Source: Dimorphilus gyrociliatus
Lineage: Eukaryota; Animalia; Annelida
Reading direction: 5' to 3'
NCBI GenBank assembly: GCA_904063045.1
Contig: CAJFCJ010000010.1
Coordinates: 62,001 to 126,000 of the forward strand
Length of the DNA: 64,000 nucleotides
Position numbers and translations under genes: made by a program. Below, one piece after another: positions 1 through 64,000 of this stretch. Within the stretch, counting starts at the first letter, position 1. Each line of letters opens with the position of its first letter. The notes under the pieces were generated by a model that was given only the letters and a program-made list of their open reading frames with translations, was not told where the DNA came from and did not search any database.

Positions 1-3000
1 GCCATCGCTACTAAAGTAGACATTAACATCTCGACCAGAAGTATGGTCCATGTACTTTCCTAAAGTACCAGTTGCCATAACATACCCAGGTGCAGATGCT
101 TTAGAGAGAATAGGAACACTCCTAGATTTGGGATGTAAACTGTGGTAGTTTTGAGACAGATGCAGATAACACTTCCAGGACTAATTTGGAGTATAACAAT
201 ATTTAATATTTTCATATTATGTTTTTTTCAAGACTTACGTAGTAGCAACTAGACCTACTTCCATTTCTTCGAATTCTTGGGGCATATATATAATACCAGT
301 TTCCTCCTTTATTCATAGTTATATATGATTGTTGATTAGTTGCAGTGATGTTTGTCATATTAACTACGGAGGCTATAAAATATCCTCTAAGACCTTCTAC
401 TTTATGCACGTCTGCGAAAGGTCTGGTCACATATTCCCTATGGAAAATAATAAATAGGTTTAAATATGGAGCCAACAAAAAAATATTAGCTAACCTCAGC
501 CAACTTGAAACATTAGATTTTGGATTGAAATAGACAACATTTCTTAAAGATAAAGAATATATAAGTCCAGTTCCATCGCTTGTATATAGGTTATTCTCTA
601 ATTGTCCATCACTCCTTTTATGAGAACCAACAATCATAACCATACCTTCACTTGCATCAATAACGTAGAATTCCTACAAATGCGTTTTTAAAATAGACGG
701 TATTATTTGCACTAACTAGTTTTTTTATCGTGAATAAGAAACACTTACAACAATAGGTTCAATGTTATTTGCTTCACTGGGATCGTTATTCTGTCAGAAG
801 TAATATTTAATAAATATAGATAAGTTAAAATTTATATTTTACCGATGGTTGAGTTAATGCTGGAAATGTTGTTTTTTGGAACTTTTCATGAATTTTCGCA
901 ACCCATAATTCAAGTCCAGTTTTCTTCTGTATTTATAGAAAATATGTTAGAATGATTATACTAATATATTTCCATATATTCTATTAATTGAAATATTTAC
1001 TGCTCGTTTAGTTGCAAACATATACTCGTCCTTTACTTGAAAATCTACTACTCCACTAAGAACTTTATCGAACCTAATATAATTATTATTTTTATAAACG
1101 TTAATATTTGTGTCAACGAATCCAGTCCTTTGAACGTAGAGAGTGTTTTCAGTCCTATTTTTGTAAAATTCATAAATTAAAGAGAGTGTAAACGAATATA
1201 ATTGAAAAAAATTTAACACTAACAAAAAAAACTCTTTTACGCCATAGGAAACAATTTTCCATTTGTATCCATAATCTTCAGATACCCATAAACGAGTTAA
1301 AAAATTCTCATCATCAAAACCAAATATCGTATGAACTTTATTCGGATGAAAGCTTATTTTTCTTGGGACAAATTTAAGTTTGTGCTTGGTTGTACGTTTT
1401 AAGTAGGTTTCGCTCGTCCATATGTATTTGTTTTTTATGTCCGTAACAATAAACTAAATATAGATTAATTTTATTGTATAGCACAACGTTTCTCAATAGA
1501 ATATATATGTGAAGGAGTGGGTTTACAGTACTTACGTTGCTGCTCTTAAGAGGTGAATAATAAAATCTATCAATGTTGATAGTCTCGTTGCCCTAAAATA
1601 AGAAAGTATATATGGATTGTAAATCAGTGTATGATAATAGTTGAAATTGCTTACTAGCTTTTGTTTTTCAAACGTTTTTCCGTAATTTCTGTGTATAATA
1701 AACAATAGATAATTACACATGTCATCTTATTAATTATCGGTAATGTCAGAGGCATACTAACCGAGACACATATAAAATACTTTTAAATTTTTTTCCTTGA
1801 GATTCAAGTGGTTTTGTTAATGCGATAACAACATCGCTGTTCTCACCAGCCCAATGTACAAACATTTGAGAATTATGGTCATTGAAATCAAACTATTGAG
1901 GAAAAACAGAATAATTGTGCAATGAAAGTAATTATTTAATGAAATTATTTACGCATAATCCATAAGTAGCTGAATATACAGTATATATATACAGCATACT
2001 CCGCCTACATTTCATACTTGCGCCTATCATAGTTAAGACAAAATGGTTACGTTTAATTCAACTATTACAATTGAGATTACTACGTTTGTGGCAGTTGTCT
2101 ATCATATTGTTTTAATGTCAATTTTAATTGTCAACTCGATGAGTATATTTGTTATTTATTCTAGTCAGAAACTACATACAATATCTGGAGCTCTGATGAC
2201 TCATTTATCAGTTGTCGATATACTTTTTGGTTCAACTTTAATAATCGGTTCGGATATAATGCTATTGAATAACGAAATAAATCATATACAATGCCTTATA
2301 GCTTCATTTTTAACTCAACTATTTGGAGCTCTTTCACTTTGGACAATTTTATTAATAAATACAGATAGGTATTTAGCAATTATATTCCCATTAAAGTATG
2401 ATACTCTTGTAACGAAAAGAAAATTAACACCAATTCTACTAGTTTGTTGGTTTATTATAATTTCTATTAATCTGGCAGCAATATTCTCTGATCCTAAAAT
2501 TTTTTTTCACGAACTAACATATATTTGTAATATTGGTGTAAAATCTAGTCAGATATTATGGTTGTTTGTTATTATCATAACTTATGGCTTTGCCTCATCT
2601 GCTCTCTTAATTATATATATACATCTAGGTTATATAAGCCGTAAAAAGTGTATCTCTAGTAACAATAGGAAGTATATAAAGACAGCTTTTCTACTTGTTG
2701 CTTCCTTTTATATTTCATGGACACCGATGGCAGCAAGACTTTTGGTTATATCAGCTGGGGGTCCAAGTCCTAATTTACAAGTTGTCGAAGTTGCAATACT
2801 ATTATTAATGTATCTCAATTGTTGCTGGAACAGTATTATATACGCCGTCACAAACAAGAATTTTAAAGAAAGTCTAATTAAAATTGTATGCTGTAAAAAT
2901 AGAATATCAAGTGGAAATTCCATCACCTTCTAAATATCTGTAATGGCCAATTATTGTTTCCTTATCTTACATATACAGCATATTGCCTAAAAACTATATG

Positions 3001-4432
3001 AACTTTACAAGACGTCAGTTTTATAAAGTAAATAATGTCAACGTCTAACAAATATGTCTTGTAACAAGTTTGAATCCAAATTACTCTTAAAATTCCCAGA
3101 ATTAATCTATATAAATGTGTGTAAGTTAATTAACATTACATACTTGCTTACAATAGAACGATTGTTGTTCCATCATTAATGAAATTCATCAAGATTTTCA
3201 CCTTTAGTAAACTTAGGGCGTATAACGCATGTATCAACTCTTCTTATAATAATTATATTGTTTGTATATATTTTACAACAAAGGCATGTAATAATATTCA
3301 TAGACGAATGGTTGAATAATCCACTATATTTCCCATTAGTCTATTCGATACAATGATAAAAAGAAAATTGATGACTTTCTATTGCAAAAAACGAAGATTA
3401 TTCGAGAAATACAATATATACAAATGTAATTTGCTTTAATAATCTTAATATCTAATTTTTTAATAAAATATAGTTCACATTGTCAATTACATCTGCTGTT
3501 ATCTAATGTTCACATATTGCCTATATTTGAAACAGGTTTTCTGTAAGAGAATCTTCCTCCCAAATTGTGTTTATAGATTAGATTTAATAGTTTAGAAGGT
3601 CATTTTGAGCAAAAATACAATTTGACATACTTTGCAAGAAGAGATAGGGAAAAAATGTTTAATTTCTATTTGTCTTTTCTATTTTCAATGTAATAAATTG
3701 AAATGTAACAAAATATCATCTTTTTTTAGGATCATTAAAAGATACTAAATTTAATAAAAAAAAGAATTGCTTGTTCAGTAGCTAAATGATAAAAAAGGTG
3801 AAAGTAGTAATAAATAATTTATCTATTCTTTTTATTATATCTGTCTCTAGAGAGTTTATGTGTTTATCTTTTTCCTCATATCCTTTTCAGAGACGAATAA
3901 TTTTGTGATCATATAAAACCATAATTTTTTTAACCTCAATGCAGCCAAAAAGACTAACAATCTTATTTTATTGATTGTCATAATATATATTTAATGTTTC
4001 ACCTTATTTGAAACATTATTCGCAGTGTAATTTCATATGATTTCTAATTAGTGAATAGAGTAATACGAACCCTTTTCAAAAAAAATGTATGCAATTCGGT
4101 TAAATAATGTGAATGATGTATATTACTACATAATATAGAAAGCTTATGTTGTTCCGAATGCAGTATATGTCTTGAAAATAATGACTTACCCAATGAGTTA
4201 GCTTAGATTTTGATTTTTTATCCGTCGCCGACCTCTTAAATCTTGAATGCAGATTATTAACCTCTAAATTCGGAGGTCTTTCAATTTTTTTAACCTTTTG
4301 TCCCCACCATTCCTCAAAAGAAGGGTCTGATGTATGCAGGGTTTCTGATAAAGATCCATATCTTATGGCGACTACACTAAAATTTGCTAAAATAAAAAAT
4401 CCACTTAATAGTTTTGCAATCTTCGCCGCCAT
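1..4432 (-). CDS. SORL1: VPS10-domain receptor SorLA/sortilin-related receptor, 5' part (multi-exon, continues beyond the left edge)
   Basis: Exon 1 (4432-4190) has a signal peptide and furin site RFKR|S. Exon 2 starts at 1892 (FDFNDHNSQMFVHWAGENSDVVIAL). Later exons read VDFQVKDEYMFATK, NLYTSDGTGLIYSLSL, PFADVHKVEGLRGYFIA, ITMNKGGNW and PILSKASAPGYVMATG, all collinear with the SORL1 VPS10 domain as recalled. Confidence 0.9.
2043..2933 (+). CDS. Intronless rhodopsin-family (class A) GPCR, orphan/chemoreceptor-like, nested in SORL1 intron 1
   Basis: 296-aa ORF with 7 hydrophobic segments, TM2 LSVVD, DRY (NTDRYLAI), TM3/ECL2 cysteines, TM6 SWTP and TM7 NSIIY. Confidence 0.9.
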   Translation: MVTFNSTITIEITTFVAVVYHIVLMSILIVNSMSIFVIYSSQKLHTISGALMTHLSVVDILFGSTLIIGSDIMLLNNEINHIQCLIASFLTQLFGALSLWTILLINTDRYLAIIFPLKYDTLVTKRKLTPILLVCWFIIISINLAAIFSDPKIFFHELTYICNIGVKSSQILWLFVIIITYGFASSALLIIYIHLGYISRKKCISSNNRKYIKTAFLLVASFYISWTPMAARLLVISAGGPSPNLQVVEVAILLLMYLNCCWNSIIYAVTNKNFKESLIKIVCCKNRISSGNSITF

Positions 4433-4846
4433 ATTTAAATGACTGTCGGATATTGCTGCGCACCCAAAACAAGCTAGTTCTTATTAGGGTTGCACGACTA
4501 CAATAATAAGACTTTAATTAATTGTAGATGAATGGATTCGAAAAAAGATTAATATATAATAGAATTTAACAGTTTTATAAATGTCGTATATACAATGAAA
4601 TGTAGCAAACAAACACAAAAAGTGTTATATCAATAAGGTTCTTGTATTACTGCGCGAATTTAAAGACCTCGATGGATTACTCACAGTCAGTCACTCTTTT
4701 CAAGAATCAGTTTATTGATTAAAAATATGGAATAGATGACATAAAATATTTAAACCTTCACATTGCATAGAATATAGCCATATAGATACTATAATAATAT
4801 AGAATATATATACAATATATATAAATCACTTTTAAAAAATTGGGTA

Positions 4847-6844
4847 CTATTCGATTTCGCAATAATAGATTTCACTTTTTTCAACAGTTTCTAGTACGGT
4901 CAGATGAAAAGCATTCTTTTGATAGAAAACCAAATATTACCGGCATGAGATAAATCAAATATAAATCTTCTTACGGAAAGAGTAATTTCAGGGTTACCAT
5001 TATTAATCATTGTAATAAGATGTTTTATTAACAGAATATAATCTCGAAGTCCATTAGAATTTTCCCTGTTAGTTTTTTTACATTATTAATAATAAAAGAA
5101 AATTGCACAGTAGAAATCTATAAATCTTTTATTCATATTCTACCAAAAATGTTTTACCACGATTCTCTGAATTCTCATTCAGAGCCAAACCTAAAAATAG
5201 CTTACCATATATGCTTTTCAGGATTGAATATAAAAGAATGACTTATTTTTTCCAGTATGTAAAAAAATCTATTTGCAAAGGTTTCGCTTGATGAAATTAA
5301 TTTGATTGCTATTGCAGGCCTTATTTGAAAGAGATTATGTCTGCAAATATAAATATATGTAAATATACTAATGTATTTTTGTAATTAATTGTTTAAAAAA
5401 ACGAATAACAAACTTTTTCTGTTTAATTAACCATCTCACAATCTTTATATTTGTCGAATCCTGCTCATCAGCACTTAATTTATCTGTTACTATCAATGTA
5501 CTCGCCAAAATAACTTCCTATTTCGAGAAAATATTAGATTTTGTACAATTGTTTTTATCAAAATACGCTTGAGCTTTGCATATTACGTTAGAAATACAAT
5601 TTAAATCAAGACATGTAACAACCGCCTGTCGTGTGTGAATTATTTCCCATCAAAATTGAACATTGGCCTTTCAGACTCTGTACATTCTGTTGCTGAAGAA
5701 AAACATCTACCAGACTCTTCAACAACTTCAAAGTGATAATTGGAAATAGGTAATTGGCCAAAGAGTATTTAACTAAACAAGTTTATCCAGAATAATCAGA
5801 GATTGCTCAGGAACAAAACGACCTCTCAAGCTACCCACTTAACCTAGAGAACTTTTTCTTTTCCTCATTGGCTGTTACTTTGTCAATTAGCAACCAGTGC
5901 TGTTACAAACTATCTAATCCACTTCTCGAATATTCTGCTATCGAACTTGTAACATACTTTCTAATAAACTACAATTTAATTTAAGCATGTTGTGTAAAGG
6001 TTCGAGTAGGAGCGGTAGTGTTAAAGTTCTTAAGTGTATAGCAAAGCTGACACTCAGCAGCACAACATAAATATTAATATATTAGTATATAGAAAAAAAG
6101 GTTATTTACCAAATTTGAACATTCTTGAAAAAATTCATGCAGACATTCTTCAAATTCATTTTTTCTGTATTGGATTTATAAATATTTAAACTTTTCTTGC
6201 TTTTAACATTCAACAAATTTCAGAATAAAATACCTTTGATTTAGGGTATATAATAAAATTTCAGCTATTCTATACAGTGTTCCAATATCATCAATGTCAA
6301 CATTTCCGCATTTTATTAATACTCTTTGATATACTCGATTCTCAATTAGTTCTACAAACTTTCTACAGATCTACGTAAATAGAACAACTTTTATAAATAT
6401 TAGCTGCTATTTTTTAAGGTTTAAAATGCAAAATATATTTTACTTCAGTATCCTTTGTGAGGCTTGTTAATACATCTAATGATGTCCATGGATTTATAAT
6501 CATCATCTGTATATTGTAAAGTCATTATAGACTGAATTTATTAGCTTCATCTTAATGATTGTTACCTGTATTACAAAGTCTGATAAGCATTTCGGTGATA
6601 AAGTCTTCATTTCAGGAAAGTTTGATTGAAGCCAAATATCATAGAAATTATTATTAAGCTATATTAAAATACGTTTAACACTATAAGGCGAGTTTCTATC
6701 ATATTGATACGACTGTTGTTTTACCTCCACCTTGGATATACTTTTACATGATTTCTCATCCACATTATACATACGATGAGAACAGCTGCAAAGAAGTTTA
6801 TATTCCAGCTGATTTAGTTTCGCTCCATTATCGCTCATATCCAT
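4847..6844 (-). CDS. Uncharacterised multi-exon alpha-helical protein of about 380 aa; tentative divergent FANCF-like
   Basis: ATG at 6844. A chain of short GT-AG introns joins open exons (MDMSDNGAKLNQLEYKLL..., LNNNFYDIWLQSNF..., IRPAIAIKLISSSETFANRFFYILEKISHSFIFNPEKHIWENSNG...) to TAG at 4849-4847. Some middle junctions are ambiguous. Confidence 0.55.
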
Positions 6845-6990
6845 TTCTACTCACTTAAATGCTTGAAAAGATATACCCTATTTAATCATGAAATTCTCAT
6901 CTACTCTAAGAATCAACTAAAATTGGTTGAATATTTAAAGGAAAAACAATCCCAACAAAAACTAGCCAACTTAAGGTACAACAGCAATCA

Positions 6991-7016
6991 TCCCGCCAAA
7001 AATAAAAGTCACGTGA
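6991..7016. promoter_or_regulatory. E2F-like site (TCCCGCCAAA) plus E-box TCACGTGA upstream of the 4847-6844 gene
   Basis: TCCCGCCAAA at 6991-7000 and TCACGTGA at 7009-7016, about 150 bp upstream of the ATG at 6844. Confidence 0.45.
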
Positions 7017-7219
7017 TTTCGTCATTCTTAAGAAAATAATTGAAGAAGGTAATGACACTTCTTTCTTAAAATTGTAAATTAGCCAGCTTTAAATTTCTTT
7101 TATTATCTTACGAACTTCTATTAACTATATGAAAATTTACTTGATGTAAACTTTTGACAAAAAAACAAGCCTGGGAACGTTAACTTAACAAAACAATTAT
7201 TATATACACCTATGGAGAT

Positions 7220-7951
7220 TTAGATATCAAATAGCTTATGAGCATTTTCATAGGTAACTTGCGAAAATCCTAAACCTTGGCCTTTAGTTCCCGATAATCT
7301 AAATGCCATAGCTTTATTGTATTGCTCCTCTAAGCCTTCATTTAAACTTTTTTCCTTTGAAGAATCCAAAGCTTTTATCGCACATTCCTTCTCATCTGAT
7401 TTTGCTTTGCTCTTCATACCTCCCATTAATCTAAAGAATTTCTTTTGCCGATCTCCATCTCCTGAGAAGTTAACTGTTGACCATTGGCCTGTTGTTTCCA
7501 ACTTACTATCGTCACTTTCCGAATTATTTTCTTCTTTCTTGACAGTTTCCTTTTCACCCTTCTTCGATTTCTTATGACCTTGTTTTTCAGTCACTTCCTG
7601 ACTTGTATTATCATCCTTTGATTTCTTTAACTTTGAATCGCGATCTCTGGTTTTCTTTTTCTTACGCTCCTTCTCCACTTCTTCATGATCGTCACTTTCA
7701 ATTTCTTCTTTCACCTTTTGTTTCTTCTTTTTTTTTTTCTTTTTCTTTTTCTCCTCTTCATCAGACTCCTCTACTCGCCTCTTTTTAACCTCAGGAGCCT
7801 CTTCAGCCTCTTCTGCTTTTTGTTTCTTTTTCTTCTTCTTCTTCTTCTCAACTATTTCTTCTTCGTGTTCCTCTTCAACTATCTTCTTCTTTTTAGCTTT
7901 CTTAAGCTTTTTACTCTTTTTTTCCTGAATAGTTTCATCTTCTGACGACAT
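7220..7951 (-). CDS. KNOP1: Lysine-rich nucleolar protein 1-like (SMAP domain)
   Basis: K/E-rich low-complexity N-terminus followed by GQWSTVNF...KKFFRLMGG...EEQYNKAM...GQGLGF, the SMAP/KNOP1 C-terminal signature. Confidence 0.8.
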   Translation of the reverse strand: MSSEDETIQEKKSKKLKKAKKKKIVEEEHEEEIVEKKKKKKKKQKAEEAEEAPEVKKRRVEESDEEEKKKKKKKKKKQKVKEEIESDDHEEVEKERKKKKTRDRDSKLKKSKDDNTSQEVTEKQGHKKSKKGEKETVKKEENNSESDDSKLETTGQWSTVNFSGDGDRQKKFFRLMGGMKSKAKSDEKECAIKALDSSKEKSLNEGLEEQYNKAMAFRLSGTKGQGLGFSQVTYENAHKLFDI

Positions 7952-8387
7952 TGCCTATCTGAAAAAAAAACGTGGGTAAGAGTGTGATTAACATAACATC
8001 GCTCATATTATCCTCTCTATAAGCAAAACAGGAAACAATATTAAACAAATCATTGATATATAAGAATATATTTTTGTATTTATTATAAACTGGAAAATAT
8101 ATCACCTATCAATGTAAATTCCAAAGTAAAATAATCTATTATTATTCAAGTTATCAATTCGCAAGAAAACCGAAAACTCTTCGTAAGTTAAAAACCTATT
8201 CCAACTTACGATGTCCATAAAAGAGCGGTTCTTATTAAAATAGCAAGAAACAAAAAATACTCTCTTGTCAAATGTATTGTTGACGAATGAAAGGTATAGA
8301 AAATATAAAAAGCATTTATTCGCTTACGAAGGTAAAAGCTTCTATCTAAAACTTGTGTAGACGGATAAAATCAATAAAAATATTGTC

Positions 8388-11300
8388 TTAGCCACTGCAC
8401 ATAACACAATTTTCCTTATTTTCCAATGAACACAAAATCGCTTGTTCTTCTCGATCGGCAGCAGTTTCCTCTTTTTTCTCCTTGCCTTCTTCAGATAAAG
8501 AAACAGACCTACGAATTTTACTTCTATCGACTGTCACTTGAACGGCACTTGCAGCTGGTCGAGATCTCAAATAATACATTCCAGTCTTCAATCCCAGTTC
8601 CCATCCTTTGAAGTGCATACTGGTCATCGTTGCGTAATTAGGAGCAGCAATATGAATATTTAATGATTGACTTTGATCGATAAATGCTCCTCTATCAGCT
8701 GCCATTCGTAGTATAACGCTTTGGGGTATTTCCCATACAGTTTTGTATATTTCCTTGAGCTCATCAGATATAGATGGTATGTTTTGAATTGAACCTCCAT
8801 TAGCAATCATTTGCTCTCGAACACTTGGATTCCATAAACCTAACTCAGTTAGATCCTTCAAAAGATGATGATTGACCACTTGAAATTCTCCAGATAAAAC
8901 ACGACGAGTGTAAATGTTGCTTGTATATGCTTCAAAGGATTCGTTATTTCCTAATATTTGACTGGTAGACGCTGTCGGCATTGGAGCAACTAATAGAGAG
9001 TTTCTTACGCCGTATCTAGTTAAAGTAAAAATAGGTTAGGCTTCCAACGTTCACATTTAACTTTTACGTACTTTTTGACATCATCTTTTAGAGCATTCCA
9101 GTCGTAACGATCAGATGGTTTAACGTTCCACATATCAAATTGAAATATCTATTTATACATATTTTATTCATTTCATTCTTATGCTTAGTTGTATATTAAT
9201 TAAGTAATACCAACCCCTTTACTCATTGGAGAACCTGCAAATGTTTCGTATGGCTCCTGTTCTTTAGCTAGTTTACAGCTAGTCTTAACAGCCGCATAAT
9301 AAATAGTCTCGAAGATCAATTTATTAACTTCTTGTGCTTCTTCACTGGCGTATGGAAGTCTCATCTTGATAAATGCATCTGCTAAACCTTGAACTCCAAT
9401 CCCAATTGGTCTATGGCGTTTATTAGATCTTTCAGCCTATATAAATATACAATATAAGTCTTTTTCATAGAAACTACCAAGAAATTTACCTCCGGCACAG
9501 GATAATAATTCACTTCTATAATCTTATTAAGATTTCTGACAACAACTTCCGTGACATAGATTAACTTGTCATAATCAAAAGTTTTATCTTCCTTAACGTA
9601 CATTGGTAATGCTAAAGATGCTAAATTACAAACAGCTGTCTCATTAGCATCACTATATTCAATGATCTCAGTGCACAAGTTACTACATTTTATGGTACCC
9701 AAATTTTGTTGATTCGACTTTCCATTGCATGCATCCTTGTAGAGCATGTAAGGTGTGCCAGTCTCAATTTGAGAGGTGATAATGGCTTGCCAAACTTTGC
9801 GTGCTGGTAAAGATTTTCTTCCTCGTCCTTCGCTTTCATAATACTCGTACAGCTTTTCAAATTCCTCTCCCCAAACATCTTCCAGTCCTGGGCACTCGTT
9901 TGGGCACATTAAAGTCCAATCGCCATTAGCCTTTATTCTTTTCATGAAAAGATCAGGAATCCAAAGAGCATAGAAAAGATCTCTAGCCCTTTCTTGCTCA
10001 ATTCCTCTATTTTTTTTCAAATCCAAAAAGCTAAAAATATCAGCATGCCACGGTTCAACATAGATTGCGAAAGCTCCAGGACGTTTATTTCCGCCTTGAT
10101 CAACATAGGCTGCTGTTTCATTATAAACTCTCAACATTCTTACTAGACCATTCGAAATTCCATTTGTCTGTATAAGTAAATAAAGATAGTGTAAATATCA
10201 TTTAGTAATTATGAAATGAATTCATAATTCACCCCAGCAATTCTACTTCCAGTTGCACGTATGCAATGAACGTTTAACCCGATTCCACCAGCCGATTGTG
10301 AAATAAGGGCACATTGGTGAAGTGTTTTATAAATTCCATCGATACTATCACTATATAAAAAAGCAAAATAAATCAGATAAATTGAATATTTGAATAAATT
10401 TATCAGTTTGACTTGTCTACCTGTGCATAGTTAACAGGAAACAACTTGATAGCTGAGGTCGATTCGTTGCAGCATTGAATAGAGTAGGAGTGGCATGAGT
10501 GAACCATTTTTCGGACAGAAGGTTATAAGTTTCGATTATGGACTTGACATCATTTTTGTGTATTCCAACTGCAACTCTCATCAAAAGATGTTGAGGTCTT
10601 TCGGCTACTTTTCCATTAATTCTTAACAAATAGGAACGTTCTAGAGTCTATTGAATGAAATGAGTAATTAGAAATAGGTTTACTAGCCCAAAAATTTCAC
10701 CTTGAATCCAAAATATGTATATTGATAGTCCCGATCGTATATAATTGCCGAATTCAAAGTGTCTGCATTCTCCTTTATAATTTCATAGCATTCTTTTGAA
10801 ATCATAGGACACCAAGTCTTATTTTTCGGATGAACATACTTGTATAAATCCGTCATAACCTCTGATAAATTAAAATGAAAAATTGTCATTAAATAACAAT
10901 AATGATTTAAATTTTAAATTTACCGCTAAAAACCTTCTTGGTCTCCTTATGTAAGTTTGAAATTGCTATTCTTGCAGCAAGTATTGCATAATCTGGATGA
11001 TTTACAGCCATTTGAGCGGCGGTTTCAGCTGCGTGATCATCTAACTCAACAGTTGTCATTTTATCTTTCATACTCTCAATAACTTTTCTCGTAATTACAA
11101 TCTATACAAGAAAAATACTTGATAGACAGAGCGATAAAAAGCATATTTAACTTACCGGATGGACAAAATTACGATTAAGTCCATACGATAACTTAACTAT
11201 TCTTGAAGTAATTTTGTCAAACATAACATCTTCCATCCTTCCATCTATGGGAAATAAAGCAATTTTACATTAAAAAAAAATGGCTAACAATAATACGTTG

Positions 11301-11413
11301 TCCCATTCCCGCCAAATTACATTAACACGGTATGCTTTTTTTGGCCCTATGAAGGTTACAAATAATTATTTACCTCTTTTAATAACGAATTTTGGTGGTT
11401 CAGTTGCGTCCAT
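8388..11413 (-). CDS. RRM1: Ribonucleoside-diphosphate reductase large subunit (class Ia)
   Basis: ATP cone (FVIKRDGR...FDKITSRI), SSCFLL, loop 2 [38 protein letters not shown] and C-terminal CVMCSG; many short introns; ATG at 11413. Confidence 0.97.
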
Positions 11414-11538
11414 ATTTTGAAGTTTATTAAAATCAGTCTTGTAAAAACGTTGGTAGCACGAGGTATCTCACCCAAATGAGCCGCTACGACAGTTACCTTT
11501 TGCGCCAAAATAGCTCATTGGCTACTAAGGTCACGTGA
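11306..11538. promoter_or_regulatory. RRM1 S-phase-type regulatory region: E2F sites, CCAAT box, E-box
   Basis: TTCCCGCCAAA at 11306-11316 (intron 1), GCGCCAAAA at 11502-11510, reverse CCAAT near 11517-11522, TCACGTGA at 11531-11538. Confidence 0.55.
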
Positions 11539-12274
11539 AAGAAGGGTTTAGTCTATGAACGCACTAAAAGTCTTTAATTGATTTTTTTATAAATACAATT
11601 TTTAAATGAAATTTTCATTAAAAAATAAGTATAATTTACGAAAACATCAAACACTTTGGAAGAGAACCCGATTCTTAAGAAAAATATTGTAAATGAGTGT
11701 TGAAGAAGATTTTTTACACAAACTATCAAAATATGAAATTTACCATTGCATAATACAACTAAAAACGGGAAAATTTCAAATTTTATCAAGGAAATTGTGT
11801 ATTTTATTAGTATGTTTAGGGGAAAAAACGACTTGTTTACACGAATTTAACATTGTTTTCCTAAGGATAAAAAGTTACAAAGGGCAAAGATTGCATCTCG
11901 TATAACATGTATAAGTTTACTGGTGCAAAATTATGATAAAAAATTAACGTAAATTTCTGAGCTCATTTATAGAAAAACGGATTATCTGCTGTTAGGCCAA
12001 CTAATTAATCCAATGTTTCACACACGTTTTGATATCTATCAAAATCTTCAGATAAGGCTCACACATCCGACGATTTATATTTCTGAGCTAACGAATGCGG
12101 AATACGTAACCCGGAAGCAGTACAGTATCATGTAAATAGGAGTATGATGACCATGTAAGAAAAGCTATCGAATGGCTATTACTCAAGGAAAATCTTCAAA
12201 TTAATACTTGAGACTGTTAATAGCATTTAAAATTACATTTTGTGTAAATATTTTAAATTAATATCAACAGTATT

Positions 12275-12524
12275 ATGGAAAAGATGGACATAATTCAACA
12301 TATAAACTGCCTACTTCTGCTCTTATCGCTATCTTCGTCGGACCTAGTTGTTAATGTTAAAAATAGTGGAGACGAAATAATGCAACAGAGGATAAGATCC
12401 AATTCTACTGAAGATGTTGTGACAACCTCTTACGAAAGAACGGATGGAGCATTAATTGATCACATCATCGATTTCAAAAATGTAAGTGTACCTATATCAC
12501 CCGTCTTTAAGAGTGCTAGAACTC

Positions 12525-12564
<40 letters not shown>

Positions 12565-13278
12565 ACAGAATCCTAGTTGTTACGTAAGTATAGGAATAAA
12601 AACTGATAAATCGAACTATATATATCGAACATTTTTTATTAAATATCTTAAAACTATGCTTTATCAGTGTTTTGTTTTATTTTTCAGCAATTACAAATAT
12701 TTAGAATATTTCAACCCGGAGAAATCGATCTAGGCTATCCCTACCAATCAACATTCTGTTTTGTTACTCGAGAGATTAAAAATGAATTTATCTCATCGGA
12801 TGCTATTTCTAAACTAAGGCAAAAAAACCCCCAGACAATCCGTGTAGCTGAAGAAGATAAGGGTTGGCAATTACATGAAATGACATTTGGCATAGATCTC
12901 TCCAAGTCCGAATTTTTATCACCTATACTTAAAATGAAATGTAAAGTTGCTCAAAAATCTACTTTTATAGGCGAAAGCGATTTAAAATATATAGCTTCTT
13001 CAACCAAAAAAGACTTTACAAAGTTAATGGAAGGAACATATGCTCCTGTCTCTAGTAATATAAGATGTAGAGACGCGAAAGTGAAAGAAGCTTGTAAATG
13101 CCGATTAGATATTTGTAATTTTTGGTATCCGTGTTCATTAAAAATGTGTAAGGGTCAAGACGAACTTGGGAATAGTGTAGTATATCGTTGCGGTATTCAT
13201 ACTTGTCGAAAATGTCGGGTATTCGAATTTATGATAGACGCAAGTTACAAGTGCCCTTGGGATATTCTAGAAGATTAA
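12275..13278 (+). CDS. OAF: Out at first protein homolog (secreted, Cys-rich C-terminus)
   Basis: Exon 1 12275-12481 with signal peptide, exon 2 12688-13278. Motifs DAISKLRQKNP, WYPCSLKMC, YRCGIHTC and CPWD match OAF. Confidence 0.93.
12528..12559. repeat. (AT)n microsatellite in oaf intron 1
   Basis: About 16 perfect AT units. Confidence 0.95.
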
Positions 13279-14139
13279 CGTAAAGTCTATTTTTCTTTAC
13301 GGATTCCGCTGTTCAATTCACATCAAGTGCGTGCCAGCAAGTATTTAAAAAGAAGAATAAGGATAAGGCGAAAAACGTTTTCGTTAATATTTGAGGAGAG
13401 GTGGAAAAATCATTTTATTAACAGTACGACTATTGTTATGAAATGTAATAATACAGTACAAGTACCCTATTTTTAGCCACTTGTTTTTTTTTTTTCCAAA
13501 AATGAATTTTTCTTTTTTTTGGCCTAAACAAGATGTTTTAAAGAGAAGTTAAAATAAGGACAACTCACCTATCTTTAAGTGAGATTTATAAAATCTTTGT
13601 TTATCACAATAGAAATAAGAAAATTATTGATTTATGCAAACATTAACTAAATTGGTTAATTAAGTAAAAGTAGTAAGTGATAAATATTCAAGAATAATTT
13701 TCACAAATTATCTAATACTGTTACAAAATGACTTTCATTTTTACCATTCGCAACTTCATTATTCTTATTTTAAAAAATATAGAAAAATCGATTTTAACAC
13801 CTCATTGATGAAAAGATATATTTCTTATCAAGTTTGTATTAAATACAGCTTTTATAATTCTCAAGTAAGGATAGATAATTTGTCTTCATTTTAATTTCTG
13901 GTAAAAACATCTTGCTTAGGCGAAAGTTGAAAAAAAATTTAATTTTCAAAAAAACAATGGTGGCCAAAAATAGGGTATCGGTACTGTAGTATTTAAACAT
14001 TATGAAATTGTTTTAATCTTCGTATTCAATTTTACAAAGGCAATGAACTCTTCTATTTACATTATCTAAAATTATTATAATTTTTTAGGCGCTATCTTTT
14101 ATAATCTATAAAAATAGTTTTGTGATGGATTAGTACGTT

Positions 14140-15378
14140 TTATACGTTGTATGTACTCATCATGTTGGCAGCTATGACTAATCTTTGGATTTCGGACGTA
14201 CCTTCATATATTTCAGTTATTCTCGAATCTCTATAATAACGTTCTGCTGGCATGTCTTGCAGATAACCTATTCCACCCAAGATTTGAATTGCTTGGTGTG
14301 AACAAAACGTGGCAGTTTCAGATGCCGTTAATTTAGCTATAGCTGCTTCCTTTGTGATATTTTCTCCCTTATCAAATAGCATGGCTGCATTCCACGTTAA
14401 CAGTCTAGAAGCTTCGATCTTACTTTGCATATCTGCCAATTTTAGTTGAATAGCTTGAAGGTTCGATAGTACTATTCCAAATGCCTTACGTTCTGTTGAA
14501 TATTTTATAGCACAGTCTAGTGAAGCTTGAGCTATTCCTAACGCTAACCCGGCAACTCCTATTCTTCCACCATCTAATGTAGTCATAGCTATTTTAAATC
14601 CGTATCCTTGTCTTCCTAATATTCTGTCTTTGGGGATTTTGGTCTCTTCAAATTTTATTTGAACAGTAGGATTACCCCTTATTCCTAGCTTTTTTTCAAG
14701 CTTACCAATGATACAACTTTCATGTTGCTTCGAAACAATGAAAGCGCTTATTCCTTTATGTTTCAATTTTTTATCGCTGGTTGCCATTACAATCATATCA
14801 CCTGGTAATGTTCCATGAGACACGAATGTCTTGGTACCCTCTAAAATCCAATGATCATCTTTCAAAGTGGCCTTTGTTTTAGCTGCTCCCGCGTCACTGC
14901 CGTTATCCGATTCGCTAAGACAAAATGAGCCAATTCTATCACCTTTGACATAATGTGTTATGTATTCTTCTATTTGTTCGCGCGTACCAAAATTTAAAAG
15001 TGGTTTTATAAATAAAGATGTCTGTCCAGTAACTGCTGTTCCAGTAGTAGCGCAACCCCTTGAAATTTCTTCCATAGCTATTGCATATGCCAAGGTTCCA
15101 ATATTTGAACCACCATATTCTTCAGGTACTACTAGCCCGAAAACTCCAAGATCTGCTAGTTTCCTCATATTCTCCATAGGAAATTTACCCTCTTCATCAG
15201 CTTTGGCAGCCAGAGGAGCAATTTCCTCATTTACTAATTCACGAAGGGAATTTTTAAATATTCTATGCGTTTCAGGCAAAAGTGCATCATTATAAAACGT
15301 TCTATGACGAATGAATTTAACCCCAAGGACTCGATTTAGAGATTTTGTAGTCACACATTTTCTTATTAGAGCTGCCAT
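14140..15378 (-). CDS. ACADS: Short-chain acyl-CoA dehydrogenase-like, mitochondrial, intronless
   Basis: 412-aa uninterrupted ORF with a basic presequence, AYAIAMEEISRGC, FCLSESDNGSDAGA, KLGIRG and RDSRITEIYEGTSEIQRLVIA (catalytic Glu). Confidence 0.88.
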   Translation of the reverse strand: MAALIRKCVTTKSLNRVLGVKFIRHRTFYNDALLPETHRIFKNSLRELVNEEIAPLAAKADEEGKFPMENMRKLADLGVFGLVVPEEYGGSNIGTLAYAIAMEEISRGCATTGTAVTGQTSLFIKPLLNFGTREQIEEYITHYVKGDRIGSFCLSESDNGSDAGAAKTKATLKDDHWILEGTKTFVSHGTLPGDMIVMATSDKKLKHKGISAFIVSKQHESCIIGKLEKKLGIRGNPTVQIKFEETKIPKDRILGRQGYGFKIAMTTLDGGRIGVAGLALGIAQASLDCAIKYSTERKAFGIVLSNLQAIQLKLADMQSKIEASRLLTWNAAMLFDKGENITKEAAIAKLTASETATFCSHQAIQILGGIGYLQDMPAERYYRDSRITEIYEGTSEIQRLVIAANMMSTYNV

Positions 15379-15796
15379 GCTGTGACAGTGACATATCTTG
15401 TACTAAGATGAGCTTTATATACTTAAAATGGTTGGTGTTTATCAGCTTAGATAAAAAGTACTTGTGAGTATTATCATCCAATATAGATTTTTTTCTTTTC
15501 TTGTATATAAACAGATCATACTTTTGTTTTCTACCAAGATCATTAATATTTATTATTTCAAATTAATTAAAACTTTTGTTTTTATTTAAAAGTGTTTTAT
15601 AGATTTTTCATCCTAATTCAAATAACTTTATACCGTTTGGGACTGCCTTAAATGAATAATTATTTTTCCTACACATGGTAGATGTCAACTTGAAAGGTCT
15701 AAATATATTAATTATAGTTATTTATTATTCTTTGTGTTAGAGTATATATAGTTATTATGTTATAAAGTTTGAAACATGTGATATAATTTTTTTTCT

Positions 15797-15810
15797 ACCG
15801 GAAACGGAAA
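15797..15810. promoter_or_regulatory. Tandem ETS/GABP-like sites in the ACADS-PREP divergent intergenic region
   Basis: ACCGGAAACGGAAA, two CGGAA cores. Confidence 0.3.
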
Positions 15811-15920
15811 TGTTCGGCCCTGGTTACGCACTTCGAGTTTTGTCACGCAAAGTGAATCAATATCGAGCAGTTATATTTGGAAAGTTGATTCAAAGAGAGT
15901 ATATTATAGCAACGAAGAAG

Positions 15921-18495
15921 ATGAATTTCGATTATCCACTAGTCTGTCGCAATGAGAAAGCATTTGACGAGTATCATGGTCAAAAGGTGCATTATTGTCT
16001 TGTTGATTTTCGTGCAATCTCTACTAATCTTTGTCGCTGAGAGCTGGTACAAAACTCTAATTAGGAATGCTATTACAAACTTAATCTGAACGATAAGCAA
16101 AGAGATAATAAGCGGTTGCATGAGATTTTATGCAAAATTCTTTCAAATATGAATAAACTACCAATTGACAGGAACACGAACATCATATTTATTATGTTTG
16201 TCTATTTTTATTTAGATAGCAGATCCGTATAGATGGCTTGAAGATCCTGATAGTAGCGATACAAAGACCTTTGTAGAAAATCAAAATAAAATTTCAGAAC
16301 CTTTTATTCAAGCTTATCCATTTAGAAAACAATTACACGATACGTAAGAATAATATTCTATACATAAGGCATTAGTATACAATAATTCACTATAAATTTA
16401 TATAGGATTAAGAAAATGTGGGATTATCCTAAATATGGATGTCCTAGAAAGAGAGGAGATAATTATTACTATTCTTACAATACTGGTTTACAGAATCAGA
16501 GGTACTCAACAAAAACTCGCATACCTAATATGGAAAAAACAGGAAAAAGTAATATTGTATCTCTTTTTAATATTTCAGTGTTATCTACTGTCAAAAGACT
16601 TTGGATAGCGAAGCAGAAGTTTTCTTTGATCCAAATACTCTATCAACTGATGGAACCGTTGCTCTCAGTTCAACGGCATTCTCGAAAGATAATAAGCACT
16701 ATGCATTTGGTTTAAGTGAACAAGGTTCAGACTGGCTAACGATAAAAGTTAAAGATGTTGCTACTAGAATTGATAAAGATGATTTACTTAAAAATGTGAA
16801 ATTTACCAGTCTTTCTTGGACGCACGATCATAAAGGGTTTTTTTATAATAGATACCCAAAGTCTGAAGGTAAAGCTGATGGAACAGAGACTGATATGAAT
16901 CTTAATCATAAGCTGTATTATCACTTTGTGGGAGATGATCAGTCTCAAGATGTTCTTGTTGCCGAATTTCCTGATAATCCAAAATGGATGATCGGCGCAG
17001 AAGTAACAGACGACGGACGTTACGTTGTTCTTTCGATTGCGGAAGGATGCGAACACGTTAATCGACTTTATTTCGTTGATTTAAAAGATCTCGGTGACAA
17101 GTCGATTAAAGAGTTTGGCAAAGTCTTGCCATATACTATAATTGTTGATAATTTTGATGCTGAATGGGAATATATCACAAATAATGGGACCATGTTTGTT
17201 TTTAGAACAAATAAGGATTCTCCAAGATCTAAATTAGTCACTATTGATATTTCTAAAGGCATATCGTCTTTAAAAGATCTCGTTCCTCAACACGAAAAAG
17301 ATGTTCTAGAGTGGAGTGCATGTGTAAGAGATGATTTGTTAATTCTTTGCTATATCCGTGACGTTAAAAACGTGTTGGAAGTAAGGGATGTAAAGACCGG
17401 TAAACTACTTAAAGATTTACCATTACCAATTGGGTCCATAACATCATTCGAAGGAAGAAAAGAGCAGAGTCATATGTTCTATGGATTTACTTCTTTTCTG
17501 GAACCAGGTATTATTTATCAAGTTGATTTTACGAAGCCCCAAAGCGAATGGATTCCAACAAGATGGAAACAAATCGTAGTTCCTAATTTAAAATCTGACG
17601 AGTTCGAAACAGAACAAGTATTTTACGAATCTAAAGATAAGGCGAAAATTCCCATGTTCATCGTCAAGCATAAGAACGTGAAAAAAGATGGAAAAGCCCC
17701 GGCTCTAGTTTACGTTTACGGTGGTTTTAACATATCGATCATGCCGAGTTTTAGCGTGTCCAGAATTGTTTGGATGTTGAAATGCGGTGGTATTTTAGCT
17801 GTGGCAAATATTCGTGGTGGAGGCGAATACGGCGAAGACTGGCATCATTTAGGAACGAAAGAAAAGAAATTTAACTGTTTCGACGATACGGCCTATGCTA
17901 CGAAGTATCTTTCAAATAATGGTTATAGTTCTAGTGATAGAATTGCAATTCAAGGAGGATCGAACGGTGGTTTAGTCGTATGCGCCACAGCAAATAGATA
18001 TCCTAGCGATTTCGCGGCTGTTATCTCTCAAGTTGGAGTTTTAGATATGCTCAAGTAAATTAAAATAAAATCATGTTTATGTATTATGTAATAACATGAA
18101 AAAAATGATACAGATTTCATAAATTCACCATTGGTCACGCCTGGACAACTGATTATGGTTGCGCGGATATTGAGGAAGATTTCAAGTATATAAAAGAATT
18201 TTCACCACTTCACTCAATTCCGTCCACTACTGCCTGTAGTAGATATCCATCAACTCTAATCTTAACTGCTGACCATGACGACAGAGTTGTACCACTTCAC
18301 AGTTTAAAATTCACAGCTGAACTTCAACATGTTCAAGGTGGTAATTCGAAGAAAAACAATAAACCACTAATAGCTTTAATCGATACCAAAGCTGGCCACG
18401 GAGGTGGTAAGCCAACTGGAAAAATCATTGAAGAATTGGTTAACGTCTATTCTTTCCTATCGTTGGTTCTACAAGGAGTCGAATGGAAAGATTAA
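15921..18495 (+). CDS. PREP: Prolyl endopeptidase (S9A); possible upstream in-frame start at 15810
   Basis: MNFDYP..., [19 protein letters not shown], beta-propeller region, [10 protein letters not shown], and catalytic GGSNGG, DHDDRV and AGHG; five exons, stop TAA at 18493-18495. Confidence 0.95.
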
Positions 18496-19889
18496 ATGAC
18501 TATTTTACAATATCGAATAAACATCGCACAAATAAAACCTAAAATCTCTTCAATTCCTTTTTTTTATCGAAAAAAAGTGTCCCCGTTTTCAGTGTCAGTT
18601 CTTCGTGTTGTCTTTTAATCTATATCTTATTCCTTGACTTTTGAACATTTTATCTAGGAAAACCTATCTTAATTAGTCAGCAATTATACAACATAGCAAC
18701 TAGGTGGCAAGCGTCGTTACTTTAATGTACATTAATCATATAGGCCAAATTTTCGTAGTTAATGCGACGACATAAGAAGTTTTTTAATGTACTTAATACA
18801 AATTAAGAAGAGTAAACTAAACTTTTTATACAAGTAGAAAGTAATCGATTAAGGGAAAAGAGATGGCGCCACGAGATAAAACGAATTTATGAGAGAGAAA
18901 AGCTGACACTCCTAGGTAATGGTTTGCTCTCAGATAGCAGAAATTATGACTCAGTTCGAATTATAAAAACAGCTTATATGCTGTAATTTGTAGTAATGAC
19001 AATTCATATTTATGTCTAACTGAATAATGATTGAAACGTTTGCAAGATTTTTCTACAAAATATGCCTTGCAATAACAGGCATTCTTCTGGGTATATATGA
19101 AAGGTTCGTATCTTATAAATCGTATATATATATAAATACATATATATTGCTAATGCGTAATGTTAACCCATATTGATTAATTTCATTGATTTTTTAAAAA
19201 TAAATTGGTTTGAATAGAGTATTACAGTCGTATTTAGAAAACTAGAACCTCTGATTTACACATTCGTTTTCAGCTGTAAAAAATTACTAACATTTGCATC
19301 TCTTCTTCTCTGTCTTGCTATTTTACAACTTCATTTGGCCTGTCTTCCTTTATCGTACTCTCTATACAGTGTTATATAGAATATAACCTATACACCATAT
19401 GTACTATATGCTTTTCTTTCTCACAATTAATCCCAAGCTTAACCTCTCCCTCTCTGTCTTTCTCCCACTCTCTCTCTCTCTCTTTTCCACTTACTAATTG
19501 ACAGACGGAGAGAGGATTGTGGTAATAAAGATGCTGTATATAGCATACAAGACCTGTCAGTTAGACTCTGTTGGTAATTTGCTATAAATTTGATTTACTT
19601 TTATACAAACACTTGTAAAAAAAAAAAATAACTAGAAAAAAGACGTAATGTTTAAAACTCTCATTATCATACAGTCCAATGTATGCTATCAGTTACTAAA
19701 TAGGTTATCTATCGGATTTTGATTCTATAGACAAATAAAAATAGAACAGCATATAATTCCTTATTGAGTGTTTTTTTTGGATAAAAATGATTCTAATTTT
19801 AAAAAAAAGATAAATAATAGAGAGAGAGGGTAAAGTCTTATCTAAACATAAAAATATCTTGATAACATTCCCTTTTTTATTCTTTTATA

Positions 19890-21144
19890 GCCTGTTTCGT
19901 AAGGATTTCTCTGAAAAGCCAATATTTTATCACTCCGATGAACCTGTACCAGTTATTCAGAATATTATAAAAAACGGATTCTTGTCAAAAACGTTTAGCC
20001 CTGTTTGGTGGGCTAGGAACGGTCATGTTCAAACTCTACTAACTGCTTTAAACGTGAATAAACCTACGGATATTTCTTTTAAACGAGAAATAATTAAATT
20101 ACCTGGTTAAATTTATTTTCTATTTATCTCTTTTTTAAATTAATAGCTATATCTCTTTCAGACGGTGGACAATTAGCTTTGGATTGGGGCCATGTTATAG
20201 ATAATCCTCATCTAGAGGGTGATGATATTTTACTAGTTCTTCCTGGTTTAACTGGAGCAGCTATAGATTATAGATCAATTGTTAAGTTAGGTTTACAAAG
20301 AAACTACAGAGTTGTTGTATTTAACAAAAGAGGCCATGGCGGACTAGAATTGACAACCGCAAAATTGCAGAGCTTTGGATATCCTTACGATGTACGTTTC
20401 GTTTTAGAAAATTTCAGAAAACGATTTAGAGAGCGTAAAATTCACGCTATCGGATTTAGTGCAGGCTCTGGGTTATTAGTATCCTACTTGGGATATTTTC
20501 CAGACGATCCAATTATAGATGGAGCAGTTGCAGTCTCTCCTGGCTACGACGCTGAACATTTACTTAAGATACTACCGAACTTTTACGCTTTTCTCATGCT
20601 AATGAAATTGAAATTTATGATTTGGCAGCACCGGTAATGACCTTATTATTATTATTATTATTAATTAAATAGAATAGGTAACTATAACTTTCGTTTTTTT
20701 TATTATTTCCATTACAGAAAAGTTTTGAAAAAAGCTGTGAACATGAGAAGGGCCGTTTCAACAAGCTGTTTTGAGGAATTTGAACAAGTAGTCTACGGTG
20801 CACCTAATGGATATAATGATATTAAAGATTATTGGAAGGAGAATAATCCAATAATGGCTCTAAAACACATTAAAATACCCGTTATGTGTATCAGCTCCAT
20901 GGATGATCCTGTTTGCGTTGGAGAAGTTGTAAAATTCGACTACTTCTACAGTAATCCACATTCTCTATTATGCGCAACTAAGAGAGGAGGTCATTGCGCT
21001 TTCTTCCACGGAAGTGAAATGAAAAGGTAGAGTATTAAGTAAACTAATTAATAGTTGCATACAATTTTCATTCCTTTACTTTAACCTAAAAATAGATGGG
21101 CAGAAGATATGGCTCTTGATTTCCTTCACCATATAAAGAATTAA
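19890..21144 (+). CDS. Alpha/beta hydrolase of the ABHD1/2/3/15 family, closest to ABHD15 (5' end not resolved)
   Basis: GHVQT, LVLPGLTG, VVVFNKRG, GFSAGSGLLVSYLG, SSMDDPVC, FYSNPH and GGHCAF; four exons seen, stop at 21142-21144. Confidence 0.8.
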
Positions 21145-21525
21145 TTTGATTAAGATAAAATAATATCTGAAAAAAAGAACAAAAAGCTGATTTTTTTTAA
21201 CTTTTGTTTCTTTTATGTTACGTTTGTAAAGATTCCAATGGATTCCGTTTATTTCTCGGCGCATAGAACAAGCATGGAGACGTTTTTTGTTTACTAGTCA
21301 TTTGATTTCTTTTCCGCTACTTATATTATATAATGAAGTGAATAAAAATACCATGTGTATATATTAATATAAATACTAATATATACATATATAATAAAGT
21401 CTTTCTTTGTTCACTCTCATACTTTACCAGCTTTCTTTTGTTTATATTTTTTGCACTGTTTTTTTTTATTTCTTAGCAATTAATGCAGATAAAGTTGATC
21501 ATAAATAAACATACAATACGTTCAT

Positions 21526-22659
21526 CTACCATTCATAAACCCATACATAGGTTTTAAATAAGGTTACGCTAAGTTTAACATCTCTATCAGACGAAGGAGC
21601 CATTTCGGGATAACAAAATCTTCTTCCACCGACGTACCAACAATCTGATTTTGGTGGTTTATAATAGCATCCATTCGCTCTGTCTTCCCCGCATCTCCAT
21701 AGGAAAGTCATATTGTTTTGAAAGATAATTGGATCCTTTTCGAAGAATTTATAAGCTACCGCTATTCCGCTGTGATCTATATAAGTTACTCCAGCGTTTT
21801 CAAAGTGATTGACTCCGGCATTGAAATAATAGGATGAAAGATAGAAATCTTCTGTTCCGGAAGACAATAGTTGTACATTACTCCAGTCATCGGAATCTAA
21901 CAATACTCGGTAACAAGCTTCTAAATATTCTAGATCTTTACTGCGACCGGCGAAAGCTACTTGAAAGACTATTCCAGATTTATTATTTACCTTAGCTATG
22001 GTGACATAATCATGGGGATTTAGCAATCCTGAAAAACATAACAAGTTTTAAACAGAAGTCCATCCAAATGTCACGTGATAAGACAATTTAAAAATAACAA
22101 TACCGTCTGTTTTGTAAAGTTTAAGTCGTGTATTGGCGGGTAATATAAGATCTCCAATGACAACCGGGTAATTTTCAACACCCTTAACTATATACCACAT
22201 AATACAACTGGCCGGTCCAGGAATTCTTACTGTAATTTTAATACTTCTACCAAAAGGAATTCTATAGGTGTTAAAGAAGGCACCTCCATTATGAGCTGCA
22301 TGACCAAATAAACTAGTGGCCCATGGGGCAAATTTGTCTTCGACAGCTGCAGTCGTATTTATTCCATGGGCGAAAAACATGTTAAAATCTAAACTCGGCT
22401 CCGTTTCTCCATCAATATACACATTGACAAACATGTTTTCATCCGTACAATGTAAACCTGCGATATAAGATTGTTCAGTTATAACACCGGGTCCTTTGTT
22501 GTACTCAAACATGACATTTTCAACCCAATTCCCTCTGATGTATGCCTCTTTTGTGCTGGTACCAAAGGTTTTCATTTTTTCGTTTACCTGGACTTTAGCA
22601 ATAGCGATGCTAAGTATAAAAAATAAAAGGGAAAATATATTTTTCATTTGTTGCTCCAT
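21526..22659 (-). CDS. Secreted DUF2961/GH172-like glycoside hydrolase, paralog A (352 aa)
   Basis: Exons 22659-22104 and 22028-21526 (75-bp phase-1 intron). Signal peptide, GPGVITEQ, VYIDGETEPS, FNTYRIPFGRSIKIT, YLEAC...SSGTEDFY, YKFFEKDPIIF and YVWVYEW. Confidence 0.78.
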
Positions 22660-23053
22660 TGCTGCTGCAATACAGAAAGATCCAGGTGGATGTCTACTAA
22701 AATACTTATATCTTCAATACACTTGTGTTTATCAATTTGTCACAATGCAGCTCAAGACTTGGAGAACTTTGATCTTTCGTAAATATGCTTAAAGCAACCA
22801 TTTTCAGTCTATAAATTAGTATAATATAGCAGATGAGAGAGTGGTCAACAGATATAGTTTTAGATTATAAACATTCAATTATTGTATTCACTTTATTATC
22901 AGTTAATTATTACTGACATTTTAACAATAGCTGCTATAAAAAAATATCTTTATATAGACTTTGAACCAATTGTTCATAATTAAAATTTAATTTCATGTTT
23001 AGTTCTTCCCTAGCCTTTAGTTTGATCACCAATTTATCTTTTCTTCTTTCTGT

Positions 23054-24187
23054 TTACCATTCATATACCCATACATATGTTTTAAAGAATGTTTCGCTTA
23101 AATCAAATCCTTTTTTTTCTTTTTCTATTTGTTCTTGTGGTGCTTGTTTAGGAAAGCAGTACTTTCTATTTCCATCTAACCAACAGTCTTTTTGAGGTGG
23201 TTTATAGTAACAACCATAGTCGACATTTTCTCCACATCTCCATACAAGCGTAATATTCTCGTGGAATATTACAGGATCTCTTTCAAAAAATTTATAGGCT
23301 ACTACTGATCCATGTAACCGGTTAATAAAAGTAACTCCTGCATTTTCGAAATGATTCACTCCAGCATTAAAGTATAATGCTGATAAGTATAAATCTTCTG
23401 TTCCTGATGATAATAGTTGCATATTTTCCCAATTATCCGAATCGATTAGTAATCTATAACAACTTTCTAGAAATTGTAAATCTTTACTATTAGCCGAAAT
23501 GGTCATTTGAAAAACAATCCCTGACTTCTTTTGAATCTTTAATATGTTAACATATTCTTCTGGTGCAAGAAAATCTATTAAAAATAACAATTATCAAATA
23601 TCGGTAAGAACTTGATATCTATTAAATATTTGCTTACCTTCCGTTTTGTAAACTTTCAACCTGGCTGAAGGAGGCAATTCGAAATCTCCAACGACAATTG
23701 GTAGATTTTCGACGCCTCTAACAATATACCATATTGCACACTCTGGTCCTGGCCTTTGAAATGTAATTTTAATATTCTTCCCAAAAGGTATTCGATAGGT
23801 ATTAAAATAACCTCCTCCACGGTGAGCTGTATGTCCAAACCTACTTGTTGCCCAGGGAGAGAATTTATCTTCTACGTCATTCGTCATATTAACTGCGTGA
23901 GCAAAGAACATATTATAATCTAAGCTAGGTGTTTTTTCACCGTCAATGTAAATGTTTATGTGTAAAGTAGGATCGGCACAGCCATTATTCCCAGAAATAA
24001 ATTGTTCGGTAATTACTCCGGGTCCTTTTTCATATCTAAACATTACATTTTCAATGTTATGGCCGTATAAAACTGCTTTTTTAACACTATGAGAGAAACT
24101 TTTCAAATTTTTATTAAACTTAACAGTTAAGTGTATTGGACTAATTAAGGAGAGCAGAATTGCCAAAATTATTCTCAAGTGATGCAT
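23054..24187 (-). CDS. Secreted DUF2961/GH172-like glycoside hydrolase, paralog B (356 aa)
   Basis: Exons 24187-23638 and 23574-23054 (63-bp phase-1 intron at the same position as paralog A). Signal peptide, GPGVITEQ, IYIDGEKTPS, FNTYRIPFGKNIKIT, FLESC...SSGTEDLY, YKFFERDPVIF and YVWVYEW. Confidence 0.78.
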
Positions 24188-24779
24188 TATTCTTCTTTTT
24201 TCAATCAAAAAAAAACTGGTAGTAGTACTATTTTCTTAGAAAGGGCGGCAAAAAGAACTTCCTACACACGCATAAAATTTAATCATAATCAATTAAAATG
24301 TTCGACCAATAGGACTATTTGATGAAAGCGTTAAAAACTCTCCAAACAAAGAATACAGTTGTTTTTCAGTGGACAAAAACTAATTATATGAATCTATTTT
24401 TAAAAAAGAGAAATCACGTGATACCCCTCCCATAAGGTAAAATAAAGTTTGTTCTCTCCAAGAACAAATATGTAAATGAAAGAACAAAGATAGCAGTGAT
24501 AACCGAAAAAAGAGAGTATAAGTGATGTAGATAGAAAAAACGAAAAAGGAATGATAAATCTATTAATAAAAAAAAGAAGAGGAATGCAAAAAGTGACAAT
24601 AGAACGTTTGTTATTCGTTTACCATTACGCCGATACTTGATACTTTTTTTCGTAGGCTATCACGAGTGTATTAGGCAGTCTTCTTTAAAAAGTAAAACAA
24701 ACTGTAAATAGGAGTTGAAAGATAGTAAATAATCTTTCATTGAATAAATATAGAATGAGATATGACTATGTTTTTTTAG

Positions 24780-27700
24780 ATTATTTAGAATGGTGGAAGG
24801 ATTAAGAGACAGTAAAAATTCCTCTATTTGGATGATGGACTGTAGCAGTGTTATAGTTAAAAAACGTCATGATTATATATAGTACTTAGTCCAATAAGTA
24901 TTTCCATCGTTGAACCGGTTCATTAATTTAACTCATTGTTTTATGAATTAAGGTAAACGTATAGAGGGGAGACAGGCAGTGGAAGAGATGATAGAATTTT
25001 ATACTTGGGTTTTGAAATAATGAAAATATCCTGCTTACTATAGGCTTTAAATATTTCACACAGGAATGAGACCACTATTGATCGTTTCCCATTCAAGACT
25101 GTCACGCATGAATTCTTTTGGCGACTTCAATATATACGCAGTCAGAATTGGGCGTGTTGTGTTTCAAAACGCAACGATTTCTATTTAATCCTTCTACTTT
25201 GGTAAGTCAAAAAAAAAAGTTTTTTCCAAATTTTCTCTATAAAAATCTAAATCTATAACAACGATCAAACAATATTTAATGCCGAAAACGTGCCTAGATT
25301 TGAGAAAAATATCTTCTTCTTCTAATATAATATACGCTCCATTCAAAGTAGCTAGGCAAACAGAGAGGGTAAAATAAACGTGGCACTGCCCACGAGCAGA
25401 TTCATTCCTCCACTGGATTTCATTATGGAAGTAATTTGAGCCTACTGCCATTACTATTTTTTCACTATTAGCTAGTTTTTGTTTTAATATAAATTTGCTT
25501 ATGAATATAATCTAATTGTTTATCAACGTCAGGAACAAGAAGTAAGAATGCAGTTTAGCGTGGACGACGTAAGACAAATAGTATGGAGTTCAACACTATA
25601 TAGTCCACATGATATCGTCAGTCAAATTTTTCCTCTATTTGTCAAAATTGAGAGCGGCAGTGATGAAAACTTAAACTTGAAACCTAATCAGGTTAAACTG
25701 ATACATTCCTTAGTATTACAACCGATATGATTCATTTTTGTATATTCACCTATATATAGGTAATACGTTTAGAAAAATATGACAAGCAAAAGAGGATATT
25801 AATTAAGGACCAACGTAGTAGACATCTAACTGTACCGAGGAATTTTCCGATGAAATTCGTGGTAAAAAATTCTCATACTCTAAACAGTAAGAAGAAGAAA
25901 AGTAAGTCTCTTAGTTTTTTTAATCCTATATTTCATTCCATATCTTTCTCGTTCATACCAAAATGGTTTACAATATATTATTATTCTCATATTGTAAGTC
26001 ATTAACGCTTTGTCACTTCCTTTTTCTCGCTTCCACTTTTCTTGTTTTTTAATTATTCTTTAGATATTAACGAAATTTTGATAATGGTATTTCCCTTCTT
26101 TAGTTAAATATGTTAAAATTGCTATGAATCGTCAACTTTCTTTTTAAGCGAAGACTATAAATGCCAGCTTTTTCTTTAGATAGATTTTTTTATTATTATG
26201 TATATAAATTTTTTTTTAAAAAAAAATCCAATCATTCTCAAATTTTTTCTTTTTGTACTCCACGTTTTCAAGAAATCAACCTGAAATCCCTTATTTACAC
26301 TTATAATAAGCCTATTGCGAATTTCTTTATAGGCCTGATGGCAATCTGTGTAACAGTACAGACAACAAAAAAATCTTTTTCAACGGCTATAAGAAAGTCA
26401 AGAAAATAGAGATATTAGTTAATGTTTATGTTCAATATGGATTAGCAATATTTGATCGGCCTTATTCGATCTAAATACCCTCCTTTATCCTGAAATTAAC
26501 ACTACTAACCTTATCGAATATCTCAATATAAAATCAGATCACGTGAATTGTATGAATAATAAAAAGCTTTGCTATTCTTTTTTGTTTTTCAACAGCTTTG
26601 AAGCAATTTAAAGGTGCTAAGTTAAAATATATAATACGTCAATATTTTAATGGAATACAACCCCTTTTATTGGATTTTGAGTATACTGATCCATGGAAAT
26701 TTAAAATTGGAAGTGAAATAACTAATAGTAGAGAATTTGGTTCAATATTTTTAGAGACGATTAATACATCATGGGGACCAGTTAGTCCAAAGATAACCGA
26801 ACACTTTCTAAAAGGACATTTCCTGACTCGAGGTAAAATTCTTAGTTTAAATCTAGAGCATTTTAAAATATATAAAGCACGTTTAATACTTGATTGTTGA
26901 ATCGAAAAAGTAGTTCTTCAAAGCCTCTAACTCTTTATTTTGCTTTTGAGAAGAGGACTATTTATACTTTCTGTTATTTGTTAAATTTTTTTTTTATTAC
27001 TATTCAAAAGTTTATTTTTGTTAGAAAAATCATGAATAATAAATGTTAACGTTTATTGTTATTTAAGTAATTGTAATTGTTGCTGTTGTACTGTAAAATC
27101 TCAATATATATATAAATATGTGCACATAATAAATATTTCTATTATTTTTAGAATATTTCGTCATCACCGATAGAAGACCAATAGCTATACCTACAACTTG
27201 CAACCTAAAGTTGAGGGTTGCTGAGGGCTTTTTGGGAGACGAGAGCGGACTTAAATGGAAAGAATTTCAGGAATATGCTAGAAGGCAAATTAGTAGATCG
27301 CTTAGAAGTAATTTTTTTACGGATGATGGAACCATGGGTAAATAATTGATTCATTAGCTTAATGCTGATTCGAGAAGTATAGCTTTTTTAATAGACATTT
27401 TCTGTTAAATAGATATTCTTATTCCCGATATGACATCTTTGCCAAAGCATTTAAATTACGATTTCTCCGACAACGAATCGACCACAACAATATTCAGTGA
27501 ACAAACTCAGTCGGGAATTACCAATGGATCCCAAAAGATGTTCAACTCCTACAATACAAATGGATCAGCTGTAGTCCATTCTTTAGATGAGGCCACCAAT
27601 GAAATGGCAATACTGACTGTAGAAAGTGAAAAAGTTAGAGTTGACGAAGATAACAATGATGTTACTTTTGGTACAATGAAAAGTAGAAAATTTGAGGAAC

Positions 27701-28616
27701 AATCGGAAAAGATCGAAAGAGAAATTCTTGAGAGTATAACAAGATCAGAGGATGTTGTTGATGTCCAAGAACTATATAGTTCAGTCGATAGGAAAATGTA
27801 TAAGAATAAAGCTGCTAGAGGTGGTAAGATTGAAACAAGAGAGGAAGGAATTCAAACAGCTATTGATACAGAAGTAAAAAGACCCGAAGGAGTTGTAGAA
27901 CGTAACCTTAATGGGTAAATATATTATTAAAATTTATTCAATATTTAACTTTATCCAGAATTTCTTGTCTATTTTCAAGAAATAAGAGCGAAATATCTCT
28001 AACTGTATCGAAGGATGAAGATCATAGCACACTCAGACGATATCAAAAGGCCAATCATCATCATCAGCAGCAGCAACAACAACAACAACCGAATTTTCAA
28101 AATTCAGGCTATCAAAATCAAAACTTTCAACAATCTGGCTTACAGCATCAGAATTTTCAATATTCTGGTTTACAGAATCAAAATTTTCAACATACGGGCC
28201 CGCAACAAACAGTGACGACAATGCCGCGCATAGTTAGACGCCTTAAACCCAACGATTATCAATCGACATTACCTCGTCAGCAGCCAGTAGTATACCTACA
28301 GAAGGCTCACAGTGCCAGTAATCTTCTAGTTCAGCAGCAGCAGCAGCAGCAGCAGCAACCAATTTACTTGGCGCAAAACCAGGCTGGACTTCAAACTGCA
28401 TACGTCCTCCAACCAATTCAATTAGGTGGAGGTCAGCCTCTAGTGGGACAGATTGGTCAGCCAGGTAATGGAGGTCACGTGTCCGTTCTGCAAGTTGGAA
28501 ACGGAATGCAGCGAGCCGGTTCAATGCCAAGTTTGTATTCACAGCCAGTTCAAGCTGTGAATTTACAAAGGGCTAAGAGCCCTGGACCAGCATCCGTGAG
28601 AGTTGTCAACATGTAG
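24780..28616 (+). CDS. GREB1-like (TAGT/GT-A glycosyltransferase-fold) protein with acidic linker and Q/N-rich tail; true 5' end probably upstream (about 24440)
   Basis: Spliced exons give IWMMDCSSV, IIYAP, IFPLFVK and KGAKLKYII...DPWKFKIGSEITNSRE, collinear with the GREB1 C-terminal domain as recalled (ISDDSCV, YICAP, FFPLSLK, KGATLCVI...DEWQFRLRDEFQTANARE). Later exons (from 26596, about 27151, about 27412 and 27980) splice in frame to TAG at 28616. Confidence 0.62.
28092..28199 (+). repeat. Coding 30-bp tandem repeat (about 3.6 units) encoding NFQxSG(Y/L)QxQ
   Basis: Units start at 28092, 28122, 28152 and 28182. Confidence 0.9.
28332..28358 (+). repeat. (CAG)8CAA polyglutamine tract
   Basis: Read directly; encodes Q9. 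Confidence 0.95.
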
Positions 28617-28652
28617 GCAGAAATTATATATATATATAAGTATATATATATA

Positions 28653-28663
28653 TATACTGTATA
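28653..28663. mobile_element. Putative Tc1/mariner excision footprint TA-CTG-TA inside a (TA)n tract
   Basis: TATATATATATATATA-CTG-TATATATATAT; one of seven TATACWGTATA sites in the window. Confidence 0.45.
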
Positions 28664-30390
28664 TATATATATTGTAATTTATTACGATTTTTCATCGATT
28701 ACGAAAAAGAGATACAGAAAATAGACTTTTTTTAGAGAAGAAATTTATTATCATATGCAAAAAGGCAAAAAAAGCACACAAACAAAGAAAAGGGTATAAA
28801 AAAATAATAGTGATTCTTATCATAAAAAAGCTCTTTCTTATAATTCAATATAGTTATAAACAAAACTATAAAAAATATAGTCTTTTATTAATTTCTATTA
28901 ATAATTATCAATCTTAAAAAAATCTTTCTGCCAAGTTAAAGTCAAAAAAAAATTGTGCAATATAGACTATTTCCTGGCGATATTTGACATTATAACAGCA
29001 AAATTAAACTAATGAATTCAAATAGATTTTAATTACAAAATTATCTTCAAGTAAATAACAGAAAACAACAGCTTTTCAATTTATATAATTTAATTGATTT
29101 GCAGTATATACTGTATCTAGTGAATTATAAATATATATATATATATATACAGATCATAATCATAATAATTACAGTTGCTATCGCCCTCTAGTATGTTTCA
29201 TTGTAGATATTTTTGATAAAAGTAGATGGAAATGGCTTTCTTTGTAGCATTCACCAATTTTCTTTGAGAAGAAGTAGTTAGAAATGTTCATAGAGATCTG
29301 AAATATATAACTGCAATCCATATATATATATATATATATAATTAGCATGAAAGAGTAAAGGAAGATTGGTTTTCTCCCAATTTAGAGCTAAATACTTCTT
29401 ATCTGTCCTACCAACCTATCAATCTATTTATCTATATCTATCTATTACAATGAATACTATCGTGTACTTCCTACTCAATATACTCTTTCCCATTCTTTTT
29501 TTTATTATACTTGATTCTTTACAGATTAGTTTAATAGTTGATTTCACCATTTTTAAATAGTTATTATCTTTTTTCTAACAATTTATTTATGTTTTTTTTA
29601 TGATTATTTTTATTGTTTTGGCAGGTTTCTTGTTTTTTATACGAAACTTACATTTTTTTGGTGCTTACATTAAAAAAGTTTATCATTTTATGCATCTGTT
29701 TTTTAATAAATATTATATATCTATATACTGTATATATAAATTTATATATATTAATATGTAAGATACAGTATAGATATATATAACATTATATATGCCGAGA
29801 TAAAAAAGAGAATAAAATAAGCGGACTTTGTTTAGTTATAATATTATCCTATATTTTTCTTTTTAAATAGGAGAACCTATAAAATTCAACAATTACTTTT
29901 CAACCCATCCCTTTCCCTCCTTCGCTCTATCTCCCCTCAAAACCTCTCCTTAATTGTAGGCCTGTATAAACACTAGTAATCACTTTTACTAATGATTGCT
30001 AAACTTTAGCAAATTAGACGGTAGGCTTGATTTCAATGAAAGTGCAACCTTTTAACTTAATTTCTCTCAATGAAGTGATTAAAACCGAATTAAGCACATC
30101 TCGACCTGAATTTTGTTCGATTTTCTGTTTTTTTCCCGTTTTATATATATAGATATATATACTTTGAAATTGATTTTTTTTTTCATTTTAAAAAGCTTTG
30201 CTTTCTTGAACGGAACACGATTCGCAAAAAGTGATAGAGTCAATAGAGTTGAGCGTTATGTAAATTATACACATGGTGAAAAGGCCATTTGAAGAAGTTG
30301 AAAATCCAAAACTACTCGAATTCGAATATTTACTTTATAGCCACTTGTAGAAAAAAAAAGTCAGCAATAAACGGCTTATCGTCTGTAATT

Positions 30391-31239
30391 ATGGCGTTAG
30401 CTTCTGAAAATTCTCATCAAGTTCAATCTGCTAACGAGAAATTCGACGCCGCCTTTCAACGTGCTGTTGAAGAGTATAATAAGGCTCAGAGGACTATTTC
30501 GGCAAGGATACGGTCCAACCAACAAATGGTATTACGGAGATTTGAGAGAACTTATCTCACTACAAAATTAAATGAAGCCAGGTTAACGAACGATAAAAAG
30601 CTGGAAAGAGCTATTAGAGCTCAATTAGAAGGGTTTATGAATAACAGGGGAAGTTGGCAGGATTCAAAATTGTTAGACGACATTGTTGCTAGATCTTCGA
30701 CGAGAAGAGAAGAGAGAGATAGGATAAGAAATGCTTCTTTTCAATTTGAACAAAACTGTTTTGAACAAATTAAAAGTCCTGATCGGTTAGCGAGACCGAT
30801 TACAACCAATTATCCTTTATTTAAGAAGGAAGCAAAATCAAAAAGTCACGGATTACCACCAAAAACAGCTGACGGATATCTAGGAACACTAAGTTGTCAT
30901 CAAATTGGAGCGGGTCGATTACGTAGTTCACTGGACAACAGACCAAGATCTGTAAGTGTTCCATTTCCAACGTGTACCTCAGCAAAATCTGATTTAAAGC
31001 GAACTGTCGATTTTCGATCAAGGGCTGAGAAATTCTACAAAACTGTTGAACCCTTACTAATACCTTCTAAGACTGATTACTATAGTTCAAGAATGAAGGG
31101 AGTCGTACGTATAAATTTGGATATAAATCCTTTAAATTACAATACGGGTAGTACAGATACTTTAATGAAAACTCAGAAAGTTAGAAATTTAACATTTAAA
31201 TATGTTGATAACACTAAATTGACCGATGATTTTGAATGA
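30391..31239 (+). CDS. Intronless hypothetical protein (282 aa), N-terminal coiled coil, basic C-terminus
   Basis: Long stop-free frame in AT-rich DNA; first ATG at 30391 in context ATTATGG; no family recognised. Confidence 0.7.
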   Translation: MALASENSHQVQSANEKFDAAFQRAVEEYNKAQRTISARIRSNQQMVLRRFERTYLTTKLNEARLTNDKKLERAIRAQLEGFMNNRGSWQDSKLLDDIVARSSTRREERDRIRNASFQFEQNCFEQIKSPDRLARPITTNYPLFKKEAKSKSHGLPPKTADGYLGTLSCHQIGAGRLRSSLDNRPRSVSVPFPTCTSAKSDLKRTVDFRSRAEKFYKTVEPLLIPSKTDYYSSRMKGVVRINLDINPLNYNTGSTDTLMKTQKVRNLTFKYVDNTKLTDDFE

Positions 31240-31272
31240 AACTATACCTAGCAACCAATATTAGTCATTGCT

Positions 31273-31294
31273 AGAGAGAGAGAGAGAGAGAGAG
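31273..31294. repeat. (AG)11 microsatellite
   Basis: Read directly. Confidence 0.95.
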
Positions 31295-31888
31295 AAAAGC
31301 TCTTTTTTAGTTGGTTCGTTAACAAACTACCAAAACAAATTAGAACTTCTTAATTAAATATTTTAATAGTGTCATATGTCATATTTCGTTTAATTAAACG
31401 CTTCTAGATATTTATAATACTTGTAAAAATCTTGTCAAGGGTTTGCTTAATCCATTCAAAACGCTGAATTTATAAAAGAATTAAATTTCAACCATAAAAT
31501 TTAAATAAACAATCTTCCCTTCCCTTTCAACCCCCGCTTTAATCATATTGATATATATTAACAAATATTACTAAAACAACGCCATCTAGTAATACTTCTG
31601 TGTGCCATAATTTTCTATATGAACGCATAATTTTCGTATATATATACTGTATATCTTGTAATATTTCCTTGAATATAATTGATCTATTTGTTCATTTTAA
31701 TAAACTTTTCTCTTGATGAATATTTATTAGCTTGATTTGTTAGTTATTTCTTCTTCAGGTCTATGATAAACTATAGAATATATTATTATGCCTTATTAAA
31801 TTATATTGAATGTAATTTCCATTTTTAAGCAAAAAAATTCAAAGAAAATGTTAACATTTATGAATAATATGCTAAAATTTTTTTCAAC

Positions 31889-32412
<524 letters not shown>

Positions 32413-32472
32413 TATTATTCAGATAGCAGTCGAAACGTTGGAAAATTTTCGTCTTACGAATATTTTACCTAA

Positions 32473-32489
32473 TTTTTTCGCGCCAAAAA
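32473..32489. promoter_or_regulatory. Overlapping DHFR-type E2F site TTTTCGCGCCAAAA upstream of UFM1
   Basis: Exact match about 60 bp upstream of the UFM1 ATG. Confidence 0.5.
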
Positions 32490-32774
32490 TTCAAAAATGT
32501 TTGACTGCAAAATTGAATTGTGTATTTGATATATTATTTTAATTTATTGTTCAAAATTTTAATATCAAACTATTACTTTCAGCATAGTTTTAAAACAATT
32601 TTCAGGACAGAGGTTTTCATTGCTTTTCTTTCAAATTGTTTTTAGTACCGTAAGATGTTAGCTACAGATTGTAAAGATTGAATAAAATTTCTACATGTCT
32701 GTAATCCAGAATATTTTTATAAACATTGTCTAAAAGAAAATATTCTTAATAAATTCATAGATAAAACGTTGTTA

Positions 32775-34101
32775 TTAATTAGTTTTTGGATGCTCTTTCA
32801 CGTGATTTCTATAATCTTTCTTCTGTTTGAAAGCCCTGTCACAATGTGGACACGGATACGGATCTATTTCCGGGTGATTGTCCCTTAAATGTAACCTGTA
32901 GTTGGATCCGTGAGAAGCTTCAAATGGACAAACTGGACACTTGTACGGTTTTTCTCCAGTATGAAGACGCCTATGCTCTTCCAAGTGAGAACTACTTTTG
33001 AATCCGCTTTCACAGAAGTCACAAATATACTTTCGCTAAAAAAATAAAATACGGTGAATCGTTATTTCAGATTTTGCGAAATTATTCTTACAGGCAAGTT
33101 AGACGGTTTCGGTTTATGACTTAAACCAAATTTATTCTCTGGTTCAGGAAGGAGAGGTAGATCTTCAAATTGATCAACAATACTAGCATCTAGAGGAGTA
33201 TTATCAACACTCAAGTCTATAACATCTTGATCATTTGTATATGCACGTATTTCTTCCTCTCTAGTCTTTTTACGACTCGATCTTCCTCCTCTTTTAGATA
33301 TTCTTCGGCCTTTCTTTTTCAAAGGAGAGTCAATCTCATCATTTGAATTATTCCCATCTCCTGCTTCTGTATCGCCTTCCTATAGATAAGAAGAGTATTA
33401 TATGGTTTATAGATATATATTAGAGCATAAAAAAAAAGCATACCGAATAATCCATGGAATTTCTGTTCCTTCGCCCTTGTCTTGAAGATGAGATTGATCT
33501 CATTCCCCTACCTCTACCTCTTTTTCTTTTTCCTGAGCTCTTAAGAGGTAATGTACTACCAGCTTCCAATTCATCGTCATAATCAGTTGATGATGTTTTT
33601 ATTTTCCCTCTTGAGGAATATGGCTCCTCTTCCTCATTATTTTGATCTATTTTTTTATCTATTATTATTTCTTCTGTATCTTCCTTAATTTCTACCTTTT
33701 CGGCAGCTAAACGAGAAGGACGCCGAGTCCTTAGCCTAGTTCCTTCATACTTAGCTGCGCTGGCATCGTTTTCATGTAACATTTTATTTGTCAAGTTAAG
33801 AACCATAACACTATCGTCTAGAGTTACAGCTATCATACCCTCAATTTCATATTCTTTAAAATTTGGTAATGTTTCTTTAGCTAAGTTTAAGATGCTATTA
33901 TATATCGAATGTCTCAAGTTTTGGTGGTCGAATCTGGAGACTTTCTTACTAAAAGGCAAAAGAAATTTGAAAAATGTATACAATTAAATACCTTTAAAAT
34001 ATACTACTATTTAAAATGCATAAAGCGCTTTATAGAAGCAATAATTATTGAAATAATATTATAAGATATTTCTAGACATAGCAAATAGTTACTTACTTCA
34101 T
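32775..34101 (-). CDS. C2H2 zinc-finger protein (3 fingers) with an N-terminal globular domain and basic RG-rich linker
   Basis: ATGAA|gtaagt micro-exon at 34101-34097 splices to T-AAG-AAA (MNKKVSRFD...). Last exon YICDFC...[12 protein letters not shown]...H...YPCPHC...H. Confidence 0.87.
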
Positions 34102-35189
34102 CCTAATAGTGATTTTTAGCGACAATTTGACAAGCAATTTTTTTTCTATAGGACGAAAATACCGGAACTTCCTGTTTATATAATAACTCCACCTAGTTGA
34201 CAAAAAGGTAAATAAAATTGTATTACTTAAGTTTACAATATGTATTTTCCATTTTATTCAAGATTTTTTTTATTGTTCTAGTAAACTTAGAGAAATATTA
34301 TATTATAAATATTATAATATCGCATTAAATAAGAATTAATTCGAGCCTATAATATGTACTGCAATATTAAATATCCATCTAGTATGAAATTCAATCAAAT
34401 AATAGAGACACTAAGTAACATAAAAAGCAACTTCCACGCCTGTTTGTCTTGAAATATTAAAGAGAAATTTTTCATTATACAATATATATATATTGTAAAA
34501 AATGGTCTTGTACAGCATGGGTTGATAATAGAGAGGAAAGTATTTAATAAAATTGTACGTAATTGCCCCTAAAAGATATTTTCGTAAAATGATGATAGAT
34601 TCTTCTTATAACAATACAAAAGGAGAGTCATCATTCTTTTTTATACTCGTATATAGATTGATGATACATATATATATAGGATATGGAATTGTATAGCATT
34701 AAGTTTAAAGGCGAGTTTGCGAACAGGCTCGCTTTTAAAACATATTCTATTACCTAGATAAACTATTTATAAAGAGCGTTGAAAATACAATGTTTGAAAC
34801 TATCTAATTTAGCCTCGCATGAATCTCATTACTAATCCATACTCCATTTACCTTCGCATAATCGCTATAAGCAAGGTTTTTCCCTTTTAATTTATTTTAT
34901 ACTTCGTCTATTGATAATAGAAACCTCAACACCAAATATGGATTAATGTTTTCATTAAGGCCTTTTTAGCAAGTAAATAGCTCAATTATTAAAAACTGCA
35001 AAAGAAACATCTCCATAAAAATAATAGTAATAATAACAATCTAACTAACAGTCATTGTTGATATTCTATTCTACTTTTTCCTCATTCTCTCTATCTTTTT
35101 TTCTGTGGAAGGTTAAAAGCGACATCTATTAAAAAAAGAGCTAGCTATGTTCTTTATCGTCTGCTATTACAAATATAAAAAAGAAAGGC

Positions 35190-36063
35190 ATGCAAGCCAA
35201 TTCAGAATGTCGATATTTTGTAAGGGAATATGAACTGAACGATGGTCAAATTTTAAAAATTAATCAGAATGAAATTGGAGATGTTGGGTGTGTTGTTTGG
35301 GATGCTGCTATTGTTCTTAGCAAATATATTGAAAGCCAATCGTTCAAAAATATATTGACGCTGGATGGTTCGAATATCTTAGAAATTGGAGCAGGTACTG
35401 GCCTATGTGGAATAGTATCATCATGTCTCGGGTTAGAGAGTTTATATCTTTATTCAATAAAAAGAAAAACAACAGTAAAAATACACTTAAACTACATTTA
35501 ATATTTTGGAATTTTTTAGAGCTCAAACTACAATAACCGATTTACCTCAATTTCAAAATCTTATCAACAAGAATATTAACGAAAATAAACACTTGATCAA
35601 AGGGAAAGCGAAATTTCAGGTATTAGAATGGGGAAAAGATTTAGAATTATTTAAAAAAGACGAGTTCCAATGTATCCTTATGTCCGATTGCATTTATTAT
35701 GATGAGGTATTAAAGTTTGTAATGAATTTATTCAAAAAAATAGAATAATAATAATAATTGTATATATTCAGTCATTAGAACCGTTACTTACAACTTTAAA
35801 TCAGTTATGTAGTAGAGATACAAAAATATTCTGCAGTTTCGAAAGAAGGGATACCGAACATAAGAAAAGATTAGAGAAAGAATTTTTTAAGGTTTGTTTC
35901 AAAAGCTTAAGTTGTTAAAATTTTAGTGCTAAAACATGTCTTTAATAAATGTTTTTAGGCTCTGGGAAAAGATTTTAAATTCTATACGATCCCCATCAGC
36001 GAACAAGATAAAGTCTACTCGTGTGACGACATTGTTATTTTAGTTGTTGAGAAAAAGCAGTAG
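35190..36063 (+). CDS. VCPKMT: Protein-lysine methyltransferase METTL21D (VCP-KMT)
   Basis: FVREYELNDG...GDVGCVVWDAAIVLSKY, ILEIGAGTG and ILMSDCIYY; four exons, stop TAG at 36061-36063. Confidence 0.9.
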
Positions 36064-37749
36064 CTTTGAAGCTTCGTATCATCATGCTTAGCCAAAAAAA
36101 CTTACTTATTTTGCGAAACAATATATAATTTATTGCAGTGATAATAGTTAGGTGATATATTTCATACTGCCGCCATATTAAATGAATGGATTAAAACAAT
36201 AAGCCACCGTTTTCTTTTAATAGCCGATTAAAGCAACAAAATAATGTATTGAACTGCATAATTTTACAATTCAACTTAGCAACAAAAAAGTGGAAAAAGA
36301 TTAAAAAAAAAACAAACGTTTCGTAATAATTTTTTTCGATAATATAATAATAATGTTCAATTTTTGTAATGCATATATTAGAATCTACGTCGAACAAGTG
36401 GCAAAAAGAACTTAATTTTTTCCTCAATGTGATATTTTATAAACAAGTGTAAAAGAGATCAAGCAAGCCTTAATCCTTTGAAAATTAACGTTGCAAAGGC
36501 ACACACGGGTTGTATCGGTTAGAACCAAAGAATACTGATGTAAATGTTATATTCTTGTTTATTACTATTTGGAATATAGTGAACTTATTTTACGCCCTTT
36601 TAGCCTTGATCACGTGATATTATTAACATATCAAAATCAGTGTCATCCAACATCAATAAACAATAGTATTAATATTGTAATTAAAGCCGAAGTATTTCTT
36701 AATTCAGCCAACACTTCGATGTAGATTTTATTTTTTTTTAATTTAAAACTTGTCAAAAGACAACGGAAACTCTCGCCTGAAACACTGTAAGTAGTCATAT
36801 TAAGTCTTTAAAAAACAACACACCTATTACAGGGTTCCAAGCATGCGCTTCCGCTTAAAACAACAGCTCTTGAAGAGTTAAAAAATACGAAAATCACGTG
36901 ACCAATAACTAGTGTAATATTATTACGAAACGGCTGTAGCATTCTTTGGCGAAAAAAGCTGACACGTCTCATCCCTTCTGGGTCACGTATAAAATATTGC
37001 AGCTGCATAAAATATAGAAACAAACACTTGTCAACACGATAAAAATATGAAAGACGATCAAGGAATTATACCACAATTCGCTATTAAATTATTAGTTGTC
37101 AAAAAAAAAAAGAAAATAGTAAAACGACGAAACCCAGCCGGGCGAGCTGATATTTTTTTCTTTTGTAACACACGACGTGGCAAGACTGGAAAAAAAAATT
37201 ACAAGCTATTTTTTGTCTATTTTTGGCGCCTTGCAACTGGCGATTCTTTTAAATTGACGGGCATTAAAAAAAAGCACAAAAAAACACACTGCATGACAAT
37301 GACCGCGAGATTCGGAACAAAAAATTTTTTAACGTTCTGAAAGTCTTTGTTTTCATAATTTTCAGATATGACGAACAAAACGACTAAAAAGCCCGTCAAT
37401 GCCTATTGAAAATTTTCTTATAAGTCGACGTTATACTACGCGTTGCATCAACAGCCTAACAAATTTTTCAGTAAAATATCCAACATTCAGTACAACAATG
37501 AAAAAAAAAAATGAAAAACAAATTTGCAAAGAAAAACTCTCGGTATAAATTAATCGATTTGTTTTAAATATTTGAAACACAACAACTTGCAAAAAATATC
37601 TAAAATTGTCAAACACAATTCAACAAATTTTGGGCTTGACTAGCAATATAATTATATGCGCATTTTTATAAATAGAGAATAAACTTTTTTCCGCGCCCAA
37701 ATATTACAACGACTACCGAAAAAGAAAAAATAAACTGCAAACGTTTTTT

Positions 37750-40700
37750 TTAAGCGAGAGACGGTACTTGCGCGTATCTGTAGATATACAACCGATAATC
37801 CTTGCTGGCTAAAACAACCGAACCATCATCCATTAGAGCGACATCGAAGCACTGCGCATGTTTTACTTTAGATTCTAAAGCGTTCAAAAGCGTTCCGTCC
37901 TGGCTGAAAATAGTTATGTTGAAGTTGTTGTGGTTATCAGCAATAAGAATTTCTCCAGCTGAATTTATTCCAACTCCGATTGGGTAATTCGTGACACCTT
38001 CTCCTCCCACTTGCCTTAAATACATGCCGTTATAGTCGAAAACTTTAACGCAATGTGCACGGTTATCGGATATGAATATCTCGTCCTGGTCATTTACTAC
38101 CACGCCATTTGGAAACTCCAAATATTTAGAGCAGCTGTTGCAAATAAAAAATGAAGAGTGGGTTAGAAAGAAAATAATTTCTACAGACGTTTCCAAGTAC
38201 AGAAGACTAAACAATGTATGCAACTTGCTATACTGTATGCTTGCAATATTAACACTTATTCGCCTAACTTAACTTATATATGTTGTATTGCAAAAAAAAT
38301 CAACTTCTATCATTAATTTAGGATTAGGTATAATCTAAACTCATTTATCGTTTATGTAAAATTTCTAAAAGAACAGCGTGAATAATTAGCTCCTTCATGA
38401 ATACAAGCCGGCCAAGCCTATTTTATATCCTTATGTTATTTACTAATTATTAAGTTCATTATTGATTATCATATGTAATTTGTGATATTTTAAGCTTTTA
38501 AGAGTAAAATATGCTTGCTAACTAATGTTACAACAAAAATTCAATAAAGATATCTTACCTAAACTTTCTTAAAACATTTCCAGTCAGATCGAAAATAATC
38601 ACCCTCATCACTTTACATTCGACAATAACTATTCTTCCTTTACTATCAACGGTGACACCTCTTGGATGTTGCAATACTGATGCTCCAAATTTTCTCATAA
38701 ATTGCCCATACTGGTTGTAAATCTGGATTTGGTGGGTTGGGCTTCGTTCCGTAACAACAATATCTCCAGATGATTTAACTACAGCTACTCGATTTGGATA
38801 TAGCAGCTGACCATCTCTTTTACCACATTCTCCAAATTGAAATTTAAATCTACCCTCTCTATCAAAAATTTGAATTCGGTGATTATTCGTATCGGCGACC
38901 ACAATATCGTTCTGAGCGTTAACAGCGACGCCACTAGGTTCCGTAAACTGTCCATCCATTACTCCAAATTCTCCAAACTTGCAATGATATATCATCTTAT
39001 GCCGTTTAATCTGCGACCTTGGTGGATAGATATTCGCAGTTATCAATTTTGCTGTCAAATCCATCATCGGGTCAGTAAGAACAGGGGTTGGTACTGTAGC
39101 CGATGCACTTGAATAGGGTAAATCGTTACCGGAGCTCCATTTTTCATATGGCCTAGCACTGTTCTGATTATCTAGAGATTCGTGTAGCTGATTTAAGCCG
39201 TTAGCAATTCCATTTGATAGGTGAGAATCGGTTGAATTCGATAGCGAGCCCAAAGAATGCGTTGAAGGAAATCTGTTACTAGATAAGCCTAGCGAGTTGT
39301 CGATAGTCGGAGGAAGAGTATTCCCATTTGACATGAACGGATGCTGTGGATTTACCGGATTGGGTGGAGCAATAACCCTGGACACAGGCTTGCTGATAGG
39401 CGGTTGCGGTGGGAAAGGGTGGCGTTGCATTGGGTCAGTAGCAGTCTGTCTTATATAGCCGAACGTGTTACGAACGCCGACCTAAAAAAAAAGACCGGGT
39501 GGTTAGTAGGGCAGATAAAGTTGGTATTTTTATTCTAGTTATATATAACAGCTGTTACCTGTATGGCTTGGTAATTCGATACAAATTCCAAATCAGACAC
39601 GTTGTTTGTCACTTCCGGCGTATACTGTATTAAGTTCTGCAGTCGTACATCCAAGAGTTTTTTAAACATCAATACCTGTGAATGATTAAAACATGATTAC
39701 ATTTTCCATAATAAACATGAAGACTTCTGTTAAAATTAAGGTGTTATAATGTCTATAAATGATTCCAGATTTTTCTCTAAGAATGTCTATTACGGAAAAG
39801 AATAGCTAATTAGTAAAGAGTCGTGTCAAGAAACGAAATATATGGCTATTTATATACTTTATATATTTCCTACAGATCTTGCTTTTCGGCTATACAGATC
39901 GGGTTTGATAAGATAGAAGTTCAATTAGTTTATACAATAATATCCAATCAATCAATCACAGTTTACAAATTAGCAGTTGAATGTAAAGTAACGAATTTCC
40001 AACTTCTCTTTTCACTTCATATTATGTTACAGAAAATCGAACCTTACTGATTAATCTGGACGTCAAGAAAATGGAAATATATCGGCAGTGGATGAAAGAC
40101 GCCCTTGATATTACAATATGGCGTCAAGGGTAAGCGTGATAAAATCAGTTCGTTATTTTTTATACTACATTTTAATGTATAGACATGATTTTTGAATAGA
40201 AAAACCTGAAAAGAACAATTGAAAACAGAAAAATTCTCTTACCTCCACCATATTTGCACACCTAGTAAGTCGCTCGATAAACTCAGCAGCCTGGTAAAGT
40301 TTCTCAGTTATTTCTGTCATTCGTTCCGTGGCAGCATTCAATGCGCCTTGTTTCTGAGTATTAGCCGCGTCCAATTCTCTTAATGCTTCTTCTCGCCGTC
40401 CATCCAGAATCGACCGGTAAAAGTTATAAGTCTCGTTTATATCGGCTTGGGCCTTTTTGTATTGATTATTCAATTTTGTCAGGCTGTGTTCGACGCTTTT
40501 GACATCGCTACGTAGGTCGGTCGCTTTAGCTTTGGCCTGTTGAGCTAGCGATTGTAACACGTCCAATTCTGTCCTAGCGTCCGTTGTCAGATAATCATAA
40601 TCGTGTAGCCTATGCTCGAATTTCACACATTCGTCACAAACCGCTTGTGAGCACTGACGGCAGAAAAACGAAAGTGATTCAGTCGGATGAATTTCACATG

Positions 40701-41205
40701 ACGACTCGTTCGAGCTAGTTGGAGAACTAGCAGCGACAGGTTCCAAGCTGCTAATGCGATGTCCATCGAAACAATGCATTATTCTGTGCGCGTTGACGCA
40801 CTGACTGCACAAAGTACTCGAACAGTCTATGCATCGCGCTATGGCGTTCGTCTCCGGATTTTTACAGCCTGTACAATGCAGAACTCCTCCCAACAACGAC
40901 GAATTTGAATCATCAGAAAATCCAATCGAGACATCTGGAAGTAGGGCACTAGCTCCGTTAGGCAGGTGACATTCCTCCCCACAGTCCGGACAGCAGAGAC
41001 GAGTTGAACCATCCGCTGTTTTTTCGATGCATTTCAAGCAGAACGTATGAAGACACGGAAGCACTCGAGGTTGTTGAAAGAGTTCATGGCAGATGGAACA
41101 TTTAGCCGGCACTGTTGCTTCGCAACCCGATGAACTGCTTGTTGAACTCATGTCGCAGGAGGTCGTCGTATTGTTTTCTGTCTGAGAAGGGGTTGGTGAC
41201 GTCAT
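37750..41205 (-). CDS. brat: TRIM-NHL protein Brain tumor ortholog (RING, 2 B-boxes, coiled coil, NHL repeats)
   Basis: NHL domain nearly identical to Brat as recalled (MIYHCKFGEFGVMDGQFTEPSGVAVNAQND...; KYLEFPNGVVVND...; ESKVKHAQCFDVALMDDGSVVLASKDY). RING CSIC...LPCLHTFCLKC...CPDC. Four coding exons. Confidence 0.95.
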
Positions 41206-43238
41206 TTTTCCTGAAATAAACATATAATGTCACTAATGCAAAATTATCAAGAATTAGGAGATAATAGCTCAACGTATCCTATGAATAAACCAAAATAGAA
41301 CAAGCCTTTTGACAGCAGCAGCTTCCTGACTTGTGAAGGATTCTCTTACCTCAGAGACAGTAATTATTATTTATTAGAGGTCGAATACTCTTACAAAATC
41401 TTAAGAGAAAAGAAAAAAATGGAATACAATGGGTACTCTTTTGTAAACCAGAATAACACTCTTCGTACAGCTGCACATTTATTTTACTTAGTACTCAAAA
41501 ATTCGACGAAATGCCTTAGTAGATGTTTCGAGCGTTGACATTTCGGGTAAATTTTTAATACAAATATATATATATGTATAACAAACATGCCTAGGATATA
41601 AAGTAATATACCGGGAATATCCTCAAATGCTTGGAGAAGACTTGAAGTGAATAAATATTTTGACTATTCCCTTTAATGTCAGGTGGTAATATGTTAATAA
41701 CACCTTGAGTAACAACCTAACACCTTATAACATACCCGATTGTCCTAAAAGTAGTTTTTTGTGTGACAGTGATCACTAACTGTTATGAATCCAGGTATAC
41801 TAAGTAAACAGAATTTGTTAAATTAACAACAACTAGTTTGCTGCTTTGTAAACAAATTACCTAAATCTAATACCTAAATAAGGAAAGTGCAAGCTAAATG
41901 ACTTAAAAATCGACTTACCAACACCTTCCTAATGGCAATGACATAAAAACTGAACTAAAATAATTATTTGCACTTGCACAGTTATTCAAACAGAATCTTA
42001 CTCTTTCCATTATCGTTATTAGTTGCAGTCAAGACGTTATACATTTGGAAATTAGCAATGTTCTAAATTTTGTCACATAATCAAGACACAATGGCCGTTA
42101 CGTGCTAATATGCTTGTTCGTTTAAATCAATAAAGTACCTTATGCATGATAAAACAGCATCTACAAAAACAGGTATGAATTGTATGAAGAAAAAACAAGA
42201 AATCAAGGCGAACAATAATGCAATTAATTTAAGTAAAAATTAAGTAAAAACGTTATAAAATGTAATAAAATATAAATTGGCTAGTCCTATAAAAACTGTC
42301 GCTTTACGCCACAAGCCAATAATCAATTATTCATATCTGAATTATAAAGATAAAATTGTAAGTTTCTACAAAGGTTAGTAGGCTCTCGCTTTGCAACAAA
42401 TCAAAGGTTGAATTAAATATTTAAAAATAAAAAAAAGAACAGTAAGAACGTACGTTTTAAATTGGAGGTTTAACTTTCGTCGAGGTTGCTGCACAGATAC
42501 ACTATTCTTTTTGCACAATTGTTCTTCTTTCATCTGTAATCACTCAATTAAGAGTGTCTTGACATGGACTGAACTCAAATGTAATTATACGCTGTTTAAA
42601 AGTCCACTTTTTTTGTTACAAAATTTTTTATTATGCGCTACCCTCCAATTAGTCATAAAGATACACCCGCCTAGATACGTAACAACTTATGTTGAAAAAA
42701 ACACCAGCTAGATGGTTTTGAACAAGACGTCATGTATGAATCATTCTGCTAAATTATTCATGATCTGCAGTAGTTTTGTTATACGGAGAGCAAAAACAGC
42801 TGATACTGTTCAATATCGTTCTTAACGGCTCATTTACGACTTTTCAGAGTCACTCGGTGGTTACGAATAATTATTGCAGTTTTTTAATGTACACAAACAA
42901 CGCTATCTTGTACGTGCATAGCAACAGCAGTCCTGAAAATAGATGACCTAGTAGGCAGACTGCACGAAAGAGCAATTATAATCATTCACATTCAGAAAAA
43001 CACAAGAAATCCAAAGAAAAATCTTTTTCCATTTGGCTTGTTAACGATTCTAGTTGTTATGTCTTTAACAAACTAGACAAAAATCAACGTTCTTTGTCTA
43101 ACGCCAATTCTCTATGGGCGGGTACTTCGAATAAATTTTCGATTTTTCATTAATCATGCACAGTACACAGTAAACTAGTAACGTTCCATAAGTATTTATG
43201 TACATCTATATCCCACAATGTTAGTTTGAGAAACTTAC

Positions 43239-43728
43239 CTATCACGAAATGTGTTTTCGGCGAGAAAAAACGAATTATGCGACGTAAATGCACCTATCAC
43301 CCCGCCATCTTGACGACGGCAACGAATAAATCGATTGGGCAAGCCCACATGCGCATGCGCATTGAACCTTGGTAATGTAAAACAAGCACGTTTCGCAGCG
43401 CCCACGAATAATTAAGATATAATTTCACTTACGATGGACACAAATTCCAGCATTTAATTAAAATTTTAATGTAAATTTAAAGTAAAATAAATTTTTACCG
43501 TGAAATGCCATAAAGCAAACGATGAGATGATCTCGCAAAGTCTCGCGTTGCTTTATAATCAGTAGACAAAACGGCGTAAACGACAACCATGTTACAACAA
43601 ATATAACCTGTTCTGGCGTAAACAATTATTATCTCCGCAGCCATTTTGTTTTTGCTCAAGCACCGCCATATCGTTATGCATGCCTAATTATTTCAATTTA
43701 TTCGCTAGCGTAGAATGCAACTGCCGAA
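43239..43728. promoter_or_regulatory. Putative bidirectional promoter of brat and Argonaute
   Basis: Minus-strand donor AG|GTAAGT at 43239/43238; YY1-type CCGCCATCTTG at 43302-43312; reverse CCAAT at 43334-43338; perfect NRF1-type palindrome ATGCGCATGCGCAT at 43349-43362; a second GCCATTTT near 43639; Ago ATG at 43729. Confidence 0.6.
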
Positions 43729-46700
43729 ATGTATCCTATGAGTAAGTAGACATCCTTCGATTTATAATTTACCTTTTTTTAACGTGTTCAGATCGTGCCC
43801 GATTGCTCGTAAATTAAAGAAAACGCAAACTAGCAGTCTCGTGCAGGTTTAACGGGCCCGTCTTAATTAGTCATTTTTTCTTAGTCACACGCTTACTACT
43901 CTCATTAATCGAGTCATTCCGAACTATTCATTTAGTGTTCGGGATCTGTGGATGTAAGATATTGTTTGATCGTTTATGAGTGATTTTTACGCGTTCAGAC
44001 GACATGCTCTTTGTGTTTACTCAATAACTCAAGTAGAGTTATAAACGTGGATATAACCGTAACTACTGACTGAAGTTTTAGCATTTGGCTAATTTCTTTA
44101 AAAAACTAACGGATAGCTGATTTAAAACGCTGAGAATTTTGTGAACACGTGTTGTTAAAAAATTGAAACAATCTGATACGATTGTTGTCAGCTGAATAGG
44201 GATATAAATATGAATAACGAACAATGGATAAGTTATATTCCTCCTCAGAGAAATAATTTAGAGGATAGAAGTCCTGTTACGCCTGTAGCCTATGGTTTGA
44301 GTGATTCTCAAACCAGTACACTGGCTCTTAGCTATTTAACAACAGTTGACCCGTTTACTTTGAAAGCGCAGTACGATATGTTTGAAGGTATTAGCATAAT
44401 TAATATATGGGTGGTTTTCTATTTATAACTGGAACAAAATATGCTTTTTAAACGTTATAATTTTATTATTTTGTGATAGTGTCTAGCAACAATAGAATAA
44501 TTGTATGTTTAAATACTGTAAAAGAAGTATTCTCAGTTATTGTTTTCTCTAACTATACTGTGATATATTTACACCAAAGGGGAACTGTAATATAAGTTCA
44601 TATGGATAAGAAAGTACAAGTATTTAATATTGTATTTGTATAAAAGGTAAAAAGTAGTAATATGAAATATAATAAAATCCTGGTATATGATACGGGAAAA
44701 AAACCAGAAAACATACTAGAATAACACTCGACTTGAGGAGAGCGGTGCTAATTATTGAGAATAATGCTAACAAAAGCTATTCTAATCTGGCCTATTTTGG
44801 CCCATAAGCAGTTTTCCATTTTATATTTTATATTTTCTTTCTTCAGATCATTCGGCCGTTTTAAATGACGATTTCAAAGACTTGCATATAGCAGCTGCTC
44901 TACCTCCTTACACAACCGAACTCGCCGATTCAATTAAACAATCAAAGTTTTTCGGCTCTGGAGCTCCTCTTGCTGCTCCTGGTATCAATAATGGTCTTGG
45001 TGCCTTACCCCATGGTCCCCCAGCGCCTATTCAAAGACCACTAGGACCACCAGGTCCCCATAACCCGCCGATAGGTCCGCCACCAGGCAGTTATCCTCCA
45101 GGATTACCAGCAGGTAGTAAGTCAAGTTAATTTAACTTCAAGTTATTAATTCGGGATTATTAACAGGCCCCCCGGCTCATCCTTTGGGACCACCGGGAGG
45201 AGGACCCCCTCCTCAGCCTCCACCAGGCGGTGGTTCTGGTCAATATGGCGAGTTTCGATGTCCTCCAAGACCAAACATTGGCTGCGAAGGTCGTCCGATA
45301 TCGTTAAGGGCAAATCATTTTGCTGTCACGATTCCGAGGGGTTCAATAAATCACTATGATATAGGGATTTCACCAGAAAAATGCCCACGCCGCGTAAATC
45401 GCGAAATCGTCGAGACAATGGTTAAGGCATATTCACAAAAGATTTTCAATGGTCAGAAACCCGTTTTCGATGGTCGCAAGAATTTATACTCTAAGGATCC
45501 TCTACCTATTGGAAGGGATAAAATGGAGTTGGAAGTAACTTTACCAGGGGATGGCAAAGACAGGACCTTTAAGGTGACAATAAAGTGGGTCGCTAATATA
45601 TCCCTATACAACCTGGAAGAAGCTCTTCAAGGTAAACAACCCAATATGCCACAAGATGCTATTTCTGCTTTGGACGTCGTTATGCGTCATCTTCCCAGTA
45701 TGAAGTAAGAGATTCACATTTCTTCCATTTGCTTCTCTTTATACTTTTCTGTTTACTTTTCAGATATACCCCAGTGGGGCGCTCGTTTTTCCAACCTTCT
45801 CAGCAGTATGAACACCCGTTGGGAGGTGGCAGAGAAGTGTGGTTCGGCTTCCATCAGTCTGTAAGACCCTGTCACTGGAAAATGATGATGAATATTGATG
45901 GTGAGTCATTTTCCCGCTTAAAATCTTTTCATATTTTTATCTGAAAACCAGTGAGTGCTGTCGACTCCTGAGTTGTGTGTCATTACTGTGGCTTTTTGCC
46001 ATTAAGTCTAATTTAGCTCTAGTATTGCAAATGACAAAACATGTAAAATAGGTAGGACTGAAACTAGACTAACCAAAAATAATTTATTTTTTACTTTATT
46101 AGAGGTAAGCTTATTAAGTAAAATTAATTGCACTTCTGAGTGTCTTATTGATTAGGTTTAGGTCTTTCTCTATACATGCTTATCCTTCTCTCTTTAATTA
46201 GCGTCGGCGACTGCCTTTTACAAAGCTCAACCAGTTATCGACTTCATGGCGGAAGTTTTAGAAATGCATGATCCACGTGATCAAAAACGACCCTTGACGG
46301 ATGCCCAACGAGTGAAATTTACAAAGGAAATACGCGGTTTGAAAGTTGAAATAACCCATTGCGGTGAAATGAAGAGAAAATATCGGGTATGCAACGTAAC
46401 TAGGCGACCTGCTCAAACTCAATCGTTCCCCTTGCAATTGGAGAGCGGACAGACAGTTGAGTGTACTGTAGCCAAGTACTTCAACGACCGATACCAAGTT
46501 CGATTAAATTTTCCTCATTTACCTTGCCTGCAAGTTGGTCAGGAGCAAAAGCACACTTATCTGCCTCTGGAAGTTTGCAATATTGTAGGAGGACAACGCT
46601 GCATCAAAAAGCTGACGGATATGCAAACTTCAACTATGATAAAGGTAACTATTTGGAAAAATTGGCAGTATTAATATATTATTTATAAATAACATTATTT

Positions 46701-48256
46701 TCTTTCTAGGCCACTGCAAGATCTGCACCTGAGAGGGAGAAGGAAATTAAGAATTTAGTTGAGGAGGCTGACTTTCAGAACGACCAATACATGAAAACGT
46801 TTAACTTGACGATAGATAAGAGTATGACGGAAGTTCAGGGCCGCGTCTTGCCTGCTCCTAAATTGCAATATGGTGGACGGGTAAGTTTAAAATGACGGGT
46901 GTATCTTTGTTTATAGTAATACTATATCTCCATTGTTTACAGACCAAAGTCCAAGTTGTTCCTAATCAAGGTGTATGGGATATGAGAGGAAAGCAATTAT
47001 ACCAGGGAATACAGATACGAGTTTGGGCTATTGCTTGCTTTGCTCCTCAAAGAACAGTTGGGGAAGAAGCTTTGAGATCGTTCACTAATCAGTTGCAAAA
47101 GATTTCAAACGACGCCGGAATGCCTATTACCGGACAGCCGAGCTTCTGTAAATACGCGAATGGTCCCGATCATGTTGAACCTATGTTTCGCTATTTAAAA
47201 AACACTTATCCTGGACTTCAGTTGATTGTCGTAGTTCTTCCGGGTAAAACTCCGGTTTATGCTGAAGTAAAGAGAGTTGGCGATGTTATATTCGGTATGG
47301 CTACGCAGTGTGTGCAAGCAAAGAATGTGAACAAAACTTCCCCCCAAACGCTCTCCAACCTCTGCTTGAAAATAAACGTCAAGCTAGGCGGCATAAACAA
47401 CATTTTGATGCCGAGTGTCAGACCTAATGTCTTCCGGGAGCCAGTCATATTTATGGGGGCTGATGTTACGCATCCACCAGCTTCAGATAGAACGAAGCCA
47501 TCTATAGCAGCTATTGTAGGTTCTATGGATGCTCATCCAAGCCGCTATGCAGCAACAGTACGGGTTCAACAACATAGATCGGAAACGATTCAAGATTTAT
47601 CGGCTATGGTTAAAGATTTACTCGTTCAATTTTACAGAAGTACCCACTTTAAGCCAAATCGTATTATTTTTTACCGTGACGGCGTTAGTGAGGGCCAATT
47701 CCAACAGATATTACAGAACGAGCTCAAGGATATAAGAAAGGCCTGCATTGCTCTAGAACAAAATTATCAACCGGGAATAACTTTTGTTGTCGTTCAGAAA
47801 CGACATCATACTCGTCTATTCTGCGCCGACAAAAAGGATCAGATTGGAAGATCGTCGAATGTGCCTGCTGGTACTACCGTTGATAATTCTATAGTTCATC
47901 CAACAGAGTTTGACTTCTATCTCTGCTCTCACGCTGGTATACAAGGCACGTCTAGACCATCTCACTACCATGTGCTATGGGATGACAATCGCTTCAATGC
48001 CGACGATCTGCAGATGCTCACTTATCAGCTTTGTCACACTTACGTAAGGTGCACTAGGAGCGTCTCAATCCCAGCACCAGCGTACTATGCTCATCTTGTG
48101 GCATTTAGGGCGCGATACCATCTCGTTGAGAAAGAGCATGATAGTGGCGAGGGTTCTAGTAATGTAAGTGGAAATAGTGATGAGCATAATTTGTCTTCGT
48201 TGATGCGAGCCATTCAGGTTCATCAGCAATCAACGAATGTCATGTATTTCGCTTAA
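43729..48256 (+). CDS. AGO1: miRNA-class Argonaute (AGO1/Ago2-like) with complete DEDH tetrad
   Basis: Micro-exon ATGTATCCTATGA (MYPM), P/G-rich N-terminus, N/PAZ/MID/PIWI domains; [25 protein letters not shown] and YYAHLVAFR. Confidence 0.97.
44210..44387 (+). CDS. Putative alternative first coding exon of Argonaute
   Basis: ATG-initiated 59 codons ending GAAG|GTATT (phase 1), in frame with the common exon at 44847. Confidence 0.5.
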
Positions 48257-48300
48257 GCTTCTTTCACCGAAGGTCTACAGCTTAAAGCATACGAATTATT

Positions 48301-48400
48301 GATATATATATATGTATATGTGTGTATTTCGCTTATATATATATAGATAAGCATATATATATAAAAACTTATATTTACATACATATATATATACATATTC
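48301..48400. repeat. Imperfect (TA)/(TG)/(CA) microsatellite in the Argonaute 3' region
   Basis: Read directly. Confidence 0.8.
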
Positions 48401-49366
48401 ATGTATCTAAATGACAAGGCGATTGTGAGGTGGGCGCGATGCCTAATTTTTCCGTATTACAATTGGGACTCTTACATTACATAAAATAGAATGTTTATTC
48501 AATATCGTTTTGGAAAAATACCAGAGAATGATAAAAGCATTAATGAATTTCATTTTATAAAATAATACTAAACTGAACCCATGTAACTTATGAAGAAACC
48601 AATAAGAAATCAAGTCCAAGGAAGTAGTTTTATAATAAAGTTTTTCTCTTGTTCGCGCCGCAAGAGGATCATTTCTTTTACTCAAAAATAAATACGAAAA
48701 AAAAACGTTCGCTTAGTCATATCTCTTCTCTATCTCTAATTAACTGGCTGTGAAAATGTTTATTCTTGTATCGTTTGCTAGTAACGTGTTATTTTTGTAC
48801 CGTTTCGAGAGTGCGCACTAAATATTCTTTTGTTTAGAGCTTGTCTGTCGTCAACTAGTCGTTTTGTTGTAAACGGTCGGGAAAAATATTTAAAAAGAAT
48901 CGAGGGAAATATTTAACGTTTGTTGTAGCGTTTAACTAGTCTTTATTTTCATTTACTGTGTTTTTTTCTAGCTCATTCTGTGCTGCTGATAATGCAACGC
49001 CATTTTTTTTTTCGTCGCTTTTTAAAAAATATGATATTTACATAATTCGAAGATTTTTCCGTGATGCAATCTAAAATTATCATATAGAGCATGCTGTTTA
49101 TTTTTCATTATTTGTTTATTTAAAACCAATGGTGAATCGTTCGTTTTTGTTTATTTTTTCTGAGACACTTAGATTCGACTGTACTACCCAAGTATGAAAT
49201 ACATATTATACCAAGCACGTTTGAAAATATTAAATTACTTTTTTTTTTTATTACTACTTGCTCATAAACGCTTTTATTATAACAGAATATTAAGCTAATT
49301 AGTTTTTATTGTTTTAAAATTAGTCAGCGAAAGGGTTAGAAATTTTTCAAATAAAAAAAAAATTCT

Positions 49367-50551
49367 TTATTTTGTCTTCTTCGCCTCTTCCTTATCTTTG
49401 GGTGTTGAAACAAATTTTCCTCTTTGCTTAAACATGTGCATATACAATTGTGGGAAAACTGTTGAAATGAAGAAGATTGATTCGTTAAAGTAAATGTAGT
49501 GAAATATACAATATAAAAATATATCTTACTTGGAATATAAGTTAACATTCCAATAATTAATAATGTATAATAGTCAAAACTAAAGTTGTATTTGTTGGGT
49601 AAATGAAAACTGTATAAGCCAGACTTCTTGACTGATGGCAAAGCGTTGTAGAAGACTAATAATTCACCCTGTAAATGTAATGTATTGATTTAGAGTCTGC
49701 TAGTGATTATTTCAAGAAAGATTCTGTTCATATTCTATATATATTTTAATAGATTTATTTAGTAGATTATTTTCTGCGTTTTGTTTGAATAGGACTTACC
49801 GTAACACCAATTGGATAAAGGACAATGAAAAAAGTGTATCTGAAGTTGAAATGAGTTATTTTAGAGTGTATAGAAAGATTTATTTATAGTTTTCATTATT
49901 GAAGTTCTTTACCTTGCCCATACGATAAAGTAAGGTACATCAGATAACAAATTGATTGCATAATAAGCATATCTAACTATCTCTGTTATACTCCATGCCG
50001 CCAAGTACATTGTCGTTCCATTGGTGGCTCTTGTCTAGAGAGTTCCAAGAAAATAGTTATAAATTTATATACTGTATATATATATAAATTAGTTTACATA
50101 CTTCAGGAACACTGTAGGATATTCCCCATACAACAAATACTCTAGAAAGTACTTGAAAGAAAGTTAAAAAGACATTGGACTTTACCAAACCGAGTGCGGC
50201 GTGAACAACCTAAGATTTTAATAAATTATAATACTGAAAAAATGCTTCATTTGCTTCTTTTATATTTTACCTCTAGTATTGCGGCAGTTTGGAAAATGTA
50301 AAGTAAAGTGGAGCAAATTTTGAAAACAGACTTTGTACTACCGGCGTTTATCAGTCCATAGAATATCATAAACCATCTATAATTAGTTAAATATCGCTCA
50401 AGGTTAATGCAAAATTAGACGCAACTATACAGTTCAACAGATACTTTTCTTACCCGAAGAATTGGACGACATTATATACAACTAAGTAGAGAGTTGATAT
50501 TGAGGCTGCTTCTTGATTTGGTGGGGTTTTTTGTGATTTCTCAGTTGCCAT
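49367..50551 (-). CDS. HACD: Very-long-chain (3R)-3-hydroxyacyl-CoA dehydratase (PTPLA family)
   Basis: YLVVYNVVQFFGW, FQTAAILEVVHAALGLV, QVLSRVFVVWG, AWSITEIVRY, LYPIGVTGE (catalytic Tyr/Glu), FPQLYMHM and a K-rich C-terminus. Confidence 0.92.
50068..50078. mobile_element. Putative Tc1/mariner excision footprint TA-CTG-TA in a HACD intron
   Basis: TATATA-CTG-TATATATATATA. Confidence 0.45.
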
Positions 50552-50873
50552 AGTTTCTCAACTTGTTTCGTATACCGGTCAGGAAACGGTTAGGCTACCT
50601 CAGTTCAGCAGACGACTTTTATATAACCTTGAACTTATTTCAATGTATTAACAATGTGAAGTTGACGTTAACAAAAGGTTTTTAAGAGAATAGCTCTGTC
50701 TATTTTACCAATTAGAAATTAGTACTATTTATGAAATTATATAAAGAGTAAGTCTATTAATAAAAAGTAATATAGTTATTCTTTAAAACAATTATAACTC
50801 TTTTTTTCTGTAGAATTTTCATCATTTTTGCATCTTCAATTATATAGTATTTTCCTTAAAACTCTATTTCGAC

Positions 50874-52782
<1,909 letters not shown>

Positions 52783-53018
52783 AAGCTACGTTTCTTATTT
52801 ATTAATGACATCTTATAAAAAGATTTATGGATGATTTAGTAGACAATACTTGTAGACGAGCAGAGTTATTAATTTAATAAAATGAAAAGCATTCATTTGA
52901 ATAATTATGAAAGAAGAGCGTCTAATAAAACAAAGAGTATAATAAAGTGTATTCTTTTTCCCTTGATTAATATAAATAGCGCCGCGTTTACTATATTACG
53001 TTTCGTATATTTTCTCTT

Positions 53019-54115
53019 TTAGTTCGTTGTAGAATTCTTTGATTTTAGATCTTTAACAATTAGATCGTTGACTCGAAAAATCTCTTGCTTTATTTCATTA
53101 ATTCTTTTAATACTTCCTTCAACCTGCCATAAATCTAGGGCTTTATTTAAATATTCTATACCAATTTGCAAGTTGCCGCAATTAACTTCAGCAAAGCCAG
53201 AGATGGCGCTACAAATACCAATCCATAATCCTCCTAACTTTTCAGATTCTTTCAAGTTTTCTTCTGCGTAATACTTGGATTTTTCTTTGTTCGTCTCGAA
53301 TAAACATATAGACAATAAATTTCGCAACCAAATTATTCTCTTTTGAGCGGGAGGAGGTGTCAAGGACAGTCTATATTCCAAAATAGAAACGGCCTCTCCC
53401 AAGCGACCAAGCTTAACGAGAATCTTGCCAATTTCCTCCAAACTTTCCATTCTAACAAGCTCCTGATAGTCATTAAATTCTTCAACGGATCTTAAAAACT
53501 CTTGTTGGTTTTCCAGAGCTTCCTCCGGATTATCCAATTGATAATTACATTTCGATAAGAGAGACAAACTCAACAACCTCATTTGACTGTTAATTATCAA
53601 ATTATTTATCAAATTGACTTGGCTAATTATCGCAAAATTTCAAGTAAAATATATGTTACATACTCAGTCAATCCTAATTCTATTGATCTCTTTAACAATT
53701 TTTCACATCTCTTTTTAGCTTCCGGGACTCGATTCCGTTTCAAATCATTTAAACATCTAATTAATTCTTTACGTCCATGTTTTTCATTAATTAACTTTTG
53801 CCAACGATTTAAAACAAACAATTCAATTTCGTCATCCGGTTTATTGATATTAAAAATATTTAATTTCGAATCGATAAATCGCTTTTCAGTTTTAACAGAT
53901 TTTTTATAATTGAATGTATAATTCCAGGAAAATGATGAGGATTTATCATCGCAGTCAATGGAATTTGGACTGGAGTTTGGTACTTTTGGTAAAGGTTGTA
54001 GCAGTGGTTCCCTTAACATACAATTCTATTTAAAGTGACAAAAAGTTTCGAATATCAATTTTCACTTTCATTTAAGAATTGAAAAAAAAATAATAATAAA
54101 AAGTCAGCTTACCAT
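53019..54115 (-). CDS. TPR protein resembling the C-terminal half of TTC25/ODAD4, divergent
   Basis: ATG|gtaag at 54115-54113. TPR-like repeats SLEEIGKILVKLGRLGEAV, IWLRNLLSICLFE and IGIEYLNKALD follow the order and spacing of the TTC25 C-terminal TPRs as recalled. Confidence 0.55.
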
Positions 54116-54735
54116 CAACTTTTTAGCTTTGATAAAAACTAAAGAATTCTCATAAGAAGAACACAAAAAGAGAAGGAATGAAAGAGATTAATTGCTCAGG
54201 TATTAAGACGTTCCTTCTCTCAAAGATTTACACAATTAAATGAATCAATGCAAGGATACTTCTCTCTGAATTTTTTTTAATTTATAATTCAGTCATGCGA
54301 TGCTTAAATTAGTGAATAGGACTAATTAAATTTCGATTTACGCGTTCTACTATATGAGCGCTTTATAATCTAAGTCTTTCTTATAATCCGTTTGAAAAGT
54401 GTCATTTCCATTTTACATTTACACGGAATACCTTTGGGAATGTGTACGTCTTTAAAATAGAGTAAAATAGGCGGGTAAAGCGGCTATGCTATCGACATCT
54501 ATTGGTTTTCCTTTTTGGAAAAGATGAAAGGACGTTTTAAAATCTGTCGATAAATCATTTTAAATGGGCAGATGGATAGATAAATAGATTTGAATTGAAT
54601 ACTAAAGACAGTGACGAAAGTCTGTCTAAGGAGAAATTGTATCCAACTTCAGGACAACAACTACGTAATATAATTGTTATCTATTCCTTTTTGGATAATA
54701 GGTAATCAGGGTTATCATTTAATTATTTTATTATC

Positions 54736-57700
54736 TTAATAATTATCATTTAACCAATTACTTATTACATTCAAATTATCCTTCTTCCACAAAATATTCT
54801 TCTTTAGCTGACTTAATAGTTTCTTATCCAAGTCCATATTATTCGCATCTTCTTGAACCTATTTTTATTATTTATACTAGTTAATTAATAAGGTTAATTA
54901 ATAAATTTGAATAAACCATATACATTTCTATAAATCCTTTCCTCTGTAAATTTCGATAATAGATCACGAATTGATTTATTAATTAATTTATGACTATTAT
55001 TTCTTGATATGAATTTATAATTCTCCTTTATCCATTTCCATATAAATTCCATGCTATCTTCTTCCATATAGGATATAAAATTGTTGAAATATTGTAAATA
55101 TTTATCGAATATTAATGTTAATAACTCATTATTTCTGTTTAATTAATTAATTAATTAATTAATTATAATATTAAGACAAAACTTTCTTTTCGTATTTTGA
55201 AAATTTATCATATGATCCTATAGATGTTAATAAATCTTTTATTTCAAAGGGAAGACTTGTCGATTGTCTGCTAAGCATTTGATTATAGACTTGAGAAATT
55301 ACGCTTTCATTCTCAGCAAATTTCATTCCAAAAGCAAAGATAAGAGGTTTCAAATTTGGTGATAAGTTTCTATTGTAGATAAGATTTTAATTAAACGTTA
55401 TTTTAAAAGGGGCGGTAAGGAAAGAAATTTCTTTTAAACCTTCCCCTTGAAATCCATTCATCAAAAGTTACTTTTATAGGATTAAAACAGCGTCTCTTAT
55501 CAACGTAGCAGATTAACTCGATAAGTTTCGGCCTAAGAATCCTTTTGAAGAGAAAATGAGAAAAGAGACTTGACCGTTAAAATATAATTTAGGGAATTGT
55601 AGATAACAACTTATCAATTGGACTTCCAACATCTTCAAAGCCTATCTTTAGCATTATACCATTAGTGATATATTTCACAAATGCTCTCCATTTCTTTAAC
55701 GTATTCCCTTCTTTAATAAATCTATTTATATTTAATAGTTTATTAGTACTTAACAACCAAGGCAAACTTTCATTTTCGCCTTTTAAATAGGATAATAAAC
55801 TAAATACAAGATCATAAGATATATATTTTAATTCTCCAAGTTGAAATATATTTGATATTAGACGAACTCTATTCATTTCACTTAGAACCTATTTTTAAAG
55901 AAAATTCAATTATATTCATGATATCAATCATTCATTTCATATTTTGTAATTAATATTTACTTTATTATTCATTTTCATTTGGTTTATAAGATTTCTCCAT
56001 TTTTCTTTCGAATAGTTAATGAGATAGTAACTCCCTTCGTTTAAATCAAAATTTATCCATTTCGACTTTAATAGTGCATCATTTGTAATATCTATTCGAA
56101 TTTGGGTTGTAATAATTAACTAAAAGAATACTTTACTGAGAATACTGTACACTCTCTCTCTTGATTTAACCATATTAATCCTGTCTTATTCTGATCAGTC
56201 TTAAAAGATAGTCTCACTGGCCATATATAATCTCTTTTATTAGTTTTATACTTTCCGCATGCTGTCTGAGTAAATATTAACTTTTCATTCTCCTCCAATA
56301 AACTTATTATCGGAAATCCAGGATTTTTTAGCCAAGGATATAAAAATTTTTCAACATCTACTTTAGATTGAGAGACCTTTTGTTTTTTTAAAAAAAAAAA
56401 TTACACAATTAATCACAATTATTTAGCTAATTAATTCTGTTGTATAGTTAATTTTAAGAGTCTAAGAACCTCTTGAAATGTATTAATTAGTTTATCAATT
56501 GTAACGTATTCGTGACTGTACAGTTGTAAAATTTTCTAGAAATAATTAAAAATATATATAGTATATTAGTGTATAATAGTTTAAAAATCGAAATATTTGA
56601 TATGATTACTCTTATACTAATCCTAAATTCTCTAGTACCGACAACATCTTCGAGCATTTTCAAAATGGATGATCCCTTTCATTTTGCATATTTAAAAATA
56701 CGAATTACTATTAATATTATGAAAGAAAAGCACACCTTCCAATATGTATATGGGCTAAACACTGTTTTAAAACTATCGATTGATGGAAATTGTTGGAGTA
56801 CAGTTGAAGAATCCATATCATACGGTTCCTTTTCCATTAAAGGTTGTATATAATAGAACCAAAACATTCCATTCTACTTGAAAATTATCTTTTATTATTA
56901 CCCTCTTTTATATTTTTAGATGAGAAATTATTCTCTCTTCCTTACAAATATCCATGATTTTCTTATACTATTCAAAGCTTCCCTTTGATAGAATGACGCT
57001 AATCCTTCATTAATCCAGAATTCTTCGTACGATTTGCAAGTGATTAAATTACCAAAAAACTATATATATGAATGAAAATAACGATTAAAAGACTTAGCTT
57101 AGGAGAAGTAAAGATTGAATTAACGTTATGAGATAGTTCGTGCGAAATAATTGAGGCTATCCGTTGTTTTTTACTTTCTATTGTATAGTTATCGTATAAT
57201 ATATTCATTTCTCCGAATGATACTAGGCCCCAATGCTCCATTCCACCGTGTGAAAAGCCAGGTAAAGCTTGGAGATCTTTTTTAAAAAAGTCAGCAACGA
57301 AAATTAAATTTCTCTTATTTGTTAGTTTAAATTGTTAGTTAAATAGATTAATTAACTAATCAGGTGTTATTAGTTAAAAGATAAAGCGTAATTTTTCTGT
57401 ACAGAGACACATACTCTCACTAAGTCTTCTATCTCTAACATGGTCTCAGCTATATTTATAGCGAATAAATAGAATTATAACCTAATTTTGACAATTCATA
57501 GGTAAAATTGAATTCCTTTTCCATAAATTTCATCAAGTCTTTGGTTATTTCAACAGCAAAATCAAATTTTGACACAATTTCCGGCCTCGAATAGATTCTC
57601 AGCTATTTAAATAGATATTAATTAATAAATAAATACAATTTAAAAAGTTATCCTTAAAATTTATATGGAAAAAACGTAAATAGATGTCTATAAATAGTGA

Positions 57701-58664
57701 ATTATTTATACAAACTGGTTTTCCATTATATAAAAAGGATTCTTTATAAGAAAAGTTACATATTGTAAAACATAACAAGTATGTGCTCATTTTTGGTGTT
57801 TGTAAAAAGTTTGTTTTTGTCCAGTTCTTATCGATTTGTAACGTTTTCTAAATGAATTAAATGTATATAAATCTAATATTTACTAATTGACAATTGAAAG
57901 AATAACCTTTATTGGTGTGTTACCCAATGCGAAATAGTCATTGGGATGTACTATGGTCAAGGTGAAGGTAGATTTAAATTTAGGTTCATCAAAGCACGGA
58001 TAAACTCTCCTAGAGGATATTGGTTGGAAATAAGTTGTCAATAGCCAACTATTAATAAGGAAGGATGTAATTTTTGGTTAAACAAAAAAAGTAGTATTAG
58101 AACCAACTGCGATGAATTTGTAGAATAATCGTGATAAATTAATTTAAAAAGACCATTTTGATTCTCATTTATTTCATTTGAAAAAGAGGAAACCAGCTGA
58201 ACTTTCTCTCCGACAAGTAAATTTTCAGTTAGAGTAACTCCTATTATATCATATTCCGGTATGGAAAAATAACGCTCTATTCCCATTCGAACAGAATTTT
58301 TTATAATCTGTACAAAGAATCATTTTATAAATTACTCATTATTGATATTTATTTAGACGTAAATTACCTGAAATTCACTGATATTTAATGAACCTTTAGC
58401 ATTTAAAACAACTCGTTTCGTACGATTCACCACCAAGATATTTATAGAAACGTTGCCCAAATAATAATTCTCTAAAGGGTAGGGAAAGATGAACAGATCG
58501 TAATCCAAAGGTTCAAGGTCATTGGGAAGATGAGTTTTCTTTAATTCTTCATAATTAAAATCATTCTTAGGAACGTTATATCGTCTTGTAACAATGACAA
58601 TAGTAGCTATAAAACACATAGCTAGTATTGAAATAAATATAGACAATCTCTCTTTAAATTCCAT
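54736..58664 (-). CDS. Type II membrane M1 zinc aminopeptidase (aminopeptidase N-like), divergent
   Basis: N-terminal TM anchor, HLPNDLEPLDYDL, GGMEHWGL, HELSH-x18-E (FFGNLITCKSYEEFWINEG), TYWK (catalytic Tyr), ERAP1_C-like NRVRLISNIF; stop at 54738-54736. Confidence 0.88.
55139..55164. repeat. (TTAA)n tract in an aminopeptidase intron
   Basis: About 6 units. Confidence 0.85.
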
Positions 58665-58905
58665 ATTATCAATGGAAAGTAGACAAATACTATTTCCCTT
58701 CGAAGAAACAAAATATAAGAGAAATATGAGATGAAGGAGAAAACAAGAAAGAAGAACAAGAAGGGAAGAAGAAGGAAAGTAAATGTTAGTCTGTTTTTAG
58801 CTTGTCCGTTTCTTTTATACGAACAATACAAGTATAAATCATTTATTCGTTTTTAAGCTAACAATATTACAAAAATCTTTCACTCTAATAGTTTTAACAT
58901 TAACA

Positions 58906-58908
<3 letters not shown>

Positions 58909-58936
<28 letters not shown>
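58909..58936. repeat. (TC)14 microsatellite upstream of the aminopeptidase
   Basis: Read directly. Confidence 0.95.
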
Positions 58937-58940
<4 letters not shown>

Positions 58941-60405
58941 TTTTTTCCCCTCTTATAGGTTTTCCTTTCGTAGAAAAGTAATAAACAAGCATTTCTATTC
59001 TGCTCTATATTCAGGATTTTAATCATCTAATTCGTATTTATTACAAGTATTAATCTATAAATTGTATGATTAAGATTTTGAGACAAAGATACAGATATAG
59101 TGACTGCGAGTTAGATAGATAAGCGAAGGGAAGAGAGAGATGGAGATATATATATATATATATATATGCAGTATATATATATATATATCTCTATCTAGTC
59201 CTAGATGTTTTTTGTTGATCATGTGAAATGACGAATCTCTTATATTTATATAAATAATTGCATATTTGATGTATCTAGACTTGTTCCATTATTATTGTCA
59301 TTAATAGTATTGGACAGCGGAAAAAGGGGAAAGCCAAACAGATAGATACATAGAGATTGAGAGATGAATATTGGTGTTGACACCATCACCAGACTGATTA
59401 TTAATTTTTCCCCCGCCTACCAAAACCGAAAGTTTATCCCATATTGGAAAAATACTTAAAAGTATTAAGTTTGAATCATTCTGACAGATGTTCAAATCTA
59501 TCTAAGCCACTTTGAAAGAATTTTTTCTTAACATATACTTTACTTTAGCGGCATCTGTTTAATCTGACGAAGAATCTATAGAGAAGCATACATGTAAATT
59601 AAGCGTGACGTGAGCATTTTACTTAAAAAGATACCCTGTATCTGTTACTGTATTTAAAAATCTTTGGTTTATCAATAAAGCGACATCTGTTGCGTATACC
59701 CATAATTAAGACACCATTAAGACTGTTATCAAGTAAAACGAGAAGCTGGAACAAGCCGAAACCAAATCCTTGCAGGTGTTGATACGCATACGCTTCTCTT
59801 TTTATATTCAGTAATCCCTTTGCGGTAAGTTTATCAGAGAAAGGTCGGTTAAGTTTGAGGCATTTTTTTTTATCACTTATCCCCGCTAATTCAAAGTCTA
59901 CTTTCTCCGCAGTAAAAAAAGAGTAACACGCTACATTTTATTGTATAGAAAATAACAAAAAGGGCTATAAAAAATTAATGTATATCATTTACAAGGGCAG
60001 GGGGAGGAAGGAGGTCGGAGTTATGGGACAAAGGAAAAATGGAGTGTTTTTTAACTATATTGATAAATTCATCTTTATCACTCGACCATAACAATTGCAT
60101 AGGACTATGAATGGGTGAAATCATCTAGACATAAAAACAGGAGAGTGATACGGAGTATACAGATCGAGATCGAAACTATAGAAATTACTTATATCGTAAC
60201 GCCGCATTGCTTACAATATTGACTAAATAAAGTCTCTTGGCTAAATAAACAGCAATTTTAAGTATATATTGTTATCCTCAAAACATAGAGAGAAGGAGAT
60301 AGCTGGAGGAAGGAAACAAACTGATGGTTTTCTATAAAAACTAGCCATTTTTTATGTATTTATATTAAGATTAGACAACTGAGAATACAACATTTATACA
60401 ATATA

Positions 60406-60416
60406 TATACAGTATA
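60406..60416. mobile_element. Putative Tc1/mariner excision footprint TA-CAG-TA just 3' of ELMOD
   Basis: ATATATATA-CAG-TATATATAT. Confidence 0.45.
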
Positions 60417-60424
60417 TATATTCA

Positions 60425-61022
60425 TTAACATAAAAGCAGATTTGCGTCTCTCCTTTTTAATTTTTTAGCTAATCTTTTATAATATTTATCTTTATACGGA
60501 TTAAAGTTCATTATTCCTGGTTTATCGTTCATCCATTGTTTATGAAAGTCACAAAATATGATGGTATATACTTTATGGAAATCTTCTATTTGGGCTTCCC
60601 CTGGAACTGTATTATAGAAGTGATTTTTCAAGTAGTTTTCTTGTAGTAATTGGCAAACTAAAGCCGTTAAATTGATTCCAACGATAGCGAATGAATATTC
60701 TTGTTCCGATTCACTAAGAATTTGCCTTGCTTTGGAGTTATAATGCCGAGCGAAATAGAGTAAATTCTGCAGACCAAGTATTCCCATACCTCTAAAATCA
60801 CTCTTTGGATCCGTACCCTGAAAACCTAATTTTTTCCATTGTTTAGTAAACCTGCTATCTAAAACTTCTTCTGGTCTGAGTAGGTGCCAGAGGCATTTTA
60901 ATTGTCTTTCATGTTCACTATCTTCACTACAATAAGGGGTTTTTCTAACATCCTGAATGCGACTGATTAACTTTCGATATCCACAAATTTGCGACAGACT
61001 TATATGCAAATTGGATTGGAAG
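60425..61022 (-). CDS. ELMOD2: ELMO domain-containing protein (ELMOD1/2-like Arf/Arl GAP), last coding exon; upstream exons not located
   Basis: QICGY...KTPYCSEDSEHE...LWHLL...WKKLGFQGTDPKSDFRGMGILGLQNLLYF...YSFAIVGINLT; acceptor TTTTCAG ending at 61023. Confidence 0.87.
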
Positions 61023-61757
61023 CTGAAAACGAAAGAAAAGGAATTGCTTAGGAACAAGGCATTTATTGTAGAAATGTTTCTAAAAGTGTAATGAAATACC
61101 AATTGGGTAAATAATACTTGTAAAGATTATCACCCCATCGGGTCCTTTTGATAACAGTTGCAAGGTCATAAAGAAAAAAATATTTTTCTACTATTCAATA
61201 AATCATTCACTATTGACGTTTTAAAGCTTCCCTTTTTTATGTTTTTTTCACCTTCATTCTCCAATATTTTTAAAACTATTTATCAATTATCTATATAAAT
61301 ATATTACTGCGTTATTTATTTATTTATTCATTCAGTCATTCAGTCATTCAATTCTTACAATTTTCAGTCGTCTATCTATATTCAATACTTTTATTCTTCT
61401 ATCTTACATTCTAACATTTCTTTCTTTTTTTTTCATACTTACTTAGAGTATACTATTATGTTGACATTTTTTATTCGAATGACGTCACCGACTGCCGTTT
61501 CAACGTTCGTATTATCGGACACGAGAATAGACTTTAGTTCCCTTTTTTTCGTTTGTTTCAAAATGGATTCTAAAAGAAGGAGAAAAGTTTAATTGATGAA
61601 AAAGAAACAACATACGAAACAAATTTAAACAACTAACGACAAACTTTTAAAATTTAAAAAAGAAGTTGTCGTAAACATTTCAATAATAAAAACAAACAAA
61701 GGAAGTTGAACTTCCGGGAGAGAAAGTCTCTTTGAGATAATAAATATGAATTTGGCT

Positions 61758-61761
<4 letters not shown>

Positions 61762-61794
<33 letters not shown>
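61762..61794. repeat. (TC)16 microsatellite followed by CTATCT units
   Basis: Read directly. Confidence 0.95.
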
Positions 61795-61798
<4 letters not shown>

Positions 61799-64000
61799 TT
61801 CTATCTCTATCTCTATCTCTATTCACGTCAATATTTTAATTGTTCATTACAAATTTTTTCTCTTATGCAATACGTCCATTAGTGGATTGCATGAGAATAA
61901 ACATAATATAACAATTTATTCGGTATTTAGTGTAAAAATTTTCGGTTAAATGGAAAAATAAATATTAGGCCTATAGCCGGTAAATAGATTTGAAAAAAAA
62001 AACGTTAGGTGGTGGGGGTGAAAAAAAAGGGGAGGGAAAATGGGAGTGTTGTAAAAGACGGAGGAGGGGGGGATAGGTGGGAGTGCTACAATATATATAA
62101 ATTTATATATATGCAAGTAACAGGGGGACGGAATAGGCGGGAAAAGTTGTTATGGAAAAGAGCCTAACTGACGGGAAATGCGGGACATATTAAAGCCTAT
62201 AAAAAGAAGAGTTTGAAGGGATCAATATTCGACGTATAAAGGCCGTCCATCATCGTTCTACCTAACAATAAGGGACGGAAAAGACAATTTTACCTTTCTT
62301 TTTTATATATAAATAGGGTATACTTAAAGCGTATTTTTATCGTATTTGTAAACACAGTCGCCTAAATCAAGAGTTTAGAAGGTGTAAAAAGGAGAGTGGA
62401 TGAACGAAGATAGAGAGAGAGAGAGAAAAGTGAAGGAGAAGCGTTAAAATAAAAATTCTTAGTTTACTAGTAGAGAGTATTTGTAAGTTGTAAAGGAAAA
62501 TTTTGGAGATTATTTCGGTCAATTTATTCTTTTATATATTGTTAAATAGATATTATATTAGAAAAAACTGGTATATAGTTTGGACTATTGCTAATTTGAA
62601 TCGATAATTCTACTAATACTTAAAAGTCTTACTAATATAATAATCATAGTAATAATAGTAATAACAATAATACAGTATTAATAGGTTTGAAACTGATTCT
62701 CTTTGATATATAGAATTTCGTTTAGGGTCAATTTTATCAGTATTCTTTAAAAACAAATACTATTTTTAGATTAGATGAAACTTATCGGGAATAGAGAAAT
62801 ATGAAGCACGTGACTTCCACTCTACATACTTATAATAATCAGAGTATAAAAGTCATACATTGTTTACGCATATTGTGTATAGTAATATGACCAATATATA
62901 ATACCGTACTAAGGGATAGTTTACACCTACCTATATAGACTCAACAAATATATAATCAAATTTAGTCACGTGACTCGGCTGTTACGATAGTTATAGATAA
63001 CATACGCTATATTTCCCACGTAGGCCTTTCTACATCATACTTATGTGTATAGCGTCTTGAATAGAGATTAAAAAAGAACCTGATCAATCATAAAACGGAA
63101 ATGTATGTCAACCTCTTCCCTATGGTGACAATTGCCTTAACCGCAAAACTAAATATAATCCCTGTTTCAAAGGAAAAAGGAAAAAGGAATATATAGAGAA
63201 GAACCAATTCCAATCCCCTTAGAACCAAGCGAAAAATCTCTATAGGTTTTGAAGAAGGTTAATTAAACGGTAAAAAAAAATATTTAAGTAGGTCATTCAA
63301 TTTTTACACTTTTATAGCGTACATTCAGTGACGACGGAATAGTCAGCATTCCAAAAAGAATTTCTGAAGAAACCGCATACTCTTTTCACGTGTTTATCTT
63401 ACCAGAAAACGAGTCTTTACAAGTTGTACGTATTACTATGGAACTATCAAGACTTTGAATAAACAAATTAATAAGACACGAAGTCGAGTGGAGAGGTGAA
63501 AGAGCTGGGAGAAACATAAAGAAGAAAACAAAGGAAAGAATATATACAAGGTGATTGCAATAATTTTTTCCCACTCCCTTAACTTAAGATAAAACACGCA
63601 TAAGATACGTCGTTAAGATACTGAACCATAGTAAATAAATATGCTACTCGACACAATTCATCATTATTCTTTATTCTTCGTCCCTACTATCGAAGGTATA
63701 CGATAGCTACATGTGCGTACAATGTATAATAGAAATGTGCGTATTTTCAAATAGACGCCAGCCTAAAAAGAATTTATGGGATGTCTGAAAAATCCATTTG
63801 GTTCTGTAGACCAGCTATTGCAGGAAAAGCGATAAGTTGTACTCACTCATTCGCACTGTAAAACTATATACGGGTAGCGTGTAATTGGGTATAATAATAT
63901 GCCTAAATGATTTTTATAAACACTAGTTTAATATTGATAAAGTATGACGTAGATGTGGGAAACTGCTTTAGAAGGAAGCTTATTAGGGCAGTGGTTAGTG

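Follow-up and report, generated by a model that had tools for sequence, protein, structure and literature searches.

Two expressed genes for predicted-secreted GH172 (DUF2961) proteins with a conserved putative catalytic triplet in the annelid Dimorphilus gyrociliatus

Two neighboring genes in a 64,000-nucleotide stretch of the Dimorphilus gyrociliatus genome (the window) raise the question of what proteins of glycoside hydrolase family 172, also known as DUF2961, are doing in an animal. The family was defined in 2021 and, to our knowledge, its studied members are all bacterial and act on either alpha-D-arabinofuranosides (mycobacterial arabinan) or alpha-D-fructofuranosides. The presence of GH172/DUF2961 in animals is already on record, and Pfam assigns these proteins automatically, so that our contribution is mainly a clean, well documented case. 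Seven cnidarian genomes hold 1-14 DUF2961 genes each (PMC7642931), a DUF2961 orthogroup is among the features predicting phagotrophy in marine stramenopiles (PMC8163842), and a D. gyrociliatus DUF2961 protein is mentioned in PMC8812541, although that protein, unlike the compact and predicted-secreted pair described here, is long and fused to ArfGAP-type domains. These earlier animal and protist records are counts or passing mentions, without gene structure, active-site analysis or function, and a full-text literature search found no functional account of an animal member, in keeping with an earlier note on this DNA. What is new here is an animal with two expressed, predicted-secreted GH172 copies under purifying selection, carrying the full putative catalytic triplet and belonging to a clade found in several eukaryotes; the pair offers a concrete entry point to the role of GH172 outside bacteria.

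Genes A (24187-23054, 356 codons) and B (22659-21526, 352 codons) are arranged in tandem on the minus strand, each with two exons and one intron. The earlier note had delimited the pair exactly, 24187 being the first base of the gene A ATG and 21526 the final base of the gene B stop codon.

23638 to 24187, minus strand: gene A exon 1, predicted signal peptide and first jelly-roll domain, GH172_1st (open reading frame with ATG; Pfam DUF2961)
23575 to 23637, minus strand: gene A intron, 63 nt, phase 1, GT..AG (sequence; exact removal in the X2 contig)
23054 to 23574, minus strand: gene A exon 2, second jelly-roll domain GH172_2nd, predicted catalytic residues and stop codon (Pfam DUF2961)
22660 to 23053, minus strand: spacer from the gene A stop to the gene B ATG, 394 nt (spanned by the X2 contig)
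22104 to 22659, minus strand: gene B exon 1, predicted signal peptide and first jelly-roll domain (Pfam DUF2961; AF2 model; VIA-align)
22029 to 22103, minus strand: gene B intron, 75 nt, phase 1, GT..AG (removed in the X1 and X2 contigs)
21526 to 22028, minus strand: gene B exon 2, second jelly-roll domain, predicted catalytic residues and stop codon (Pfam; AF2 model; VIA-align)

The two are indeed paralogs with a common single intron, which lies in phase 1 at the same codon in both, after the aligned codons KTE and KTD. In a 3134-nt RNA-derived contig of run X2 both introns are excised precisely at the predicted borders (for gene A, 63 nt with ends CT..AC on the plus strand are skipped), and excision of the gene B intron is seen again in run X1, in a contig from the RNA library of an independent study. 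This exact splicing in RNA-derived contigs indicates that both genes are expressed. The X2 contig is unbroken over the spacer, which is no proof of a single transcript. The G+C content of the pair (0.33) is similar to that of the flanking sequence, and the window also carries a rhodopsin-type G protein-coupled receptor, a TRIM-NHL gene, an Argonaute and a prolyl oligopeptidase, all of them intron-split, which identifies it as animal DNA. Rfam and tRNA scans of the whole window gave no matches.

Assignment of both genes to DUF2961/GH172, proposed earlier from motifs, was borne out by profile and by fold. In a profile scan all four exons match Pfam PF11175 (DUF2961), for which the cut-off is 27: the second exons clearly (gene A, profile positions 110-220, E 9e-15, 55.2 bits; gene B, E 8.8e-16, 58.6 bits), the first exons more weakly and below the cut-off (gene A, positions 4-69, E 5.6e-5, 23.2 bits; gene B, positions 3-72, E 4.5e-6, 26.8 bits). 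The exon 1 scores come from the older, single DUF2961 model; GH172 is now represented by PF28588 (GH172_1st) and PF11175 (GH172_2nd), and the sister-species orthologs of the first exons (P0047 being that of gene A) carry precomputed PF28588 matches. A full-length profile of the subfamily matches all four solved GH172 proteins across both domains, with E-values of 4.6e-15 for 4kq7, 2.9e-14 for 8ah3, 4.3e-10 for 8ic8 and 6.1e-9 for 7v1v. Single-sequence searches with the exons against solved structures returned nothing relevant, the GH172 structures being reached by profiles only, and an NCBIfam scan gave no match.

Searches, folds and dN/dS counts were all carried out exon by exon, and the exons were modelled singly, as single chains. 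The AF2 model of gene B exon 2 (pLDDT 89.5) superposes in VIA-align on residues 215-363 of alphaFFase1 (7v1v) with a Z of 15.0 and an rmsd of 1.9 Å over 124 residues, followed by 8ic8, 8ah3 and 4kq7 (Z 14.8, 10.9 and 10.8); the next match after GH172 is a capsid jelly roll at Z 9.0. The exon 1 model (pLDDT 83; residues 2-19 form an N-terminal helix) is less distinct, its top-ranked matches being residues 11-197 of 8ic8 (Z 11.8) and 7v1v (Z 10.3). Each exon's model resembles one GH172 jelly roll, and the intron falls at the boundary of the two domains, one domain per exon. Although the structural alignments show no more than 13-19% identity with the studied enzymes, genes A and B are confirmed as GH172 members by profile and fold.

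All of the motifs listed in the earlier note are present (GPGVIT, IYIDGE..PS, FNTYRIPF, SGTED and AYKFF..DP..F), and the two Glu residues it singled out, 23 residues apart in LE[AS]C and SGTED, proved to be the counterparts of the catalytic pairs E270/E291 of alphaFFase1 and E233/E254 of DgGH172c. Together with the Asp that follows the second Glu, they form the predicted catalytic triplets E222/E245/D246 in B and E220/E243/D244 in A.

23465 to 23467, minus strand: gene A Glu220 (LESC), predicted acid/base catalyst (alignment column of gene B Glu222)
23396 to 23398, minus strand: gene A Glu243 (SGTED), predicted nucleophile, followed by Asp244 (alignment column of gene B Glu245)
21919 to 21921, minus strand: gene B Glu222 (LEAC), predicted acid/base catalyst (aligned to E270 and E233)
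21850 to 21852, minus strand: gene B Glu245 (SGTED), predicted nucleophile, followed by Asp246 (aligned to E291 and E254)

The roles of the reference residues are known from mutagenesis, for E270/E291 of alphaFFase1 (PMC8605356) and for E233/E254/D255 of DgGH172c (PMC10115798). In HMM alignments E291/D292 and E254/D255 fall on the E-D of SGTED, both of which are invariant in 60 homologs. The LEAC Glu lies 7 residues ahead of an I/L-D-G stretch matching I277 in 7v1v and I240 in 8ah3, and therefore equals E270 and E233; direct alignment with 8ic8 pairs it with the leading Glu of EGEIKFY, and it is kept in at least 90% of the 60 homologs. By alignment to solved structures, the two Glu would thus meet in space. 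W267 of alphaFFase1, which precedes the acid/base Glu by 3 residues, contributes to the -1 and +1 subsites (PMC8605356); its position is variable here, with Glu or Gln in genes A and B and Tyr/Phe one residue on, and a canonical DUF2961 protein of L012 has the Trp, as W-F-G-E. With this Trp replaced, the sugar pocket may differ from that of the studied enzymes. Of the other aromatic residues of the alphaFFase1 -1 subsite, W298 aligns to a Tyr in a conserved S-x-Y-Y-F stretch, and Y187, which comes from the neighboring subunit, may correspond to the conserved W-Y of MWYIVKG, an alignment that is not confident.

Many lectins and capsids are built on jelly rolls, and capsid proteins score Z 9-10 against both exon models. 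Taken with the loss of one subsite Trp, this could mean that the GH172 fold has been kept for sugar binding or for a structural, capsid-like assembly with no hydrolysis. We regard this as unlikely: the invariance of the GTED Glu and Asp in the 60 relatives, the retention of the LEAC Glu in nearly all of them and the strong purifying selection on the orthologs of two species are hard to account for without catalysis. By analogy with the studied members, the A and B proteins would instead be anomer-retaining exo-glycosidases in which the GTED Glu is the residue attacking the anomeric carbon, with the LE[AS]C Glu as acid/base and the pocket probably placed between subunits of a trimer.

The best sequence-profile matches among solved structures are BACUNI_00161 (4kq7) and the exo-alpha-D-arabinofuranosidase DgGH172c (Dysgonomonas gadei, PDB 8ah3). 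They share the double jelly-roll fold, and E233 of DgGH172c is the counterpart of the LEAC Glu, as E254/D255 are of the GTED Glu-Asp. Both proteins, however, are bacterial, are ∼15-19% identical to the A and B proteins, and have a C-terminal extension for hexamer formation that is absent here, whereas the animal proteins have N-glycosylation sites, a Cys-rich hairpin and a predicted signal peptide in addition. AlphaFFase1, the best structural match to exon 2, has its nucleophile E291, acid/base E270 and D292 conserved in A and B, but lacks a secretion signal (PMC8605356), spaces its two Glu by 21 rather than 23 residues, has the W267 that A and B have not kept, and assembles through a C-terminal helix into a hexamer that encloses an internal cavity; the A and B proteins stop directly after the last strand, without that helix. 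ExoMA1 (Microbacterium arabinogalactanolyticum, 8ic8), also an exo-alpha-D-arabinofuranosidase, is the top match for exon 1 and the second for exon 2, and both Glu align within its EGE..GTGTED stretch. In the basal trimer of this enzyme the active site is situated between subunits; ExoMA1 differs in being a dodecamer built through loops, in coming from an actinobacterial D-arabinan cluster and in its distance in sequence.

A further bacterial counterpart is an uncharacterized subfamily of ∼330 residues from Acidobacteriota, Planctomycetota, Verrucomicrobiota, Bacteroidota and Armatimonadota, with a signal peptide, an LKTFGTxGKE start and a YVWVYEW end. Its members (which carry signal peptides or lipoboxes) resemble A and B in length, architecture and motifs from end to end and are 29-39% identical over exon 2, but they have no introns, mostly have Leu/Met for the Thr of G-T-E-D and lack the last Cys pair.

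Such relatives, with the same architecture from signal peptide through the final YVWVYEW, and the mostly bacterial distribution of GH172 proteins (PMC8812541) could suggest that the pair reached the worm by recent horizontal transfer, or that it is bacterial contamination of the assembly. A tree rooted with one canonical DUF2961 protein lends this weak support by placing the eukaryote-type clade within bacterial diversity, but the single, distant outgroup has a branch of 10 changes per column and the root is not trusted. A search with the 204-residue open frame around gene A exon 1 found no annotated protein of this genome, and only further relatives, bacterial ones included. Against transfer or contamination stand the spliced introns, the G+C content shared with the flanks and the animal genes around the pair. 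Furthermore, in a second species the same tandem pair adjoins the same alpha/beta-hydrolase and prolyl oligopeptidase genes, and in all four exons divergence from the sister-species orthologs is low at nonsynonymous sites (pN 0.125-0.167) and saturated at synonymous ones (pS 0.70-0.79); both genes have clearly been under strong purifying selection since the split of the two species. Four other eukaryotic contigs hold relatives with introns of their own, placed elsewhere, and tree building separated all non-GTDB sequences from 39 bacterial relatives with support of 99/93. On the strength of the splicing, the animal neighbors, the conserved gene order and the separate clade, we rejected contamination or recent transfer, which is highly improbable; a transfer, if there was any, would have to be ancient and common to many eukaryotes. 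The word "domesticated", offered tentatively in the earlier note, suggests a special or recent acquisition and is not supported: the clade occurs in several other eukaryotic contigs, one or more of them metazoan, and stands cleanly apart from the bacterial members.

The paralogous, expressed genes A and B encode GH172 proteins of ∼350 residues that are, we think, probably secreted, furanoside-trimming retaining exo-glycosidases. Released into the secretory pathway, the gut lumen or a lysosome-like compartment, they would trim a furanoside-type sugar off ingested microbial or algal glycans. A carbohydrate role also fits the context of the bacterial subfamily, whose genomic neighbors are other glycosidases and genes for Sus-type transport (GH116, GH43, an apiosidase-like protein, GH78, GH29, GH31, GH38, SusD and TonB-dependent receptors), although the loci examined hold varied glycosidases and no one recognizable D-arabinan or fructan cluster. 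By analogy with the studied enzymes, an alpha-D-arabinofuranoside would be the best substrate lead; as one of their sugar-pocket Trp residues is not kept, the D-arabinan or fructan idea is only a lead.

An active enzyme might instead have as its substrates glycans of the animal itself, whether in the secretory pathway, the extracellular matrix or the cuticle, rather than food or microbes. The proteins are predicted to be secreted, the gene upstream of the pair in the window is putatively glycosyltransferase-like, and the family is kept in several animals next to unrelated housekeeping genes, such as NDK7, with which a member is arranged head-to-head in L048 and L053. However, we know of no animal glycan with alpha-D-arabinofuranose or alpha-D-fructofuranose, the bacterial relatives lie in nutrient-acquisition loci and DUF2961 is tied to phagotrophy in protists (PMC8163842), and a role on self glycans appears to us improbable. 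If the preferred furanoside-trimming enzymes do cut microbial furanosides, they would bring a new activity to the animal enzymes that digest or fight bacteria. A broader and more tentative possibility, which we consider doubtful, is that an old GH172 furanosidase, secreted and catalytically intact, has been kept by many animals from cnidarians to annelids and cuts alpha-D-arabinofuranose-type sugars, which animals are not known to make, from bacterial surface glycans (e.g. actinobacterial arabinan); this would constitute an unrecognized class of animal digestive or antimicrobial enzymes.

The predicted passage through the secretory pathway is matched by features outside the active site. Both N termini are hydrophobic, as expected of the signal peptides claimed for them (best 12-residue Kyte-Doolittle mean 2.79 in each), two N-glycosylation sequons are conserved in all four orthologs (A, B and the sister-species pair), and the four-Cys pattern reported near the C terminus, RCGE..GC..DC..FC, is found in both genes.

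23156 to 23236, minus strand: gene A Cys-rich stretch (exon 2 residues C113, C121, C130 and C139)
21613 to 21693, minus strand: gene B Cys-rich stretch near the C terminus (exon 2 residues C112, C120, C129 and C138)

Signal peptide, conserved glycosylation sites and Cys pairs are together consistent with secretion. The first Cys of the pattern is found throughout the subfamily, in bacteria as well, and the last two are shared only with the nearest relatives (P0003, P0004 and P0006), in which the Cys-rich stretch of gene B is also present; in the gene B model C129 and C138 flank a β-hairpin (129-132/135-138).

Genes A and B lie in tandem on the minus strand, and mapping of open reading frames and exons on that strand returned exactly the coordinates that the earlier note had assigned to the pair. 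All of the motifs it named were found in the translations of both genes, and its observation was right in every detail. The gene structures are as follows.

24187-23638, minus strand, gene A exon 1, with the ATG at 24187
23637-23575, minus strand, gene A intron, 63 nt, GT..AG, phase 1
23574-23054, minus strand, gene A exon 2
22659-22104, minus strand, gene B exon 1, with the gene start at 22659
22103-22029, minus strand, gene B intron, 75 nt, GT..AG, phase 1
22028-21526, minus strand, gene B exon 2

The intron follows the aligned codons KTE or KTD in the two genes, which share 56% identity over exon 1 and 63% over exon 2. An assembled contig of 3134 nt from a public sequencing run (X2) spans 21453-24350 and further with zero base differences, and both introns are absent from it, with borders exactly as predicted; because two GT..AG introns are exactly removed, X2 is in practice cDNA, its library type being unrecorded. 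The gene B intron is also removed in a 383-nt contig of X1, an independent run recorded as RNA (a coral metatranscriptome). This spliced fragment corresponds to 21932-22387, with T>C at 21972 as its sole difference from the window, so living worms of this kind, or of a very close relative, were present in the coral sample. The 394-nt spacer separating A from B is likewise contained in X2, which as an assembly contig cannot prove a single transcript. Its continuity could mean that A and B are co-transcribed or that transcription reads through from one to the other, or else that the transcript of a divergent neighbor overlaps, readings between which the contig cannot discriminate. Beyond gene A, spacer and gene B, it reaches ∼374 nt upstream of 24350; in the region upstream of gene A (24187-26900) only short open frames of up to 100 residues were seen.

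A and B form a genuine pair of animal genes, expressed and conserved, that encode secreted GH172 proteins, and they sit in an animal genome. Also present in the window, all as exon-sized pieces, are genes for a rhodopsin-type GPCR, ribonucleotide reductase, an acyl-CoA dehydrogenase, prolyl oligopeptidase, an alpha/beta-hydrolase, a TRIM-NHL protein and an Argonaute, and the G+C content of the pair (∼0.33) is similar to that of its surroundings. In another species, Logan contig L001 has this tandem pair too, with its introns at the identical site, and the alpha/beta-hydrolase and prolyl oligopeptidase genes again come next; these two neighbors stand in the same order in both species (16601-21030 in the window, 8040-12512 in L001), and the locus thus shows conserved gene order. 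Compared with the L001 orthologs, all four exons gave pS values of 0.70-0.79, which are saturated, and pN values of 0.125-0.167, and strong purifying selection has acted on each copy from a time before the two species diverged. Both proteins begin with a hydrophobic N-terminal stretch (MHHLRIILAILLSLISPIHL and MEQQMKNIFSLLFFILSIAIA), and two N-x-S/T sequons are conserved in position across the paralogs and both sister-species orthologs. Near the C terminus a Cys pair flanks a modeled beta-hairpin.

The assignment to DUF2961/GH172 made in the earlier note is supported by Pfam profile matches, by a subfamily profile run against solved structures and by the fold, with the exons searched, aligned and folded one by one. 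Pfam PF11175 (DUF2961) was matched by all four exons, the exon 1 pieces at profile positions 3-72 (E 5.6e-5 for A and 4.5e-6 for B) and the exon 2 pieces at positions 109-220 (E 9e-15 for A and 8.8e-16 for B; 55-59 bits, cut-off 27). Newer Pfam divides the family into GH172_1st (PF28588) and GH172_2nd (PF11175), exactly the labels given to the sister-species exon orthologs, and the intron therefore lies between the two jelly-roll domains. Both introns (22029-22103 and 23575-23637) fall exactly at this border; in the relatives on the eukaryotic contigs L048, L049 and L050 the introns occupy other positions. Single-sequence searches of the solved structures with the exons gave no match, and the subfamily profile matched all four solved GH172 proteins across both domains: BACUNI_00161 (4kq7; E 4.6e-15), DgGH172c (8ah3; 2.9e-14), ExoMA1 (8ic8; 4.3e-10) and alphaFFase1 (7v1v; 6.1e-9).

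For gene B exon 2, the AlphaFold2 model (pLDDT 89.5) superposes on the second jelly roll of alphaFFase1 (chain residues 215-363) with Z 15.0 and an rmsd of 1.9 Å over 124 residues, and also matches ExoMA1 (Z 14.8), DgGH172c (Z 10.9) and 4kq7 (Z 10.8), the next-ranked match after GH172 being a viral capsid jelly roll (Z 9.0). The exon 1 model (pLDDT 83.2), whose N-terminal helix (residues 2-19) is the signal peptide, matches 8ic8 best (Z 11.8, chain residues 11-197), then 7v1v (Z 10.3), and is less clearly set apart from capsid jelly rolls (Z 10.2 and below). Whereas alphaFFase1 and 4kq7 possess a hexamer-building C-terminal helix, the A and B proteins lack it and stop right at the last strand (…YVWVYEW).

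In alphaFFase1 the nucleophile is E291 and the acid/base E270, and the -1 subsite is lined by D292, W267, W298 and Y187 of the neighboring subunit (PMC8605356); DgGH172c lost all or nearly all activity when E233 or E254 was replaced by Ala, and D255, adjacent to E254, is called important (PMC10115798). HMM alignments place the Glu-Asp of SGTED on E291-D292 and E254-D255. The Glu of LE[AS]C stands seven residues before an I/L-D-G stretch aligned to I277 (7v1v) and I240 (8ah3), the same offset as that of E270 and E233, and the 8ic8 alignment covers this upstream Glu directly (EGEIKFY…GTGTED). Together these alignments and the offset give the predicted catalytic residues, E220, E243 and D244 in gene A and E222, E245 and D246 in gene B, and agree with the Glu pair chosen in the earlier note. 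Judged by alignment to the solved structures, the two Glu are predicted to share one pocket. Among 60 eukaryote-type and bacterial relatives, the SGTED Glu-Asp is invariant and the upstream Glu is present in at least 90%. W298 of alphaFFase1 corresponds to a conserved Tyr. W267 has no counterpart: where a canonical DUF2961 protein reads W-F-G-E, the subfamily of A and B reads x-[YF]-L-E, and their sugar pocket is likely to be partly different.

A maximum-likelihood tree built on the second domain (71 rows, 39 of them bacterial; 164 columns) pairs each gene with its sister-species counterpart, A at 100/96 and B at 100/86, and unites all four (100/99). Their nearest relatives are P0003, P0004 and P0006 (98/96), with which they have a Cys-rich stretch in common. 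Relatives of 35-50% identity lie on plainly eukaryotic contigs, with genes in exon-sized pieces and introns at other positions; L048 also bears a Death domain and an NDK7 gene, and L004 a ZBED/hAT transposase. On two eukaryotic contigs (L048 6538-8846 and L053 1551-4395) the GH172 gene and a nucleoside diphosphate kinase gene of NDK7 type stand head-to-head, an order that is conserved in this other lineage. Proteins with the length and layout of A and B are encoded at 43 bacterial loci from Acidobacteriota, Planctomycetota, Verrucomicrobiota, Bacteroidota and Armatimonadota, with signal peptides or lipoprotein boxes, an LKTFGTxGKE start, SSG[TLM]ED and a YVWVYEW end. A branch (99/93) parts the 39 bacterial rows from all others. 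Rooting with a single distant canonical DUF2961, whose branch is far too long to trust, put the root among Acidobacteriota; if that untrusted root held, the eukaryote-type clade would be a derived branch. Recent transfer or contamination is excluded, and the eukaryote clade may have a single ancient origin, whether through transfer or vertical inheritance.

Krupovic et al. counted 205 DUF2961 proteins among the eukaryotic entries of UniProt, with fungi accounting for 77.5%, and mentioned one from the annelid Dimorphilus gyrociliatus that is fused to ArfGAP-type domains (PMC8812541). For seven cnidarians, a table in the genome paper of Hydra viridissima gives 1 to 14 DUF2961 genes (PMC7642931). 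We found no functional study of DUF2961 in any animal in the full-text literature. The pair adds a new, well-documented case to a family already known and does not represent a new kind of system.

The genes adjoining the bacterial subfamily members are mostly carbohydrate-active, as follows.

L028, GH116
L022, apiosidase-like protein and GH43
L011, GH78 rhamnosidase
L037, GH29 fucosidase
L006, GH31
L016, GH38
L030, L043 and L012, SusD and TonB-dependent receptors
L012, canonical DUF2961

These neighborhoods favor a glycosidase role for the subfamily but do not single out one substrate. The features that rank as predictors of phagotrophy in marine stramenopiles include a DUF2961 orthogroup, beside digestive enzymes (PMC8163842). 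Most likely, the proteins are retaining exo-glycosidases acting on ingested microbial or algal glycans; D-arabinan and fructan are proposed as substrates by analogy only. In a Terriglobia genome (L012 2446-4709) the YVWVYEW-subfamily gene is directly followed by a canonical DUF2961 gene (PF11175 E 2.4e-83), so that both types occur as neighbors in one bacterium. In Snuella sedimenti (L028 4-3420) the subfamily gene comes after the GH116-family gene, which is placed to family level only; GH116 subfamily 4 contains an exo-beta-D-arabinofuranosidase of D-arabinan clusters (PMC10509167).
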